From Patescibacteria group bacterium (GTDB lineage: Bacteria > Patescibacteriota > Patescibacteriia > Patescibacteriales > UBA12465), in assembly GCA_050949525.1 (NCBI GenBank), contig JBMNFW010000001.1, positions 529-64,528 of the forward strand: a stretch of 64,000 nt of DNA, in the 5' to 3' direction. Both the position numbers and the translations under genes were made by a program. The notes below the pieces were generated by a model. It was not told the DNA's origin, made no database searches, and was given only the letters and a program-made list of their open reading frames with translations. Of this stretch, positions 1 through 64,000 are shown in pieces (the stretch's first letter is position 1; each line of letters begins with the position of its first letter).

Positions 1-1211
1 CCAGTCGGAAGGGCTGAAAAACCAGTAGAATTATTACCATCACTCCAAGAGGTATCTCTGAAATCTTGAGAAATCCGACCATCCATTAAATTTAAAAAAT
101 CCTGCTTAGACGGTAAATGCCAGCCATCAGGACAAGCATTTACTGCTGCTCCCCAATTATATAAAGCACCATAATTATTATTCCGACTATTAGCCTCGTC
201 ATTATTATACCAACTGTATAAACCATAATCACTATTAGGATCAAATGTACTAAGAACATCATATACATTATAATCAACTGGTGTAATAGGAATAGGTGAA
301 CCATCATTGTATAAGGTAGTTCTCAAATTATCTTGAAACCAACATTCATCATCAATTTTAACTGTACGATAGATTTCACCATCTCTCTCATCAATGAAGT
401 CATCACCACAGATCCATTCTTTAACTGATGATCCAGAAGAACTAATTGGTAATAATGGTAAAGGTAAAGCACTTTCTTCAGTTTGATCGTTTCTTGTACT
501 AGTAATAGTGATAGTATTACCATAGATGATTTGATTATCAGAGGTAATGAGATAGGCTCGGAAGAAGGGATAAGTACCAGGAACTAGATTTTGAATATTA
601 AGAGTATAACTATTATTAGTATTAACAGTATCATCTATTACTTTATCTTCATAATCATCTAAACTAGGAACTAGTTTAATATCAGGTAATACAGAATAAT
701 CATAGATAATACCTCGTTCTTTAATACTAATATTATCAGGATTGATAATATTAGTAGTAATAGGGATAATATGAGAGAAATCTTTTAATTCTTCAATCTT
801 CTGAGTTTCTAAGATAATATTATTAATATCATCATTATTATTATCTAATAATGTATCTTCTAAACCTAATTCTCTTAATATATCTAGAGCTTCATGAGGA
901 CGACCTAAATAGATAGCTTCTAAAGTATCAGGATGGATGTAATAGGCTCGGCCATCTTCTTCGACTGATATTAATATGACTCCAGCTAATCTTTCTGGGA
1001 ACTTAGTAGCTAGAAATCTATCGAGATCAGCTTTAGATATACCTAGACCTAGTTTTTGCATAATATCGAAGGCTTCTCTAGGACTAGACAGAGACTTTCT
1101 TTCAGCAGGACTTAATACTCGACCAGGAGAGAAAGAAATATTAGCTAGAGAGAAAGTAATGGAAGCCAGGAATAATAGTCCGAGGCTTAGTATTAGAATT
1201 CGTTTTTTCAT
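1..1211 (-). CDS. Secreted protein with C-terminal FISUMP-like (Fibrobacter succinogenes major paralogous, TIGR02145-type) domain; C-terminus runs off window start
   Basis: Absent from ORF track (no stop in window). Hand translation from ATG 1211-1209: MKKRILILSLGLLFLASITFSLA (signal peptide), open to position 1. Tail reads CWFQDNLRTTLYNDGSPI...YGALYNWGAAVNACPDGWHLPSKQDF (YNW / CP.GWHLPS signature). Confidence 0.7.
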   Translation of the reverse strand, partial: MKKRILILSLGLLFLASITFSLANISFSPGRVLSPAERKSLSSPREAFDIMQKLGLGISKADLDRFLATKFPERLAGVILISVEEDGRAYYIHPDTLEAIYLGRPHEALDILRELGLEDTLLDNNNDDINNIILETQKIEELKDFSHIIPITTNIINPDNISIKERGIIYDYSVLPDIKLVPSLDDYEDKVIDDTVNTNNSYTLNIQNLVPGTYPFFRAYLITSDNQIIYGNTITITSTRNDQTEESALPLPLLPISSSGSSVKEWICGDDFIDERDGEIYRTVKIDDECWFQDNLRTTLYNDGSPIPITPVDYNVYDVLSTFDPNSDYGLYSWYNNDEANSRNNNYGALYNWGAAVNACPDGWHLPSKQDFLNLMDGRISQDFRDTSWSDGNNSTGFSALPT

Positions 1212-1277
1212 ATGGTTTATGATTAGTTGTATTATATGTATATTATACTACTTTTGTGGGAAAAGATAAATATAATG

Positions 1278-1348
1278 TCGGAATGCCCGGAATCGAACCG
1301 GGGCTACATGCACCCCATGCACGCGTACTACCATTATACTACACTCCG
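1278..1348 (-). tRNA. tRNA-Pro (anticodon GGG)
   Basis: Cloverleaf read by hand: acceptor CGGAGTG/CATTCCG, anticodon arm CGTGC-ATGGGGT-GCATG, T arm CCCGG-TTCGATT-CCGGG; no encoded CCA. Confidence 0.85.
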
Positions 1349-1353
1349 TAAAA

Positions 1354-2511
1354 CTATCTCTCTAAAACTATTATTTCTCGCCAGACTTTTTGACCTAATC
1401 GTCCATAAACTAAACTTCCTCTTGATATTAAAGGTTTTAGTTTAGAAATATCTGGATTTAATTTCCAAATTTTATTCCCAGCTCTAAATTGTGGCCAAAT
1501 CATAACTATCCTTCCTCCTTTTTTTAAAATTTTTAAAAAAACTGCCAAAGCCTGAGAATAAAGAATATTTAACTCAGAAACTACCTCATTAAAATTCTTA
1601 AAACCTCTTTGAGGACCTAAATATGGTTCACTAACAATATAATCCACTGAAGAATTAGTCAATAGTGAAGATAAGTTTAAAACATCAGATACAAAAACCT
1701 CCCTATTATTTTCCTTTTTATTAAAAAATTCTTGGATCCAACTTAAATTTTCCTGACTATCCGCCACCGCCACAGCTGATATATCACTCCCAATTATCTT
1801 TTTGAAACCCATTAAATAAGCTTCACTTAAAACTGTTCCAGAACCACAAAAAGGATCTAGAATAGTTTTAGTACTAATATCATCATTTCTTCGAGCTAAA
1901 TTAATCATAATCTGAGCTAATTTTGGTGGAAGCATGCCCGAATAATCATCACGAGCTGGTCGACCAAAATCTCTTTTGGATAAAACCTTAAAAGGCTGAA
2001 CGACTAATGTTTGACCTAAAAAAACCCTTTTATGATCACTAAAAAGACAAAAATCAATCCCATTAGGTAAAAATAATTTATTTTGCTCAACAATAACACT
2101 AGACAAAGCCTCTTGACGAGAATTAACCATTCGACTGGAAATTCCTAAAGTCTTCAAATCTTTTTTTATAGCTAATCCGAGTTTAAAAAAATCTCCAGGA
2201 ATTTTTTTATTATAAACAGAAAAGCCAAAACTAAACTTCGTCCCACCACTATTTTGAGCCAAATTAACAGTATAACTCTTAATAGTTTGTGCTAAAGCTT
2301 TACGATTAGCTAAATTAAACTCTTGAATAATCTCGCCAATTTTAATAGTTCCACCTAAAACATTAATTAATTTTTTGGAATCAATTTTATCAACAAAATC
2401 CCCCACTAATATTGTACCAAAACGAAACCACTTAACTTCAGGAAAAAGAGATTTTAGTTCAGCCTGTGATAAGTCGGGATTATTACCCAAAGAAAAGAAA
2501 TATTTTATCAT
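1354..2511 (-). CDS. THUMP-type RNA methyltransferase (Trm11/RlmL-like class I SAM MTase)
   Basis: 385-aa ORF; motif I ILDPFCGSGT and motif IV-like VSEPYLGP preceded by an N-terminal THUMP-like region. Confidence 0.65.
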   Translation of the reverse strand: MIKYFFSLGNNPDLSQAELKSLFPEVKWFRFGTILVGDFVDKIDSKKLINVLGGTIKIGEIIQEFNLANRKALAQTIKSYTVNLAQNSGGTKFSFGFSVYNKKIPGDFFKLGLAIKKDLKTLGISSRMVNSRQEALSSVIVEQNKLFLPNGIDFCLFSDHKRVFLGQTLVVQPFKVLSKRDFGRPARDDYSGMLPPKLAQIMINLARRNDDISTKTILDPFCGSGTVLSEAYLMGFKKIIGSDISAVAVADSQENLSWIQEFFNKKENNREVFVSDVLNLSSLLTNSSVDYIVSEPYLGPQRGFKNFNEVVSELNILYSQALAVFLKILKKGGRIVMIWPQFRAGNKIWKLNPDISKLKPLISRGSLVYGRLGQKVWREIIVLER

Positions 2512-2553
2512 AATATTATTATATCACTAAAAATTAAAAAGAAAAATCAAGTC

Positions 2554-3639
2554 TGAATAAGTTCAGATACATTTTGGAAAATAAAAAGCCCAAAATGTAT
2601 GCAGATAAAGTTTAAGTACTATAATTGTCCCGGATTTGGTACATTATATAATGATGCAATTAAGCAAAAATATATGATTACCAAAGAAGCTAGACAAAGA
2701 CTCAAAATATTAGAATTTTGGAAGCAATATGGCCTTCAAGCCACTACTGATGCCTTTGGGGTTAAAAAATCTACCCTATACAATTGGCAAAAAATATTTA
2801 GAGAAGGGGGTGGCAAGATAGAAGCTCTCAATCCTAAATCCCAAGCTAGGATTAACAAGAATAAAAGAGAAATACATCCTCTGATATTAAAAGAGATTAG
2901 ACGTTTAAGACTAGAGATTTGTCCTAATATGGGTAAAACTAAAGTTAAAAAATTTTTAGATAAATTTTGTGAAATTAATAATTTACCAATATACTCAGAA
3001 TCAAAGATAGGTAGAATTATTAAAGATAAAGATATATATCATCATAGACAGAAAATATCTCATTTTGGTAAGATTAAAAAAATTAAAAAAACTAAAAAGA
3101 AAAGAAAACCTAAGGAATTACAAGTAAATAATCCTGGGGATTTAATAGAGATAGATACTGTTGTTAGATTTCACAATGGATTAAAGAGATATATTATTAC
3201 CGCTGTTGATACTTTTAGCCGAACAGCTTTCGCTTATGCCTATAACAGAATTAGTAGCTCTAATGCTAAAGATTTTTTTAAAAAATTAGAAGAAGTCATG
3301 CCCTTTAATATTAAGGCTGTTCAGACTGATAATGGTTTAGAATTCCATCTCTATTTTAAAAAATACTTAGAAGAGAGAAAAATTGAGCATTATTTCAATT
3401 ATCCAGGTAGACCATACAAACAGGGTCATATTGAGAAGTTTAATAGGACTATTCAAGAAGAATTCATTGATTGGAGTGGTGAAAAATACTTTGATAATTT
3501 AGATGATTTTAATAATTTGTTAATTGATTGGCTTCTTTGGTATAATACCGATAGACCACATTGGAGCCTTGAATTAGTATCTCCGATGAATTATTTGGTT
3601 AATAATAATTTTTTTTCCAAAATGACGTGGACTAATACA
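2554..3639 (+). mobile_element. IS element copy 1 (IS481/IS3-like DDE element), 1086 bp, TG..CA termini, 5-bp TSD AAGTC
   Basis: Boundaries set by where it stops matching the inverted copy at 15653-16739. Imperfect terminal IRs TGAATAAGTTCAG..CATTTTGGAAAA / TGTATTAGTCCACGTCATTTTGGAAAA. AAGTC at 2549-2553 and 3640-3644. Confidence 0.85.
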
Positions 3640-3648
3640 AAGTCTTGA
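2599..3648 (+). CDS. DDE transposase (integrase-core/rve type), intact 349 aa
   Basis: N-terminal HTH-like region, then D..D..E core (IEIDTV, VQTDNGLEF, GHIEKFNRTIQEEF) and YNTDRPHWSL tail. Stop codon lies 9 nt outside the IS end. Confidence 0.85.
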   Translation: MQIKFKYYNCPGFGTLYNDAIKQKYMITKEARQRLKILEFWKQYGLQATTDAFGVKKSTLYNWQKIFREGGGKIEALNPKSQARINKNKREIHPLILKEIRRLRLEICPNMGKTKVKKFLDKFCEINNLPIYSESKIGRIIKDKDIYHHRQKISHFGKIKKIKKTKKKRKPKELQVNNPGDLIEIDTVVRFHNGLKRYIITAVDTFSRTAFAYAYNRISSSNAKDFFKKLEEVMPFNIKAVQTDNGLEFHLYFKKYLEERKIEHYFNYPGRPYKQGHIEKFNRTIQEEFIDWSGEKYFDNLDDFNNLLIDWLLWYNTDRPHWSLELVSPMNYLVNNNFFSKMTWTNTKS

Positions 3649-3792
3649 TTTTATTTCAAACTATGCTATAGTGTATAGACAAATAAAAATTACCTTTCCC
3701 ACGCTTTTTTAAAAGGCAATCCCATTGTGAAAATGGAATTAAAGGTATTCTAAGAAACCCAGATTTTCTTTGAATGCTTTTGGGTTTTTTTA
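3645..3792 (+). promoter_or_regulatory. Promoter plus about 110-nt leader ending in a terminator-like hairpin upstream of rpsF operon (possible r-protein autoregulatory leader)
   Basis: TTGATT (3645-3650) -16 nt- TGcTATAGT (3664-3672). Small hairpins CCATT/AATGG (3722-3736). Stem AAACCCA (3756-3762) / TGGGTTT (3780-3786) followed by T7. Confidence 0.35.
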
Positions 3793-3873
3793 TTTAAATT
3801 TATAACTAAAAGAGTTATTTAAAATTTAATTATTATAAAAATTAAATTTAAGTAATTTCTGCTAAAATTATTT

Positions 3874-4389
3874 ATGTCAAAAACAAAGCCTTCCGGGCAA
3901 ATCCACTATGAGATCCTGTTCATTATTCCTAATAAATTTACCGATGATGAAGCGCAAGGTATTTTTAAAAAAGTTGGAGAATTAATTAAAGATCTAGGTG
4001 GAAACCTTAGTTTAGAAAACTATTGGGGCAAGAAAAAATTTGCTTACCCCATTAAACATGAAAACTATGGTTATTACGGATTATATGAATTTGATATTAA
4101 TAGATCAGCTATCACTGAAATTAATAACAAACTTCGATTAGATACCGATATTTTAAGATTTTTAATTGTTAAAAAAGATTTAAAAAATGAAGAACAAATC
4201 AAAAAAGATGAGAGAATAAAAGCTAAAATAGCGGAAAAAAAGATTGAAGAAAAAAAATCTGAAGAAGAAGAAAAAGAAGAAAAAAAGAAAAAATCTCAAA
4301 AAACCATTAAGTCTGAAGATAAAAAGGTAAACCTAAAAAGCTTAGATGAAAAATTAGAAGATGTCTTAAATATTGATAATCTTCTCTAA
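3874..4389 (+). CDS. rpsF: 30S ribosomal protein S6 with K/E-rich C-terminal extension
   Basis: YEILFIIPNKF...ENYWGKKKFAYPIKH..GYYGLYEF S6 core; synteny rpsF-ssb-rpsR. Confidence 0.9.
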   Translation: MSKTKPSGQIHYEILFIIPNKFTDDEAQGIFKKVGELIKDLGGNLSLENYWGKKKFAYPIKHENYGYYGLYEFDINRSAITEINNKLRLDTDILRFLIVKKDLKNEEQIKKDERIKAKIAEKKIEEKKSEEEEKEEKKKKSQKTIKSEDKKVNLKSLDEKLEDVLNIDNLL

Positions 4390-4418
4390 AATAAATAACT
4401 AATAATTAACTTAAATAT

Positions 4419-4835
4419 ATGTATTCCTTAAACAAGGTTATGATAATTGGTAATTTAACTCGAGACCCAGAATCTCGAACCATTCCTTCAGGGCAAAGCT
4501 TAAGTTCTTTCTCTGTAGCTACTAGTTATACCTGGAAAGATCAAAGTGGTGAGCAACAGAGCCGAACTGAATTTCACAACATTGAAGCTTGGGGAAAATT
4601 AGGAGAAATTTGTTCTCAATACTTAAGTAAAGGAAAAAAAGTATACATTGAAGGACGCCTTCAAACTGATGAATGGAATGATCAAGAAGGAAATAAAAGA
4701 CAAAGAACTAAAATCGTAGCTAGTGATCTCATAATGCTAAGCCCTAAAGGTGATACTAATTTCAAAAATAATGAAATATCCGCTTCAGAAAATACTGGAG
4801 ACGAAGAAATAAAAATAGAGGATATTCCTTTTTAA
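4419..4835 (+). CDS. ssb: Single-stranded DNA-binding protein
   Basis: LNKVMIIGNLTRDPE..R..PSG OB-fold start, acidic C-terminal tail ending DIPF. Confidence 0.9.
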   Translation: MYSLNKVMIIGNLTRDPESRTIPSGQSLSSFSVATSYTWKDQSGEQQSRTEFHNIEAWGKLGEICSQYLSKGKKVYIEGRLQTDEWNDQEGNKRQRTKIVASDLIMLSPKGDTNFKNNEISASENTGDEEIKIEDIPF

Positions 4836-4855
4836 TAACTTTAAAAAATAAAAAT

Positions 4856-5071
4856 ATGAACAAAAAAAATAAAACTAAAGAATGTTATTTTTGTAGTAAC
4901 AATATTAATCCTGATTACAAGGATCCTAAAACCCTATACTCTTTTGTAAATTATTACATGAAGATAATTGGAAGTAAAAGAACCGGAACCTGTGCCTGGC
5001 ATCAAAGAAAATTAACTACTGCTATTAAACGAGCTCGAAAAATGGCTCTATTAGGATTTACTCACAAATAA
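4856..5071 (+). CDS. rpsR: 30S ribosomal protein S18
   Basis: 71 aa, C.FC..N..PDYKD...L..F, TG.C...QRKL..AIKRAR.MALL. Confidence 0.9.
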   Translation: MNKKNKTKECYFCSNNINPDYKDPKTLYSFVNYYMKIIGSKRTGTCAWHQRKLTTAIKRARKMALLGFTHK

Positions 5072-5072
5072 T

Positions 5073-5633
5073 ATGTTAAACTTTAATGAAATAAAAATAG
5101 GACGTGTTTTAAATATAAATGATGAACCATTTTTAATTATAAAAACTGATCATCATAAAATGGCGCGCGGTGGAGCCGTCTTAAAAGTAAAGATGAAAAA
5201 TCTGATTAATGGTAACGTATTAGAAAAAACCTATCAAGGAAATGATCGAGCTGAAGAGGCTAGAACTGAAAATAAAAAAGCTAACTTTCTTTACAAAGAT
5301 CAAAGTAATGCTTATTTCATGGATAATACTTCTTTTGAACAGTTTTCTCTATCTCTAGAAAATATTGGAGATCAACAATTATTTTTAAAAGACGGTACTG
5401 ATGTTGATGTATTATACTTCAATAATAATCCAGTAACTATTACTCTACCGATAAAAATGGATTTTAAGGTTACTGTTTCTCCCCCCGGAGTAAAAGGAAA
5501 TTCTAGTGGAAATGTTACCAAACAAATCGAAATAGAGACTGGAGCAGTTCTCAACGCCCCTCTCTTTATTAATGAGGGTGATATTATTAGAGTTAATACT
5601 GAAAATGGAGAATATGTAGAACGAGTAGCTTAA
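5073..5633 (+). CDS. efp: Elongation factor P
   Basis: 186 aa; FNEIKIGRVL..DEPF.I....HHKMARGGAVLKVKMKNL; three-domain length. Confidence 0.9.
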   Translation: MLNFNEIKIGRVLNINDEPFLIIKTDHHKMARGGAVLKVKMKNLINGNVLEKTYQGNDRAEEARTENKKANFLYKDQSNAYFMDNTSFEQFSLSLENIGDQQLFLKDGTDVDVLYFNNNPVTITLPIKMDFKVTVSPPGVKGNSSGNVTKQIEIETGAVLNAPLFINEGDIIRVNTENGEYVERVA

Positions 5634-5651
5634 ATAAATAAAAATAAAAAT

Positions 5652-5679
5652 AAAAAAGCACCATTAACGGCGCTTTTTT
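5652..5679. terminator. Bidirectional rho-independent terminator between convergent efp and 5702-7000 gene
   Basis: A-run, stem GCACC/GGCGC (1 mismatch), 6-nt loop, T6. Confidence 0.5.
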
Positions 5680-5701
5680 CATATATATATAATCTTTAAT
5701 T

Positions 5702-7000
5702 TTATCCGGCTGCTGGTAAAAATACTGGACCATCTAAATTATTATTATCATAAAAATCTTTAACTAAAGGAATAACAATATTCTTTTTTGAAAAATAAGG
5801 ATTATCAATTTTAGATAAAACAGGGAAGACATAAGCCGGAACTAAAAAATCTTCTCCCCTTGATTCATCAGCATAACGCCAAATTTTAGCTAGAGCTAAA
5901 ACAGGAGTTCCAACTTCTACATCAACCTCTTCTACATTATCTCCCTCGGTAAAATATTCTGGATATCGACCTCCTTGCTTCAACATCTTTAAAATCAACT
6001 CGTTATCTCTCTGACTATCATACAATGAGCTCTCATAATTATTATGAGTAACACCAAAAAGACCTGACACTCTTTTTTCCTTTAAATCAATTTGAACTGT
6101 TAAACCAGAAAAATCTCCGTATTCTTCATAAACCAAAAAATTATCAACTATTAAAGGATAAACAACGGTCGCTACCTCCGAAACATAATCAACATTCTGA
6201 TAAGTTTGTACTATTCCAGAAGCATAAGAAGATAAATCAATTTCATAATCTCTTAAAAATCGATTGCTAATATTTAATATCTCTTGGTCAGATAAAGTAG
6301 CCGGGATTAAATCATCAGCCTGAGGCCATCTTTGCCAATTTTTATATAAAGAAAAATTAGAATTTTTTAAATCTATATAAAGAGAGTAGCCATAAGGACG
6401 ATCTTCATCTAAATTAATATTACTTAAATTAATATTAGACAAATTAGCTAAATCAAATGAAGCTATTTTTTGTTTAGAAAAAAACTTAGATATACTATCA
6501 CCTAAATTTAAACTGGTTCTTCGATAAACTGCCAGCTCATTAGATAAAATGCCAAGAGGCTCACCAGTATAAATATAGTTATAATTATAAACCTTAAAAA
6601 CATCAGGCTCAATAATAACAGGGCTATCTAACCCTTTACCCTGAACTGTTTTAGATGAGCAACTATCTTTACTATAACTATTACCTGATAATTGGGGAGA
6701 AAGATTACCAAAAAAAGTTTTTGGTTTTTTAGTAATTAAGCTTTGATTACTAAAATCACTATAACTAATTGGACTCTCCTCAAAAGAGTTATTAATAATA
6801 ACCACCTTTTTTGTTAAACCTACCACTACAAAACTAACAGTTAACAAAATTAAAATAGCGGTAATAGCTAAAGCTTGAGAAAAAGTAGATACAAAACTAA
6901 AGAAAAAACTATTCTTTTCATTTTTTATCACCTTTTTACTCACTTCTTTTTTTACCTTAGGCTCAGCCTTAGGTTTACTTAAACTTTTTTTCTCACTCAT
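5702..7000 (-). CDS. Hypothetical membrane-anchored extracytoplasmic protein
   Basis: 432-aa ORF, K-rich N-terminus, single TM (FSQALAITAILILLTVSFVVVGL), no recognisable motif. Confidence 0.55.
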   Translation of the reverse strand: MSEKKSLSKPKAEPKVKKEVSKKVIKNEKNSFFFSFVSTFSQALAITAILILLTVSFVVVGLTKKVVIINNSFEESPISYSDFSNQSLITKKPKTFFGNLSPQLSGNSYSKDSCSSKTVQGKGLDSPVIIEPDVFKVYNYNYIYTGEPLGILSNELAVYRRTSLNLGDSISKFFSKQKIASFDLANLSNINLSNINLDEDRPYGYSLYIDLKNSNFSLYKNWQRWPQADDLIPATLSDQEILNISNRFLRDYEIDLSSYASGIVQTYQNVDYVSEVATVVYPLIVDNFLVYEEYGDFSGLTVQIDLKEKRVSGLFGVTHNNYESSLYDSQRDNELILKMLKQGGRYPEYFTEGDNVEEVDVEVGTPVLALAKIWRYADESRGEDFLVPAYVFPVLSKIDNPYFSKKNIVIPLVKDFYDNNNLDGPVFLPAAG

Positions 7001-7083
7001 AATTTTAAATTAAAATTAAAATATTACAAACTTATTATATCATATTTAAATAATAAAAAAAATATTGTATAATAGGAGATAAT

Positions 7084-8457
7084 ATGAGCTATTATTTAAT
7101 ACTTTTTTTTATTTTTCTAAGTCTTTTAAGTCGCCTTAATCTTCGACTCTCTATTTTAGTACTTATTGCTATTCTACCTAGCTATTTAATAAGGTTCCAT
7201 ATTGGCCCTTTTCCCACTACTCTTTTAGAAATTTCAATTATAATAATATTTTTAAGCTGGATAATAGAAAATAGAAAAAATATATTTCCTTTAAAACTGA
7301 AAAGAAAAGAAAATACCAGAGCTTATCCATTTGCTTGGGAAATAATAATTATTTTAATCGTATCCTTCTCGTCAATTTTTATCGGTGGTCTTTCCTCAGC
7401 CGCCTTAGGAATATTTAAAGCCTATTTTTTAGAACCCATAATACTATTTATTCTAATTCTTAATAACTTCAAAGGAAAACAAGGTTTCAAACAAATAGTT
7501 AATGCGCTATCTTTATCAATCTTAATTATATCCATAATAGCTATTTGGCAAAAAATAACAGGACAATTTATTTTCAATAGTTTTTGGGCCGAAGCAGCAA
7601 CTAGACGAGTAGTGTCGGTATTTGGTTATCCTAATGCCTTAGCATTATTTATTGCCCCCATACTTCCCCTTATTTTAGCTTCAATAAAATTAGATTGGAG
7701 AAGCAAAAAAACTCCAATAATAATTTTAAAACAAATATTTTTAAGTCTCAGTTTTTTAAGCGGTCTAACAGCTATCTATTTTTCTAAATCTAAGGGGGCT
7801 ATTTTAGCTTTAATAATTTCAGCTTTAATAGTTTTAATAATAACACTAAAAAAGAGATTAAAAATAGCGCTATTATTAATCCTAAGCATCCTATCATTAT
7901 TTCTTTACCTACAAAAAGATTGGTGGCAATTAAAGCTCTCAGCTAGTCTTTCTTATCAGGTTCGTATTGCTCAATGGAATGAAACTATAACTATGTTAAA
8001 AGATGGTAATATTATCTATGGTTCAGGATTAGCTAAGTATCAAGAAAAAATTAAAACTTATCATCAAGAGGGAATTTTTTTCAATCGTGAGGCGGATCCC
8101 GATTTTAAAAGAAAAATTATTATCTTTGATGATAAATACCGAGCTGAAAGATGGCAACCATTAGAAATCTATCTTTACCCTCATAATATATTTTTAAACT
8201 TTTGGACTGAGCTAGGATTAGCCGGATTAATAATATTTTCCTTTTTAATTTTTAAATTTATCTTTCTATCTTTAAAATATTACTACCAAACTAAAAAAGA
8301 CCGAAATTTTTTAGGGCTAGCTTTATGCGCTTCAATGCTAATTATTCTTCTTCATGGATTAGTTGATGTTCCTTATTTTAAAAATGATCTCTCAGCTCTA
8401 TTCTGGATAATATTATCTCTTTTGGCTCTACTAAGCTATGAAAAAAATAAATATTAA
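7084..8457 (+). CDS. Polytopic membrane protein, O-antigen ligase/Wzy_C-like
   Basis: 457 aa, at least 10 predicted TM helices with one large loop (residues about 290-370) as in O-antigen ligase family; GGAG SD-like 8 nt upstream. Confidence 0.5.
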   Translation: MSYYLILFFIFLSLLSRLNLRLSILVLIAILPSYLIRFHIGPFPTTLLEISIIIIFLSWIIENRKNIFPLKLKRKENTRAYPFAWEIIIILIVSFSSIFIGGLSSAALGIFKAYFLEPIILFILILNNFKGKQGFKQIVNALSLSILIISIIAIWQKITGQFIFNSFWAEAATRRVVSVFGYPNALALFIAPILPLILASIKLDWRSKKTPIIILKQIFLSLSFLSGLTAIYFSKSKGAILALIISALIVLIITLKKRLKIALLLILSILSLFLYLQKDWWQLKLSASLSYQVRIAQWNETITMLKDGNIIYGSGLAKYQEKIKTYHQEGIFFNREADPDFKRKIIIFDDKYRAERWQPLEIYLYPHNIFLNFWTELGLAGLIIFSFLIFKFIFLSLKYYYQTKKDRNFLGLALCASMLIILLHGLVDVPYFKNDLSALFWIILSLLALLSYEKNKY

Positions 8458-9157
8458 CAAATTAATATCTCAAAGATCTAATTATTCTCGTCGACAAGCC
8501 GAAAATCTAGTTAGGCAGGGTTTAGTATCCACTAAAGAACGGATTATTCAGCTAGGAGAAGAATTCAATCCTCAAGAAGAAATCTTTGTTAAAGGAAAAA
8601 AACTAGCAACTAAAAAAGAAGAAAATTTATATTTAAAATTAAATAAACCTCCAGGTTATACCTGTACTAGAAAAAGCTTTATTAAAGAAAAAAATATTTT
8701 CTCTCTTCTTCCTTTTCAAGAAAAATTATTCATTATGGGACGATTAGATAAAAATAGTCGGGGATTGGTAATATTAAGCAATGACGGAGATCTAATCCAT
8801 AAAATCACTCATCCTAGCTTTGCTCAACAAAAAAAATATTTAGTAAAATTAGCCCCAGATAAAAGATTAGAAAACATTTCTTGGTTAAAGAAAATAAAAA
8901 AACATTTTAAAATTGGAATATCCATTCAAGAAAAAAACCTAGCTCGAGCTGATGATATTAAATACTTAGGCCAAAATCAATTTCAAATTATTTTAAGTCA
9001 AGGACAAAAAAGACAAATTAGAAAAATGTTTGAATTTTTTAATTTTCAAGTTATCGACTTACAAAGAATAGAAATAGCTGGAGTAAAATTAGAAAACTTA
9101 AAAGAGGGAAACTGGAAATATTTAAATCTTAAAGAATTAAATCTATTAAAATCTTAA
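8438..9157 (+). CDS. Pseudouridine synthase, RsuA/RluB family (S4 domain + catalytic domain)
   Basis: S4-like N-terminus (RSNYSRRQAENLVRQGLV) and catalytic GRLDKNSRGLVILSNDG motif. Confidence 0.8.
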   Translation: MKKININKLISQRSNYSRRQAENLVRQGLVSTKERIIQLGEEFNPQEEIFVKGKKLATKKEENLYLKLNKPPGYTCTRKSFIKEKNIFSLLPFQEKLFIMGRLDKNSRGLVILSNDGDLIHKITHPSFAQQKKYLVKLAPDKRLENISWLKKIKKHFKIGISIQEKNLARADDIKYLGQNQFQIILSQGQKRQIRKMFEFFNFQVIDLQRIEIAGVKLENLKEGNWKYLNLKELNLLKS

Positions 9158-9216
9158 TTTATATTATTCTAAATATTATGATATAATATAAATATAATTA
9201 ATTATTAATTAATATT

Positions 9217-9615
9217 ATGTCAAAAATAATTATTGCTTCAGGACCTGTTATTATTGAAAATAATAAAGTGTTATTAAACAAACATGGAGATGATAAATTT
9301 TGGAAATTTTGTGGAGGCCGAATTGAAGAACATGAATTTAGCTTAAAAACTGCAGCTAAAAGAGAAGTAAAAGAAGAAATGGGATTAGAAATAGAAATAA
9401 TAGATCATGATCCTTATCTTTTCTATACCGAAAAAGAAGTAGATGGAAATAAAATTAGTGTTGTTTTAGCTCATTTTTTAGCTAAAAAAATAAACGAAAT
9501 AACACCGGGTGATGACATTCTAGAATGGCGCTGGATAAATATAAACGACCTAGAAAAAGAAAACCTAGCCCCTAATATTATACCCACCCTAAGACATTTT
9601 GGCTTTATAAAATAA
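9217..9615 (+). CDS. NUDIX hydrolase
   Basis: Nudix box GGRIEEHEFSLKTAAKREVKEEMGLE (GX5EX7REUXEEXGU). Confidence 0.8.
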   Translation: MSKIIIASGPVIIENNKVLLNKHGDDKFWKFCGGRIEEHEFSLKTAAKREVKEEMGLEIEIIDHDPYLFYTEKEVDGNKISVVLAHFLAKKINEITPGDDILEWRWININDLEKENLAPNIIPTLRHFGFIK

Positions 9616-9623
9616 CAAAATTA

Positions 9624-9651
9624 TTGACAAAAATTTTTAATAAATTATAAT
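9624..9651 (+). promoter_or_regulatory. Near-consensus sigma70-type promoter
   Basis: TTGACA (9624-9629), 16-nt spacer, TATAAT (9646-9651), directly after the NUDIX stop. Confidence 0.5.
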
Positions 9652-9657
9652 ATATTC

Positions 9658-9780
9658 ATAAATATAGACAATCAACAATGCGCCTTCACTATAAATAAAT
9701 TAGTTGAACATACTTACATGTAATCTCTGTATCTCAAACGATTGTCTATAACGAGAAGTCACAATGACTTCTCTTTTTAT
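9658..9780 (+). ncRNA. Candidate orphan small RNA (promoter to terminator, about 120 nt)
   Basis: Closing stem ATAGACAATC (9664-9673) / GATTGTCTAT (9740-9749); terminator GAGAAGTCA-CAA-TGACTTCTC + T5 (9753-9779). No + strand gene downstream (next gene is convergent). Confidence 0.4.
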
Positions 9781-9790
9781 TATTATTCTT

Positions 9791-10951
9791 CTATTTACTA
9801 TCCTTAATAAGAAAAATAAAATAAAAGCAATATAAGAATAAAATAGCTGAAAATAAGAACAAAAACTCTATACTATAAAAACTTAAAACCAAAGCTCCAA
9901 TTCCAGCTCCCACTAAATAACCTAGAGGATGAGATGTTCTTAAAACATTAATATGACTCACATCTTCAACATCTACTAATTTAAAGAAACGAGATTCTCT
10001 CATTGCCTCTATTAAAGCGGCTCCGATTCGACTAAAAAATAATATAGCTCCCCATAAAAAAGGATTGTTGGATTTGACGCTAAAAAATAATACAAAAGAT
10101 AGAAATACAATAAAAGCTCCGATGGTCATCATTTCTTTCTCACCTAATCGTTTATCAGCAATTATCCCAGCCGGAATTTCAAATAGAACAAAAGGAACTA
10201 ACATAATTGAAAACATAATACCTAGAACAGACCAATCAAGACCAATAACTTTATTCAAATAAATAGGAATATATACCACAGCTGAAGCATAGAAAAAATT
10301 TAAAAAGAAAGAAGCAAAATATATACCTCTCAAACTATGATCATGCCAAAAATCTGAAAACACATGCTTAATAGTAAAATTATTATACTCAATACTTCGA
10401 CTAATCTTATTCTTATAATACAAAATAACTAAATAAAAAATTCCGGCAAAAATAGCGGAAGCAATATAAACCAAACTATAATCATTTTCACCTCGAACTA
10501 AAAGAGAGGCGATAGTTGGAGAAAAAATCCAACCAAGATTCATAAAAGTAAAAAATGTTGTTCTAACTTTTCCGGTATTAGCATTATCAGTAAAACTTTC
10601 TACGAATATATCCATATTAATCCACAACAACTGAGAAGTTATAAAAAGTAAAGAAAAAAAGAAAAATAAAGGAAGTGGAGTTTTAACAATTACCAACATT
10701 AAAAGTGAAATAGCATTAAGCAAAACCACCAACTTAGTAGAAAAAAAATTACCCACCTTTTTAATTAAAATCGGAAAAAAGATCATGGCAAAGAAAGTGA
10801 ACAAATAACCTCCTAGAAAAAATAAACCAACTGCTCGAACCGAAACCATATCTTCAATAAAACTAGAATTAATATAAGTAGGTAAGGCAGTAGATATTCC
10901 TAAAATAAAGCTCGTAATGTACAAAATTAACAAATTCTTATTATTCTTCAT
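9791..10951 (-). CDS. MFS-type transporter
   Basis: 386 aa, about 12 TM helices in 6+6 arrangement with central loop. Confidence 0.65.
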   Translation of the reverse strand: MKNNKNLLILYITSFILGISTALPTYINSSFIEDMVSVRAVGLFFLGGYLFTFFAMIFFPILIKKVGNFFSTKLVVLLNAISLLMLVIVKTPLPLFFFFSLLFITSQLLWINMDIFVESFTDNANTGKVRTTFFTFMNLGWIFSPTIASLLVRGENDYSLVYIASAIFAGIFYLVILYYKNKISRSIEYNNFTIKHVFSDFWHDHSLRGIYFASFFLNFFYASAVVYIPIYLNKVIGLDWSVLGIMFSIMLVPFVLFEIPAGIIADKRLGEKEMMTIGAFIVFLSFVLFFSVKSNNPFLWGAILFFSRIGAALIEAMRESRFFKLVDVEDVSHINVLRTSHPLGYLVGAGIGALVLSFYSIEFLFLFSAILFLYCFYFIFLIKDSK

Positions 10952-11790
10952 AAATTATTTTTTACTTTTTTATAAAACCAAAAATTAAAACCAATGGTTA
11001 CTAATATTAATAAAAGGCTCATTATCTGAGGCCAGCGCCAACCCAAAACAATTGGAGCAAAGTCTATTCTAACAAATTCTAAGAAAAATCTCAAAATTGA
11101 ATATAAAATTAAATATAAACTAACTATTAAAAGATACCGCGGTGTATTATAGCTCTTCTTTTTAAAAAAATACCAATGAAGACAAAACAGAACAATAAAA
11201 ATAATAAAACAACCTAAAGATTCATATAAAAAAGTCGGATGAAACCAAGAATTATTCATATACTCCATAGGACGATTAGCTGGATTAATAAAAATACTCC
11301 AAGGACTATTGCTGGGTCGACCAAATAACTCTTGATTAAAATAATTACCCCAACGACCAATAGTTTGACCAATAGCTAATCCAACTACTAATAAGGATGA
11401 AATAAATAAAAATCCATCTCGAGTACTTAGACCTAAAACTGGTCGTCGTCGAACAAAAAAATATATTACTAATATTCCAGCTAAAATTCCACCATGAATT
11501 GCTAGCCCCCCCTGCCAAACTTTAAAAATATCAACCAAATGATTAGAATAATAACTCCACTCTAAAAAAACATCATAAATTCGAGCTCCTAAAAAACCAA
11601 AAATCAATAAATAAAAACAAAGATCTAAAATATAATCTCGATCAATTTTATACCTCTTAGCTAAAAACAAAACAACTAAGAGACCAACAGACATTCCTAA
11701 AACAATAAAGACCCCATACCAATACACTTTTAAAAAACCAAAAGAAAACAATAATGGCTGAGGATCAAAATTATGTAAAAAGTTAATCAT
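10948..11790 (-). CDS. lgt: Prolipoprotein diacylglyceryl transferase
   Basis: GRWGNYFNQELFGRP and HPTFLYES motifs typical of Lgt; 4-nt overlap with downstream MFS gene. Confidence 0.85.
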   Translation of the reverse strand: MINFLHNFDPQPLLFSFGFLKVYWYGVFIVLGMSVGLLVVLFLAKRYKIDRDYILDLCFYLLIFGFLGARIYDVFLEWSYYSNHLVDIFKVWQGGLAIHGGILAGILVIYFFVRRRPVLGLSTRDGFLFISSLLVVGLAIGQTIGRWGNYFNQELFGRPSNSPWSIFINPANRPMEYMNNSWFHPTFLYESLGCFIIFIVLFCLHWYFFKKKSYNTPRYLLIVSLYLILYSILRFFLEFVRIDFAPIVLGWRWPQIMSLLLILVTIGFNFWFYKKVKNNL

Positions 11791-11799
11791 TTAAAAAGG

Positions 11800-11881
11800 T
11801 GCGGACGGAGAGACTCGAACTCTCATGGATCACTCCGCTTGCTCCTAAGGCAAGTGCGTCTACCAGTTTCGCCACGTCCGC
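11800..11881 (-). tRNA. tRNA-Leu (anticodon TAG), long variable arm
   Basis: Acceptor GCGGACG/CGTCCGC, anticodon arm CTTGC-CTTAGGA-GCAAG, T arm GAGAG-TTCGAGT-CTCTC. Confidence 0.85.
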
Positions 11882-11925
11882 TAAATAAGATTATAATAAT
11901 ATAAAAACACCAATACTTCAAGATA

Positions 11926-11954
11926 TTGACATTTTTTATCATTTATGATATAAT
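11926..11954 (+). promoter_or_regulatory. Consensus extended -10 promoter for the 12051 gene
   Basis: TTGACA (11926-11931), 17-nt spacer, TGaTATAAT (11946-11954). Confidence 0.5.
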
Positions 11955-11986
11955 ATACTTGTATTCAGTTCATTGACAAATATTTT

Positions 11987-12038
11987 TATGGTTATCATCT
12001 CTGTGATCTTAAACAAGACCCTAGAGATAATAACCATA
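11987..12038 (+). promoter_or_regulatory. Long 5'-UTR hairpin (16 bp, 1 mismatch, 20-nt loop) ending 12 nt before the start codon
   Basis: TATGGTTATCATCTCT (11987-12002) pairs with AGAGATAATAACCATA (12023-12038). Confidence 0.35.
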
Positions 12039-12050
12039 AAAATTAAAAAA

Positions 12051-12758
12051 ATGAAAAAAATATTATTATCAGTAATAGTAGTTTTATCTTTTTCTTTTAT
12101 CTTTGTAAATGTTAATGCTCAAAGCTCAAAAGAGCTATTGAGTAAAAGAGAAAAAGAAATTAAAAAGGCAAAAAAAGCTGGAGCATCTCCAACTGAAATA
12201 GAAGATATTAATGCCTTTTACGCCCCCTTTATCGAGATGGCGTTAACCAACGAAAAAACTCCCAATAGATCCAATAACAAAACTTATGGCTCAGCCATAA
12301 ATTTTGAAGGGAGAAGAGGAACTTTCAATGGTGGATCTATGTCCCTCAAAAACGGAGCTGATGCTTATGCCACAGTGATTCTATCAGAATCAACCGCTGA
12401 GATTAATCACGCAAATGCGAGATTAATCAATAAAATGGCAGATAACCTAGAAGAAGGGGGAAAGATGAGCGCCCCAGACCTTAGTTTAGGGTTAGAAGGG
12501 ATAATCATCAATCGTTACCGTTATCAAGAATTAACGGTGACAATTGTTGGATTGACAAACTCATTTGAAAAAACTTATCTCCTTAGAAAAGGAGAAAGTG
12601 TAGTGGATCATCTTTTACCTGGCCGTTATAGAGCTAGTGTAAAAGGGGCCAATGATAGAGGCCCTGGATTCAAAGAGTTCGAGGTTTCTCCTCATAAAAC
12701 CAACTACGCCAATGGTACAAATGTATTTTGGCACGTAGCTGGGGGAAGCTCGTGGTAA
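12051..12758 (+). CDS. Secreted hypothetical protein
   Basis: Start moved to MKKILLSVIVVLSFSFIFVNVNAQ (signal peptide) inside track ORF 11973-12758, whose upstream part is promoter/UTR hairpin. Confidence 0.6.
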   Translation: MKKILLSVIVVLSFSFIFVNVNAQSSKELLSKREKEIKKAKKAGASPTEIEDINAFYAPFIEMALTNEKTPNRSNNKTYGSAINFEGRRGTFNGGSMSLKNGADAYATVILSESTAEINHANARLINKMADNLEEGGKMSAPDLSLGLEGIIINRYRYQELTVTIVGLTNSFEKTYLLRKGESVVDHLLPGRYRASVKGANDRGPGFKEFEVSPHKTNYANGTNVFWHVAGGSSW

Positions 12759-12765
12759 AAAATAT

Positions 12766-12791
12766 AAAAAGCGTCAAAAGACGCTTTTTTT
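12766..12791. terminator. Bidirectional rho-independent terminator
   Basis: A5-GCGTC-AAAA-GACGC-T7 between convergent genes. Confidence 0.6.
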
Positions 12792-12816
12792 CATACTCAA
12801 AATTAAAATATGTAGT

Positions 12817-13230
12817 TTAATCAACTGGTGTATTATCATTTACTCCTCCAGGTAAATTCTTGAAAACAAAATTAGTAATACCATAAGCCATAACTACAAT
12901 CAATAAACCAATTACGGCATTTTTTATTCGAGATTGAGCTTGATGAACAATATCCTCATTTCCTCCAGCTGTCATCCAACGAAAACCACTAACTATTATT
13001 AAAATCACAAAAAGAATACCAAGGAATGATAAAACAACTCGTATAACATTAGCAACAATATGCTCAGCCCCATGAGGAGTAGCCAAGCCAGAGCTTTGTT
13101 GAAAAGCATTCATTTGTTGATTATTACCAATACTAACAGTTGATGGAGACTCTTGACCCCAAGAGATAAACGGAAAAAACAAAAACCCTACTAAAAGAAG
13201 ACTTAAAAATATTTGTTTAAAATTTTTCAT
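12817..13230 (-). CDS. Small secreted two-TM protein, TrbC/VirB2-like (CPR T4SS-pilin-type) paralog 1
   Basis: Signal peptide, then LSFLGILFVILIIVSGFRWMTAGGNEDIVHQAQSRIKNAVIGLLIVVMAYGI. Confidence 0.7.
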   Translation of the reverse strand: MKNFKQIFLSLLLVGFLFFPFISWGQESPSTVSIGNNQQMNAFQQSSGLATPHGAEHIVANVIRVVLSFLGILFVILIIVSGFRWMTAGGNEDIVHQAQSRIKNAVIGLLIVVMAYGITNFVFKNLPGGVNDNTPVD

Positions 13231-13253
13231 ATTTAAAAAATAAATACTAATAA

Positions 13254-13745
13254 TTATTGAATAGGGGTACTATCAGGAGTGCTAGTATTTTGTACTCTGG
13301 TAAGAAAATATTTATCAACAGTGTTCCAAATAGCATAAGCAGAAACTACTATTACTAAACCAATAACAGCATTCTTGATCCTATTCTGAGCCTTCTTAAC
13401 ATCCTCCTCATTTCCTCCAGCTGTCATCCATTGAAATCCTCCAACTATTATCAATACTATGAATAAAATTCCTAATAAACTTAAAACGGTATTAATAATA
13501 ACTCCAATATTAGCAGCTAAAGAAGTTTCGGTAGCATCAGCATAGCCACCACTAGTTCCGGCAGTTTTTAACTTGCCTAAAATTCTAGAATTACCAGTAG
13601 TGTCGGTAGTATTAGTGGTAGAATTACTAGGATCATCACTTTCATTACCTTCTTGAGCAAAAACAAAAAACGGTAAAGCTAAAATAATAACTAAAATAAT
13701 AACTGAAGATAATTGTCTTAAAAAAATATTTACTTTATTTTTCAT
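13254..13745 (-). CDS. TrbC/VirB2-like two-TM protein paralog 2
   Basis: Signal peptide, S/T/N-rich variable region, LSLLGILFIVLIIVGGFQWMTAGGNEEDVKKAQNRIKNAVIGLVIVV. Confidence 0.7.
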   Translation of the reverse strand: MKNKVNIFLRQLSSVIILVIILALPFFVFAQEGNESDDPSNSTTNTTDTTGNSRILGKLKTAGTSGGYADATETSLAANIGVIINTVLSLLGILFIVLIIVGGFQWMTAGGNEEDVKKAQNRIKNAVIGLVIVVSAYAIWNTVDKYFLTRVQNTSTPDSTPIQ

Positions 13746-13751
13746 ATTACA

Positions 13752-14129
13752 TTATTTAATATTATTTTTTAAAAGAGTACTTATGACAAAAACACTAATA
13801 GCGTAAGATAAGACAACAATCACTAAACCAATCACGGCATTTTTTATTCGATTTTTAGCTTTCTTAACTGATTCTTCATTACCCTCAGCTGTCATCCATT
13901 GAATTCCCCCAATAATCATTAAAACTACAAATATTATTCCTAAAAAACCCAAAACTGCTTGTATAACCATAGCTACCACTTCTTCAGGCTCTTTACTCGC
14001 ACCATATTCAGCTCCACTACCAACTTTATCTACCAAACTAAAAACATTAGCCCCAGCCCAAACTGGCGAAACCAGAAAAAAAGACAGAAGAGATATGAGA
14101 ACTATTTTTTTAAAAACACTTTTTATCAT
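13752..14129 (-). CDS. TrbC/VirB2-like two-TM protein paralog 3
   Basis: LGFLGIIFVVLMIIGGIQWMTAEGNEESVKKAKNRIKNAVIGLVIVV. Confidence 0.7.
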   Translation of the reverse strand: MIKSVFKKIVLISLLSFFLVSPVWAGANVFSLVDKVGSGAEYGASKEPEEVVAMVIQAVLGFLGIIFVVLMIIGGIQWMTAEGNEESVKKAKNRIKNAVIGLVIVVLSYAISVFVISTLLKNNIK

Positions 14130-14132
14130 ACT

Positions 14133-14636
14133 CTAATTTAAAAGATTAGACGGTCCGGAAAATCTAGAGACTATAAAATAAGTAATGGCATAAGCTAACA
14201 ACACTACCACTAATCCAATGATAGAGTTTTTGATAGTATTTTTAGCTTTTTTAACTGACTCTTCATTTCCTCCAGCTATCATCCATTGGATTCCGCCAAA
14301 AATTAATAAAACTAAAAATATAACTCCAATTAAGGACAACACCGCACCAATAATGGTTCCAGCACCTACTTCCAGTCCTCCAGAAAATATTCCACTAGCA
14401 TATCCACTACCAACACCACTTTTACCTAAACCATATCCAGATTCAAACTCAGATAAAGTAATAGTAGCAGGGGCCGGTGTTTCTATTTCTTCATTATTAC
14501 TATCATCAACGGTACTTATTACATTTTCAGGTTCAGGAATATTAGAAGGGCTCTCTGGATTATCTTGTGCTAAAACCAAAGTACTAGAAAAAATTAACAA
14601 AACAGAAAAAATAAATATTTGTTTTATAGCTTTCAT
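14133..14636 (-). CDS. TrbC/VirB2-like two-TM protein paralog 4
   Basis: LSLIGVIFLVLLIFGGIQWMIAGGNEESVKKAKNTIKNSIIGLVVVL. Confidence 0.7.
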   Translation of the reverse strand: MKAIKQIFIFSVLLIFSSTLVLAQDNPESPSNIPEPENVISTVDDSNNEEIETPAPATITLSEFESGYGLGKSGVGSGYASGIFSGGLEVGAGTIIGAVLSLIGVIFLVLLIFGGIQWMIAGGNEESVKKAKNTIKNSIIGLVVVLLAYAITYFIVSRFSGPSNLLN

Positions 14637-14640
14637 CTTT

Positions 14641-15033
14641 TTAAGAAGTTAAACTATCACCAATAAATTTAGTAATAGCATAAGCAGCTAACACCACCAC
14701 CAAACCAATAACGGCTTGAACTATTAAGTTTTTAGCTTTTTCAACTTGTTTTTCGTTTCCACTAGCTGTCATCCAAGTTAATCCACCATATACAATTAAA
14801 ACCATGAAAATCACTCCGACAAAGGATAAAACAGCACCAATTATTTTTCCAATCCTAGTCGCCATAAAACCTCCGGGATCATTTCCCACACCTTGAACAT
14901 TAAAGGCTTTCCTATTCTTCGAATCATAATTAGCCGATGTAAAAAGACCATAATCATTAGCACTAACTAAAACTGGAGTAAATGCTAAAAAAAACGAGAA
15001 ACTTATTAAAATAATCTTTTTTAAAAAATTCAT
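14641..15033 (-). CDS. TrbC/VirB2-like two-TM protein paralog 5
   Basis: LSFVGVIFMVLIVYGGLTWMTASGNEKQVEKAKNLIVQAVIGLVVVL. Confidence 0.7.
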   Translation of the reverse strand: MNFLKKIILISFSFFLAFTPVLVSANDYGLFTSANYDSKNRKAFNVQGVGNDPGGFMATRIGKIIGAVLSFVGVIFMVLIVYGGLTWMTASGNEKQVEKAKNLIVQAVIGLVVVLAAYAITKFIGDSLTS

Positions 15034-15090
15034 ATTTTATTTAAATAATTTTACCACACCTATAAACACTTAATATAAATGTTCATGGGT

Positions 15091-15114
15091 ATGGTGCTTA
15101 ATAATAAGCACCAT
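15091..15114 (-). terminator. Perfect 10-bp hairpin in the only sizeable gap of the pilin-like array (possible terminator or processing site)
   Basis: ATGGTGCTTA-ATAA-TAAGCACCAT; adjacent 12-bp palindrome AAAGTCGACTTT at 15121-15132; no clear U-tract. Confidence 0.3.
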
Positions 15115-15144
15115 ATTTCCAAAGTCGACTTTAGAAATATATTA

Positions 15145-15573
15145 TTATAGTTGTTCTCCAACTCCAGTAGCTTTAAATAATGAACTTAAAACGAATCGAG
15201 AAATACCCCAAGCCGCTAAAATAATAACTAAACCAATTACTCCAGCTCCTAGTAATTTTTTAGCTTCAGCAACATTATCTTCATTTCCTGCAGCTGTCAT
15301 CCATTTAAAGCCACCTAACAATACTATGATCACAGCCACGATACCTAATAATGTTAAAACTACATTAATTAACTGGGCTACCATAGCTCGAGGATCTTTA
15401 GCCCCCAATTTAATACCATCCTCCTCACTCATTTCAGGATTAGTACCATCAACAAAATCAAGACCAAAAGTACTATTAACAGCTTCATTATTAGTAGCAG
15501 TAACGCTATTTATACCCAATAAAGGAATGCAAAATAATGAAATGATAAATAAACTTAATATTTTTTTCTTCAT
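15145..15573 (-). CDS. TrbC/VirB2-like two-TM protein paralog 6
   Basis: LTLLGIVAVIIVLLGGFKWMTAAGNEDNVAEAKKLLGAGVIGLVIIL. Confidence 0.7.
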   Translation of the reverse strand: MKKKILSLFIISLFCIPLLGINSVTATNNEAVNSTFGLDFVDGTNPEMSEEDGIKLGAKDPRAMVAQLINVVLTLLGIVAVIIVLLGGFKWMTAAGNEDNVAEAKKLLGAGVIGLVIILAAWGISRFVLSSLFKATGVGEQL

Positions 15574-15619
15574 AATTCACCACCTTTCTAGTTTTTAATT
15601 TTTAATTATTACGAGAAAA

Positions 15620-16694
15620 TTATACCATAAGTTCAAAAAAATAACAAGCTATTGTATTAGTCCACGTCATTTTGGAAAAAAAATTATTATTAACCAAATA
15701 ATTCATCGGAGATACTAATTCAAGGCTCCAATGTGGTCTATCGGTATTATACCAAAGAAGCCAATCAATTAACAAATTATTAAAATCATCTAAATTATCA
15801 AAGTATTTTTCACCACTCCAATCAATGAATTCTTCTTGAATAGTCCTATTAAACTTCTCAATATGACCCTGTTTGTATGGTCTACCTGGATAATTGAAAT
15901 AATGCTCAATTTTTCTCTCTTCTAAGTATTTTTTAAAATAGAGATGGAATTCTAAACCATTATCAGTCTGAACAGCCTTAATATTAAAGGGCATGACTTC
16001 TTCTAATTTTTTAAAAAAATCTTTAGCATTAGAGCTACTAATTCTGTTATAGGCATAAGCGAAAGCTGTTCGGCTAAAAGTATCAACAGCGGTAATAATA
16101 TATCTCTTTAATCCATTGTGAAATCTAACAACAGTATCTATCTCTATTAAATCCCCAGGATTATTTACTTGTAATTCCTTAGGTTTTCTTTTCTTTTTAG
16201 TTTTTTTAATTTTTTTAATCTTACCAAAATGAGATATTTTCTGTCTATGATGATATACATCTTTATCTTTAATAATTCTACCTATCTTTGATTCTGAGTA
16301 TATTGGTAAATTATTAATTTCACAAAATTTATCTAAAAATTTTTTAACTTTAGTTTTACCCATATTAGGACAAATCTCTAGTCTTAAACGTCTAATCTCT
16401 TTTAATATCAGAGGATGTATTTCTCTTTTATTCTTGTTAATCCTAGCTTGGGATTTAGGATTGAGAGCTTCTATCTTGCCACCCCCCTTCTCTAAATATT
16501 TTTTGCCAATTGTATAGGGTAGATTTTTTAACCCCAAAGGCATCAGTAGTGGCTTGAAGGCCATATTGCTTCCAAAATTCTAATATTTTGAGTCTTTGTC
16601 TAGCTTCTTTGGTAATCATATATTTTTGCTTAATTGCATCATTATATAATGTACCAAATCCGGGACAATTATAGTACTTAAACTTTATCTGCAT
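15620..16694 (-). pseudogene. Transposase of IS copy 2, split by +1 frameshift in a G6 run
   Basis: Track ORFs 16455-16694 (79 aa) and 15620-16564 (314 aa) together equal the copy-1 protein. C6 at 16482-16487 versus G5 at 2806-2810. One I-to-V change (KDVYHH). Confidence 0.7.
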
Positions 16695-16739
16695 ACATTT
16701 TGGGCTTTTTATTTTCCAAAATGTATCTGAACTTATTCA
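15653..16739 (-). mobile_element. IS element copy 2 (inverted relative to copy 1), 1087 bp, 5-bp TSD GCTAT
   Basis: Same termini as copy 1; GCTAT at 15648-15652 and 16740-16744; one extra G in a G-run relative to copy 1. Confidence 0.85.
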
Positions 16740-16758
16740 GCTATGATATAATAATTTT

Positions 16759-18411
16759 ATGAAAAAATGTAAATTTTTAAAACTATTAAATAGCCTGCTT
16801 TATATCTTAATGTTTTTAATTATTATTAATAACTCTCTAGGTTATTTAGATCCCGATTTAGGTTGGCATATAAAAGTAGGAGAAAGTATATATCAAGAAC
16901 AAGCCGTTCCTCATATTAATCATTATAATTTTGTTTTTTCAGACAACGATAATTTTTGGGTTGATCATGAATGGTTGTCTAATCTTTTAACTTACTTGAT
17001 TTATGATAATTTTGGTTATCTCTCCCTAACTCTCTTTTTTGCCCTAATATTATTTTTCACCTTATTAATACTAAATCAATTTATATTTAATAAAATCAGC
17101 TCTCAACCCATCTTTAAAACATTGTTAATAATTTTGGAAATAATATTGATTAAAGGTATACTACCCAGCTCCGGAATTAGAATACAAGAATTATCATGGT
17201 TATTTTTTATTTTACTCCTATTAATTATTTATAATTTTGAAGACAAGGTTATACTTAAAAAGAAAAAACCTTGGTTAATTTTAGGCTTCTTAATCCCACT
17301 ATTTTTCCTCTGGACTAATTCACACGGCAGCTTCATATTAGGTCCAGTAATTCTCTTTATTTATATTATAGTTAAAGCAGGAGAAATAATTATATTTAAA
17401 TCAAACTGTAAATTAAAATCATTTTTTGACTTTTCTAGAACTCTAGAAAAACAAAACATACTTCATTTAAGTCTCGCCCTAATTCTTAGTTCAGCTATAA
17501 GTCTAATAAATCCTTATGGATTAAAATTATTCGATTTTCTATTTATTTATAGTAAAAATACCGCCTATCTAAGAATAATCGCCGAATGGTTTTCACCTTT
17601 CTCCTTTCCACTAGTTCCTTGGAATCTTATTTATTTAGTTATTTTTCTAGTTGTATTTATATATTTTTTCATTATTAACAAAAAGAAAGAAGAACTTCAA
17701 TTCATACGACAACCTTGGAATCTCGCCCTTAACCTTATTTTCCTAATTTTATTTTTAAAATCAAAACGACATTTTCCACTATTTTTTATTGTCTCCTTTC
17801 CCAGCCTAGTTACTATTTTATGGTCAGGAATTAAAAACATTTTTTCAAATATTAAATTCAATCATAATGGAAAAATTGATATTTTTTTAAAAATCTTTAT
17901 TATCACCAGCATTATAATTTCTGGAATGGCTATACTTCTGAAAACGAATTTTCACCACCGCGATCCATTTAAATCATTTTGTGGAAAATATCCTTGTTAT
18001 GCGGTAAATTTTCTCCAAAAACATCATCAAAAATATCTTAATAAAAAACTATTTAACAATTATAATTGGGGCGGCTATCTTATTCATGAATACCCAGAAA
18101 AACAAATCTTTATTGATGGTCGCTTACCCCAAAAAACCTTAAAAAACCACAGCTATATTGAAGAATATTTACTTTTTTCATCTGAATCAGAGGAGATAAT
18201 AAAAGAAAAACTAGATGAATACGATATTGAGTTAGTTCTCATTTCTAAAGAAACTAAAAAAAGATTAAATTGGTTAGAACAAATACTGCTTTTTAAGAAC
18301 ACCAAAATCTTAGTAGCTAAAAATAATTTAAAAGATTTTCTAAATAAGGACAGTAACTGGATTTTAATTTACGAAGACCAAACCAGTATTATCTATGAAA
18401 AAATTAATTAA
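16759..18411 (+). CDS. Large polytopic membrane protein, possibly GT-C-type glycosyltransferase
   Basis: 550 aa, more than 10 TM helices plus soluble C-terminal domain; LGWHIKVGE...DHEWLSNLL N-terminal motif; function not established. Confidence 0.5.
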   Translation: MKKCKFLKLLNSLLYILMFLIIINNSLGYLDPDLGWHIKVGESIYQEQAVPHINHYNFVFSDNDNFWVDHEWLSNLLTYLIYDNFGYLSLTLFFALILFFTLLILNQFIFNKISSQPIFKTLLIILEIILIKGILPSSGIRIQELSWLFFILLLLIIYNFEDKVILKKKKPWLILGFLIPLFFLWTNSHGSFILGPVILFIYIIVKAGEIIIFKSNCKLKSFFDFSRTLEKQNILHLSLALILSSAISLINPYGLKLFDFLFIYSKNTAYLRIIAEWFSPFSFPLVPWNLIYLVIFLVVFIYFFIINKKKEELQFIRQPWNLALNLIFLILFLKSKRHFPLFFIVSFPSLVTILWSGIKNIFSNIKFNHNGKIDIFLKIFIITSIIISGMAILLKTNFHHRDPFKSFCGKYPCYAVNFLQKHHQKYLNKKLFNNYNWGGYLIHEYPEKQIFIDGRLPQKTLKNHSYIEEYLLFSSESEEIIKEKLDEYDIELVLISKETKKRLNWLEQILLFKNTKILVAKNNLKDFLNKDSNWILIYEDQTSIIYEKIN

Positions 18412-18414
18412 ATT

Positions 18415-19108
18415 ATGTTAATCGAATTTATACTTCCATCATATAATGAAGAACAAATTTTAGAAAAAATACTTTAAGACTTTTATCTTTTTTAAAAAAC
18501 AAAACTACTCTTTTGATTGGAAAATAGTATTATTATTAAACGGCACTCACGATCAATCTGAATCCATAGCCTTTAATTTAAAAAATAAAAATAAAGAAAT
18601 TGAAATTTTTTCTTTACCAGAAAAAGGTAAGGGAAACGCTCTAAAAAAATATTTTAATTATAGCTCCGCCTCTTTTCTAATTTATATGGATGTCGATTTA
18701 GCTGTTTCAGAAGATGATTATGATTTGATCATTGGATCCCGCCTATTAAAATCATCACAAACTAATCGAAGCCTATTAAGAGAAATAAGCTCCAGAACCT
18801 ATATCTACCTATCTAAACTAATTATAAAACACCCTTTTTCTGATCTTCAGTGCGGTTTTAAAGGTATAAAAAAAGAGGCCTGGAAACAGATCTCACCTCT
18901 AATCTTAGATAAATATTGGTTTTTTGATACTGAACTCTTAATTTTTACCTCTCGTTTTAATTTTAAATTCAAGGAAATCCCAGTTTCGTGGTCAGAAAAT
19001 CGTTATGAAAAAAGAAAAACTAAAGTGAAGGTTATTAGAGACACCTGGAAATTCATAAAAAATTTGATTCGCCTAAGAAAAAGACTTCTTAAGGAAGATA
19101 TTTTTTAA
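18415..19108 (+). pseudogene. Family-2 glycosyltransferase (Dpm1/DPG-synthase-like) interrupted by a +1 frameshift in an A6 run
   Basis: ATG 18415 gives MLIEFILPSYNEEQILEK then stop at 18475. Removing one A of 18464-18469 continues as YFKTFIFFKKQNYSFDWKIVLLLNGTHDQS...MDVDLAVS...IIGSR, into track ORF 18686-19108. Confidence 0.6.
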
Positions 19109-19473
19109 ACTCCCGTTCTCTAGCTCTCTCCTCTCTTCTACCAGCCATTTTTTTAAAATTTTTAATAATTTTCCATAAAGAAAAAATCATAAAAGCAATC
19201 CAAACTAAATACCAAAAACGAGCTGAAAAAAACATAATTGACTGCCGATCAAAAAAGAATAAAAGTAATCCAATAAATAAATTTAAAAAAGAAAATTCTT
19301 GTAATTTAACTATTAAGGATCTGAAAGATCCTTTTTTATTTTTATAAAAAACTAAAAACAATTCCTAAAATTAAAAGAATAGCTAAAAAAATAATAAATA
19401 TTATTTGAACTGGTTTAATAAAACTAGCGGGAGAAAGATTAAACCAATAATTAAAAGTTAATAAATTAGTCAT
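19089..19473 (-). pseudogene. Small membrane protein, apparently split by a +1 frameshift in a T5 run
   Basis: ATG at 19473 gives MTNLLTFNYWFNLSPASFIKPVQIIFIIFLAILLILGIVFSFL-stop. Removing one T (A5 at 19354-19358 on + strand) joins it to track ORF 19089-19361. Confidence 0.35.
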
Positions 19474-19477
19474 ATAA

Positions 19478-20032
19478 TTAATTTTTATCTTTAATTAATA
19501 AAATACCATAATGATGATCACTAGCTTCAAATTCTTCAATTATTTTTAAAGAAGTCTCCTTTAAAGCTTTTTTCAAATCTTCTTTTTTAATTCGACGACT
19601 TTCATTAGTATTAAAGGGACTATTATCATTATTCCACTCCACAATCAAGGCTTTACCACCGACTTTCAAAAGCCTAACTCCCTCTTTAATAATATTGAGA
19701 TACCGATCAGATTGATGTAGGGTACTAACAATAAAAATACCATCTAAGGATTCGGCCTTTATTTTTGTACCACCAAAAATCTCTAAATCACTCCAAACTG
19801 TCTCTATCTGATCAAGATTTTCAGTTTCAGCTATTCTCCTTATTGAATCCAAACTACTTTTTATAATATCAATTGCATAGATTCTTCCATGCTTACCAAT
19901 TCTTTTAGCTAATGGAAAAACTAAATAACCAAAATTTCCACAACCTAAATCAGCTACTCGATCATTATTAGTGCTAACCACCTTATCAATTAAAATACTA
20001 GTGTTTAGCATTTTACTACTAGATAAATTCAT
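19478..20032 (-). CDS. Class I SAM-dependent methyltransferase
   Basis: Motif I VADLGCGNFGY, motif II IYAIDI. Confidence 0.7.
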   Translation of the reverse strand: MNLSSSKMLNTSILIDKVVSTNNDRVADLGCGNFGYLVFPLAKRIGKHGRIYAIDIIKSSLDSIRRIAETENLDQIETVWSDLEIFGGTKIKAESLDGIFIVSTLHQSDRYLNIIKEGVRLLKVGGKALIVEWNNDNSPFNTNESRRIKKEDLKKALKETSLKIIEEFEASDHHYGILLIKDKN

Positions 20033-20057
20033 ATTATATTATTTAAATAATTAATTT

Positions 20058-20726
20058 TTATTCCACTAAAACTCTTCTAACTACTTCATTTTCCTGACTA
20101 TATTTTTTCTTAGATGTAATAGTAATAGTATTAACCCCAGATTTTAAATAAACTTGGCCAGAGAAACAAGAATCTTTATCAATTAAAACTATCTGACCAT
20201 TTATTTTTACCTCACTCTCAGGTTCTGTACACCCTCCCACTTCGACAAAAAAATCATTAGTAATTTCATTGTTTTCCGGATAATAAATCTCTAAAGTTGG
20301 AGCTAAAAAAATATTTTTAAAATAGAAAAATAAATACAGAAGACAAGCCAAAACTATAAAAAAGATAAGAAATGATCGTCCAATAGATGGAAAAGATAAA
20401 AGATTTTTCCAGCTAACAACTTTATTAAAAAAAATACTTTTTCCAAAACTTTGATTACGATGCTGTTCTTTTACAAAATCATTAACAATATTTTTATCAC
20501 TAATACCTAAATAATCAATATACTTTTTAAAAAATATTTTAGAATAAGCTCCTTGCGGTAAAACCTGATAAGCACCATCTTCAATAGCTTTTAAATACTT
20601 AAGATTAACTTTTATTTCCTGTGATATTTCTTCCAAAGACTTATTTTTTTTCTCTCGAATCCCCTTAAGATAGCTACCGATAAAATCTTGATCTAAAGAT
20701 ACCTTTTTTTTTACAAAAGAACTCAT
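20058..20726 (-). CDS. RodZ-like HTH membrane protein
   Basis: N-terminal XRE-type HTH (IGSYLKGIREKKNKSLEEISQEIKVNLKYLKAIEDG), one TM, C-terminal beta-rich domain. Confidence 0.6.
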   Translation of the reverse strand: MSSFVKKKVSLDQDFIGSYLKGIREKKNKSLEEISQEIKVNLKYLKAIEDGAYQVLPQGAYSKIFFKKYIDYLGISDKNIVNDFVKEQHRNQSFGKSIFFNKVVSWKNLLSFPSIGRSFLIFFIVLACLLYLFFYFKNIFLAPTLEIYYPENNEITNDFFVEVGGCTEPESEVKINGQIVLIDKDSCFSGQVYLKSGVNTITITSKKKYSQENEVVRRVLVE

Positions 20727-20731
20727 AAAAA

Positions 20732-21184
20732 CTAAGGAGCGGTTTGATTAGTTGCTGGTGTAGATGTTGATGGTAAACTACTCCAACTATTAGTATATCC
20801 TAAAGCTTTTAAGGTAAAATCAACTATTAAATAACTAGCAAAAACTATTACTAAACCTATAACGGCGGCAGTTAAAATTCCCTTAGCCTTAGAAACTTTC
20901 TCACTATTTCCAGCTGAAATTAACATCATAACTCCTCCATAAACAAACATTAATAAAGCTAAAGAACCGATTACGCCAAATATTATTTGAGCCACTCTTA
21001 ATCCTATTCTAATCAGATCATTTAACTCATAATTTCCGGTTGAATATTTACTACCTAAACTTGTGTCCTCACTCCCAACAACTATCGGATTAGAAGCATA
21101 ACTAATAGAAACAAAAAGAAAAGAAAAAAGAAAAAAGAAAATAACTAAAAAAATTATTTGTTTTGTTTTGTTTTTATTTTTCAT
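20732..21184 (-). CDS. TrbC/VirB2-like two-TM protein, divergent paralog 7
   Basis: Signal peptide, then FGVIGSLALLMFVYGGVMMLISAGNSEKVSKAKGILTAAVIGLVIVF; same layout as the 12.8-15.6 kb array. Confidence 0.65.
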   Translation of the reverse strand: MKNKNKTKQIIFLVIFFFLFSFLFVSISYASNPIVVGSEDTSLGSKYSTGNYELNDLIRIGLRVAQIIFGVIGSLALLMFVYGGVMMLISAGNSEKVSKAKGILTAAVIGLVIVFASYLIVDFTLKALGYTNSWSSLPSTSTPATNQTAP

Positions 21185-21196
21185 ATTTTTTATTTA

Positions 21197-22564
21197 TTAT
21201 CTAATTGTTTGTTGAATACGATTAGCGTAAAGATTCATAATTTCCATTCCTTTTCCTTCCGTATCCTCTAAAGATTTTTCCACCATTTCGGAGAAGAAGC
21301 CTTCCATTAATATAGGATTTTTCCCTTTATACCAACTTCGAGCTGTTAAAACCTGATCAGCAAAAACTTCTAAGTCTAAATCTTTCTTTTGCTCTGAAAT
21401 TAAAGATCGAAGAGCCGTGGGTTTTTTTGTTTTATCTAAATAAGTTTTAGCCTGTTCTGCTCTAGTCATATATTGAATAAAATTCCAAGCCTCATTTTTA
21501 TACTTACTTTTTTTTGAAACTACTTCTACCCAATAATTAGCAAAGTTAATTGGACTAATACTACCCTCAATCTGAGGTAAGGGGGCGATTAAAAAATTTA
21601 ATTTAGGAGCCTTTGATTTTATAATTGGTAAATGATAAGAATAAGCAAAAATAATAGCTACTTGGCCCGAAGCAAAAGCATCAATAGAATTGGGAAAATC
21701 AGTATTCCAAGAATAAACCTCTTTAACTGGGTCAGCAAAATCATTATAAAAACGAAGAGCCATTTGTCCAGGATTGTAGTTCTTATTCTGAGAATTCGCT
21801 GGAACAGTGTTAAATAAAATCTGTCCAGAATCACTCATCATTATAGCTCCATTTTGTATCATTAAAACTGAGAGAATATCACTAAATCTTTCAATATTTC
21901 GAGCTGTACCCAAAGCAACGCCTGATTGTAAAATATTTCCCTTTAAATCTAATTTAGTAATCTTTTTTACTGTTTGTTGAAAATCATTATTCCAATATTG
22001 TGGAACCTCAACCACCCCCGAAGCATCTAAAAGGTCCTGATTATAATACATCGCCAAAGTATCAACTGATAATGGTAATCCATATATCTTATTATTAATA
22101 ACTACATCCGAATAAACTACATCAACAAAGTTTTGTTTTAACTCCTTTAAATTAATGCTCGGAATAACTCTTTTCTCCGCTACTAACTCTTTTTTGATAG
22201 TCCCTTGAGATACTTGATAAATCATAGTAGTCTGACTTGGTAAAGGTTCAAGTTTAGATTCATATTTTCTCATCCAAGTATTATGAATAGAAAAAATATC
22301 GGGACCACGATCTTCAGCGAAAGCATTTAAAAGAGCTTCCTCATATTCATCATATCTAAGTTTTCGATAATTAATCGTAACATAAGGATGCTGAGCATTA
22401 TATCTTTGTATAATTTCCGCAAAATCATCTTGACCATCAAAAACTCGCCAATAATTTAAAGTGACTGGTTTAGTCGCCTCTTCCACTGTTTGTTTTTTAC
22501 AGCCAGCCCCGGTGGTTAATAATAAAAGAAAGAGGATAAAAATAAGTAAAACTTTTTTATTCAT
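21197..22564 (-). CDS. ABC transporter extracellular solute-binding lipoprotein (sugar-type SBP family 1)
   Basis: Start at MNKKVLLIFILFLLLLTTGAGC (lipobox-like); size and WRVFDG...YNQDLL pattern fit SBP_bac_1. Confidence 0.7.
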   Translation of the reverse strand: MNKKVLLIFILFLLLLTTGAGCKKQTVEEATKPVTLNYWRVFDGQDDFAEIIQRYNAQHPYVTINYRKLRYDEYEEALLNAFAEDRGPDIFSIHNTWMRKYESKLEPLPSQTTMIYQVSQGTIKKELVAEKRVIPSINLKELKQNFVDVVYSDVVINNKIYGLPLSVDTLAMYYNQDLLDASGVVEVPQYWNNDFQQTVKKITKLDLKGNILQSGVALGTARNIERFSDILSVLMIQNGAIMMSDSGQILFNTVPANSQNKNYNPGQMALRFYNDFADPVKEVYSWNTDFPNSIDAFASGQVAIIFAYSYHLPIIKSKAPKLNFLIAPLPQIEGSISPINFANYWVEVVSKKSKYKNEAWNFIQYMTRAEQAKTYLDKTKKPTALRSLISEQKKDLDLEVFADQVLTARSWYKGKNPILMEGFFSEMVEKSLEDTEGKGMEIMNLYANRIQQTIR

Positions 22565-22624
22565 ATATAAAAACAAATCAAGATTATATCTTAATTATAG
22601 CAATTATTTCTAAAAAATAAAACC

Positions 22625-25600
22625 TTATTCGATTTTATCATCTAGCTTAACACTTAAAAGCTTACTAACACCATCATCCTGCATAGTTACCCCATATAAA
22701 ATATTAGCTTTTCGCATAGTGGCTCTATTATGAGAGATAACTATAAATTGAGTTTTATTAGATAAATCATCCAAAATTTGAGCTAAGCGTTCAGAATTAG
22801 CCTCATCTAAAGCAGCATCAACCTCATCTAAAACCACGAAAGGTGAAGGGTTAGCTGAAATAATAGCACATATTAAAGCAATAGCAGTTAAGGCTCGTTC
22901 ACCTCCTGATAACATATTAATTGAAGATATTTTTTTCCCAGGAGGAGTAGCTGAAATATCAATTCCGGAAAAACCAACTGTATTATATTTTTTTAAACGC
23001 TTTATTATTTTAAGATTATCAGCAGTTTCCTCTTCTTTTTTATCTGAAGACTGATCATCAGAATCATCGTCTTTAATGGTTAATATTTTAGCCTGACCAC
23101 CATTGAAAAGAATTTTAAAATATTTATTAAATTTCTCAGAAATTATTTTAAACTCTTTATTAAACTGATCTTTAATAATCTGATCTAATTCAATAATTAT
23201 TTTTTCTAAAGATTTAATAGTTTTATTTAGATCAGTAGTTTGCTCAAAAAGAAAATCATATCTTTCTTTGGTCTCCTGATATTCCTTTTCAGTCTCTGGG
23301 TCAATTCCTCCAATTAAATCTAACTGAGATTTTATTTTACTAATATCATCTCGGCTAGGAATTATATCATCCGCAGAAATATTAAAAGACTTAATTTGAT
23401 CTAAGTTTAGTTTATCATCAGCTATACTTTTCTCTAATTCTTCTATTCGAGTTTCACCTCGAGCTAAATTAAGCTGCTCATCATTAATTTTAGAATCCAA
23501 TTCTCTAATTTTAGATTCTAAATCCTTAATCTGAGCTTGATAAGAAAGAAGCTTCTGTTTTTTATCTTCCTGAGCCTGATTAAAATTATCTATTTTTTCT
23601 TTTAATATGGTAGACTGCGCCTCATTCTCTTTAAATAGATTTTGAACAAAATCTATTTCCTCCTTAACTTTCCCCTCATCAAAAACATTATCTCGACCAG
23701 CAAAAGAATAGGTTTTAAGATTTAATACTAAATCATCAAAACGAGATTGAGATTTAAATGATTTTATTTTTATTTGATTAATTTTTTCTTCAACTGAATT
23801 CAAATTCCGTTGAGATATCTGAAGCTCTTCTTGTCTTTCATTTCTCAAGTTTTTCCAAGTCTCTTCTTGACTTTTTACCTGAACTAAAGATTTTTCTTTT
23901 TGAATCAACAACTCATCAATTTCCTTCAATTCTTTTTCTATTTCATTTTTTTTAGTTTGATTTTCCTCTATCTTATTATCAGCTTGATTTAATTTAATCT
24001 TCCCTAAAACCTCAATTAAATCTTTATTTTTTCGATTTAATCTATTTTTTAAATCTTCTAAATAATTGCTTTCGGACTGATATTCAAGTTGAGCTTGATT
24101 TAAATCTAATAATGATTTTTCGCGACTATTTTTAAGTTCTAATAATTGTTTATTAATGCTTTCGAGACGATATTGATAGGTTTGACCCGAAGAAAAATCT
24201 AATAATTCTTTCAATTTATTCTCAACCTTAATCACGATCTCTCTAAATTCATTTAATTGATCAATATTTTTTGTATTCTCAATTAACTTAATTAACTCAC
24301 TTAAAGCTTGATTAATTTTCTTAGTATTAGTAGGGCTTTCTTCAATATTAATAACTGATAAATTGTTTTCTAATTCTTTAATGTTTTGTCGTAGAATCTC
24401 ATCTTTATCCCTTAAACTTTCTACTTGAGAATTCTTTTTAATTAAAGCCTCTTCTAAAATCTCCAATTCTGACCTAAGATCACTAATATCCTGTGAAATT
24501 TCAGATTGTTGATTATTTAAAAAAGCTAAATCAAATTTTCCCTGCTTTTCTAAACTAACCTCAATCCAAGCTTCAATTTTAGACAAATCTTTATACTTCT
24601 CTTGTCGTAAAGATTTTAACTTAAATAAATCTTCCTCTAATTGTCTTAAATTTTTATCATCAGTAAAAGATTCTCCACCCACCTCTAGCTCCTGAGAAAC
24701 AATCTCAATTTTTTTAATTAATTCATCTTTTTCCTGTTCTAATAAAAGAAGAAGTTCTTGGTCTTCAGCATTAAAATCATCAGTTTTTATTTTTTCTAAA
24801 AGATTAATTTTTTCCAAATATTCCTGTATTTTAGTTTTTTCAGCCTCTAAATCTAAAAACTTTTTTTGTAGTTTATAAAACTCCTCCCCAATAGTTTCAG
24901 CCTGATTATGTTCATCTACTTTTTGCTGACTATCCTCCAAAAATTTATCTTGAACCTCTCTTTCTTTTTTTAACTCATCTATTTCTGTTTTAGTCTTTAA
25001 AATTTGACTATCAATATCCTGCCAAATTTTAGCATAATATTTTAATTGACCTTTTTTAAGTTCTTCCTCTAATCCTTGTCTTTTTTTTAATCTTTGTACT
25101 TGTCGTCCTAAACTTCTCAATCGTGGTTCAATCTCATTTAAAAGCATTTCAACTTTTGACAGATTTTCCTGACTAGTTTCTAATCGATTTAAAGACAATT
25201 CTCTTTTTATTTGATATTGCTTAACTCCAGTGGCTTCATCAAAAAAAGCTTTTCGTTCACTTGGGCTAGTATTTAAAAAATTTTCTACCATACCCTGACC
25301 AATAACGCTATATGTTTTTTGACCAAAATTAACTTTAGCTAAAAACATTTGAACATCACTTAACCTAACCTTATTATTATTAATATAATATTCACTATTT
25401 CCATCTCGAAAAATTCGACGACTGACAACTATTTCCGATAAACCCAAAAGAGCGTCAAGGCTATCTAGCTCTTTTTTTTCATTATTCAGGTCTTTAAACT
25501 TTAATGAACCATTCTCATTATTTAAATACAAAGAAACCTCCGCCATATTTAGACGACTCTTTTTATCAGAACCAGAGAAGATAACATCTTCACTTTTTTT

Positions 25601-25795
25601 ACTCCTTAAAAGCTTAGTACTTTGCTCTCCCAATACCCATCTAATAGCATCAGCAATATTAGATTTGCCAGAACCATTAGGCCCCACAACCACTGTAATA
25701 CCTCTTTTCTGATCTTCTAAAATTCCAGAAAATATTAACTTATTCTTATTAGCAAAAGACTTAAAACCTTGTATTTCTAATTTTTCCAAATACAT
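22625..25795 (-). CDS. smc: Chromosome partition protein SMC
   Basis: Walker A GPNGSGKSN, long coiled coils with hinge, LSGGE signature, Walker B FVVLDEVDAALD. Confidence 0.9.
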   Translation of the reverse strand: MYLEKLEIQGFKSFANKNKLIFSGILEDQKRGITVVVGPNGSGKSNIADAIRWVLGEQSTKLLRSKKSEDVIFSGSDKKSRLNMAEVSLYLNNENGSLKFKDLNNEKKELDSLDALLGLSEIVVSRRIFRDGNSEYYINNNKVRLSDVQMFLAKVNFGQKTYSVIGQGMVENFLNTSPSERKAFFDEATGVKQYQIKRELSLNRLETSQENLSKVEMLLNEIEPRLRSLGRQVQRLKKRQGLEEELKKGQLKYYAKIWQDIDSQILKTKTEIDELKKEREVQDKFLEDSQQKVDEHNQAETIGEEFYKLQKKFLDLEAEKTKIQEYLEKINLLEKIKTDDFNAEDQELLLLLEQEKDELIKKIEIVSQELEVGGESFTDDKNLRQLEEDLFKLKSLRQEKYKDLSKIEAWIEVSLEKQGKFDLAFLNNQQSEISQDISDLRSELEILEEALIKKNSQVESLRDKDEILRQNIKELENNLSVINIEESPTNTKKINQALSELIKLIENTKNIDQLNEFREIVIKVENKLKELLDFSSGQTYQYRLESINKQLLELKNSREKSLLDLNQAQLEYQSESNYLEDLKNRLNRKNKDLIEVLGKIKLNQADNKIEENQTKKNEIEKELKEIDELLIQKEKSLVQVKSQEETWKNLRNERQEELQISQRNLNSVEEKINQIKIKSFKSQSRFDDLVLNLKTYSFAGRDNVFDEGKVKEEIDFVQNLFKENEAQSTILKEKIDNFNQAQEDKKQKLLSYQAQIKDLESKIRELDSKINDEQLNLARGETRIEELEKSIADDKLNLDQIKSFNISADDIIPSRDDISKIKSQLDLIGGIDPETEKEYQETKERYDFLFEQTTDLNKTIKSLEKIIIELDQIIKDQFNKEFKIISEKFNKYFKILFNGGQAKILTIKDDDSDDQSSDKKEEETADNLKIIKRLKKYNTVGFSGIDISATPPGKKISSINMLSGGERALTAIALICAIISANPSPFVVLDEVDAALDEANSERLAQILDDLSNKTQFIVISHNRATMRKANILYGVTMQDDGVSKLLSVKLDDKIE

Positions 25796-25850
25796 AATAA
25801 TGATTTAAAACTATTATATTATACAAAACATTTTTTTTAAAATCAATTTT

Positions 25851-25881
25851 AATAAAAAACCAACCCCCGAAGAGGTTAGTT
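25851..25881 (-). terminator. Rho-independent terminator after the lysine-rich protein gene
   Basis: - strand AACUAACC-ucuucggg-GGUUGGUU + U-run; the single non-WC pair is G.U only on the - strand. Confidence 0.6.
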
Positions 25882-25905
25882 TTTATAAAAGAGAAAAATA
25901 AAAAA

Positions 25906-26181
25906 CTATTTCTTCTTAGCAACAACTTTCTTTTTAGCTACTGGTTTCTTAGCTACAACTTTTTTCTTAGTTGTTGGCTTCTTAGCTGCAACTTTCTTTT
26001 TAGCCACAACCTTTTTCTTAGCTACTGGTTTTTTAGCTGCAACTTTCTTTTTAGCTACTGGTTTCTTAGCAGCTGTTTTTTTAGCTACAACTTTTTTCTT
26101 AGCTACTGGCTTCTTAGCTACAACCTTTTTCTTGGCTGCAACTTTCTTTTTAGCTACTGGTTTCTTAGTAGTCTTTTTCAT
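25906..26181 (-). CDS. Lysine/alanine-rich histone H1-like (Hc1/AlgP-like) repeat protein
   Basis: Start at MKKTTKK; about 90% K/A/V/P in KKPVAKKKVVA-type repeats encoded by a degenerate DNA tandem repeat. Confidence 0.65.
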   Translation of the reverse strand: MKKTTKKPVAKKKVAAKKKVVAKKPVAKKKVVAKKTAAKKPVAKKKVAAKKPVAKKKVVAKKKVAAKKPTTKKKVVAKKPVAKKKVVAKKK

Positions 26182-26277
26182 AATAAAAAAATTATTTTTA
26201 TTTAGCATAGGAACCGACCCATTCCTAATTAAATCTAAATTAATTATACCATAAATTTTTTAATACAACAATATAAA

Positions 26278-26739
26278 TTAATTATTTTTTATTAACTCTA
26301 ATTTATCACCCACACTTAAATTATATTGGTCAGAAAACCCAGCTTTCAATTCTAAAACTTTATCAACTGGAACACTAGAGCTATAAATAATTTCTTGTGA
26401 CTCTAAATCAAATGGAAGGTTTTTATGAATATCCACTATCTCATTATCATCAATAAATATAATATCAATCGACATTAACATATCTCTCATAACAAACTTT
26501 CTAATCTCTTTATCAGGAAATAAAAATATCATTCCACTATTATCATCTAACGATTCACGAAAACTAAGACCTTGATAATGTTGCTGGGGGGTACGAGCAA
26601 TTTCCAATTCAATCTGAATTGAATTAATTTTAAGAAAATACTTTTCCTCCTTTTTGTTTTCTAAAAACAGAAAAAGAAAAATAATTAAAATACCAAACAA
26701 AAGAAATAAAAATATTTTAAAGATAGGCTTCTTGGACAT
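26278..26739 (-). CDS. DUF192 family protein with N-terminal TM anchor
   Basis: Start at MSKKPIFKIF; GLSFRESLDDNSGMIFLF...FVMRDMLMSIDIIFID matches DUF192 pattern. Confidence 0.7.
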   Translation of the reverse strand: MSKKPIFKIFLFLLFGILIIFLFLFLENKKEEKYFLKINSIQIELEIARTPQQHYQGLSFRESLDDNSGMIFLFPDKEIRKFVMRDMLMSIDIIFIDDNEIVDIHKNLPFDLESQEIIYSSSVPVDKVLELKAGFSDQYNLSVGDKLELIKNN

Positions 26740-28384
26740 ATTGCTGTACCATTCTTTCGGTATTAAAAAAAGAAGCATTAATAGCAATGGTGTGTCTCAT
26801 ACTTTCTTGCCATTTTTCAGGAGTTTGATAATAACGTGGCAAGATACGATGCTCTAACCTATAATACAAACTTTCCGCATCTTTTTTATTTAAGTTTTTT
26901 AAATCTAAATGTGACCTTCGTCCACCAATAGCCCAACCTGTTTTTCTGTTAACAAAACCTTCCACCCACCAACCATCTAAGGTGCTAAAATGAGGCACCC
27001 CATTATGAGCCGCTTTCATACCACTAGTTCCAGAAGCTTCATTAGGAGGTAAAGGAGTATTAAGCCAAATATCAACTCCAGCTATTAAGACCTTAGCTAA
27101 ATCCATTTCATAATTTTCTAAGAAAATTATTTGAATATCTTTTTTATACTTCTCCTTAATATCATTAATATTTTTAATCATATTTTTTCCATCAATATCA
27201 TTAGGATGTGCTTTTCCAGCATAAATAATTTGGATCTTTCCAACTGTCTTATGAATACTCATTAATTTATTAATATTATAAAATAATAAATTAGATCGTT
27301 TATAACCAGTAAATCTTCGAGCAAAGCCAATAGTAAAAATATTTTCATCTAGTTTTATTTTTTGTGTTTGATAAATATATTTTATTAACTTTCTTTTATT
27401 AACCTGATGAGCTTTCCAAATTTCAGTTAAAGGAATATTAAAAGCATTTCTTAAAGATAAATTACATTTCCGCCAATTAGGAATATATTTATCAAACAAT
27501 CTTTTAAATTCATCGCTAGTCCAAGTTTCAGAATGAACACCATTAGTAATAGCATGAACTGGATAATCAGGAAACATTTTACTAGAAACTTCTTGATGAC
27601 TCATGGCCACACCATTAATATATTGACTGAAGTAAAGACCAACTCTAGTCATATTGATTTCACCATTTCTTACTAAACCGGGTAATTTAAAAGGGAAATC
27701 CATTTGAAATTTTTTAAAAAAATCTAAAGCAAAAACATCGTGCCCAGCATTAACTGGAGTATGTGTGGTAAAAACACATTTATTTTGGACTTCTTTAATT
27801 TTATCTTTATTACTCTTAGCTCTTGAATTTGAAAATAACTCAATAGCAGCTAGACTACCATGGCCCTCATTAATATGAAACTTTTTTATTTTTTGACCAA
27901 ATATAGATTTTATAAACTTTACTCCTCCTCGACCTAAAAGTATTTCCTGCTTCAGTCGATATTCTCGATCCGCTTTATACAATTGACCACTTAAATTTAA
28001 ATACTCCTTTTTATTCCCCTTAATATTAGTGTGTAATAAAAATACAGGAACCTTAAACCCAGTTTTACCAATAATATCATATTGAAAAACCCCGACTTTA
28101 ACTTGATCTTTCCCAATTTTTATCAACACTGTTTTATTCACTTTTTTTAATTTAGAAAAATCGTATTCGACTAAACGCTCTTCTTGTTCTCCTTTTTCAT
28201 TTATTTTTTGTTTAAAATATCCTTGATCATTTAGAAGGGTTATTCCAATCATTGGCACTCTAAGATCAGCCGCCGATCTTAAAGTATCTCCAGCTAAAAC
28301 TCCTAGACCTCCAGAATAAGTTTTAATATCATTTTCTAAAGCAATCTCCATACTGAGATAAACTATTTGTTTTCTTTCTATCAT
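26717..28384 (-). CDS. glgP: Alpha-glucan (glycogen/maltodextrin) phosphorylase, short GT35 form
   Basis: YSGGLGVLAGDTLRSAADL N-terminus and PLP-site EASGTSGMKAAHNG. Confidence 0.8.
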   Translation of the reverse strand: MIERKQIVYLSMEIALENDIKTYSGGLGVLAGDTLRSAADLRVPMIGITLLNDQGYFKQKINEKGEQEERLVEYDFSKLKKVNKTVLIKIGKDQVKVGVFQYDIIGKTGFKVPVFLLHTNIKGNKKEYLNLSGQLYKADREYRLKQEILLGRGGVKFIKSIFGQKIKKFHINEGHGSLAAIELFSNSRAKSNKDKIKEVQNKCVFTTHTPVNAGHDVFALDFFKKFQMDFPFKLPGLVRNGEINMTRVGLYFSQYINGVAMSHQEVSSKMFPDYPVHAITNGVHSETWTSDEFKRLFDKYIPNWRKCNLSLRNAFNIPLTEIWKAHQVNKRKLIKYIYQTQKIKLDENIFTIGFARRFTGYKRSNLLFYNINKLMSIHKTVGKIQIIYAGKAHPNDIDGKNMIKNINDIKEKYKKDIQIIFLENYEMDLAKVLIAGVDIWLNTPLPPNEASGTSGMKAAHNGVPHFSTLDGWWVEGFVNRKTGWAIGGRRSHLDLKNLNKKDAESLYYRLEHRILPRYYQTPEKWQESMRHTIAINASFFNTERMVQQYVQEAYL

Positions 28385-28461
28385 TTAATTAAAATAAATT
28401 ATAAGATAGAAATATTTTATCATAAATTTTATTTTTTTTAAAATTTTGCTAAAATATAAAA

Positions 28462-29163
28462 ATGAAAGTTCTAACAAAAAAGAAAAACAATTTTGGTTTC
28501 ATTTTAATTAATAAAAATAGTGGCCCCAGCTCACATGATATTATCTATAAACTTAGAAAAATAACTAATATTAAAAAAATTGGACATGCTGGGACCCTAG
28601 ACCCTATCGCCTCGGGATTAATGATAGTAGCTATTGGAAGAGAGGTCACTAAAAGAATTGATGAATTTGTTAAATTAGATAAATTATATAAAGCTGATAT
28701 TATTCTAGGAAAAAAAACTGACACTTATGATCGAGAGGGAAAAACTTTAAAAGAATATTACGGGGAAAAAATAAAAAGAAAGGATATAAAAAAAGAAATA
28801 CTAAAATTAAAAAAAAGTACTACTCAAATTCCTCCTATGTATAGTGCTAAAAAAATAAAAGGAAAAAAACTTTATGAATTAGCCCGAAAAAATATAGAAA
28901 TAGAACGTGCCCCACAAAAAATAAAAATATATAAAATAAAAATTAAAAAATATTCTTGGCCCCATTTAAAATTAGAAATTCATTGTTCTAGTGGAACATA
29001 TATTCGTTCTTTAGTTAATGACTTAGGGGAAAGCCTTTCTTGTGGAGCATATTTAAAAGAATTACAAAGGATAAAAATTGGAAAATATAATATTAAAAAT
29101 TCAAAAAAAATTAAAAAATTAAATAAAAAAAATTGGAACAAATATCTTTTCTTACCAAAATAA
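28462..29163 (+). CDS. truB: tRNA pseudouridine(55) synthase
   Basis: GHAGTLDPIASGLMIVAIG catalytic motif; PPMYSAKK. Confidence 0.9.
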   Translation: MKVLTKKKNNFGFILINKNSGPSSHDIIYKLRKITNIKKIGHAGTLDPIASGLMIVAIGREVTKRIDEFVKLDKLYKADIILGKKTDTYDREGKTLKEYYGEKIKRKDIKKEILKLKKSTTQIPPMYSAKKIKGKKLYELARKNIEIERAPQKIKIYKIKIKKYSWPHLKLEIHCSSGTYIRSLVNDLGESLSCGAYLKELQRIKIGKYNIKNSKKIKKLNKKNWNKYLFLPK

Positions 29164-29168
29164 CTAAT

Positions 29169-29197
29169 TTGACAAAATGAAAAAAAAGTGTTATAAT
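29169..29197 (+). promoter_or_regulatory. Consensus extended -10 promoter
   Basis: TTGACA (29169-29174), 17-nt spacer, TGtTATAAT (29189-29197). Confidence 0.5.
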
Positions 29198-29241
29198 TAT
29201 AATTGTTAAACTTATACAAATTAATAATTTACATTAAAACT

Positions 29242-30117
29242 ATGTTTAATTCTAAAAAACCAACCATCGGAGACTTCGCTAAAGATCAAAATTTCTCAAT
29301 CGAAGATGGAAAATTAAAAAAAGTTGAGCCTTTAACCCCAGAAGAAATTGATAAAAAAGCTGAAGAAGATTTAGAAAAAATGAAAAAAGATCCTAATTAT
29401 GATCCTAGTACTGGAAAAAGCTACTTTGGCGAGGATCAATATCATGATTTTGGAAATAAGGGACGATTTGAAGACGGAGAACCATATGAAATTGGGGATG
29501 ATGAAGAATATAGAATTGAACAAATTGAAGTTGATATAGAAAGCTATGCCAACGAAGATAGTCTTTATCAACATTTTAAAAGAGAAATGGATAATAAGGA
29601 AGATAATGACATAGATTATGATGACGCAATGGGAAAACTAGAAGAAAAAATTATTCGATTTAAAACCGAAAGAAAACAACTTCTAGAATCAACCCCAAAA
29701 TACACTGACTTTGAAAAAGAATCCCTTAAAGCTGTGGTAGCTAAACACCTAAGAGGAAGAGAACAAAAAATTGGAGAAAAACAATTATCAAAAAAACAAG
29801 TAGAGGAAGCTTTAGAAGAGTTTAAACAAAACTTTCCTGCCGACTTCACAAAAATGATTCATAATAAAGTAATTGATAATGATTTAAAATGGAAAAAGGA
29901 AACCTTTGACGGAAAAAAATTATTAGTTAGTTATTATCCTAGTATAGAAGAGCCAATTATAAAATACATTATGAATGATGAACCTAGAAGCAAAGATTCA
30001 ACTAATAAATTGTTTGTAAACACTTCAATGAAAAAAAATGGAAATAATTATAGAAATAAAGATGGAAGTTTCCTAGTATTCTGTTCTCAAATTAAAAGAA
30101 AAAAGAAAAGAAATTAA
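29242..30117 (+). CDS. Hypothetical acidic protein with basic C-terminal tail
   Basis: Start at MFNSKKPTIGDF downstream of the promoter; D/E-rich, ends KRKKKRN; no recognisable motif. Confidence 0.55.
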   Translation: MFNSKKPTIGDFAKDQNFSIEDGKLKKVEPLTPEEIDKKAEEDLEKMKKDPNYDPSTGKSYFGEDQYHDFGNKGRFEDGEPYEIGDDEEYRIEQIEVDIESYANEDSLYQHFKREMDNKEDNDIDYDDAMGKLEEKIIRFKTERKQLLESTPKYTDFEKESLKAVVAKHLRGREQKIGEKQLSKKQVEEALEEFKQNFPADFTKMIHNKVIDNDLKWKKETFDGKKLLVSYYPSIEEPIIKYIMNDEPRSKDSTNKLFVNTSMKKNGNNYRNKDGSFLVFCSQIKRKKKRN

Positions 30118-30132
30118 AATAACAATTAAATT

Positions 30133-30168
30133 AAAAAAGAACATCGATTAAAAGATGTTCTTTTTTTA
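30133..30168. terminator. Bidirectional terminator
   Basis: A-run GAACATC-gattaaaa-GATGTTC T-run between convergent genes. Confidence 0.55.
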
Positions 30169-30188
30169 TTATATAATAATTTATAAAA

Positions 30189-30716
30189 TTATCTACAATT
30201 ATAAGCTTTTCTCCATCCAGCCTTAACGGCCTCCTCTTCCGTACAAAACCATCTTTCTCCATATCTAGTATCAATTTTTGTACTTCTATAATTAGGACAT
30301 CCGGGTAAATGATATATTTTTTCACCGGTTTTATAACTTATATTACCCTTTATTACACAAAAATCACTATTAATATTAAAATTATTATGAGAACTAGTTA
30401 AGTCAAAATCATTATTATTTAAACTATCAATTTGTGTATTTGAAAAAAAATAATTAGAATTATATGAAATTTTATTTAAATCATTGTTTGTTATACCTAA
30501 CCCAAAATTTCTCATAATCACAAAAGCATCAGCCGGACGATCTAAAAAATACATTTTTAAATCAACCGGATTAATATAGTAAGCCTCACCTTTTTCTTCT
30601 ACCTGTAATAATATTCTTCCAGATAATCTTTCCGCTAAACTAGAATTAGCAAAAGAAATAAATGGAATTAATAACGCTAATAAACAAAAAATAAATATTG
30701 ATACTTTTGTTTTCAT
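30189..30716 (-). CDS. Secreted protein: N-terminal RILLQVEE.GEAYYINP module + C-terminal Cys-rich sunset-like domain
   Basis: Signal peptide. AERLSGRILLQVEEKGEAYYINPVDLKMYFLDRPADAFVIMRNFGLGI resembles the N-terminus of the 1-1211 gene. Tail YHLPGCPNYRST...WFCTEEEAVKAGWRKAYNC. Confidence 0.6.
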   Translation of the reverse strand: MKTKVSIFIFCLLALLIPFISFANSSLAERLSGRILLQVEEKGEAYYINPVDLKMYFLDRPADAFVIMRNFGLGITNNDLNKISYNSNYFFSNTQIDSLNNNDFDLTSSHNNFNINSDFCVIKGNISYKTGEKIYHLPGCPNYRSTKIDTRYGERWFCTEEEAVKAGWRKAYNCR

Positions 30717-30763
30717 AAATTTATTTTAAATATATTAATAAAAACTTAAATACTATAATTAAT

Positions 30764-31513
30764 TTATGTAGTAGATTGATATTTTTTTTCTAAATCATCA
30801 AAATAATCTTTATACCTTTTATTAACCTCTTCATCAAAAGCTCGATAATAAATTGGAACATTCTCATAACCTTCCTCCATCCAAACAGGTTTATCAATCT
30901 TATTTGTTCTAACCTGCTCTTCCACTTCTTGTTGATACTTTAAATCATTATTATACAGAGACTCTCTTAACTCTTTAAAATTATTCCCAATAAATAATTT
31001 ATCAAAAACTTTAATCATATTTTTCTGAATATCATTCTTAACATTATTTTTAACAAACTCAGGATTAACAATATAAGCAACTAAAAAATCAGCTTGAAAT
31101 TCACCATATTGATAATCTTCAAAATATTCATCCTCTATATTTTTTCCTGAAGGATAAATATCTAGGTTTTCACTTTTAGTAATTTCTTCAATTTGAAATT
31201 GAAACGCATGACCTAGTTCATGAATAAAATAATAAGGAATCTGACTTTTATTCTCAAAATCGGCATTAATAGTAATACTATCATAATGTTCCGGAGTTCT
31301 AAATTTTGGTAATAACATTGAATGTAGCCCAGGATTATGTTGTGGAATTTTTTTAAAATTAACTAAAACTTTATGATTTAAATAATTAGAAAAATGATCG
31401 ACTATTGATTTGATTGAATTAATATGATGAATGGACAAATCACCAAAAATACACTTTAACTCTCCTTTAGAATATTGCTCAAACTTATTAATATAATTCT
31501 CTTTAAACCTCAT
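30764..31513 (-). CDS. Hypothetical cytosolic protein with HExxH zinc-peptidase motif (ImmA/IrrE-like HELGH?)
   Basis: YYFIHELGHAFQFQ; no signal peptide; family assignment tentative. Confidence 0.45.
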   Translation of the reverse strand: MRFKENYINKFEQYSKGELKCIFGDLSIHHINSIKSIVDHFSNYLNHKVLVNFKKIPQHNPGLHSMLLPKFRTPEHYDSITINADFENKSQIPYYFIHELGHAFQFQIEEITKSENLDIYPSGKNIEDEYFEDYQYGEFQADFLVAYIVNPEFVKNNVKNDIQKNMIKVFDKLFIGNNFKELRESLYNNDLKYQQEVEEQVRTNKIDKPVWMEEGYENVPIYYRAFDEEVNKRYKDYFDDLEKKYQSTT

Positions 31514-31600
31514 AATAATTTTATAAATTAATTTACTAATTATTAAAATTATAACATTATTATAAAAATTAAAAAAATATTTTAATAATACAACATATTA

Positions 31601-31629
31601 AAAAAGATTTAATTTTATTAAATCTTTTA
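31601..31629 (-). terminator. 12-bp A/T-rich hairpin terminator after the 32124-31735 operon
   Basis: AAAAGATTTAAT-TTT-ATTAAATCTTTT. Confidence 0.45.
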
Positions 31630-31688
31630 AAGCTGGGTGGCTTCGTGGAGAATATTAGAACTAAGTTGGTGGGTGCTAAGTATATTCC

Positions 31689-31718
31689 TGCAATTTTACC
31701 CACCCCCTGACTCACTAT
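31689..31718 (-). repeat. 30-bp repeat, copy A (inverted relative to copy B at 38110-38139)
   Basis: - strand ATAGTGAGTCAGGGGGTGGGTAAAATTGCA; 27/30 identical to copy B. Confidence 0.7.
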
Positions 31719-31734
31719 TGTTTTGAGATGAAGC

Positions 31735-32103
31735 TTACTCTAACAACTTCATACAATCAAGAATATTTAAATCAGTAGGACTTCTAAACTCATCATCACA
31801 ATCATTAGAAGCACTTACTTGAGCATTGTATCTATCAATCTCATCACAAACAGGATTAGTAAACTCCATAATACAATCTACGCCGTCATCATAGCCAAGA
31901 GATAAGAGCTTTTCATTAATACAAGTCTCTATGTTTTCCTCTCTCTCATTTATTTTTCTTATACACTCATTATAACCAGAACTCTCCATTAACTTTTCTT
32001 TTTCTTTCTCTAGTTTCTCCACCTTTTTAGAGGGGTCGTTAGAACAACCAGTTGTTAAAACTAGAGCTGTTATTAATATAACAAAAATTGATAGTTTTTT
32101 CAT
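31735..32103 (-). CDS. Small Cys-rich lipoprotein
   Basis: MKKLSIFVILITALVLTTGCS lipobox; 122 aa, multiple Cys. Confidence 0.6.
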   Translation of the reverse strand: MKKLSIFVILITALVLTTGCSNDPSKKVEKLEKEKEKLMESSGYNECIRKINEREENIETCINEKLLSLGYDDGVDCIMEFTNPVCDEIDRYNAQVSASNDCDDEFRSPTDLNILDCMKLLE

Positions 32104-32123
32104 AAATTTTAAAAAGTTAATAT

Positions 32124-33050
32124 TTATTTTTCTAAATTTTTTATTCTTTCAGATACATCAGAGTAAGCTATATCGTGAGAATAAATTTTCTTTAAGCATT
32201 TTAAGGCACTTTTCTTATCGCCATCCTTTTCATAAGCACTTGATAATAAATAATAAACCTTCAACATATCGTCATCCAATTTTCTTTTATTTAAAGGTGC
32301 TCTTTTTAAAACATTAATAGACTCATCATATTTTTCAATCTTTAAAAAACACGCTCCCAACAATTGAATAATTTTTATTTCAAGCTCTGGTAAAATGTCA
32401 ATTAGTTTTTGAAGTATTTTTATCGCCTTTTCATATTCTTTATTTTCGTAATAAGAATCTGCTAAGAAAAATTTAATAGTTAAGTCCTCAGGGTCTTTTT
32501 CTAAATATTTGTTAAAATAATAAATTGATTTTTTAAAATCTTTTTCTGTGCTAAAAAGTAATCCTAATAAGTGAAAAATTTCAATATTTTCATTATCATT
32601 TATTTCAGCTTCTTCTAAAAGCTTGATAGCTTCTTTATTATTATTTTTATCAATTAATCTTTTTGCGTTCCATATTCTTGATTTTGCAATTTGCTTAGGT
32701 TGTTTTTGATAATACACATAAGCAATAATAGATAAAACGGTTAAAAACAAACCTAAATAAATATCTATTGAAAAAGAGCCCAGAACAAGTAAAATTAAAA
32801 TTATATTTAAACACCCCTTGCTTGAAGCATTGTTTGAGTCTTTGCTCTTGCTAGAACTAGTTGATTTTTTATTTAAATAATTAACAGAATATAAGCCACT
32901 TCCAGGAACTCCTGCACTAGTATAAACACCTCTAGAGCCAACACCGACTCTAGCACCTTTTATCCCAGCACTTAATCCAAGTGTCCCCTTGCCTATATTT
33001 AAGCGAACACCTTTTGCTAAAGACACTCCTTTTCTAAATCTAATTCCCAT
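32124..33050 (-). CDS. DUF4236-like N-terminal domain + TM segment + TPR repeats
   Basis: MGIRFRKGVSLAKGVRLNIGKGTLGLSAGIKGARVGVGSRGVYTSAGVPGSGLY (DUF4236 pattern), 2 TM, then TPR-like repeats (YYFNKYLEKDPED..). Confidence 0.65.
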   Translation of the reverse strand: MGIRFRKGVSLAKGVRLNIGKGTLGLSAGIKGARVGVGSRGVYTSAGVPGSGLYSVNYLNKKSTSSSKSKDSNNASSKGCLNIILILLVLGSFSIDIYLGLFLTVLSIIAYVYYQKQPKQIAKSRIWNAKRLIDKNNNKEAIKLLEEAEINDNENIEIFHLLGLLFSTEKDFKKSIYYFNKYLEKDPEDLTIKFFLADSYYENKEYEKAIKILQKLIDILPELEIKIIQLLGACFLKIEKYDESINVLKRAPLNKRKLDDDMLKVYYLLSSAYEKDGDKKSALKCLKKIYSHDIAYSDVSERIKNLEK

Positions 33051-33081
33051 ATAATTAATAACTAATTATTATTTAAAAAAT

Positions 33082-33221
33082 AAAAAAAGACAGTCAAGGT
33101 GTTGAACCACAACAGTTCATCCCGAAGGAATCCCTAGTTATAGAACTTGACTGCCTATTCCAACCTACAACTAGGTAAAAATAGGACGGATTTCCTTCAG
33201 AATATTCTGTTGTGATTCAAC
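33082..33221 (-). promoter_or_regulatory. Structured pseudoknot-type 5' leader (RNA1) of the DUF4236/TPR operon
   Basis: Helices b 33207-33221/33101-33115, c 33188-33198/33124-33133, d 33169-33175/33133-33139. Loop segment 33146-33155 pairs with 33089-33098, then U7 (33082-33088). Both non-WC pairs are G.U only on the - strand. Confidence 0.5.
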
Positions 33222-33227
33222 ATAAAT

Positions 33228-33256
33228 ACTTTACCAATAAAATTAAAAAAAATCAA
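33228..33256 (-). promoter_or_regulatory. Promoter of RNA1 / DUF4236 operon
   Basis: - strand TTGATT (33256-33251), 17-nt spacer, TGgTAAAGT (33236-33228); predicted TSS coincides with first paired base about 33221. Confidence 0.45.
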
Positions 33257-33316
33257 ATAATAAAGCTTTATTTTAATTAATAAAAATGCTAAAATAAGAT
33301 AAAAATTAATATAAAT

Positions 33317-35221
33317 ATGAATATAAATTTTAAAAAAAATGAATCTTTTAATTTATGGAGCAGAGTTAATTTTGTTCTATGGAACAATGCAAGATATGAT
33401 TTTGAGCTTATAGCAGAATTGTTAAAATATATACAAAGCACTTCGCTATGCTTATCAATACTTGATATCACAAATAAGTATATAAAGAACAAAAATGATA
33501 ATACAATATTTTTTGACGGCACAATTAAATCCTTAAAATATTTAATTAAAAATAAATATTTAAATATATCTGATATTCCAGAAATTACAAATGGTCATAA
33601 GAAGCTAAAAGATTTATTAAAAAAATATTCTAAAAAAGTAGATATTATTGATATCTTTTTTGATATAGAAGAGCCCATTTTTAAAGCCATACTAATTGAA
33701 TACCCTCATCTTTTAAACATTGTTCTAGAAGATAGTCTGGGCAGGAGTCTCATTAATAAGGCTTTGATAAAAAATGGAGTAGCCAATTATAATGATTTTT
33801 TAAAAAAAATTAATAACAGTTTAGACCGAACAGAGGTTAGCGAAGATAAATACTCCAAAGAGGCTATGAAATGTAAAATAATTTATGTTGGATTGTTTTT
33901 AAATAACAAAAAAATTATAATTTCTAAAGACTCTCCTGAGATGATTAATCTTTTTTCAACCCTAACTGATAAATTAATAGAAAGCGAAAATTATAGTAAG
34001 GGTATAATAAACTCATTATACTCTTCTTTATATGGACACAATAAATGGAATAAAGAAAAAAAAGTTTGTCTTACTGGTTGTGAACTTTTAAAATCAAATT
34101 TTCTATTGCTTTCCTTTCCAGAAAACCATATAGCATTTATTTATGAAATGCTTTTAAAAAACGAAACTGAAAAAATAGGAAAAAAATATTTTGGCGATAA
34201 TTACAATTCTGAGGGCTTTATAGCCTCCTTGGCCATCAAAATGATTGTTATAATTATTATTTTTCGTAGTCAAGATTTTGTTCCAAAAGATGAATTAGCC
34301 GAGGTAGCTTTTTTTAGCAAAGGAGCATTGCTAGATGGCTTAAACTACGCTGTAAAAGAAAGTGAAAAAAATGGAAAAAAAATATTAAAACCTAAGCAAT
34401 GGTTTATTAATTATTACAAAAAAGAATTAGAGAAAAGAGTAGCTTTTATAAAATTTCAAGTTGATAATAATATTTCAGTTGTTGAATTAAGAGAAGGTCT
34501 ACCTCGTGTAATTTATCTGCCAATATTTGAAAGTTTTAGATTTTTTTGTTCTCAACTTCCGCAAATAGAAACTTTGAAACAAATTATAAAGCTCTTTACT
34601 AATAAAAATATTAAAAATGAAATAAAAAATGACATTCTAGTAAATTTTGCTTTGAACATACAAGAAATAATAAGCCAAAAAGATGAAAGTGTTAAATTAT
34701 CAAATGAAGAAAATCATTTTAAAGATGCATTTATAATATTAATAGAGCAAATTTTTAAAAATTTAATAAAAAAAGAAATAGATAGATTAAAACTGCAATC
34801 AAAAATTAAAAGCTATTATGAAGAAAGTGATTTGTTTAGCGACGCTAGTATTTCTATTATTGAGCTAATTTTAAGTTTTGATTTAACAAAAAATGATAGC
34901 TTTATCGGATATTTAAAGTATAATTTAAACTTAAAAATTAAAACTAAAATTCGCCCAAAGAAAAGCGATTATCTTACCAGCTTTGAGAACGAGCTTGCGG
35001 ATGATTTTATGGACAGTATTCCAGATGAAAATGATTTAATTGAACAAATAAATAATAAAGAGAATATTATAAAAATAAACGAATATATTAATAATTTACC
35101 AGAAAAACAAAAGGAGGCAATTAGAAAATATTATAAAGAAAACAAAAAATTATCTGACTCAGAAAGAAAAAATAAAAACAGGGGTCTAAATAAAATAAAA
35201 GAAATTATTTTAAATTCCTGA
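33317..35221 (+). CDS. Large hypothetical protein with C-terminal sigma-70 region-4-like HTH
   Basis: 634 aa; C-terminus LPEKQKEAIRKYYKENKKLSDSERKNKNRGLNKIKEII resembles the region 4.2 pattern LP.rqRev..l.y...s..eia...g.....l.ra. Confidence 0.5.
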   Translation: MNINFKKNESFNLWSRVNFVLWNNARYDFELIAELLKYIQSTSLCLSILDITNKYIKNKNDNTIFFDGTIKSLKYLIKNKYLNISDIPEITNGHKKLKDLLKKYSKKVDIIDIFFDIEEPIFKAILIEYPHLLNIVLEDSLGRSLINKALIKNGVANYNDFLKKINNSLDRTEVSEDKYSKEAMKCKIIYVGLFLNNKKIIISKDSPEMINLFSTLTDKLIESENYSKGIINSLYSSLYGHNKWNKEKKVCLTGCELLKSNFLLLSFPENHIAFIYEMLLKNETEKIGKKYFGDNYNSEGFIASLAIKMIVIIIIFRSQDFVPKDELAEVAFFSKGALLDGLNYAVKESEKNGKKILKPKQWFINYYKKELEKRVAFIKFQVDNNISVVELREGLPRVIYLPIFESFRFFCSQLPQIETLKQIIKLFTNKNIKNEIKNDILVNFALNIQEIISQKDESVKLSNEENHFKDAFIILIEQIFKNLIKKEIDRLKLQSKIKSYYEESDLFSDASISIIELILSFDLTKNDSFIGYLKYNLNLKIKTKIRPKKSDYLTSFENELADDFMDSIPDENDLIEQINNKENIIKINEYINNLPEKQKEAIRKYYKENKKLSDSERKNKNRGLNKIKEIILNS

Positions 35222-35253
35222 TGTCCCATTTTTTAATCTGGTTGCATTTAATA

Positions 35254-35278
35254 AGTAGAGGGTATCCTCTACTTTTTT
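35254..35278 (+). terminator. Rho-independent terminator after the 634-aa gene
   Basis: AGTAGAGG-GTAT-CCTCTACT followed by T-run. Confidence 0.65.
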
Positions 35279-35295
35279 AGTTTGCAAACAATTTA

Positions 35296-35309
35296 ACCAA
35301 CGCGTTGGT
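35296..35309. promoter_or_regulatory. Perfect 14-bp palindrome, candidate operator upstream of the 35335 gene
   Basis: ACCAACGCGTTGGT, relatively GC-rich in an AT-rich spacer, 26 nt before the ATG. Confidence 0.3.
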
Positions 35310-35334
35310 AATCTAAAAATTAATCAAAATTAAT

Positions 35335-35589
35335 ATGATTACCAAAAACAAGGAATTAAAACCGTTTATAACGGCGGACTTAAATTTGGCTTCTACCCTA
35401 ATATCACTTAACTACGAGATATTAGATTTAGACAAGTCAAATCCTAAAAAAATACAATTCGTCTTTGCTCGCTCCCCCAGACTCATAAAAGAAATAAATG
35501 ATTATTGGGGAGGGCTCTTAAGAATTAATCCTAGAATACTTTTTGACTCCCAGAAAATGCTTAAGTGTCGCCTGTATTCATCCGAATGA
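35335..35589 (+). CDS. DUF5659-like small protein
   Basis: 84 aa; FITADLNLASTLISLNYEILDLDKSNPKKIQFVFARS...LKCRLYS resembles the DUF5659 pattern common in phage/CPR elements (from memory). Confidence 0.5.
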   Translation: MITKNKELKPFITADLNLASTLISLNYEILDLDKSNPKKIQFVFARSPRLIKEINDYWGGLLRINPRILFDSQKMLKCRLYSSE

Positions 35590-35590
35590 T

Positions 35591-35743
35591 ATGATTACAG
35601 ATAAAAAACTAAAAGAGCTTCAAGAGATATATAAAACTGAATTCGGTCAGGATATCTCCAAAGAAGAAGCCTTGGACATCGGTCTAAGATTAGTAAATTT
35701 GTTTACTGCTATTATAGGCTCTTATCCAAATAATAAAAATTAA
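35591..35743 (+). CDS. Small hypothetical protein (50 aa)
   Basis: Start moved to MITDKKLKELQEIY, 1 nt after the previous stop (ATGATATG junction). Confidence 0.4.
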   Translation: MITDKKLKELQEIYKTEFGQDISKEEALDIGLRLVNLFTAIIGSYPNNKN

Positions 35744-35753
35744 TATTAATAAT

Positions 35754-36017
35754 ATGAAGTCCATTCAAAGAAGATTTAAAAACATTCAAGAAAAAAATCC
35801 TTACTGGAGCTCAATGACTTGCTTTAATGAAGCAATAAAAGAACAGGGCTTTAGTAAGAAAAATATCTACTATTGGTTTTCTAGATTAGTAGATAAGAAA
35901 GACTACAGTAAAAGCGATAAGAAAGAAATCCTCTCCTTTCTCCTCAAGCTCTCAAAAAGGGCTGAGGAGGGCATAAAAAAGGGCAAAATTAGCCCTAAGA
36001 GAGAATTGTTTGTCTAA
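35754..36017 (+). CDS. Small hypothetical basic protein
   Basis: 87-aa ORF in operon context; no motif. Confidence 0.45.
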   Translation: MKSIQRRFKNIQEKNPYWSSMTCFNEAIKEQGFSKKNIYYWFSRLVDKKDYSKSDKKEILSFLLKLSKRAEEGIKKGKISPKRELFV

Positions 36018-36057
36018 AACGACTGTAGCATCAAATTATAATTAAAATTAAAATAAT

Positions 36058-38121
36058 ATGTATTTAAACACTATAAAAATAAGAGAATATTTAGACCAAA
36101 AAGGGATTAAATATTCAGAAGCAAATGGAGAGCTAATTACTGACTGTGTATTCTGCGGAAAAGCAAGGCATTTATACTTTAGCTCTGAGACTAGTCAATA
36201 CGATTGCAAGGTTTGCGGAGAGCAAGGAAATATCTATACCCTTGCCAAACACTTAGGAGATAAAAATAGCGATGTTGTTATCTCTAAAAGAAATAACTAC
36301 AAACAAGAGGTTAACTTTAGCCTCTCTTTAGTTGAAAAATGCCATAAAGCACTCCCCGATAATATTAGAGACTATCTTAATAAAAGAGGGGTTAATGATG
36401 AAATTATAAATACCTATAAACTAGGCTTTGGCACTTTTTATAGAAAGAAATGGATTACTATCCCCATCAAAAACAAAGATGGGGAGTATATCTTCTTCAA
36501 ACTTCGCCAATCTCCTGAAGAGGGAAATGATAAAATAACTTATCCTAAAGGAATTGAAGCTCAAATCTATGACTGGGAGGAAGCTAAACAAACAGAAGAA
36601 AAAATAATGATTTGTGAGGGAGAGCTTGATAGCTTACTCTTGTTATCAAAAGGAGTAAAAGCTATAACTTCTACTCACGGAGCAATGACCTTTAAGAGAG
36701 AGTGGATTGAAGAGATAAGTAAAAACTTTAAAGATATTTATATCTGCTTTGATAACGATGAAGCTGGAAAAAAAGGAGCTAAGAGAATAGCTAAAATCTT
36801 AGAGGATTATGATAATAATATTTTTATCACTTCTCTACCCGAAGAAGTTGGAGTTGGTGGCGATATTACTGATTATTTTATTAAGCTTAATGGAGGTGTA
36901 GATGACTTATTTTCAAAACACTCCAAAGAATATCCTAAAAAAATTGATAGCTCAAACTTTAAAGAGATAGGCTCTGAAGATTTAATCAAAACTCTTGATT
37001 TAACTATTAAAAGAGATAATGAAAACAAATTAATAACATTTCTCTGTCAGTTATCTGCCTATACTGAGAGCTCTCAATTAAATGTAAGTTTTAATGCTCC
37101 CTCTTCTACTGGCAAATCTTATATCCCGATGGAGATAGCTAAGCTTTTCCCAAAAGAAGATATTGTTGAGATAGGTTATTGTAGCCCGACTGCCTTCTTC
37201 CACGATTCAGGGGAGATAGATAAAAACAAGGGAGAATTACTAGTTGATTTATCTAGAAAGATTATTATATTCCTTGACCAGCCTCACACCTTATTACTTC
37301 AACATCTTAGACCACTTTTATCTCACGACAAAAAGGAGATAAATATTAAGATAACTGATAAATCTCAGAAGTCTGGTCTTAGAACTAAGAATGTTATTCT
37401 ACGAGGCTTCCCTGCTGTTATCTTTTGCACTGCTGGATTAAAAATTGATGAGCAAGAATCAACTAGATTTATATTGCTCAGCCCAGAGGCTAATCAAGAT
37501 AAGATAAGAGAAGCTATCTTGCAAAAGATTAATAAAGAGTCTGACGATAACAATTATAATAACTTCTTAGATAACAATGAGGAAAGAGCTTCCTTGAAAA
37601 AAAGAATTATAGCTATTAAGGGAGAAAGAATAAGGGATATAAAAATAGCCTCTCCTGAAAAAATAAAAGATTTGTTTATTAGTAAAAATAAAATCCTAAA
37701 ACCTAGGCATCAAAGAGATATAGGAAAAATAATATCTCTCACTAAAGCCTTCGCTCTTTTAAATTTATGGTTTAGAGACAGAAATGGCTCTACTATACTA
37801 GCCAACGATAATGATATTGAAGAAGCCTTTAATGTTTGGGATAAAATTTCAAAGAGCCAAGAGCTCAATCTCCCCCCATTCATCTTTAACATCTACAAGG
37901 AGATAATTATCCCATCTTGGAAGGATAATAAGAAAAAAGGTATAAGCCGACAAGATATCTTTAAAAAATATTCAGAAATTAATGGGAGAGGTATAGCCGA
38001 TTGGATTTTAAGACAGCAAGTTATTCCCTCTCTTGAAGATTCTGGATTAATAATACAAGAAAAAGACAAAGATGATAAAAGAAAAATACTAATCTACCCG
38101 ACAAATAATATAGTGAGTTAA
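36058..38121 (+). CDS. Primase-helicase-type replication protein (Zn finger + TOPRIM + P-loop domain)
   Basis: CVFCGK..(18)..CKVCGEQG zinc finger; TOPRIM ICEGELDSLLL / CFDNDEAGKKGAKR; Walker-A-like NAPSSTGKSY in C-terminal half. Confidence 0.75.
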   Translation: MYLNTIKIREYLDQKGIKYSEANGELITDCVFCGKARHLYFSSETSQYDCKVCGEQGNIYTLAKHLGDKNSDVVISKRNNYKQEVNFSLSLVEKCHKALPDNIRDYLNKRGVNDEIINTYKLGFGTFYRKKWITIPIKNKDGEYIFFKLRQSPEEGNDKITYPKGIEAQIYDWEEAKQTEEKIMICEGELDSLLLLSKGVKAITSTHGAMTFKREWIEEISKNFKDIYICFDNDEAGKKGAKRIAKILEDYDNNIFITSLPEEVGVGGDITDYFIKLNGGVDDLFSKHSKEYPKKIDSSNFKEIGSEDLIKTLDLTIKRDNENKLITFLCQLSAYTESSQLNVSFNAPSSTGKSYIPMEIAKLFPKEDIVEIGYCSPTAFFHDSGEIDKNKGELLVDLSRKIIIFLDQPHTLLLQHLRPLLSHDKKEINIKITDKSQKSGLRTKNVILRGFPAVIFCTAGLKIDEQESTRFILLSPEANQDKIREAILQKINKESDDNNYNNFLDNNEERASLKKRIIAIKGERIRDIKIASPEKIKDLFISKNKILKPRHQRDIGKIISLTKAFALLNLWFRDRNGSTILANDNDIEEAFNVWDKISKSQELNLPPFIFNIYKEIIIPSWKDNKKKGISRQDIFKKYSEINGRGIADWILRQQVIPSLEDSGLIIQEKDKDDKRKILIYPTNNIVS

Positions 38122-38139
38122 GGGGTGGGTAAAATTACA
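38110..38139 (+). repeat. 30-bp repeat, copy B, overlapping the primase stop codon
   Basis: ATAGTGAGTTAAGGGGTGGGTAAAATTACA; 27/30 identical to reverse complement of 31689-31718. Confidence 0.7.
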
Positions 38140-38155
38140 ATTAATTTATATTTAT

Positions 38156-38788
38156 ATGAATAAAGAAAATAATAAGCTAATAAAAAGCAAAGAACAAAAG
38201 CTAGAAGAGTGGAAAAAAAAGATGGAAAATGATAGCACGGCTATTAATGAAGGCAAGGATTTTTTAATGTCCTGCTGTAAAACACAATACGATATTGATG
38301 AAAGGCTTAAGAAAGTTTCCAGAGATATCCAATCAAAAATACAAATAAAAAAAGAGGATTTAAACGAAGATGAAATAAATATTTTAAAAGACTCTCTTTA
38401 TGGCATTGGAATAGATAGCGGATATCATTTAATAGAAATAACTCCCGACAATCTACAAATGTTAGTAAATAATCTAAGAAGTAGCTTAATAAAAGAATTT
38501 AATTGCACGACTTATACTGAAAAAATATTAATTGATACTATTATAAATTCTTATATTAGAAATCTTAATTACAGTAAAAAACTATTAAATACAACTGAAT
38601 TAGGGAAAACTAGCCCTGAAATAAATGGGTATATAAAAGAAATGAGCAAAGAAATAGACAGAGCTAATCGTCATTTCTTAAACTCTTTACAGACCTTAAA
38701 AGAACTTAAACAACCAGATTTAAAAGTTAATATTAAAGCAAACACCGCCTTCTTTGGAGAGAAACAAGAGTTTAATAATAAGAAATAA
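38156..38788 (+). CDS. Hypothetical protein
   Basis: 210-aa ORF, coiled-coil-like N-terminus, no motif. Confidence 0.5.
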   Translation: MNKENNKLIKSKEQKLEEWKKKMENDSTAINEGKDFLMSCCKTQYDIDERLKKVSRDIQSKIQIKKEDLNEDEINILKDSLYGIGIDSGYHLIEITPDNLQMLVNNLRSSLIKEFNCTTYTEKILIDTIINSYIRNLNYSKKLLNTTELGKTSPEINGYIKEMSKEIDRANRHFLNSLQTLKELKQPDLKVNIKANTAFFGEKQEFNNKK

Positions 38789-38792
38789 TAAT

Positions 38793-39128
38793 ATGAAATC
38801 ATTAAGCCCTAATAATTTAGGAAAGAAATTAACCTCTTCCTGCAAACAGATAAATATATCTGATTACTTAAAATTAGCCAAGAATGAAATCAAAAAAGTT
38901 TTCTTGTATTCAAAGATGGAAATTGAAGGATATGGCGATGTTGAGCTGATAACAGCTAAAACTGGTATTTCTGGAAATAGATACTGGTTTAAATGCCCTA
39001 TTTGCAGTAAAAGAGCTGGCATTATCTATAAACATCCAGTAAATAACCTTATAGGTTGTCGTAAATGCTTAAACCTAGAATACAAAAGCAGAAGATTTAA
39101 AGGAATGCTTGAAAATTTGGAAAAATAG
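38793..39128 (+). CDS. Small zinc-ribbon protein
   Basis: Start at MKSLSPNN; CPICSKR..(22)..CRKC four-Cys ribbon. Confidence 0.5.
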   Translation: MKSLSPNNLGKKLTSSCKQINISDYLKLAKNEIKKVFLYSKMEIEGYGDVELITAKTGISGNRYWFKCPICSKRAGIIYKHPVNNLIGCRKCLNLEYKSRRFKGMLENLEK

Positions 39129-39145
39129 CATTTTTATGCTATAAT
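39117..39145 (+). promoter_or_regulatory. Extended -10 promoter of the recombinase leader
   Basis: TTGGAA (39117-39122), 17-nt spacer, TGCTATAAT (39137-39145); predicted TSS about 39152. Confidence 0.45.
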
Positions 39146-39151
39146 ATAAGT

Positions 39152-39273
39152 GCTTACTCAATACAAATTAATATGCAAGGGTTTTATATTTTTATCGCCT
39201 GAAAGGGGCGGTTCTGCCGATAAAACTCACCTTTGCGTAAGTTTGTATTGGGTAAGCCAGAACCGTCCCTTTT
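39152..39273 (+). promoter_or_regulatory. Structured pseudoknot-type 5' leader (RNA2) of the serine recombinase gene
   Basis: Helices A 39152-39167/39242-39257, D 39172-39181/39230-39239, C 39190-39197/39218-39225. Loop 39205-39216 pairs with 39258-39269, then UUUU. All G.U pairs are + strand specific. Confidence 0.5.
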
Positions 39274-39294
39274 AGTTAAATTAATATTAAAAAT

Positions 39295-40890
39295 ATGAAT
39301 CAAAATGAAAAAACAATTAAATATTTTCTCTATGCCAGAAAATCTTCTGAAAGTGAAGACAGGCAAACACAATCAATTGATGACCAAATTAATCATTTAA
39401 AAAGCTTAGCTATAGACTTAGGGCTGGATATAGTTAAAGTTTTTACTGAATCTAAATCAGCTAAACAACCAAACAATAGACCCGTCTTTGAAGAAATGAT
39501 AAATAAAATAGAAAAGGGGGAGGGAGACGGAATTCTTTGTTGGCAGATTAATCGCTTATCAAGAAATCCTGTAGACTCTGGGAGGATAAACTGGCTACTA
39601 CAACAAGGGATAATAAAGTCTATCCAGACTATTGATAAAAAATATTTACCAGAAGATAATGTTTTGATGTTTAATGTAGAAAGTGGGATGGCTAATCAAT
39701 TTATTTTGGAATTAAGAAAAAACACTAAAAGAGGTTTGTTGAGTAAGGCAGAAAAAGGATGGCTACCATCTAGAGCTCCCCAAGGGTATCTAAATGATGT
39801 TATTGAAAAAATAATTATTAAAGACCCAAAAAGATTTGATTTAGTTAGAAAGATGTGGGACTTAATGTTAACAGGAAATTATAGCCCTCCAGCTATATTA
39901 GATATAGCTAATAATGATTGGGGTTATTTAACAGAAATGAGAAAAAGAGACGGGGGGAGACCTCTTTCATTAAGTGAGCTTTATAGAATATTTAATAGCT
40001 CCTTTTATTATGGGTATTTTGATTATAAAGGAGTTTTATATGAAGGAAAACACGAAGCAATGATAACACTTGATGAATTTGAAAGAGTTCAGGAGTTATT
40101 AGGAAATAAAAGTAAGGCTAAAAAAAGAAAAAATGAATTTGCCTTTACTGGAATTATTAAATGTGCTTATTGCGGTTGCTCAATAACTGCTGATAAAAAA
40201 ACTAAGCTTATTAAATCTACAGGAGAAAGAAATAGCTACACCTATTATCGTTGCACCAGAAGAAAGAGAGATTTAAAGTGTAAAGAGCCAAGCATAACAT
40301 CAGGGGAAATTGAAAAACAGATAATTAAAGAAATAGAAAAATATACTATTTCAGAAAAATTTAAAGACTGGGCTTTAAGTGTTTTAAAAGAAAAAAGTGA
40401 AAAAGAAGCTGAGGTTAATAATCAATCTTATATCTTGCTAAATAATAAATATTTAGAGCTACAAAAACAATTAAATAATTTATTACAAATGAGACTAAGA
40501 GAATTAATCAGTGATGATGAATTTCTGAGAGAAAAAAGCAAACTACAAGAAGAAATAAACAAAACTAAGATAAAAATATCACAAAATCAAGACAAAAGCC
40601 AAAATTGGATAGAATTAGTTGAAAGAGCCTTCTGTTTTGCAACTTATGCCAGAGATAGCTTTATTAATGGAGATTTAAAGACAAAAAAAGAGATATTTTC
40701 AGCTTTAGGGCAATCATACACCTTAAAAGACGGCAAAATAGAGATAAAACCAGTTAATTGGATAATTCCTATTTCTAACCTAGAAAAAAATAGCAAAATT
40801 GAAAACAAACGGTTAGAACCAACGAAAATTGGCTTAAATAAAGCAAAAAACGAAGCTAATTGCCTCGTTTCTGCTCAATGGGGTGACTAG
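39295..40890 (+). CDS. Large serine recombinase (integrase type)
   Basis: Resolvase-type N-terminus YARKSSESEDRQTQSIDDQ...NRLSRN, recombinase domain, Zn ribbon CAYCGC...YYRCTRRKRDLKC, coiled-coil C-terminus. Last 12 nt overlap tRNA-His. Confidence 0.85.
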   Translation: MNQNEKTIKYFLYARKSSESEDRQTQSIDDQINHLKSLAIDLGLDIVKVFTESKSAKQPNNRPVFEEMINKIEKGEGDGILCWQINRLSRNPVDSGRINWLLQQGIIKSIQTIDKKYLPEDNVLMFNVESGMANQFILELRKNTKRGLLSKAEKGWLPSRAPQGYLNDVIEKIIIKDPKRFDLVRKMWDLMLTGNYSPPAILDIANNDWGYLTEMRKRDGGRPLSLSELYRIFNSSFYYGYFDYKGVLYEGKHEAMITLDEFERVQELLGNKSKAKKRKNEFAFTGIIKCAYCGCSITADKKTKLIKSTGERNSYTYYRCTRRKRDLKCKEPSITSGEIEKQIIKEIEKYTISEKFKDWALSVLKEKSEKEAEVNNQSYILLNNKYLELQKQLNNLLQMRLRELISDDEFLREKSKLQEEINKTKIKISQNQDKSQNWIELVERAFCFATYARDSFINGDLKTKKEIFSALGQSYTLKDGKIEIKPVNWIIPISNLEKNSKIENKRLEPTKIGLNKAKNEANCLVSAQWGD

Positions 40891-40954
40891 AGGGAATCGA
40901 ACCCTCCCCGCCGGGACCACAACCCGGAGTTCTAGCCGCTAAACTATAGTCACC
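40879..40954 (-). tRNA. tRNA-His (anticodon GTG) with G-1 and encoded CCA
   Basis: G-1 + GTGACTA/TAGTCAC acceptor, C73, anticodon arm CCGGG-TTGTGGT-CCCGG, T arm GAGGG-TTCGATT-CCCTC, 3' CCA encoded. Confidence 0.85.
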
Positions 40955-40965
40955 ATAAATCGAGC

Positions 40966-41496
40966 CTAAACTCGATAAAAATAAATATTATTATCTCCTT
41001 CTTTTATGGTTTTTTCTAACTCTAAATCTTTTACTTTAAAACAATAACTAATTAATAAAGTTCCTGGTCGACATTCTTTCTTTATTTTAGACCCTAACTT
41101 ATTCATTGTTTTAGGATTAAGAAAACAATAAATAATATCAGCTTCTCTAAGATTAATCTTAAAAAAATCTTTTCGAATTATTTTTATTCTACTATTACTA
41201 AGAGATAATTGAAGTCTAGCTAAAAAATAGGGCCACCAAGAATACTCAACTCCTACTAATTTATCATTTTTAAATTTCTCCTCAACAGCTCTTAAGAAAC
41301 CGGCTTGACCAGCACCCAATTCATAAACAACTTCATCACCAGTTAAATCTAACTCTTTTATAATAGTTAAAATAACTCTAAATTTAGTGGAAATAAAAGG
41401 AGCAAAACCTCTGAAAACAATATTAAAAAACTGAATAGATAGTAAAACAATAATAACCAACAAAAGAACAAAAATAAAGGTAAAAAAATAAATCAT
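40966..41496 (-). CDS. Class I SAM-dependent methyltransferase with N-terminal TM helix
   Basis: Motif I YELGAGQAGF; 176 aa. Confidence 0.6.
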   Translation of the reverse strand: MIYFFTFIFVLLLVIIVLLSIQFFNIVFRGFAPFISTKFRVILTIIKELDLTGDEVVYELGAGQAGFLRAVEEKFKNDKLVGVEYSWWPYFLARLQLSLSNSRIKIIRKDFFKINLREADIIYCFLNPKTMNKLGSKIKKECRPGTLLISYCFKVKDLELEKTIKEGDNNIYFYRV

Positions 41497-41513
41497 AAAA
41501 TATTTAATTAATG

Positions 41514-41585
41514 TATCCCCGCTAGGAATCGAACCTAGATATCCAGCTTAGAAGGCTGGTGTTCTATCCATTGAACTACAGGGAC
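41514..41585 (-). tRNA. tRNA-Arg (anticodon TCT)
   Basis: Acceptor GTCCCTG/CGGGGAT (with G.U pairs), anticodon arm CCAGC-CTTCTAA-GCTGG, T arm CTAGG-TTCGATT-CCTAG. Confidence 0.8.
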
Positions 41586-41620
41586 TCTCAAAAACAATTT
41601 AACAAACAAATAAGTAAAAG

Positions 41621-42094
41621 TCAATTTAATATTTTATTATCATCTTTTTTAAAAACACCCATAATAACTATAACAGAACCTAAAAATATCAAACAATCCG
41701 ATAAATTAAAAACCGTAAAAAATCTAAGATCTAAATAATCAATTACATATGAATAAGTAATTCGATCCCAAAGATTACTTACAGCTCCTAAAAAAATTGA
41801 CCACCAAGCTATAAAATTTATTTTTTCATTCTGTTTTATTGATAAAAAAATATTAAAAATAACTACAACTATCAGTAATGTTAAAATAATTTTTAAAAAA
41901 ACACTATTAATAGGAATAGAAAAAGATATATCTTTATTAGGAAGAAAAGTAAAAGATAAAAAATTTTTTATTAAAACAATATCCTCTTCTATTTTAATAG
42001 ATAAAGTTTTTAAAAACCGATCTAACAAAAAAAACATAGTTATTAAAAAAATAACTATGTTTAAATATTTTTTTTGTTTTAAAAATTTAATCAT
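41621..42094 (-). CDS. lspA: Lipoprotein signal peptidase II
   Basis: NLWDRITYSYVIDYLD and FNLSDCLIFLG motifs; start set at MIKFLKQKKY. Confidence 0.75.
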   Translation of the reverse strand: MIKFLKQKKYLNIVIFLITMFFLLDRFLKTLSIKIEEDIVLIKNFLSFTFLPNKDISFSIPINSVFLKIILTLLIVVVIFNIFLSIKQNEKINFIAWWSIFLGAVSNLWDRITYSYVIDYLDLRFFTVFNLSDCLIFLGSVIVIMGVFKKDDNKILN

Positions 42095-42467
42095 TTTCCT
42101 GAAGCTTAGTCTTGCAATCAATACAAGAACTAGCTGTCGGTCTAGCTTCTAACCTCTTATCACCTATTTCTCCGCCACAATATTTACAAATCCCATAAGT
42201 ATTATCTTCGATTCTTTTTAAAGCGCCATCAATTTCTTCAATAGACTTCTCTAAAACCTTTTGTGCTACCACCACCGTTGAGTACTCACTAATTTCTTGA
42301 GCATTCTCATCTGGCTTATCCCCATATTCAGGAAAATCAGCTGTTCGATTATCAATTTCACGAGAATCTCTTTTTGACAAGTCCTCTAAATCTTGAAGCA
42401 ATCTTTCTCTTCTTTGAATTAAACCTTCTTTAATTTTATCAATCTCTTTAATGTTCATATTTTTCAA
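42087..42467 (-). CDS. DksA/TraR-family C4 zinc-finger protein
   Basis: Coiled-coil N-terminus, CKYCGGEI...(13)...CIDCK. Confidence 0.75.
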   Translation of the reverse strand: MKNMNIKEIDKIKEGLIQRRERLLQDLEDLSKRDSREIDNRTADFPEYGDKPDENAQEISEYSTVVVAQKVLEKSIEEIDGALKRIEDNTYGICKYCGGEIGDKRLEARPTASSCIDCKTKLQEND

Positions 42468-42575
42468 AAATTAAAACATTGATTTTCTAAATCAATTTTA
42501 TTATACTATAATTATATATAATATATTTTCTTTTGACAAGTTAAAAAATATTTGTTATTATTTCCCTGTTTTAAT

Positions 42576-42650
42576 GGAGCGGTAGTTCAGTTGGTTTAGA
42601 ACGCCTGCCTGTCACGCAGGAGGTCGCGGGTTCGAGTCCCGTCCGTTCCG
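42576..42650 (+). tRNA. tRNA-Asp (anticodon GTC)
   Basis: Acceptor GGAGCGG/CCGTTCC, anticodon arm CCTGC-CTGTCAC-GCAGG. Confidence 0.85.
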
Positions 42651-42656
42651 CTCTTC

Positions 42657-42728
42657 GCGGGTATCGTATAATGGCTTTTATGTCAGCCTTCCAAGCTGAA
42701 GATGGGGGTTCGATTCCCCCTACCCGCT
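42657..42728 (+). tRNA. tRNA-Gly (anticodon TCC)
   Basis: Acceptor GCGGGTA/TACCCGC, anticodon arm TCAGC-CTTCCAA-GCTGA, T arm GGGGG-TTCGATT-CCCCC. Confidence 0.85.
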
Positions 42729-42734
42729 CATAAC

Positions 42735-42761
42735 AAAAAAGCAGATTTATTCTGCTTTTTT
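42735..42761. terminator. Bidirectional terminator after the tRNA pair
   Basis: A6-GCAGA-tttat-TCTGC-T6. Confidence 0.6.
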
Positions 42762-42776
42762 ATTTTTATGAAAATG

Positions 42777-44096
42777 CTACATAATTCTAACCTGACCTAT
42801 TTCTTCAACCTCTCCTTTTAATATTAAATTTCTGATATTATAAGTACCCATTTTTGGAGCTTTCAAAAATCCATTCATAGCAGCTTCCGCTAACCAAGAA
42901 GAATTTAAAAAATCAAACAACCATTCTTCAACATTTTCTGGATTTTTACTATCAACTCCCGATCCTATACCTAATAACCATCTTCTATTATAATCCTCTT
43001 GAGAACCAATAGGTTCAGCAATTATAATTGGAATACCTAAGCCACTATAAAAACTAAGTTCTGAGGGTTTAGTCCATAAAATATCAGTTTCACGTAAACT
43101 TAAATTAAACTCAGAAAAATATTTCATCTTATCAGGATTATAAATTATTTTAACCCCCTCATGCTCTGATAAAGAATTCTTTTTTAAAACATCCTGAAAA
43201 AAATTATAAACATCAAGTCGAGATCCAGCCACTAAAGTAAACTTTAAATCTCCGCTCTTTATTTTAGGAGCTAATCTTTCTAAAAGAATTTGACCCAGCT
43301 CTTTTTGAGCTCCAGCTCCTCCCACCGCAAAAGCTAAACTTAATGGACGACTAGCCTCTCCAATTTCCTCTTTAGGACAAAGATAAGACTCTAACAATTT
43401 TTCATATCTATTTCTATAAGCATGAGAAGGATCTAAAACAGCTAACCTTTTGATTAAATCCTGTTTTACAATTTCTTCATTCACTCCAATATTTTCCATT
43501 GGTAATGGAAAACCAGTAACATAAATATTTTCCTCTTTAACTCCATATAATAATAAACGATCTTTTACTCTTTGATTAGGAGCCAAATACTTTACTGAAC
43601 TTTCCTTTGGATTTAATGGAGCCCAAGCACGAGAAACATCAGCATCACAACAAACACAATAAACTGGCCCCTTATATTTATAATATTCGGCAAAATAAAC
43701 TGGTAGAAAAAAAGTAGTAAGTAATGGTAAGGGATTTTTATTTAATTCCTCAATCAAATTTCTACCTAAACCTCTTTTTACCTTTTTAAAAAAATGTTTT
43801 TGTTGAAAACTATTTTTTGATAAATCTCTTCGTGGATAAAATGGTTCTATTGTTTGAAAATGATCCATAATAGAAAAAACTGCTTGACCAAGAAGAGGAA
43901 CCTTTTTAAATCTAGATATTAATTCATAATTTTCTCGATCTCTTTTCCAAATTTTTTTCTCCCTGTCACTAGCACCCTCATAATCATTAGCGGTAATAAT
44001 TTTACCATCCACTAAATCTAAAAAGGAATAAGCGGCTCTTTGATGACCATATCCCATATCAACCGAAACTAAATATAACTCTTTATTATTATTCAT
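42777..44096 (-). CDS. Putative GT-B fold glycosyltransferase (MurG/MGDG-synthase-like)
   Basis: 439 aa; N-terminal VSVDMGYGHQRAAYS resembles the G.GH..aa motif of MGDG synthase-like enzymes; weak call. Confidence 0.4.
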   Translation of the reverse strand: MNNNKELYLVSVDMGYGHQRAAYSFLDLVDGKIITANDYEGASDREKKIWKRDRENYELISRFKKVPLLGQAVFSIMDHFQTIEPFYPRRDLSKNSFQQKHFFKKVKRGLGRNLIEELNKNPLPLLTTFFLPVYFAEYYKYKGPVYCVCCDADVSRAWAPLNPKESSVKYLAPNQRVKDRLLLYGVKEENIYVTGFPLPMENIGVNEEIVKQDLIKRLAVLDPSHAYRNRYEKLLESYLCPKEEIGEASRPLSLAFAVGGAGAQKELGQILLERLAPKIKSGDLKFTLVAGSRLDVYNFFQDVLKKNSLSEHEGVKIIYNPDKMKYFSEFNLSLRETDILWTKPSELSFYSGLGIPIIIAEPIGSQEDYNRRWLLGIGSGVDSKNPENVEEWLFDFLNSSWLAEAAMNGFLKAPKMGTYNIRNLILKGEVEEIGQVRIM

Positions 44097-44175
44097 AATT
44101 TTAATATTTATTAATAATTTAGCTAATTTTAGCTAAAAATAATAAAATATTTATAAATAAGATTTAAATTTATTG

Positions 44176-44249
44176 TGGACCTAATGGGACTCGAACCCAT
44201 GACCTCTTGCATGCCGAGCAAGCACTCTAGCCAACTGAGCTATAGGCCC
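44176..44249 (-). tRNA. tRNA-Ala (anticodon GGC) with G3:U70 and unusual C33
   Basis: Acceptor GGGCCTA/TAGGTCC (G3.U70), anticodon arm CTTGC-TCGGCAT-GCAAG. Confidence 0.8.
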
Positions 44250-44292
44250 TTATAAATATAATATAGCATAAAACAACAAAAAACAAAATTAG

Positions 44293-44364
44293 TGTCCTCA
44301 CTACGAATTGAACGTAGATCTAGAACTTAGGAGGTTCTTGTTTTATCCGTTAAACTATGAGGAC
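44293..44364 (-). tRNA. tRNA-Arg (anticodon CCT)
   Basis: Acceptor GTCCTCA/TGAGGAC, anticodon arm AGAAC-CTCCTAA-GTTCT. Confidence 0.8.
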
Positions 44365-44475
44365 CTATAACACAAGGATAAACTAAATTTTAAAAAAAAG
44401 CAATTAATTTTTTGACAAAAAACAAAGTTTAAGCTAATATTTTAATAGATAAAAATAATTATTAAAAAAATTTTT

Positions 44476-44883
44476 ATGTTTAAAAAAGATGAAAAAATAA
44501 ATGATTTCAACGAAGCCGAAACTATTATTGGAGAATCTGTCCAAGTAAAAGGACATTTTGAAAATAATGGCAACGTTGTTATTAATGGATCCCTAGATGG
44601 AGAAATAAAAACCAAAGGAGCTATTTTAGTAGGAGAAAAAGCTAAAATCACCGCCAATATTCAGGCCGAAGAAATGGTGGTCAAAGGAAATATTGAGGGA
44701 AGTATTAAGGTTTTTGGATACTTATCAATTGGGGAAACAGCTAAAATTTTAGGAGACATTGAATGTATTCAAATATCTATTGAGAAAGGAGCTCAAATTA
44801 ATGGAAAAGTTTCTATTAGTAATGAAATAGAAAAAGAAGACAAGATTATAAATAACGAAAATGATTATTCCATTGTCGAATAA
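44476..44883 (+). CDS. Bactofilin (polymer-forming cytoskeletal protein)
   Basis: Repeating beta-helix pattern ..VKGHFENNGNVVINGSLDGEIKTKGAILVGEKAKITANIQAEEMVVKGNIEGSIKV.. Confidence 0.8.
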   Translation: MFKKDEKINDFNEAETIIGESVQVKGHFENNGNVVINGSLDGEIKTKGAILVGEKAKITANIQAEEMVVKGNIEGSIKVFGYLSIGETAKILGDIECIQISIEKGAQINGKVSISNEIEKEDKIINNENDYSIVE

Positions 44884-44889
44884 ATAATT

Positions 44890-45615
44890 ATGAATATCTT
44901 TTTATATGACGAAATAACCGATAAATATAAAAAGAAAATAAAAAGAGTTGAGGAGGAATTAAATCGATTAAGCCTTCAAGGAAAAATAATTTATCTAAAA
45001 AACGTCAAAAACTTAAAAGAATCTCTTTTAGAAGAGATTAATAATGGAGCTAAAACAATAATATCTGTCGGAAATAATAAAACTGTAAACAATATTGTTA
45101 ATATTTTAGCTAATATTAGCGATAATATTCCCATTTCATTAATTCCTATTGGACCTAATAACTCCATAGCCGAATCACTTGGTATTAAAAATGAAAAAAA
45201 TGCCTGTTTTATTTTATCTAGTCGACGAATAGAAAATCTAAACGTTTGCCAAGCTAATGAAAGTTTTTTTATAGAACAGGCTACTATTAAGGCTCAAGGT
45301 TCAAGAATATATATTGATAATAATTTTAAAATAAGTTCAGATAGAAAAGGAGAAATATTTATATACAATATTGCTCCTAATAATTATCCCAAAAAAGATT
45401 TAGTTAATCCTAAAAATAAAACCTTACATATTTATATTAAAACTGGTTTAAAAAATGAAACTCATATAAGCGGAAAAACTATTGAGGTAAAAAATGAGAC
45501 TGAAGAGCTTATTTTAGATGGGGCTATTAATATTTCTTCACCAATTAAAATAAATGTAACAAAAAAATCAATTCCATTTATTGTGGGAAAACTTAGAAGT
45601 TTTAATACTTTATAA
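44890..45615 (+). CDS. Hypothetical protein, degenerate DAG-kinase/NAD-kinase-like fold?
   Basis: IISVGNNKTVNNIVNIL resembles the GGDGT region of DAGK_cat but lacks the consensus glycines. Confidence 0.35.
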   Translation: MNIFLYDEITDKYKKKIKRVEEELNRLSLQGKIIYLKNVKNLKESLLEEINNGAKTIISVGNNKTVNNIVNILANISDNIPISLIPIGPNNSIAESLGIKNEKNACFILSSRRIENLNVCQANESFFIEQATIKAQGSRIYIDNNFKISSDRKGEIFIYNIAPNNYPKKDLVNPKNKTLHIYIKTGLKNETHISGKTIEVKNETEELILDGAINISSPIKINVTKKSIPFIVGKLRSFNTL

Positions 45616-45634
45616 TAAGCTTAAAATATTAATT

Positions 45635-45664
45635 AAAAAAATGTTCTACGTAGAACATTTTTTT
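45635..45664. terminator. Perfect 30-bp palindrome / bidirectional terminator
   Basis: A7-TGTTCTAC|GTAGAACA-T7. Confidence 0.6.
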
Positions 45665-45674
45665 AATTTTCAAT

Positions 45675-45710
45675 AATTAATAATTGTTCTACGTAGAACA
45701 ATTATTAATT
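45675..45710. repeat. Perfect 36-bp palindrome sharing the 14-bp core GTTCTACGTAGAAC; abuts the yidC stop
   Basis: AATTAATAATTGTTCTAC|GTAGAACAATTATTAATT. Confidence 0.6.
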
Positions 45711-46436
45711 TTATTTTAAAACTTTAACCGGAGACTTTATTTTACTAAATATTATTTTTTGCTGAACAGCTGTAAATAGGGTAGTTAAAAACCAATATAA
45801 TGTTAACCCAGCCGGAAACTGTAGACCAATCAACACTGTTATAACTGGCATAACATAAAGCATCTGTTTATTCATAATTGATAACATTTTTTCATCTTTT
45901 GATCCCTCAGTTTTTACTTCAGGTTTTTTAGTATGCATCATTCGAGATTGCCAAAATTGAGCCAAACCAGCTAAAACGGCTAAATAAACACTAGTCTGCG
46001 CTAAATCAAAATAACCTAAAGTCATAGTATTTATTATTTCAGGATTATTTACAAAAGAATAAAGTAAATCTAAATGATTCTGAGCAAAACCATCCTTAAA
46101 AACCCTAAAAATAGCTATTAAAAACGGTAACTGAATAAGTAATGGTAAGCAAGATGAAAAAGGATTAACTTCATTTTTCTTATAAAGTTCCATTAAAGCA
46201 ACGCTTTGAGCATGTTTATCATCCTTATATTTTTCTTTTAATTTTTCTATCTCAGGCTGTAACTCCTGTAAGGCTTTCTGAGATTTGATAGATTTTTTAG
46301 AAAGAGGAAAGAGAACTACTTTAATAATTATAGTTAAAAATAATATAGCTAAACCTAAATCACCAAAAATATTATACAGATAAACCAAAAGATTTAAAAT
46401 TGGTTGATAAAATAAGGTTTGAAAAAATCCACTCAT
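45711..46436 (-). CDS. yidC: Membrane protein insertase YidC (short form)
   Basis: 241 aa; QPEIEKLKEKYKDD, NPFSSCLPLLIQLPFLIA; synteny rpmH-rnpA-yidD-yidC. Confidence 0.85.
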   Translation of the reverse strand: MSGFFQTLFYQPILNLLVYLYNIFGDLGLAILFLTIIIKVVLFPLSKKSIKSQKALQELQPEIEKLKEKYKDDKHAQSVALMELYKKNEVNPFSSCLPLLIQLPFLIAIFRVFKDGFAQNHLDLLYSFVNNPEIINTMTLGYFDLAQTSVYLAVLAGLAQFWQSRMMHTKKPEVKTEGSKDEKMLSIMNKQMLYVMPVITVLIGLQFPAGLTLYWFLTTLFTAVQQKIIFSKIKSPVKVLK

Positions 46437-46461
46437 ATTTATTATTTTAGTTTTTAATTTA

Positions 46462-46731
46462 TTATTTTAAGGGATCGTGCCCACCGGGATTAAAAGGATT
46501 ACATCTAATAATCCGCCAAATAGTTTTTTTAGCACCCTTAATAACCCCATATTTTTTAAAAGCTTGAATTCCATATTCAGAACAAGTAGGAGTAAAACGA
46601 CAAACACCCTGAGGAAAAACTCCCTTTAACAGTCCGTGATCAGGTGATAATGTTTTTTGATAAATTTTAATAAAAAATATAATTATATTTCTTGGAATCT
46701 CTATAAAAAATCTATATAGTTTAAAAAACAT
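46462..46731 (-). CDS. yidD: Membrane protein insertion efficiency factor YidD
   Basis: [19 protein letters not shown]...[12 protein letters not shown]. Confidence 0.85.
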
Positions 46732-46735
46732 ATCT

Positions 46736-47071
46736 TTATACTACTTCTTTAAAAGCTTGTGTTAAAAATATCTCTATCTTAGAATATTTTTCTTGAGAAA
46801 AATCTTTTTTTACTGTAATAACAAAATCAAAGCCTGATGCTATTTCTTTTTTATTGTTTATAAAAAAATATTTAACCCTTCGTTTCATTTTATTTCTATT
46901 TACTGATTTTTTGCTAACCTTAGCAGAAATTATAACAACTAGTCGGCTATATTCCTTATTATTTTTAAGAGACTTGATACCTAAAAAATCATTATAAAAA
47001 GATTTACTACCCTCTTTAAACACTAAATCAATATCCTTTTTCTTTCTTAATCTATATTCCTTTTTTAACAT
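46736..47071 (-). CDS. rnpA: RNase P protein component
   Basis: 111-aa basic protein between rpmH and yidD; [15 protein letters not shown] (RNR-like motif). Confidence 0.8.
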
Positions 47072-47085
47072 TACTTTAATCTGAT

Positions 47086-47223
47086 CTATTTTGATAAACG
47101 ATCTCTACCTCTGTCTCTTCTTCTTTTGATTATATTTTGACCGACCTTACTACTCATTCTTTTTAAAAATCCATGCTTTTTCTTAGCTCTTCTAGCATTA
47201 GGTTGAAATGTTCTTTTTGGCAT
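47086..47223 (-). CDS. rpmH: 50S ribosomal protein L34
   Basis: Below ORF-track cutoff. Hand translation [45 protein letters not shown]. Confidence 0.9.
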
Positions 47224-47289
47224 ATTAATAAAAAAATAATTATATCTAATAATTATATATACAATAATTATAATTTATAAAACACGTTT

Positions 47290-47318
47290 ATTATATTTAA
47301 ATAAGATATTTTTGTCAA
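47290..47318 (-). promoter_or_regulatory. Consensus promoter for rpmH operon
   Basis: - strand TTGACA (47318-47313), 17-nt spacer, TATAAT (47295-47290). Confidence 0.5.
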
Positions 47319-47327
47319 ATTGACTTC

Positions 47328-47762
47328 TTATTTAAAACAATGAGGAGCTATATTTTCTGAAATATTAAAACTTAACAAGGTTTCACAATCTGGAGCTTTT
47401 TCCCCGGTCCAGATGATCTCTAACTTATTATTACTAATAAGGCCTAAGAAAAATCCAGTATATCCCTTATCTTCTGAACTTAAAACTGTATAAGTTCCTA
47501 AAGCATGAATATCAGACTCAACTATAATAGAAGTAGAAATATTTTCTAAACCAAAATTCAATTTTTGAGATTGATGTAAAGCTCTTGAAAAAAGATGCTC
47601 TCTTTCTTCAAAGCTATTTTCAATAAAAAAATTTTCTTGAAAAGATGCCTTTTCATTTTGAAAGTCTTTTCCAAAAAAATTAGAATTTTTTAAAAATAAC
47701 CCCCCTAATAAAATTAAAAAAATTATTAATAAAAAAATAAATATTGTTTTTTTTGTGTTCAT
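47328..47762 (-). CDS. Hypothetical secreted/anchored protein
   Basis: 144 aa, N-terminal TM/signal, no motif. Confidence 0.5.
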   Translation of the reverse strand: MNTKKTIFIFLLIIFLILLGGLFLKNSNFFGKDFQNEKASFQENFFIENSFEEREHLFSRALHQSQKLNFGLENISTSIIVESDIHALGTYTVLSSEDKGYTGFFLGLISNNKLEIIWTGEKAPDCETLLSFNISENIAPHCFK

Positions 47763-47876
47763 ATTTTTAAATTTTTATATTCATAATTATAACATAAAAA
47801 ATTAAAAAAGAAAACTTCTTATTTACTTTTTATTTATAAAAACATATAATATAAAAAAGAATTAATTTATAAATAT

Positions 47877-48443
47877 ATGATTATTTCTATCAGTGGTTTT
47901 CCTGGCTCTGGTAAAAGCACTATTGCTAAGCTTCTGGCCGAAAAATTAAAGTGGCCTAGATATTATATGGGAGGACTACGTCGAGAAGCGGCGAAAAAAA
48001 GGGGTTTAACCTTAGCTGAATACAACAAACTAGGAGAAAGTGATCCCTCAACCGATCTTGAAGTTGATAATTATCAAAAAAAATTAGGAGAAGAAAAAGA
48101 TAATTTTATAATTGAGGGCCGGACTTCATGGCATTTTATTCCTCATTCTATAAAAATATATTTAGATGTTAATAAAAAAGCTGCAGCTAAAAGAATTTTT
48201 TCTCATCTTCAAGAAGAAAATAATAGAAACGAAGATCACAATTTAAAAACCCTAGAAGACGTTGAAAAAAGTATTGAAGAAAGATATTTAAGTGATAAGA
48301 AAAGATATGAACAATATTTTAATATTGATGTTTATGATAAAAATAATTACGATTTTTATTTAGATACTACTAACTTTAATATTCAAGAAGTTTTTAACCA
48401 AGTTTTTGATTTTATTTCTACAAAAATAGATATTGACAAATAA
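47877..48443 (+). CDS. cmk: Cytidylate kinase-like (archaeal-type CMP kinase / AAA NMP kinase)
   Basis: P-loop ISGFPGSGKSTIAKLLAEKL; 188 aa. Confidence 0.65.
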   Translation: MIISISGFPGSGKSTIAKLLAEKLKWPRYYMGGLRREAAKKRGLTLAEYNKLGESDPSTDLEVDNYQKKLGEEKDNFIIEGRTSWHFIPHSIKIYLDVNKKAAAKRIFSHLQEENNRNEDHNLKTLEDVEKSIEERYLSDKKRYEQYFNIDVYDKNNYDFYLDTTNFNIQEVFNQVFDFISTKIDIDK

Positions 48444-48463
48444 AGAATAAATCTATAATATAT

Positions 48464-48489
48464 AAAAACAAGATTTTTTCTTGTTTTTT
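48464..48489 (+). terminator. Rho-independent terminator
   Basis: ACAAGA-ttttt-TCTTGT + T5. Confidence 0.55.
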
Positions 48490-48511
48490 AAATTTTATAA
48501 AACATAAAAAT

Positions 48512-48843
48512 ATGGCTGAAGTAAAAGCACAGGACATTAAACCAGGTATGACCATTAGGGTTTATCAAAAAATTAAAGAACTTAATACTAAAGGAGAGGA
48601 AAAAGAAAGAATCCAGTATTTTGAAGGAATTGTTTTAGCTAAAAAACACGGACAAGAGGCTGGTGCTAGTATAACTGTTAGAAAAATATCCGATGGTATT
48701 GGAGTTGAAAAAATATTTCCTTTAAATCTACCAAGTATAACTAAAATAGAAATAAAAAAAGAAGCTCAAGTTAGACGAGCTAAGCTTTATTTCTTAAAAA
48801 GAGGTTATAAAAAAAGACTCAAAGAAAAAGTATATAAAAAATA

Positions 48844-48844
<1 letters not shown>
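48512..48844 (+). CDS. rplS: 50S ribosomal protein L19
   Basis: DIKPGMTIRVYQKIKE....ERIQYFEGIVLAKKH......ITVRKIS.GIGVEKIFPL. Confidence 0.9.
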
Positions 48845-48927
<83 letters not shown>

Positions 48928-48939
48928 CATAAAAAATAA

Positions 48940-49013
48940 GGGCGTATAGCTCAGCTGGCTAGAGCACTTCGTTTACACCGAAGGGGTCCAGGGTTCGAAT
49001 CCTTGTGCGCCCA
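48940..49013 (+). tRNA. tRNA-Val (anticodon TAC)
   Basis: Acceptor GGGCGTA/TGCGCCC, anticodon arm CTTCG-TTTACAC-CGAAG. Confidence 0.85.
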
Positions 49014-49020
49014 CGATTTT

Positions 49021-49049
49021 ATAAGAACAGATTAGCTATCTGTTCTTAT
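49021..49049 (+). terminator. 12-bp hairpin terminator after tRNA-Val
   Basis: ATAAGAACAGAT-tagct-ATCTGTTCTTAT. Confidence 0.55.
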
Positions 49050-49067
49050 TTATAAAATAATAAAAAT

Positions 49068-49661
49068 ATGAATATCTTAATTTTTGGTGATAGTATAACT
49101 TGGGAGGCACATGATCCTAAACAAGGTGGTTGGGCAACACACTTACGAAATTATTTAGAAGAAAAATCTAATAATAAAATTAGTGTTTATAATCTTGGAA
49201 TTAATGGTGATACTACCACCAACCTATTAGAGCGAATTGAGATTGAAACAAAATCACGTGAACCAGATTTAATTATTTTTGCTATTGGTATAAATGACGC
49301 TACATTTATACACTCTTTAAATAATACTTACACTCCACTTAATCAGTTCCAAAAAAATTTAGAAAGGCTTTTTGATATTGCTAAAAACTTTACTAATAAT
49401 ATTATTTTTATCGGACTAACAAAGGTAGATGAATTAAAAATCAACCCTTCTTCATGGGAATTTAATCAAACACTTCTTAATAAGGATATCGAACAATTTG
49501 ATAATACTATTAAAGAATTTTGTGAAAATAATAAAATAAAATTTATTTCTATGAAGGGTATTATTGAAAATAAAGATCTTTATGATGGACTCCATCCCAA
49601 CACTCAAGGACATATTAAAATGTTTAACCAAATATTACCCGAAATAAAATTAATGTTATAA
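49068..49661 (+). CDS. SGNH/GDSL hydrolase
   Basis: Block I ILIFGDSIT, block III GINDA, block V DGLHPN. Confidence 0.75.
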   Translation: MNILIFGDSITWEAHDPKQGGWATHLRNYLEEKSNNKISVYNLGINGDTTTNLLERIEIETKSREPDLIIFAIGINDATFIHSLNNTYTPLNQFQKNLERLFDIAKNFTNNIIFIGLTKVDELKINPSSWEFNQTLLNKDIEQFDNTIKEFCENNKIKFISMKGIIENKDLYDGLHPNTQGHIKMFNQILPEIKLML

Positions 49662-49668
49662 AAAAATT

Positions 49669-50373
49669 ATGAAAAAAATGATCAAAAAATTAATAAGCTC
49701 TATAATTATAAAAATATATAAATTAAAATGTAAAAATCTAATAATTAGACATGGAACAACTGATAGCGCTGTCTTTAGAAGTGTTTTTTTATTTAAAGAA
49801 TTTAAACTACCAATAAAAATTAATCCTAAATTAATAATAGATGCGGGGGCCTATACGGGTTTATCGGCATTATACTACTCTTCAAAATATCCTTCGGCAA
49901 AAATAATTTGTATTGAACCTGAAACTTCTAATTTTGAGATATTAGAGAATAATACAAAAGATTTACCTAATATAACTAGGGTTAAAGCAGCGTTATGGCA
50001 TAAAAATGCATTTTTAAAAATAAAGGATATGGGTACTGGAAAATGGGGATTTATGGTTGAAGAGGTTTCAGAATCAGAAAATTTTGATATTAAAGCAATT
50101 ACTATCGAAGAAATATTAAAAAAATCAGGATATAATACAATTGATATTTTAAAACTTGATATTGAGGGTTCAGAAAAACAATTATTCTCTAAAAATTATC
50201 AAACCTGGTTAGAGAAGGTTAATATTATAGTACTTGAATTGCATGACAGAATTGTTGATGGTTGCACAAAATCCGTTTATTCCGCAATTGGTAAAAATGA
50301 ATGGAAAGAATTTAAAAAAGGCGAAAAAGTAATTTTTATTAAAAAAGATTATTACAAATCTCATATTAAATAA
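49669..50373 (+). CDS. FkbM-family methyltransferase
   Basis: IIDAGAYTGLSALYY ... ILKLDIEGSE pattern. Confidence 0.7.
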   Translation: MKKMIKKLISSIIIKIYKLKCKNLIIRHGTTDSAVFRSVFLFKEFKLPIKINPKLIIDAGAYTGLSALYYSSKYPSAKIICIEPETSNFEILENNTKDLPNITRVKAALWHKNAFLKIKDMGTGKWGFMVEEVSESENFDIKAITIEEILKKSGYNTIDILKLDIEGSEKQLFSKNYQTWLEKVNIIVLELHDRIVDGCTKSVYSAIGKNEWKEFKKGEKVIFIKKDYYKSHIK

Positions 50374-50527
50374 TTATTTATTAATGTTTTACAACTCCTA
50401 CTAACAATCTTAATTTGTTCTTTTTATTTAACATTTTATTAACACCTTATAAACAAAATAAAAATTGTTTTATTTATGTATTTTTATTATAATAAATCTA
50501 CTTTAATATATTTTAATCTTCATAATT

Positions 50528-51904
50528 ATGAATAACGATCAAATCTGGCAAGCTGTTTTAGGAGAGTTAGAAATAGGTATATCTAGGGTAAATTTTATTA
50601 CCTGGTTTAAAAATACCTTTATTTATTCAATTAATGATGATCATGTTATCATATCGGTTCCTAATGATTTTACGAAACGATGGTTAGAAAAAAAATATCA
50701 TAAAGCAATAAAAAATTCTATTGAAAAAATAACTGAAAAAAAAATAAAAGAAATAGAATATAAAGTTAATTTAAAAAAAGAAGATAATATTAAAGAAGAG
50801 CAGCCCATAAACAATATTATTAATTTAAACAAAAAGGATAACTCTAATAATAATATTGAAGATAAAAAAATAAATTTAAGCTCTTATGGATTAAATCCTA
50901 AATACTCTTTTGAAAATTTTGTGGTTGGTAAATCCACTGAATTAGCTTATGCCGCTTGTCAAGCCATAATCACTAATCCCGGCAAATCATATAATCCTTT
51001 GTTCATATACGGTGGAGTGGGTTTAGGAAAAACTCACTTATTACAAGCTATTGGAAATGAATTAGTTAAACACAATAAAAAAGTACTATATACTACCAGC
51101 GAACAATTCACTAATAATTATATTGACTCAATTAAAAGTGGTCGAGCTAAAGAATTTAAAAATCAATATCGAAACGTTGATTTACTTCTAGTAGATGATG
51201 TCCAATTTATGGGAGGAAAAGATGGAACTCAAGAAGAGTTTTTTCACACCTTTAATGAATTACAACAAGGAGATCGACAAATAGTTTTATCATCAGATCG
51301 ACCACCTAAAGCTATTCCAGCTATTGAGAAAAGATTAATTTCTCGTTTTGAATCTGGTATGGTAGCTGATGTTGGAAAACCAAACACTGAAACCAAAATA
51401 GCTATATTAGAAAGAAAAGCTAAAGAAAGAAATTATATAATAGAGGAAGAAATATTAGAATATGTTGCTAATAGTATACAAAATAATATTAGAGAATTAG
51501 AGGGAGCCTTAAATAAAATTATAGCCTATCATGAATTTCATAATCTTAAACCAACTTTAAAAGTAGTAAAAAATATCTTAAATGATTTAACTAATAATAA
51601 TCAAATTAAACCTATTTCCCCTAAAGATGTTCTAGAAACCGTTTCTCAATTTTATAATATTAATATTAAAGATTTAATTGGTGGAAAAAGAAAAAAAGAA
51701 CTAGTGGTTCCCCGACAAATTGCTATTTATATTATGAGAGAAGAATTAAAAACATCATATCCCACAATTGGAGAAGAGTTAGGTGGAAGAGACCACACCA
51801 CCGCCATTCATTCTTATAACAAAATACAAAAAGAAAAAGAAGAAAATGAAAGAATTAATCAAGATATTCAATCAATAAAACAATTATTATATGGATCTTT
51901 TTAG
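50528..51904 (+). CDS. dnaA: Chromosomal replication initiator DnaA
   Basis: Walker A GGVGLGKTHLL, Walker B LLLVDDVQF, C-terminal box-binding GGRDHTTAIHSYNKI. Confidence 0.95.
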   Translation: MNNDQIWQAVLGELEIGISRVNFITWFKNTFIYSINDDHVIISVPNDFTKRWLEKKYHKAIKNSIEKITEKKIKEIEYKVNLKKEDNIKEEQPINNIINLNKKDNSNNNIEDKKINLSSYGLNPKYSFENFVVGKSTELAYAACQAIITNPGKSYNPLFIYGGVGLGKTHLLQAIGNELVKHNKKVLYTTSEQFTNNYIDSIKSGRAKEFKNQYRNVDLLLVDDVQFMGGKDGTQEEFFHTFNELQQGDRQIVLSSDRPPKAIPAIEKRLISRFESGMVADVGKPNTETKIAILERKAKERNYIIEEEILEYVANSIQNNIRELEGALNKIIAYHEFHNLKPTLKVVKNILNDLTNNNQIKPISPKDVLETVSQFYNINIKDLIGGKRKKELVVPRQIAIYIMREELKTSYPTIGEELGGRDHTTAIHSYNKIQKEKEENERINQDIQSIKQLLYGSF

Positions 51905-52161
51905 TTGGGTAAAAAACCTTAATAATAAATAATTTTCTGTGAATAATAATATAACTAAGTGGGTAAAACTTTTAACAAATTGTTAATAAAAAAATCAATA
52001 AACAATATTATACCCAAGTAGTTAATAATTAATAATATTTTTTAAACAACATTATAAACAGTAAAAAATTAACTTTTTACCAATAATTATAAGTAAAAAA
52101 TTTAATTTAAAAGAATTATCCCCAACCCTTATTATTACTATTATTTAATATAATTAAAAAT
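51905..52161. other. Candidate oriC segment (dnaA-dnaN spacer with DnaA-box-like 9-mers)
   Basis: TGTGAATAA (51938-51946), TTATCCCCA (52116-52124), TTATAAACA (52052-52060; also 50447-50455). TGGGTAAAA-type motif at 51905-51914, 51959-51968 and inverted at 52008-52018. Confidence 0.45.
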
Positions 52162-53286
52162 ATGAAATTTATAAGTCTAAAAGAAAATTTAAAACAAGGA
52201 CTAAATATTGTAAGTCATTTAAGTTCTAAAAATATAAGTTTACCAATTTTAAATAATATTTTAATAAAAGCTAAAAAAGAAGGACTAGAATTAATGGCTA
52301 CCAATTTAGAGATTAGTGTTAATCATTTTTTAAGAGGTAAGGTTGAGCAAGAAGGAGAGATTATAATAGACTCTAAGCTTATAAATGAATATATAAATTT
52401 ATTACCAGAGGATAAAGTTGAAGCTCAATTAAAAGATGGGGAATTAAATATTACTTGTAAAAATTATAAAACAAAAATAAAAACTCAAGTAAGTAATGAT
52501 TTTCCAATATTACCAAGTATTGATAATAATAATTTTTATGAATTAAATTTTGATGATTTTAAAAATAGTTTATCTGAAGTATTTTTTGCTGTTTCTTTTA
52601 ATGAGAGTCGACCAGAATTATCAGGCATTCTTTTTTCTTTTCAAGAAAATGAGTTAATTTTAGTTGGAACAGATAGTTATAGATTATCAGAGAAGAAAAT
52701 AAAATTAAAAAATAAAAAATCTCTTGGTAAAAAAGATCTTATTATTCCGCTAAAAACTGCTCAAGAATTATTTAGAATTTTATCAAATTTTAAAAATGAA
52801 GATCAGATTAATGATTCTGATGTAGTTAAAATTAATTTCTCCGATAACCATATATTTTTTTCATTTGGAACAACTAATATTAGTTCTAAGTTAGTATTAG
52901 GAAAATATCCTGATTATCAACAAATAATTCCAAAAACAGAAAAATATCAAATAGAAATAGAAAAAACAACCCTAATTAGAGCTGTTAAGTCAGCGGGTAT
53001 TTTTTCTAAAACTGGAATTAATGATATTTCTATTTCTGTAAATAATGGTAAAGTAGTAGTGTCTTCAAGTTCTAGCCAAACAGGTGAAAATAATATTTAT
53101 CTTGATGCTAATATTAAAGGAGATGGGGATGAGATTTTATTTAATTATAAATATCTTCTAGATGGTTTGAATAATATAAAATCAGATCAAATTATTATTA
53201 AGATGATTGATAATAATAACCCTATAATTATAAAATCTAAAGAATTTGATGATTTTTTATATATAATGATGCCAATTAGACAGTAA
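52162..53286 (+). CDS. dnaN: DNA polymerase III beta sliding clamp
   Basis: 374 aa directly after dnaA; three-domain length, ...ATNLEISV..., ...LVGTDSYRLSE..., C-terminal MMPIR. Confidence 0.9.
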   Translation: MKFISLKENLKQGLNIVSHLSSKNISLPILNNILIKAKKEGLELMATNLEISVNHFLRGKVEQEGEIIIDSKLINEYINLLPEDKVEAQLKDGELNITCKNYKTKIKTQVSNDFPILPSIDNNNFYELNFDDFKNSLSEVFFAVSFNESRPELSGILFSFQENELILVGTDSYRLSEKKIKLKNKKSLGKKDLIIPLKTAQELFRILSNFKNEDQINDSDVVKINFSDNHIFFSFGTTNISSKLVLGKYPDYQQIIPKTEKYQIEIEKTTLIRAVKSAGIFSKTGINDISISVNNGKVVVSSSSSQTGENNIYLDANIKGDGDEILFNYKYLLDGLNNIKSDQIIIKMIDNNNPIIIKSKEFDDFLYIMMPIRQ

Positions 53287-56190
53287 TTAGTTTATATTTA
53301 TAGTTATTTCATTAGTATCTTTTTTTATACCACCCCAATCATAAAAACTGGCATATAATTTATAAGAGCCACTTTCAGGAATAGTAGTCCAATTAAACTC
53401 TATTGTTTTCTCAATAATATTGTTAAGACTTTTTATAAGTGTTTCATCATTATTACTAGATCTTAAAAAAAGATCTATTTTTGTTATTTGTTCTGGATTA
53501 GTACTAACCATTTTTATTGGTAAGGGAAAATCAGGGGAACTAATAGCTAGACCGCTGCTTGGATAAATTATATTTAAATTAATAGGTAATTTATTGCTAG
53601 ATTCTAATAATAAATTAAAATTAATAGTTTCTTCAGAACAATTTAAAACATCATCACAAACTTTTACTTTTAAATCATAATAGGCATTATCTAAAAAAGA
53701 TATATCTTTTTTAAGATTAAATGGGTAAGATATTTTTCTATCGAGCAAATTATTATTTAAATAATACTCCACTTTATAAATTCCACGTGGAGCACTAGCT
53801 TCTATATCTACATTTAAAATTTTATTGTTAAGGGTGGTTCCATTTTCAAAATTAATAATTGAAAAAACTGGTTTATTTTCTGGATCATAAATATTTTCAG
53901 CTTGATTAATAATATCGGGGTTATAATCCGGATCTTGTTTTTTAGCCCATTCTAAAATTCTATTTTCCCATAAATTAAATTGACTATCATTTTCTGGGTT
54001 TTTTGGTGCATCTCCTAGGGGATTATTTTTATCTACATAATATAATATAGAATGATGATCGGTAATAAATACTTCCTCTATATTTTCCTCATCATCATTT
54101 TCAGTAGCAATATTACCAGTTTCTTTATTAATTTTAATAGTTTTTCCTAATAATTCTCCATCTAAAATAGCTTTACCGGTTTTCTCAAATTCATAATTTT
54201 TAAAACTTTCATTTGGATATAATTCTAAAGCTCTTCTCATAAACTCATTCCAGATAGGAGCTGCTACTACACTACCATCAGCTCCTCGATTCATTTCCGA
54301 GTTATTATTATTTCCTACCCAAACCCCACTTACTAAGGATGGGGTATAACCAATAGTCCAAGCATCCCTAAAATCATTAGTAGTTCCAGTTTTAGCTGCT
54401 GAAATTCTATTAGGTAAAACTAAATTATTTCTTTCTCCAAAAATAAAACTTCGGTTTTCGTTATTTGAAAGTATGGAGTTTATCATTCGAGCTACATTAG
54501 TATCTAAAACTTTTTTTCTTTTTTCATGAAACTCTTCTAGAGTTTTTCCATTAGCATCCTCTACTTTCAAGATAGCTGTTATGGGGCTAATTTCTCCTTC
54601 GCAGGCAAAGATACTATAAGCGTTAACATGTTCTAATAGTTTAACCTCTCCACCACCTAAAACTAATGATAATCCATATCTATCAGGATCATTTAAGGTT
54701 GAGTAACCAGCCTCTTGAGCTAAAGAGACAAGTTCTCTAACTCCACCTAGATAAAGAACTTTCACAGCTGGAACATTTAAAGATCCAGCTAAGGCCTTTT
54801 TAATACTTATTGGTCCTTGTTCTTGATTATTATAGTTACGCGGTTCATAGGCTTTTCCCGAAGCTGAAAAATTAGTAACTACATCATAAATAATAGTTTC
54901 CGGATTATAACCACCTTTAGTAAATAAATTAGCATAAGCTAATGGTTTTAAAGAGGATCCTGGTTGACGGGGTCTAACAGCTACATTAACTTGACCATCA
55001 ATTTCTTGGTCAAAATAGTTTTTAGAACCAACCATGGCTAATATTTGTCCATTTTTAGGATCAATAGCTACTAATGCAGCATTACTAGCTTGATATTTAG
55101 ATTCATTAATTTCTGCTTGATTTTTAATAGCCTCTTCAGCTATTTTTTGTTTTTCAATATCAATAGTAGAATATATTTTTAACCCTCCTTGTTCTAAGGT
55201 TTTTTCTCCATATTTTTCTGATAAAATTTCTTTAAGATACATTACAAAATGAGGTGCGATGATATTAGTTTCTGGTCCTTTAAAGGATAGTTGATATTTT
55301 TTAGCTTCTTCTTTTTCTTGTTCACTAATATATCCTTGTTCATGCATTAAATCTAAAATATATTGTTGTCGTCCAATTAGTAGATTCTTATTAGGTCCAT
55401 AAGGAGAGTATCTACTAGGAGATTGGGGTAAAGCTGCTAATAGGGCACTTTCTGCTAGATTTATATCTCGGGCTGATTTACCAAAATATTTTTGACTAGC
55501 TGCTTCAATTCCATAAGCATTAGACCCATAAGGAATTTCATTTAAATACATTTGTAAAATTTCATCTTTTGAGAATTTTTTTTCTAATCTTTGAGCTAGT
55601 AATATTTCTTTTATTTTTCTAATATAATTTTTTTTAGGGCTTAATAAGGCGTTTTTTATAAATTGTTGTGTTAAGGTTGATCCGCCAGCTTTTCGATGGT
55701 AGATAACATTAGTAACCATAGTTCTAAGCATAGCTCCAATACTAAAACCTTTATGTTTATAAAAATTTTTATCTTCAATAGCGATAGTGGCTTTTTTAGC
55801 ATGATCCGGAATTTCTTCTAAATTAATTAAGGTTCTTTTTTCTTCTCCATGAAATTCATAAAGTATGTGTTCTCCACTTCGATCATAAATAGTGGTGCTT
55901 TGAGCTATTTCTCGTTCAATTAATTGATTAGGGTTGGGAAGATTTTTTGAAATAATAGAGATAAAAATTAAAACAATAATAGCTAAAATTAAAAACAAAA
56001 CAAAAAGAACCGAAAGAGTTTTTTTATTAAAAATAAAAGAGAAAATCTTTTGATTAGTGGTTTTTTTTCTACCCTTATTTTTTTTATAGTTTCCTTTTTT
56101 GGGTTTTTTATTATTACTTGAAAAAGTTTTTAAGGGCTTAGGTTGATAATAATTTGGTTTTATTGGTTTTTTATTAAAAGATGAAGACAT
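53287..56190 (-). CDS. Bifunctional class A penicillin-binding protein (PBP1A type) with long C-terminal extension
   Basis: GT51 motif IAIEDKNFYKHKGF, TPase SxxK (GSSLKP), SxN (GSLNVP), KTGT (AKTGTTND); about 250-aa extra beta-rich C-terminus. Confidence 0.9.
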   Translation of the reverse strand: MSSSFNKKPIKPNYYQPKPLKTFSSNNKKPKKGNYKKNKGRKKTTNQKIFSFIFNKKTLSVLFVLFLILAIIVLIFISIISKNLPNPNQLIEREIAQSTTIYDRSGEHILYEFHGEEKRTLINLEEIPDHAKKATIAIEDKNFYKHKGFSIGAMLRTMVTNVIYHRKAGGSTLTQQFIKNALLSPKKNYIRKIKEILLAQRLEKKFSKDEILQMYLNEIPYGSNAYGIEAASQKYFGKSARDINLAESALLAALPQSPSRYSPYGPNKNLLIGRQQYILDLMHEQGYISEQEKEEAKKYQLSFKGPETNIIAPHFVMYLKEILSEKYGEKTLEQGGLKIYSTIDIEKQKIAEEAIKNQAEINESKYQASNAALVAIDPKNGQILAMVGSKNYFDQEIDGQVNVAVRPRQPGSSLKPLAYANLFTKGGYNPETIIYDVVTNFSASGKAYEPRNYNNQEQGPISIKKALAGSLNVPAVKVLYLGGVRELVSLAQEAGYSTLNDPDRYGLSLVLGGGEVKLLEHVNAYSIFACEGEISPITAILKVEDANGKTLEEFHEKRKKVLDTNVARMINSILSNNENRSFIFGERNNLVLPNRISAAKTGTTNDFRDAWTIGYTPSLVSGVWVGNNNNSEMNRGADGSVVAAPIWNEFMRRALELYPNESFKNYEFEKTGKAILDGELLGKTIKINKETGNIATENDDEENIEEVFITDHHSILYYVDKNNPLGDAPKNPENDSQFNLWENRILEWAKKQDPDYNPDIINQAENIYDPENKPVFSIINFENGTTLNNKILNVDIEASAPRGIYKVEYYLNNNLLDRKISYPFNLKKDISFLDNAYYDLKVKVCDDVLNCSEETINFNLLLESSNKLPINLNIIYPSSGLAISSPDFPLPIKMVSTNPEQITKIDLFLRSSNNDETLIKSLNNIIEKTIEFNWTTIPESGSYKLYASFYDWGGIKKDTNEITININ

Positions 56191-56283
56191 AATTATATTT
56201 TATTTGTATATAACTTATTTTATCAAAAGGAAACTTTTTCGGCAACCTATCTTTTTTGTTTTTTTTTAGTTATAATATGACAT

Positions 56284-57384
56284 ATGTTAAAGAAAATAGT
56301 TTTGATTTCAATCTTTCTTTTTTTTCCATTTTTTTGTTTAGCTGAGGATGATCAAATTTTTAATGCTAAGGTTCTTGATATTATTGAAGAAGTGGAAAAA
56401 GAGAGCTCTCAAGGGGGGTCTATTATTCAGCAAAATTTAAAATTAGAGGGTTTGGAAGGCGATTTTAAAGAAAAGGAATTTGTCTTTTATGGTATCGGAG
56501 ATATTGAGGTTATTGGTATGAAAAATTATAAAGTGGGCGATAAGGTTCTAGTTATTGCTACCCCAAAAGATTCTTCAGGAGAGTATAATTATTATATAAC
56601 TGGGAAAAATAGAAGTCAGGAATTAATAATAGTTTTTCTTTCTTTTTTAATTTTATTATTAATAATTGGAGGTTGGAAGGGTTTTAGATCAATACTATCT
56701 TTAATTTTAACTTTCGTAATTATTATATTTTTTATGATACCCCAAATCATCGCTGGGGTTAATCCAGTTTTTATTGTATTAATTAGTTCGATATTTATTT
56801 TAATTTTTATAGTTTATTTAACCGAAGGTTTTAATTTACGATCTCATTTAGCCGTTGGATCTATTTTTTTAAGTTTAATTTTAGTGGTTGCTATTTCTTC
56901 TTTATTTATATTTATCACTGGATTAAGTGGGGCTTTTAGTGAGGATGTTTTTGCTTTAATTAGTATTGGTCAACAATCTTTAAGTTTAAAAGGATTATTA
57001 TTGGCCGGAATGATTATTGGGGCTTTAGGAGTTTTAGATGATGTGGTTATTTCTCAAATTGTTTCGGTAGAAAAAATTATTGAAGCTAATCCTTACCAAA
57101 GTCGAAAAGAGGTTTTTAAAAAAGCTCAAGCAATTGGCGTTTCTCATATTAGCTCTATGACTAATACTCTATTTTTAGCTTATGCTGGCGCTTCTCTACC
57201 TTTGCTTATTCTGTTTGTTGATGATAATAATCCTTTCACTAGTTTTAGTCAGATTATTAATAATGAGGCGGTGAGTACTGAGATAGTTCGAGCTATTAGT
57301 GGTAGTATCGGCATTCTTTTAGCGGTTCCGATTGCTACTTTTATAGCTTCTTGGGTTTTTGTTTATAAAAATAATAAAAAATAA
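56284..57384 (+). CDS. YibE/F-family membrane protein
   Basis: Signal/TM, extracytoplasmic domain, then about 7 TM with GALGVLDDVVISQ motif. Confidence 0.65.
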   Translation: MLKKIVLISIFLFFPFFCLAEDDQIFNAKVLDIIEEVEKESSQGGSIIQQNLKLEGLEGDFKEKEFVFYGIGDIEVIGMKNYKVGDKVLVIATPKDSSGEYNYYITGKNRSQELIIVFLSFLILLLIIGGWKGFRSILSLILTFVIIIFFMIPQIIAGVNPVFIVLISSIFILIFIVYLTEGFNLRSHLAVGSIFLSLILVVAISSLFIFITGLSGAFSEDVFALISIGQQSLSLKGLLLAGMIIGALGVLDDVVISQIVSVEKIIEANPYQSRKEVFKKAQAIGVSHISSMTNTLFLAYAGASLPLLILFVDDNNPFTSFSQIINNEAVSTEIVRAISGSIGILLAVPIATFIASWVFVYKNNKK

Positions 57385-58191
57385 ATGAGTTTAGAAATTA
57401 CTAGTTTTTCTAATCCGAAAATAAAATTAATAAAAAAACTTTTAAAAAATTCTTCTTTACGACAAAAGGAGGGCTTAGTTATTATTGATGGAAAAAGAGA
57501 AATAAATGAAGCTCTTCAATTTGGTTGGATAATAGAAGAGTTATTTTTTTCTCCTGATATTATTAATAAACAAGATAGTTCAGATTTTTTAAATTATTTT
57601 TTAAAAAACAGTAAAAATTCTTATCAATTAAATAAAAATATTTTCAATAGTATTTCTTATAAAAAAAGTCCCGATGGTTTTTTAGCAGTTTTGAGGTCAC
57701 GTTTTTTAAAATGGGATGACTTAAAAATTAAAAAGAACCCATTTGTTTTAATTTTAGAAACAGTCGAAAAACCGGGAAATTTAGGGGCTATAATTAGAAC
57801 CGCTCAAGCTTCAGAGGTTGATTTGTTAATATTAGTTGATCAAAAAACAGATCTTTATAGTCCTAATGTTATTAGAGCTAGTACTGGTTTTGTTTTTTCT
57901 TTACCAATTATAATATCTTCGTATCAGGAAGCTCTTGATTGGTGTCAGGATAGGGAGATAAAAATATTTAGTACCGCTCTTAGAGCTGATAAAAGTTGTT
58001 TTGAAGTTGATTTTTCTTCTCCGACAGCTGTGGTTTTTGGTAGTGAGGCCACTGGACTTAGCCCAGTTTGGCTTGAATCTAAAGATCAAATTAGTATTCC
58101 AATGAAAGCCGGTATTGATTCTTTAAATGTTTCTGTTAGTGTGGGAATTATATCTTATGAAGCTTGGCGACAAAGAAATTTTTTAAAATAA
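57385..58191 (+). CDS. TrmH/SpoU-family RNA 2'-O-methyltransferase
   Basis: EKPGNLGAIIRTA, VVFGSEATGLS, IPMKAGIDSLNVS SPOUT motifs. Confidence 0.8.
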   Translation: MSLEITSFSNPKIKLIKKLLKNSSLRQKEGLVIIDGKREINEALQFGWIIEELFFSPDIINKQDSSDFLNYFLKNSKNSYQLNKNIFNSISYKKSPDGFLAVLRSRFLKWDDLKIKKNPFVLILETVEKPGNLGAIIRTAQASEVDLLILVDQKTDLYSPNVIRASTGFVFSLPIIISSYQEALDWCQDREIKIFSTALRADKSCFEVDFSSPTAVVFGSEATGLSPVWLESKDQISIPMKAGIDSLNVSVSVGIISYEAWRQRNFLK

Positions 58192-58201
58192 ATAATTATA
58201 T

Positions 58202-59176
58202 ATGAATTGGTTAACATTAACTATTATTTCTTATCTATTACTTGCTTTTGTTAATTTGGGTGACAAATTTGTGATGGATAAAATTCTGGGCGATAGTCGA
58301 GTTTATGCTTTTACTGTAGCAATTTTAAGCTTGATAGTTGTCATTATTGCTCCTTGGTTTTTAAAGTGGCCGGGATTATTTCTTTTTTTAATAAATATTT
58401 TAGCGGGCACATTTTTCATTTTTGCTTTATGGACTATGTATGAAGCTTTAAAAAAAGGTGAAGCTTCTCGAGTAGTAGTGGTAATAGGGAGTATAGTACC
58501 AATTTTTACTTTATTTTTTTCTTTAATTTTATTTAAAGAAAATTTTACTTTAAATCAATGGTTTGGAATGTTTTTTCTATTAGCTGGAATGTTGCAAATG
58601 TCTTTAATTGTTAGTCGAAGAACAAAATGGTCTACATTTACTAAAAGGACTTTATCAGTTTTTTCTGGTAAGTATAAAAAGAAGTGGATATTTTTATCAA
58701 TTTTATCAGCTTTTCTCTACGCGGTATTTTTTATTAGTACTAAATATGCTTATAGTCAACAAGAATTTTTGAGTGCTTTTATTTGGACTAGATTGGGTGG
58801 ACTTTTACCGGCAGCTTTATTTTTAATTGATAAATCTAGTCGAAAAATTATTTTAGAAAGTTTTAAACCTAAAAAGAAAAGACCAAGATTATTAAGACTT
58901 AGGAAAGAAAAAAAGCCTCGAAAGTTTTTAGTAATTTTAAATCAGGGTTTAGGTTCGCTAGCTGCTTTATTACAAAATTATGCTATTTATTTAGGGCCAG
59001 TAGCTATAATTAATGCTTTACAAGGGATTCAATACGCTTTTTTATTACTTTTAGGTATATTTTTTTCCTTTTTCTTTCCTAAGATTTTAAAGGAGGATAT
59101 TTCTAAAAAGGTTTTAATAAAAAAAAGTACCGCTATAGTTTTAGTTGGTATTGGTCTTTATTTAATATTAAAATAA
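58202..59176 (+). CDS. EamA/DMT-like membrane transporter
   Basis: 324 aa, about 10 TM in two halves separated by a basic loop. Confidence 0.5.
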   Translation: MNWLTLTIISYLLLAFVNLGDKFVMDKILGDSRVYAFTVAILSLIVVIIAPWFLKWPGLFLFLINILAGTFFIFALWTMYEALKKGEASRVVVVIGSIVPIFTLFFSLILFKENFTLNQWFGMFFLLAGMLQMSLIVSRRTKWSTFTKRTLSVFSGKYKKKWIFLSILSAFLYAVFFISTKYAYSQQEFLSAFIWTRLGGLLPAALFLIDKSSRKIILESFKPKKKRPRLLRLRKEKKPRKFLVILNQGLGSLAALLQNYAIYLGPVAIINALQGIQYAFLLLLGIFFSFFFPKILKEDISKKVLIKKSTAIVLVGIGLYLILK

Positions 59177-59177
59177 T

Positions 59178-60188
59178 ATGAAAACAAAGAAGGTGACAGG
59201 TTTTATTATAATATTCTTATTAATAATATTATTCTTAGTTTATGTTTTTAAGGTAGCTAAACATTATCCTGAAAAAATTGATTTAAATATTTCAAGTGAT
59301 TCTTTGGGAGTGACCTATTCTAAGAAACAGGCTAAAAATTTAGGTTTAGATTGGAAAGAAGCCTATCTTAATATTTTAGATGATTTAGGAGTTAAAAAAA
59401 TTCGAATTCCAGTTCACTGGGACGAAATTGAAATGGAGAAAGATCAGTTTGATTTTTCTGATTATGATTTTTTAATTAAAGAGGGAGAAAAAAGAGATGT
59501 AGAATTTATTCTTAATATTGGAGCTCGAACTGCTCGTTGGCCAGAATGTCATTTTCCCGATTGGATTGATTCATCAGATTCAGAATTCTTAGAGGAGAGA
59601 ATAAAAATAATGTTAGAGAAAACTATTTATCATTTTAAGGATTTTTCCTCCATTGCGTATTGGCAACTGGAAAATGAACCATTTTTAAATTCTTTTGGTC
59701 TTTGTCCAAGAGCTAGTTATGATTTTTTACAAGAAGAATTATTATTGTTAAGAAGTCTTGATAATCGGCCGGTTATTATTTCTGCCACCGGAGAATTAAG
59801 TTTATGGAAACGAGAAAGTCAGATAGCTGATGTTTTTGGAACCACTATGTATCGTGTGGTGCATAACAAGTTTTTAGGCTATCTTAAATATCCTTATACT
59901 AGTGAGTTTTATAGTAAAAAAGCTAAGATGAATAAACTAGATTTTAATCGAGTATTCATTATTGAACTTCAGGCTGAACCTTGGCTTAATTTTGAAAAAA
60001 TTTTAGATCCTAATGATAAATCTTATCTTAAATCAGCTAGCCTGGATCAAATTAAAGCTAATATTCAGGTAGCTCAAAATACTAAGTTTTCTCGGATCTA
60101 TCTTTGGGGAGTAGAATGGTGGTACTTAAGACATAGTGTGATGAATGATAGTTCTTATTGGGACTTGGCCAAAAATTTATTTAGATAA
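59178..60188 (+). CDS. Membrane-anchored putative clan GH-A (TIM-barrel) glycoside hydrolase
   Basis: N-terminal TM; IRIPVHWDEIE and acid/base-like WQLENEP motif. Confidence 0.5.
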   Translation: MKTKKVTGFIIIFLLIILFLVYVFKVAKHYPEKIDLNISSDSLGVTYSKKQAKNLGLDWKEAYLNILDDLGVKKIRIPVHWDEIEMEKDQFDFSDYDFLIKEGEKRDVEFILNIGARTARWPECHFPDWIDSSDSEFLEERIKIMLEKTIYHFKDFSSIAYWQLENEPFLNSFGLCPRASYDFLQEELLLLRSLDNRPVIISATGELSLWKRESQIADVFGTTMYRVVHNKFLGYLKYPYTSEFYSKKAKMNKLDFNRVFIIELQAEPWLNFEKILDPNDKSYLKSASLDQIKANIQVAQNTKFSRIYLWGVEWWYLRHSVMNDSSYWDLAKNLFR

Positions 60189-60189
60189 T

Positions 60190-60921
60190 ATGATTTCTAT
60201 AATAATCCCAACTTTAAATGAAGAGCAGTATATCCCTATTTTGTTAGAAGATTTAAAAAATCAAAGTTATCAAGATTATGAGATTATTATCTCTGATGCT
60301 TGTTCTGAGGATCGGACAATTGAGATAGCTAAAAAATATCATTGTTCAGTGATAGTAGCTAATAAAGATGAGCGCCACCCTTCAATTCAAAGAAATAAAG
60401 GAGCTAAAATAGCTCAAGGAGATGTAATTTTATTTTTAGATGCTGATACTAGTTTATTAGATAGAGATTTTTTAATGAAAGCGATAAATGATTTTCAACA
60501 AAGAAATTTAGGTGTTGCTGGTTTTTATTTAAGTTTTCCTTCTTCTAAGTTTTTTTATCGTTTTTATTATTGTCTTTATAATGGTTTAGCTTTTTTAGCT
60601 CAACGAATTAAACCTTTAGCAGTTGGGGCGGGCTTGATGGTTAAAAAAAGTCTTCATGATGAAATTGGGGGTTTTGATGAAAGTATTTTTATTGGTGAGG
60701 ATCAGGTTTATTGTGAAAAGCTTTCTAAGAAAGCTAAGTTTCGTTTAATTAAAGGAACTAAAATAGTTTTTTCTATTCGAAGATTTGAAAAAGTTGGTCC
60801 TTGGAAAATGTTAGCTCGCTTAGTTTATAGTACTTCTTATGTTCTTCTTTTTGGTCCCATTAAAAAGAAAATAGTTAAATATGATTTTGGAGTTTTTGGG
60901 AATAAAAAGAAAAATGAGTGA
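60190..60921 (+). CDS. Family-2 glycosyltransferase
   Basis: Start at MISIIIPTLNEEQYI (2 nt after previous stop); ILFLDADT DxD motif; GEDQVYC. Confidence 0.8.
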   Translation: MISIIIPTLNEEQYIPILLEDLKNQSYQDYEIIISDACSEDRTIEIAKKYHCSVIVANKDERHPSIQRNKGAKIAQGDVILFLDADTSLLDRDFLMKAINDFQQRNLGVAGFYLSFPSSKFFYRFYYCLYNGLAFLAQRIKPLAVGAGLMVKKSLHDEIGGFDESIFIGEDQVYCEKLSKKAKFRLIKGTKIVFSIRRFEKVGPWKMLARLVYSTSYVLLFGPIKKKIVKYDFGVFGNKKKNE

Positions 60922-60924
60922 CCT

Positions 60925-61016
60925 GGGGAGAGTCATTCATGAGACGATCTAGTGAACTGTCTGTGAATTGTGATTGCGAATTAAGTGTTGACGAAAGGAG
61001 TTACTAGATCTGATAA
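60925..61016 (+). ncRNA. Relatively GC-rich structured element (candidate sRNA/3'-UTR element) containing a 22-codon sORF
   Basis: 12-bp stem GATCTAGT(G)AACT 60946-60958 / AGTTACTAGATC 60999-61010. GGGGAGAG SD-like + ATG 60939..TAG 61007 = MRRSSELSVNCDCELSVDERSY. GC clearly above neighbouring spacers by eye. Confidence 0.35.
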
Positions 61017-61044
61017 AGTCTTAGATTGTTCTAAGGCTTTTTTA
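61017..61044 (+). terminator. Rho-independent terminator (+ strand), overlapping the 3' end of the convergent PMM gene
   Basis: AGTCTTAG-attgtt-CTAAGGCT + T6; its only non-WC pair is G.U on the + strand. Confidence 0.6.
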
Positions 61045-62407
61045 TTATTTTTAATATTTCCTCTGTTTTTTCTTTCATAGTTTTACTACTTCTGGCTTCC
61101 AAGTTTAATCTAATAAGGTTCTCAGTGTTAGAAGCACGAAGATTAAACCAAAAATCATCAAATTCGATACTTAATCCATCTAATTTATTGATTTTTCCTT
61201 GTTTGTATTTCTTTTCTACTCTCTCTAAAACCTTTTCTTTATCATTAACCTTATTATTTATTTCCCCTGAGTGATAATATTTTTTTAGGGGAGCTATTTG
61301 CTCTGATATTTTTAAGGGTGATTGAGAAAACTCTTCTAATAATTTTAAAATTACAATATTAGGAACTTCAAAACACCCAATTGGGAGGTTAAGGAAAAAA
61401 TGACCAGATGATTCCCCAGAAAAATAGATATTTTCTTTTAACATTTGTTCTTTTATTAAAGAATGTCCTACTCTGGTTTTAACTGGAATTCCACCAAATT
61501 CTAAAATTAGATCTTCACTTATTTTTCCAGGACGAACATCAAATCCAATTTTAGATCCTGGCTTATCTTTTAAGAATATTTTAGCTAATAGTCCTCGAAT
61601 AATAGCTGGATCAATTAATTCTCCTTGATCATCAATGAAGAATATTCTATCGCCATCTCCATCAGTACTAATTCCTAAATCAGCTTTATTTTTTAAAACT
61701 TCTTGTTTAATTTGTTTAAGATTTTCCTCTTTTAAGGGATCAGCCTCATGAGCCGGAAAATTTCCATCTAATTGAAAATTTATTTTCTTTAATTTAACCG
61801 GTAAATGTTTAAATAGCTCTTTTAGGTATAGGGCTCCCACTGCATTAGCTGGATCAGCTACAATTTTTAGAGGTTTAATGTTTTTAACTTTAGCTATTTT
61901 TAAATCATATTTAATCTGTTCCTCCAAAACATTTTTTTGATCTATTACTTTACCTTTTTTCTCAGCTGGATTTAAATTTCCTTTTAAGATTTCTTCTTTT
62001 AAAAAATTAATACCCGTTTCACCACTAACCGGAATAGCTCTTTCTCTAGTTATTTTAAAACCATTCCATTCTTTAGGATTATGAGAAGCGCTAACCATTA
62101 TTCCTCCATCATAATTATATTTAGCTACGGCAAAATAGAAGGTGGGAGTTGAGGCTAGACCAATATCAATTACTTTAGCTCCACCATCTACCAATCCTTT
62201 GATTAAACTCTTTTTTAAAATTGGTGATGACAATCTTTTATCAGCGGCTACTACGATTTTTAATTGTTTTGAATTTCCTTTTAAGTCTTGATTTCGGAGT
62301 TTTAAATAGGCTAAGCCAAGTTGATAAGCAGTGTGGTGATCAAAGTCTTTTTGGTAGATACCTCTAATATCGTAGGCTTTAAAAATTTTAGGATTGACTT
62401 TCAACAT
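61031..62407 (-). CDS. Phosphomannomutase/phosphoglucomutase family enzyme
   Basis: Active-site MVSASHNPKEWNG, metal site STDGDGDRIFF, sugar loop GESSGH. Confidence 0.85.
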   Translation of the reverse strand: MLKVNPKIFKAYDIRGIYQKDFDHHTAYQLGLAYLKLRNQDLKGNSKQLKIVVAADKRLSSPILKKSLIKGLVDGGAKVIDIGLASTPTFYFAVAKYNYDGGIMVSASHNPKEWNGFKITRERAIPVSGETGINFLKEEILKGNLNPAEKKGKVIDQKNVLEEQIKYDLKIAKVKNIKPLKIVADPANAVGALYLKELFKHLPVKLKKINFQLDGNFPAHEADPLKEENLKQIKQEVLKNKADLGISTDGDGDRIFFIDDQGELIDPAIIRGLLAKIFLKDKPGSKIGFDVRPGKISEDLILEFGGIPVKTRVGHSLIKEQMLKENIYFSGESSGHFFLNLPIGCFEVPNIVILKLLEEFSQSPLKISEQIAPLKKYYHSGEINNKVNDKEKVLERVEKKYKQGKINKLDGLSIEFDDFWFNLRASNTENLIRLNLEARSSKTMKEKTEEILKIIKKP

Positions 62408-63524
62408 TTTTCTTTTTAATTAAGTGGTAAGCTAGTCCTAATCCTAAGATAGCTGAGATTAAACTAAAGAAACCTCCAAGATAAGGAAGACTTAATAAAA
62501 TTGATATTATTAAAACACTTAAGAAAATTTGTAATATTTCTGGCATTTTAATTTTCCAACGTTCTGAAGCATAAGTTGATAAGCTAAGAGCAATTAATAC
62601 TTTTCCTAAGTACATGGCTAGTATCCAGAGAGCTAAAAATATTATAGCTAGTGGAATAGCAATTACAGTCATTAGTAAAGCTATGAAAATAAAGGGTCCA
62701 GTAATTAATAATATTATTCCGGGTAAAAATAATTGACGATTATTTTTAATAATAATATTATTTAATTTTTTGGTTTTATCTTTAAGAAAAAGGAAGAAGA
62801 ATAGAGCTAATAAGAAAGATGATAAACTTAGATAAAGAATACTTCGAACTCTAGAGCTAAAAGTTTTATACTTAACTGGCTCTTTTTGTAAAATTTCTCC
62901 ACTTATATTTTGGCTTTTAATTTGAGCCTCTTGTCCGGATTGATAACTGAGATTACCTAAGATTTGAGCTGATTCTTCTATTTGTAATGAATTATAATAA
63001 CGATTTTTTTTGTAATGATCTAACTTTATATTTACATCTTTTCCAATAATTCCTCGAATAAGAGATTGATTAGCTCCTCCTCTAAGATGTCCATTAATTT
63101 GACCATTGAATTCAGAGTTAACAGCTAAGAATAATAAATCTTGGTTTAAAACAGAATTGCTCTCTAAAATTAAATTTTCTGATAACAGGTTAGTATTTTT
63201 TTCTACTTTTCCTGAAATAGTAGTGTTGCTAGCGATGGATCTAAGGTTTCCCATAATCTCACCATCCATTTTTAAACTTTCACTAATAGTAATAAGGTCT
63301 CCTCCTATTTTACCATTAATTTGAATATTATTAGCTGCTCCAATTAAATCTCCTAAAACCTCTCCCTCAACAGTGACGCTTTTTCCAATAAAATAAAGAT
63401 TACCTTCAACAATTTCATCTTTGGCAATGTAAATAAAATCTTTAACTCTAGTAGTGTGAGCTTTAGAGCTAAAAGGAAATAAAAGGAAAACTAGTAAAAA
63501 CAGTAAATAATACTTTTTTTTCAT
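62388..63524 (-). CDS. Membrane protein with bactofilin-like beta-helix repeats and C-terminal TM bundle
   Basis: Start at MKKKYYLLFLLVFLLFPFSSKA; repeats VEGEVLGDLIGAANNIQINGKIGGDLITISESLKMDGEIMGNL; 4 C-terminal TM helices. Confidence 0.55.
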   Translation of the reverse strand: MKKKYYLLFLLVFLLFPFSSKAHTTRVKDFIYIAKDEIVEGNLYFIGKSVTVEGEVLGDLIGAANNIQINGKIGGDLITISESLKMDGEIMGNLRSIASNTTISGKVEKNTNLLSENLILESNSVLNQDLLFLAVNSEFNGQINGHLRGGANQSLIRGIIGKDVNIKLDHYKKNRYYNSLQIEESAQILGNLSYQSGQEAQIKSQNISGEILQKEPVKYKTFSSRVRSILYLSLSSFLLALFFFLFLKDKTKKLNNIIIKNNRQLFLPGIILLITGPFIFIALLMTVIAIPLAIIFLALWILAMYLGKVLIALSLSTYASERWKIKMPEILQIFLSVLIISILLSLPYLGGFFSLISAILGLGLAYHLIKKKNVESQS

Positions 63525-63585
63525 AATTTTGTTTTTTATTATTTTATAAGTTATAATGACTCTGTTATTATTATAACTCAAAATA

Positions 63586-64000
63586 ATGAGACAAGCAACT
63601 CGAGAATTAATTCGAAACATTGATAAAATAAAAAATGAGGCTGATTTAAATGAGTTAAAACGTCGTTTATCAAAAAAATATCAGGTTCCTCTATGGTTGA
63701 ATTCTGATATTTTACAGGATTATTTTTCTTTAGTTCAGGCTAATAAAATTAGTTTAGCTTGGCGAGAAAAATATGAAGATCTTTTTTTATCTCTTTTAAA
63801 AAAACGAGCTATTCGAACTTTATCTGGTATTGCTCCAGTAGCTATTTTAACTAAACCTTATCCTTGTCCTGGTAATTGTGCTTATTGTCCACAAAAAGCT
63901 GATGTTCCGGTTAGTTATTTACCTAATGAACCAGCGGTGATGCGAGCTTTACGTTTAAAGTTTAATCCATATTTACAAACAATTTATCGTTTAAAAGCTT
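63586..64000 (+). CDS. Elp3-like radical SAM protein (tRNA wobble-uridine modification type), N-terminal part; runs off window end
   Basis: Hand translation MRQATRELIRNID...KKRAIRTLSGIAPVAILTKPYPCPGNCAYCP...; not in ORF track (no stop in window). Confidence 0.65.
   Translation, partial: MRQATRELIRNIDKIKNEADLNELKRRLSKKYQVPLWLNSDILQDYFSLVQANKISLAWREKYEDLFLSLLKKRAIRTLSGIAPVAILTKPYPCPGNCAYCPQKADVPVSYLPNEPAVMRALRLKFNPYLQTIYRLKA

What the first reader, a model, noticed from the sequence alone, without database searches (positions are those of the whole stretch)
39117..39294. Pseudoknot-type 5' leader directly upstream of the large serine recombinase gene
TGCTATAAT (39137-39145), with TTGGAA 17 nt upstream, puts the TSS at about 39152, which is exactly the first paired base. 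Three helices stack into one interrupted hairpin of about 34 bp: A 39152-39167/39242-39257 (16 bp), D 39172-39181/39230-39239 (10 bp) and C 39190-39197/39218-39225 (8 bp). Its 20-nt apical loop contains GGGGCGGUUCUG (39205-39216). This is complementary (12 bp) to 39258-39269, which starts 1 nt after helix A. UUUU follows, and the recombinase ATG (39295) lies 25 nt further on. All four non-Watson-Crick positions are G.U on the + strand and would be A.C on the - strand. The signal is therefore strand-specific RNA, not a DNA palindrome. Known analogues, offered as inference only: loop-to-RBS-proximal pseudoknots gating rep translation in IncB/IncI-alpha plasmids, and loop/target pairing in phage P4 CI RNA immunity. 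I know of no described leader class for serine integrases.
Basis: partly seen in the sequence, partly recalled or inferred. Interest (0 to 1): 0.72.

Follow-up and report, generated by a model that had tools for sequence, protein, structure and literature searches.

The report
Conserved pseudoknotted leader RNA of serine integrases
The hairpin and loop-to-tail pairing are real and belong to an apparently undescribed, widely conserved pseudoknotted RNA that has its own promoter directly upstream of serine-integrase genes in mobile elements of tiny (Patescibacteria/CPR) bacteria, where it most likely throttles integrase production.

Summary
The + strand folds at -49.4 kcal/mol (z -6.6).

It is not a one-off. 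The same motif lies directly upstream of the homologous large serine recombinase (LSR) gene in 51 of 80 GTDB loci and in 65 metagenome contigs. All helices covary, including the pseudoknot, which was not in the search model. A -10 box ends exactly 6 nt before the first paired base in 48 of 52 members. G.U outnumbers A.C about 3:1, so it is + strand RNA.

No Rfam 15 family matches, and no paper was found. A second, divergent copy is at 33081-33223 (- strand).

The elements integrate into tRNA genes. The LSR stop codon lies inside an opposite-strand tRNA gene in 61 of 75 loci.

Best reading (inferred): a self-contained cis-acting leader. Its GC-rich long-range helix plus U-run, ending 2-30 nt before the ATG, terminates transcription and/or occludes the start site, keeping integrase expression low. 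A guide-RNA role found no support.

This is a new RNA family of a known general kind. Function is untested.

The parts
39117..39145 (+). Promoter: -35-like TTGGAA (39117-39122), 17-nt spacer, extended -10 TGCTATAAT (39137-39145)
   Evidence: The promoter scan scores it 10/12 with TG. In 48 of 52 family members a -10 hexamer (31 perfect TATAAT, the rest mostly 5/6) ends exactly 6 nt before the first paired base of P1. 23 of the 52 have the TG extension.
39152..39169 (+). P1, 5' strand (pairs with 39240-39257). The predicted transcript starts at or next to its first base. The outer 8-9 bp are conserved in sequence (G-yU-nAC-CC / GG-GUn-Ar-C).
   Evidence: Fold. 13 of 13 modelled P1 pairs show double changes and 96% of cells are paired. 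Replicated in metagenome sequences. Consensus.
39172..39181 (+). P2, 5' strand (pairs with 39230-39239); two G.U pairs
   Evidence: 10 of 10 pairs covary.
39182..39189 (+). U-rich 5' side of the P2/P3 internal loop (UUUUAUAU; family consensus tTTt...)
   Evidence: Conserved unpaired U-run in the family consensus. Its role is unknown.
39190..39197 (+). P3, 5' strand (pairs with 39218-39225)
   Evidence: 8 of 8 pairs covary and 91-94% of cells are paired. The single-sequence MFE prefers a local alternative.
39198..39217 (+). 20-nt apical loop CCUGAAAGGGGCGGUUCUGC. Positions 39205-39216 (extendable to 39199-39216) form the 5' strand of the pseudoknot/terminator helix.
   Evidence: Sequence. Family consensus CCynnaanGGGcggnTcTgCc. 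Pseudoknot covariation.
39218..39257 (+). 3' strands of P3 (39218-39225), P2 (39230-39239) and P1 (39240-39257)
39258..39275 (+). Tail CAGAACCGUCCCUUUUAG, the 3' strand of the pseudoknot helix. The core is 39258-39269 and the A-U/G.U extension runs to 39275. The U-run is 39270-39273. The tail starts with no linker after P1.
   Evidence: Loop-tail duplex is -30.5 kcal/mol here; the family mean is -26.7 with 14-18 bp. 12 of the 15 pairs in the main pseudoknot run covary, and one G.U is conserved in 48 of 52. The 10 nt after the CC core hold 5.3 T on average.
39295..40890 (+). Large serine recombinase gene (531 aa), the gene served by the leader
   Evidence: Pfam Resolvase + Recombinase + Zn_ribbon_recom. 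More than 3000 homologues at 50-88% identity. The start codon lies 2-30 nt after the tail in most loci.
40876..40953 (-). tRNA-His gene with its encoded CCA. The recombinase ORF ends 12 nt inside it, which marks the right-hand junction of the integrated element.
   Evidence: The same arrangement occurs in 61 of 75 usable loci. TGG (reverse complement of CCA) gives the nearly invariant Trp529.
38754..39128 (+). Zn-ribbon ORF (124 aa, CxxC...CxxC) directly upstream of the promoter; part of the conserved module ORF / RNA / recombinase / tRNA
   Evidence: tblastn finds a homologue upstream on the same strand in 36 sequences, counting the window itself. No Pfam or PHROG family.
33081..33223 (-). 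Second, divergent copy of the motif on the minus strand. P1 33221-33207/33115-33101. P2 33200-33188/33134-33122. Enlarged apical domain. Pseudoknot GGCAGUCAAG 33155-33146 with CUUGACUGUC 33098-33089 (G.U at the same relative position). U7 at 33088-33082. TGgTAAAGT -10 at 33236-33228. It leads into the DUF4236-TPR gene 33050-32124.
   Evidence: Covariance model R2 scores it 29.3 bits, E 2.6e-5. Fold -58.8 kcal/mol, z -6.7. Sequence read.

Best explanation
The region encodes an RNA of about 120 nt that forms the 5' leader of the integrase mRNA. The integrase belongs to a mobile element that integrates into tRNA genes of Patescibacteria.

Transcription starts from an extended -10 promoter at the first base of a three-part hairpin of about 34 bp (P1-P2-P3). 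Immediately after P1 closes, the next 12-18 nt pair with the apical loop. This long-range helix is GC-rich (mean -27 kcal/mol) and can stack on P1. It is followed by a U-run and ends only 2-30 nt before the start codon.

Most likely this pseudoknot helix works as a built-in intrinsic terminator and/or as a block on ribosome access. Integrase synthesis would then be held at a low default level, and only read-through or unfolded transcripts would be translated. Whether the lock is constitutive or is opened by a signal is not known.

Shown:
- the structure, the pseudoknot and its covariation;
- the fixed promoter position;
- the strand specificity;
- the near-exclusive linkage to serine-recombinase genes.

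Inferred:
- that the RNA is made;
- that it terminates transcription or blocks initiation;
- the direction of the effect on expression.
For: Structure and conservation
- Stability: z -6.6.
- The motif lies on the + strand directly upstream of the recombinase in 51 of 80 GTDB loci (56-106 bits).
- It was also found in 65 metagenome contigs. Of these, 59 carry the same recombinase clade directly downstream, 2 carry a different serine-recombinase clade, and 4 have no downstream sequence to judge.
- Covariation in the GTDB set: 90.6% of cells paired versus 67.5% in shuffles, and 38-49% when the partner columns are slid. 50 of 54 pairs have double changes.
- Replicate on 58 distinct metagenome sequences: 89.6% versus 57.6%.
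- The pseudoknot helix, absent from the model, is 93% paired, and 12 of its 15 main-run pairs covary.

Evidence for a + strand RNA
- The -10 box ends exactly 6 nt before P1 in 48 of 52 members.
- G.U/U.G versus A.C/C.A: 108 versus 37 in the nested helices and 87 versus 12 in the pseudoknot.

Evidence for the lock
- The loop-tail duplex is 14-18 bp at -18 to -34 kcal/mol and is followed by a T-rich stretch. One subfamily reads CCGTCCCTTTCGGG+TTTTT, and the divergent copies have U5-U7.
- Hairpin-plus-U terminators are enriched in this genome: 16 found versus 7.3 +/- 2.1 in shuffles.
- The ATG follows the tail by a median of about 12 nt, and by only about 8 nt after the CCC in some loci.
- The motif keeps its place when another gene is inserted before the recombinase (L021/L034). 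A paralogous copy leads a different operon in the window. Both fit a self-contained cis element.
Against: - There are no transcript data. The start site, the 3' end and the termination are all inferred.
- The U-run directly after the GC core is short (UUU, then purines) in many members. It can itself pair with loop A's, which is unusual for an intrinsic terminator.
- The base of P1 and the pseudoknot are conserved in sequence, not only in pairing. The fold is more elaborate than a plain terminator needs, which hints at recognition by a factor or a tertiary fold.
- A near-consensus promoter that fires straight into a terminator looks wasteful, unless the short RNA itself has a function.
- 29 of 80 loci lack the canonical full-length motif (two of these carry a variant copy, one a truncated one). 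Some relatives keep only the promoter, P1 and a decaying tail (L003, L094). The element is therefore dispensable.
- The sign of the effect is open. In IncB/IncI-alpha plasmids a similar pseudoknot activates translation.
Confidence: 0.55

Rival explanations
1. A signal-responsive switch rather than a fixed lock. The compact pseudoknotted fold would bind a small ligand, a protein or another RNA. Candidate proteins are the Zn-ribbon protein encoded just upstream, or the recombinase itself. Binding would open or close the loop-tail helix and so time integrase expression to the state of the host or the element.
For: - Sequence, not just pairing, is conserved in the P1 base, the U-rich junction, the loop and the tail, including an almost invariant G.U.
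- A small competing hairpin (CCC-N3-5-GGG) inside the loop could act as an alternative state.
- The Zn-ribbon ORF is a conserved neighbour.
Against: - The junctions J1/2 and J3/2 are not conserved, so there is no obvious ligand pocket.
- The competing hairpin is far weaker than the 14-18 bp loop-tail helix.
- The motif also serves a second, unrelated recombinase clade. This argues against recognition by the recombinase protein.
- No alternative pairing with covariation was found.
Confidence: 0.17
2. A stand-alone small RNA. The promoter and terminator would make a discrete RNA of about 120 nt whose main job is in trans. It could act as an immunity or copy-control RNA, or as a partner of the recombinase. 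Integrase control would then be secondary.
For: - The promoter is near consensus and the helix-plus-U-run is terminator-like, which defines a short transcription unit.
- A structured RNA just upstream of a recombinase gene is how IS110 bridge RNAs are arranged (established knowledge; papers listed).
- Linkage to serine recombinases spans two clades.
Against: - The one obvious interaction surface, the apical loop, is already occupied by the RNA's own tail.
- Very few variable nucleotides are unpaired.
- There is no excess complementarity to the cognate recombinase-3'-end/tRNA junction. The longest common substring is 7.2 nt for cognate pairs versus 6.85 nt for non-cognate pairs, and the matches fall at random positions.
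- RNAs of elements that target the same tRNA share no specific variable segment.
- The two copies in the window have unrelated pseudoknot sequences.
Confidence: 0.13
3. An RNA processing element. The 28-bp P1-P2 duplex would be an RNase III site, or the fold would be a self-cleaving ribozyme. Either would cut the leader from the integrase mRNA and so set its stability.
For: - The duplex is long and nearly perfect.
- The G.U is conserved and the pseudoknotted core is compact.
- Retroregulation of lambda int by RNase III at sib is a precedent (established knowledge).
Against: - No known ribozyme family matches.
- There are no conserved unpaired catalytic-core nucleotides.
- This reading does not explain the U-run or the fixed position next to the ATG.
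Confidence: 0.07
4. A DNA-level element. It would be a hairpin extruded from single-stranded DNA, or a long inverted repeat, used as a replication or transfer origin or as a recombinase or regulator binding site.
For: - The element encodes a primase.
- The P1 base is a conserved inverted repeat.
- Strand-specific folded single-stranded DNA sites exist, for example integron attC, as discussed in PMC5737381.
Against: - A -10 box sits at a fixed 6-nt distance from the first paired base in 48 of 52 members.
- The pseudoknot covaries and a U-run follows it.
- G.U is about three times as frequent as A.C.
- The motif is intact inside long chromosomal contigs, so it is not split as an attachment site would be.
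- Primase-bearing relatives can lack it (L086).
- Attachment sites of serine integrases are about 40-50 bp, not a 106-bp hairpin (established knowledge).
Confidence: 0.04

Closest known systems
Loop-to-RBS-proximal pseudoknot controlling repZ/repA translation in IncI-alpha/IncB plasmids (ColIb-P9, pMU720)
   Same: In both, the loop of an upstream hairpin in the leader pairs with a stretch just 5' of the start region of a gene for a DNA-processing protein of a mobile replicon. Both pairings are long-range and lie within about 100 nt.
   Different: In the plasmids the pseudoknot activates translation. It depends on translation of a leader peptide (repY/repB) and is blocked by an antisense Inc RNA. 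Here there is no conserved leader ORF (checked by eye in a few members only), and no antisense promoter was established. The helix is much longer (12-18 bp) and is followed by a U-run. There is no sequence homology.
Intrinsic (Rho-independent) terminators and transcription attenuators in 5' leaders
   Same: A GC-rich helix directly followed by a U-rich tract lies between a promoter and the first codon. This genome uses hairpin-plus-U terminators.
   Different: The 5' arm of the helix sits in the apical loop of a 34-bp hairpin. The terminator is therefore a pseudoknot that encloses the 3' strands of P1-P3, not a simple stem-loop. The U-tract is short or interrupted in many members, and no anti-terminator alternative has been identified.
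Cis-encoded immunity RNAs of satellite phage P4 (CI RNA, seqA/seqB/seqC) and phages P1/P7 (C4 RNA, Rfam RF01695)
   Same: A leader-encoded structured RNA of a mobile element has a loop that pairs with a downstream stretch of the same transcript. This causes premature termination or blocks a start site.
   Different: Those RNAs are processed out by RNase P, act in trans on two target sites, and control lytic or antirepressor genes rather than an integrase. Here there is a single cis partner adjacent to the hairpin. Rfam finds no match to C4 or any other family.
Structured 5' UTRs that restrain transposase synthesis (IS200, IS10/IS50)
   Same: Both involve a recombinase gene of a mobile element with a stable leader structure close to the start codon. 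The logic is to keep expression very low.
   Different: The enzyme class differs (DDE/HUH versus serine recombinase). Those leaders are simple hairpins or rely on antisense RNA-OUT, not a conserved pseudoknot of about 120 nt with its own promoter.
IS110/IS1111 bridge (seek) RNAs
   Same: A structured non-coding RNA with its own promoter is encoded immediately upstream of a site-specific recombinase gene in a mobile element.
   Different: Bridge RNAs carry internal loops complementary to target and donor DNA, and they partner a DEDD/RuvC-like recombinase. Here the enzyme is a canonical large serine recombinase. Almost all variable nucleotides are base-paired, and no target complementarity was found.

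Membership tests
Any Rfam 15 family | Match to a curated covariance model at its gathering score | tested here: not met
   Across the whole window, only tRNAs reach gathering scores. With permissive filters on 38900-39500, only chance-level hits appear (E >= 1.4, far below gathering). In 20 further loci that carry the motif, only tRNAs and one group I intron elsewhere are found.
H-type-like RNA pseudoknot (hairpin loop paired with a 3' single strand) | Loop-to-downstream pairing supported by covariation independent of the nested structure | tested here: met
   Of the 15 pairs in the main pseudoknot run (18 pseudoknot pairs tested in all), 93% of cells pair and 12 pairs show double changes. The pseudoknot was not part of the covariance model that made the alignment. 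RNAalifold on a plain MAFFT alignment finds the same helix.
Intrinsic terminator / attenuator | Stable GC-rich helix immediately followed by a U-rich tract, downstream of a promoter and upstream of the regulated ORF | tested here: met
   The duplex is -18 to -34 kcal/mol. TTT is conserved at >=90% after the CC core, and the next 10 nt hold a mean of 5.3 T. Divergent copies have U5-U7. The simple scan does not call it because the helix is long-range.
Intrinsic terminator / attenuator | Transcripts actually end at the U-tract; a regulated alternative (anti-terminator) exists | not testable with these tools
   No transcript data are available. No covarying alternative pairing was found. The only candidate is a weak CCC/GGG mini-hairpin in the loop.
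IncB/IncI-alpha rep pseudoknot control | Leader peptide whose translation is required for pseudoknot formation | tested here: not met
   The window has a 9-codon ORF (39173-39202). Other members lack it, or have unrelated ORFs starting in the loop only where the loop reads AAAUGGG. Nothing is conserved. This was checked by eye in a few members only.
IncB/IncI-alpha rep pseudoknot control | Antisense RNA complementary to the pairing loop | not tested
   Only informal inspection was done. In some loci the ATTATATG start context reads TATAAT on the minus strand, but no suitable -35 was seen. No systematic test was run.
P4 CI / P1 C4 immunity RNA | Homology to the family; two target sites on the controlled transcript; RNase P processing | tested here: not met
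   Rfam gives no hit, although C4 RF01695 is in the library. Only one partner for the loop exists, directly after P1. Processing is not testable here.
IS110-type bridge RNA | Partner is a DEDD (RuvC-like) + Tnp recombinase | tested here: not met
   The downstream protein has Resolvase, Recombinase and Zn_ribbon_recom domains.
IS110-type bridge RNA | Unpaired loop segments complementary to target and donor DNA | tested here: not met
   Cognate RNA/junction pairs show no more shared or complementary sequence than non-cognate pairs: 7.2 versus 6.85 nt on the same strand and 6.86 versus 6.81 nt for the reverse complement. Matches fall at random positions. The left end of the element was not located, so the donor site was only half tested.
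Riboswitch | Conserved unpaired nucleotides forming a ligand pocket, plus a mutually exclusive expression platform | tested here: inconclusive
   Conserved nucleotides lie mostly within helices (P1 base, pseudoknot) and in a U-run. The junctions are variable. No ligand can be inferred from the gene context, which is an integrase.

The most novel reading that the evidence does not exclude
The RNA of about 120 nt is released as a discrete molecule and acts together with, or directly on, the serine recombinase. It might set integration-versus-excision directionality or assist synapsis. That would make it the first RNA partner of a serine recombinase. The evidence does not exclude this. The RNA has its own strong promoter and a terminator-like end. 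It is linked almost exclusively to serine-recombinase genes of two clades, and its P1 base and pseudoknot are conserved in sequence. Only a guide role towards the right-hand tRNA junction was tested, and that test was negative.
Probability: 0.05. Interest if true: 0.9.

Novelty: new variant of a known kind. Interest (0 to 1): 0.62.

Why it matters
Large serine integrases are major genome-engineering tools, yet little is known about how their natural expression is controlled. No conserved RNA element has been tied to them.

This finding defines an RNA family that is apparently undescribed. The family has a covariation-proven pseudoknot and is confined to integrative elements of Patescibacteria (CPR), a group in which almost nothing is known about gene regulation.

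If it is a pseudoknot-type terminator or translational lock, it is a compact, host-factor-independent way to throttle a recombinase. It is also directly testable with reporters. If it turns out to be signal-responsive or protein-binding, it would reveal how these elements decide when to move.

The companion observation is that these integrase genes end inside the tRNA genes they target, across at least seven tRNA specificities. That gives a ready-made catalogue of natural attachment sites.

Tried and rejected
1. Guide or bridge-RNA idea. I compared each RNA with its own recombinase-3'-end/tRNA junction and with those of other loci. There was no excess identity or complementarity, and matches fell at random positions. 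Rejected for the right junction. The left junction could not be found.

2. tRNA mimicry, or att-site resemblance of the P1 base and tail. Only vague similarity to the tRNA-His 3' end was seen by eye, and it did not track tRNA type. Dropped.

3. Duplicated tRNA-His 3' fragment to mark the left end of the element. None was found with up to 3 mismatches, and direct-repeat search gave only AT-rich noise. The left boundary is unresolved; it may lie near the bidirectional terminator at 30133-30166.

4. Leader peptide. The 9-codon ORF in the window is not conserved in the few members checked.

5. Antisense promoter at the start codon. It was only inspected informally and is not convincing.

6. Second copies in other elements. 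10-kb flanks of six further loci showed none. A weak hit in L089 looks like an ordinary terminator. The second copy seems particular to this window's lineage.

7. MAFFT alignment for structure. It misaligned the variable stems, so RNAalifold saw only the pseudoknot. I solved this by building a covariance model from the window alone and iterating.

8. Phage identity of the element. PHROGs recognises only the primase. An IMG/VR pattern scan gave only 4 true hits, and a first narrower pattern gave none.

9. Literature. Four full-text searches and one paper look-up found no description of this motif.
Full report
**1. The observation**

The sequence at 39117-39294 is exactly as described.

- TTGGAA, a 17-nt spacer, then TGCTATAAT is the only good + strand promoter match in the neighbourhood (10/12, with TG).
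- The + strand RNA from 39152 folds into one long interrupted hairpin at -49.4 kcal/mol. Shuffled controls give -27.2 +/- 3.4 (z -6.6; none of 200 as stable).
- The reverse strand is clearly weaker (-37.7 kcal/mol, z -4.0).
- The loop-tail pairing can be extended to 18 bp (39199-39216 with 39258-39275), at a calculated duplex energy of -30.5 kcal/mol.
- Rfam 15 has no family for it, either at gathering thresholds over the whole window or with permissive filters on 38900-39500.

**2. Context**

- The ORF at 39295-40890 is a large serine recombinase with Resolvase, Recombinase and Zn_ribbon_recom domains.
- Upstream on the same strand lie a 634-aa ORF, a DUF5659 protein, a Toprim primase, and ORFs of 210 and 124 aa.
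- Downstream, the recombinase ORF runs 12 nt into a tRNA-His gene on the opposite strand.
- To the right of the tRNA in a close relative lie ordinary chromosomal genes such as dnaA and dnaN (L081).
- This is therefore an integrated, primase-encoding mobile element with the integrase at its right edge. The left edge was not found.

**3. The motif is a family**

The recombinase has more than 3000 homologues at 50-88% identity, mostly from Patescibacteria. I fetched the 80 best of about 580 matching loci from GTDB species representatives. Simple folding of their upstream regions already showed the same architecture again and again.

I then rebuilt it from 48 hits (R2).

- R2 finds the motif on the + strand, ending a few to about 30 nt before the recombinase ATG, in 51 of 80 loci at 56-106 bits. 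The window scores 127 bits.
- A pattern scan of metagenome contigs was based only on the conserved loop and tail. Of the 80 returned, 65 are true hits at 52-112 bits.

**4. Covariation**

On the 52-sequence alignment:

- 90.6% of pair cells are standard pairs. Column shuffles give 67.5%, and sliding the partner columns gives 38-49%.
- 50 of 54 pairs show changes on both sides.
- No shuffle out of 500 reaches any of the five measures.

The nested helices were fitted by the model, so those counts lean towards the structure. The pseudoknot could not be in the model. Even so, it is 93% paired over its 15-pair main run, and 12 of those pairs covary. Examples are GGGGCGGUUCUG/CAGAACCGUCCC, GGGCGGCUCUG/CAGAGCCGUCC, GGGGCAGCUGUG/CACGGCUGUCCC and GGGGCAAUUCUG/CAGAAUUGUCCCC. 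RNAalifold on an unfitted MAFFT alignment picks the same helix.

An independent replicate on 58 distinct metagenome sequences gives 89.6% versus 57.6%, with 35 of 36 pairs showing double changes.

The family consensus is conserved in sequence at four places:

- the base of P1 (G-yU-nAC-CC / GG-GUn-Ar-C);
- a U-run in the P2/P3 junction;
- the loop (CC...GGGcgg.UcUgCc);
- the tail (cAgAccgUCCyUUU).

One G.U in the pseudoknot is kept in 48 of 52 members.

**5. RNA, and which strand**

- In 48 of 52 members a -10 hexamer ends exactly 6 nt before the first paired base of P1. 31 are perfect TATAAT, the rest mostly 5/6, and 23 of the 52 carry the TG extension. The predicted transcript therefore starts at the foot of the hairpin.
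- G.U/U.G pairs outnumber A.C/C.A mismatches 108 to 37 in the nested helices and 87 to 12 in the pseudoknot. Without the conserved G.U column the pseudoknot count is 39 to 12.
- The model hits only the + strand in the loci.

Together with the pseudoknot and the U-run, this makes a DNA-level palindrome or a single-stranded DNA hairpin unlikely.

**6. What it is attached to**

Of the 65 metagenome instances:

- 59 have the N-terminus of the same recombinase clade directly downstream;
- 4 have no sequence left to judge;
- 2 (L117 and L149) are followed by a different serine-recombinase clade of the YxRVSxxxQ type that tblastn with the window protein does not detect.

In L021 and L034 a variant motif is followed by an inserted 344-aa gene and then the recombinase.

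A homologue of the window's 124-aa Zn-ribbon ORF lies just upstream of the motif in 36 sequences, counting the window. The conserved module is therefore Zn-ribbon ORF / promoter + RNA / recombinase / tRNA.

29 of 80 loci lack the canonical full-length motif; two of these carry the L021/L034 variant and one (L015) a truncated copy. Some close relatives retain only the promoter, P1 and a decaying tail (L003; L094).

**7. The second copy**

R2 also hits window 33081-33223 on the minus strand (29 bits, E 2.6e-5). It folds at -58.8 kcal/mol (z -6.7) and has the same plan:

- a TGgTAAAGT -10 box 6 nt before P1, then P1 and P2;
- an enlarged apical domain;
- a 10-bp loop-tail helix with a G.U at the same relative place;
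- U7, and then the start of a DUF4236-TPR gene that heads a leftward operon.

Flanks of 10 kb at six other loci showed no such second copy.

**8. Mechanism**

The loop-tail helix is long (14-18 bp) and strong (mean -26.7 kcal/mol). It starts with no linker after P1, so it can stack on P1, and a U-rich tract follows it. In one subfamily it reads CCGUCCCUUUCGGG+UUUUU, which is a textbook terminator 3' half.

Hairpin-plus-U terminators are enriched in this genome, with 16 found versus 7.3 +/- 2.1 in shuffles.

The start codon follows closely. The median gap is about 12 nt after the modelled tail, and in several loci the ATG is only about 8 nt after the CCC. These genes have no clear Shine-Dalgarno sequence.

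The best-supported reading is a self-contained cis-acting leader. Once P1 has closed, the tail captures the apical loop, and the resulting pseudoknot helix terminates transcription and/or denies the ribosome access. This would hold integrase output low.

On geometry (my inference), an 18-bp helix cannot coexist with a closed P3 across a 20-nt loop, but a 12-bp core with a 7-nt crossing strand can. P1 (16-18 bp) is about as long as P2 plus P3. A fold-back at the P1/P2 junction would therefore bring the loop to the foot of P1.

What argues for more than a plain terminator:

- the sequence conservation of the P1 base and the pseudoknot;
- the strong promoter that fires into the lock;
- the conserved U-rich junction.

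These features keep three alternatives alive: a factor- or ligand-responsive switch, a trans-acting small RNA, or a processing site.

**9. Tests of the more exotic reading**

I looked for bridge-RNA-like guide segments. Cognate RNA and junction pairs share no more sequence or complementarity than non-cognate pairs (7.2 versus 6.85 nt), and the matches fall at random positions. RNAs from elements in the same tRNA have unrelated stems. Motif presence is also independent of tRNA type. Nearly all variable nucleotides are paired. A guide role is not supported, although the donor or left site could not be tested.

**10. Comparison and novelty**

The closest functional analogues are:

- the IncB/IncI-alpha rep pseudoknot;
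- leader attenuators;
- P4 CI and P1 C4 immunity RNAs;
- transposase 5' UTR structures.

The motif is not a member of any of them (see the membership table). Rfam has no match in the window or in 20 other carriers. Full-text searches found no description. I class it as a new RNA family that is a new variant of a known kind (a cis-regulatory leader). There is a small chance that it is something more.

**11. Verdict**

- Observation: confirmed.
- Function: inferred, not shown.
- Interest: 0.62.

Noticed in passing
window 40876-40953 and 39295-40890; loci L001-L080: The recombinase ORF ends 12-75 nt inside an opposite-strand tRNA gene in 61 of 75 usable loci. The tRNAs are His 33, Asn 11, Gln 7, Trp 6, Ser 2, Asp 1 and Glu 1. 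The reverse complement of the encoded CCA gives the nearly invariant Trp529. Closely related integrases thus target at least seven different tRNA genes.
   Followed up: partly
window 33081-33223 (- strand): A second, divergent copy of the same RNA motif, with its own -10 box, pseudoknot and U7. It leads a leftward operon that starts with a DUF4236-TPR gene. Six other elements examined over 10-kb flanks have no such copy.
   Followed up: partly
window 40846-40872 (- strand): A terminator-like hairpin plus U-run sits just downstream of tRNA-His on the minus strand, embedded antisense in the last codons of the recombinase gene. The element appears to supply the tRNA gene's terminator.
   Followed up: no
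L117 100-226 and L149 384-510: The motif precedes a different serine-recombinase clade (N-terminus ...YIRVSSDEQ / ...YIRVSSEEQ) that tblastn with the window protein does not detect. The leader has therefore been combined with more than one recombinase lineage.
   Followed up: partly
L003 about 2900-3000; L094 9985-10075; L015 2848-2945: These are degenerate versions. L003 and L094 keep the promoter, a short P1 hairpin and a decaying tail (TAGAACCGTCTATATTGAG) but have lost P2, P3 and the loop. L015 keeps only the 3' half, which it shares with L010/L013 from CTCTTGTGTTTGTGGAG onward.
   Followed up: no
window 38754-39128; 35 other loci: A small Zn-ribbon protein (CxxC...CxxC) with no Pfam or PHROG family is encoded just upstream of the motif on the same strand. 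It is a candidate directionality factor or regulator.
   Followed up: partly
L037 4651-4952 (- strand): A group I intron (Rfam RF00028, 51 bits) lies immediately after the recombinase gene, where other loci have a tRNA. It is probably an intron-containing tRNA gene that ARAGORN missed.
   Followed up: no
L086 3746-3990: The divergent intergenic region of a related element holds three copies of ACCTGAACAGT and folds very stably on the minus strand (-99 kcal/mol, z -7.0). It is not the same motif; it may be operators or another RNA.
   Followed up: no
L093 (whole locus): The contig is a mirror image of itself around about 12.9 kb, with two inverted copies of the element including the recombinase. 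It is probably an assembly artefact.
   Followed up: no
window 29169-29197 and 30133-30166: A perfect 12/12 sigma-70 promoter with TG lies in front of the unknown ORF 29203-30117. A 13-bp bidirectional terminator sits between that ORF and the leftward operon. This may be the left limit of the element.
   Followed up: no
window 39173-39202: A 9-codon ORF (MQGFYIFIA*) lies inside the leader. It is absent from the other family members checked, so it is probably meaningless.
   Followed up: partly
L084 11721-15852: Next to the tRNA cluster of this chromosome lie a tyrosine integrase and a diversity-generating retroelement pair (bAvd + RVT_1). The tRNA locus is an integration hotspot for several elements.
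   Followed up: no
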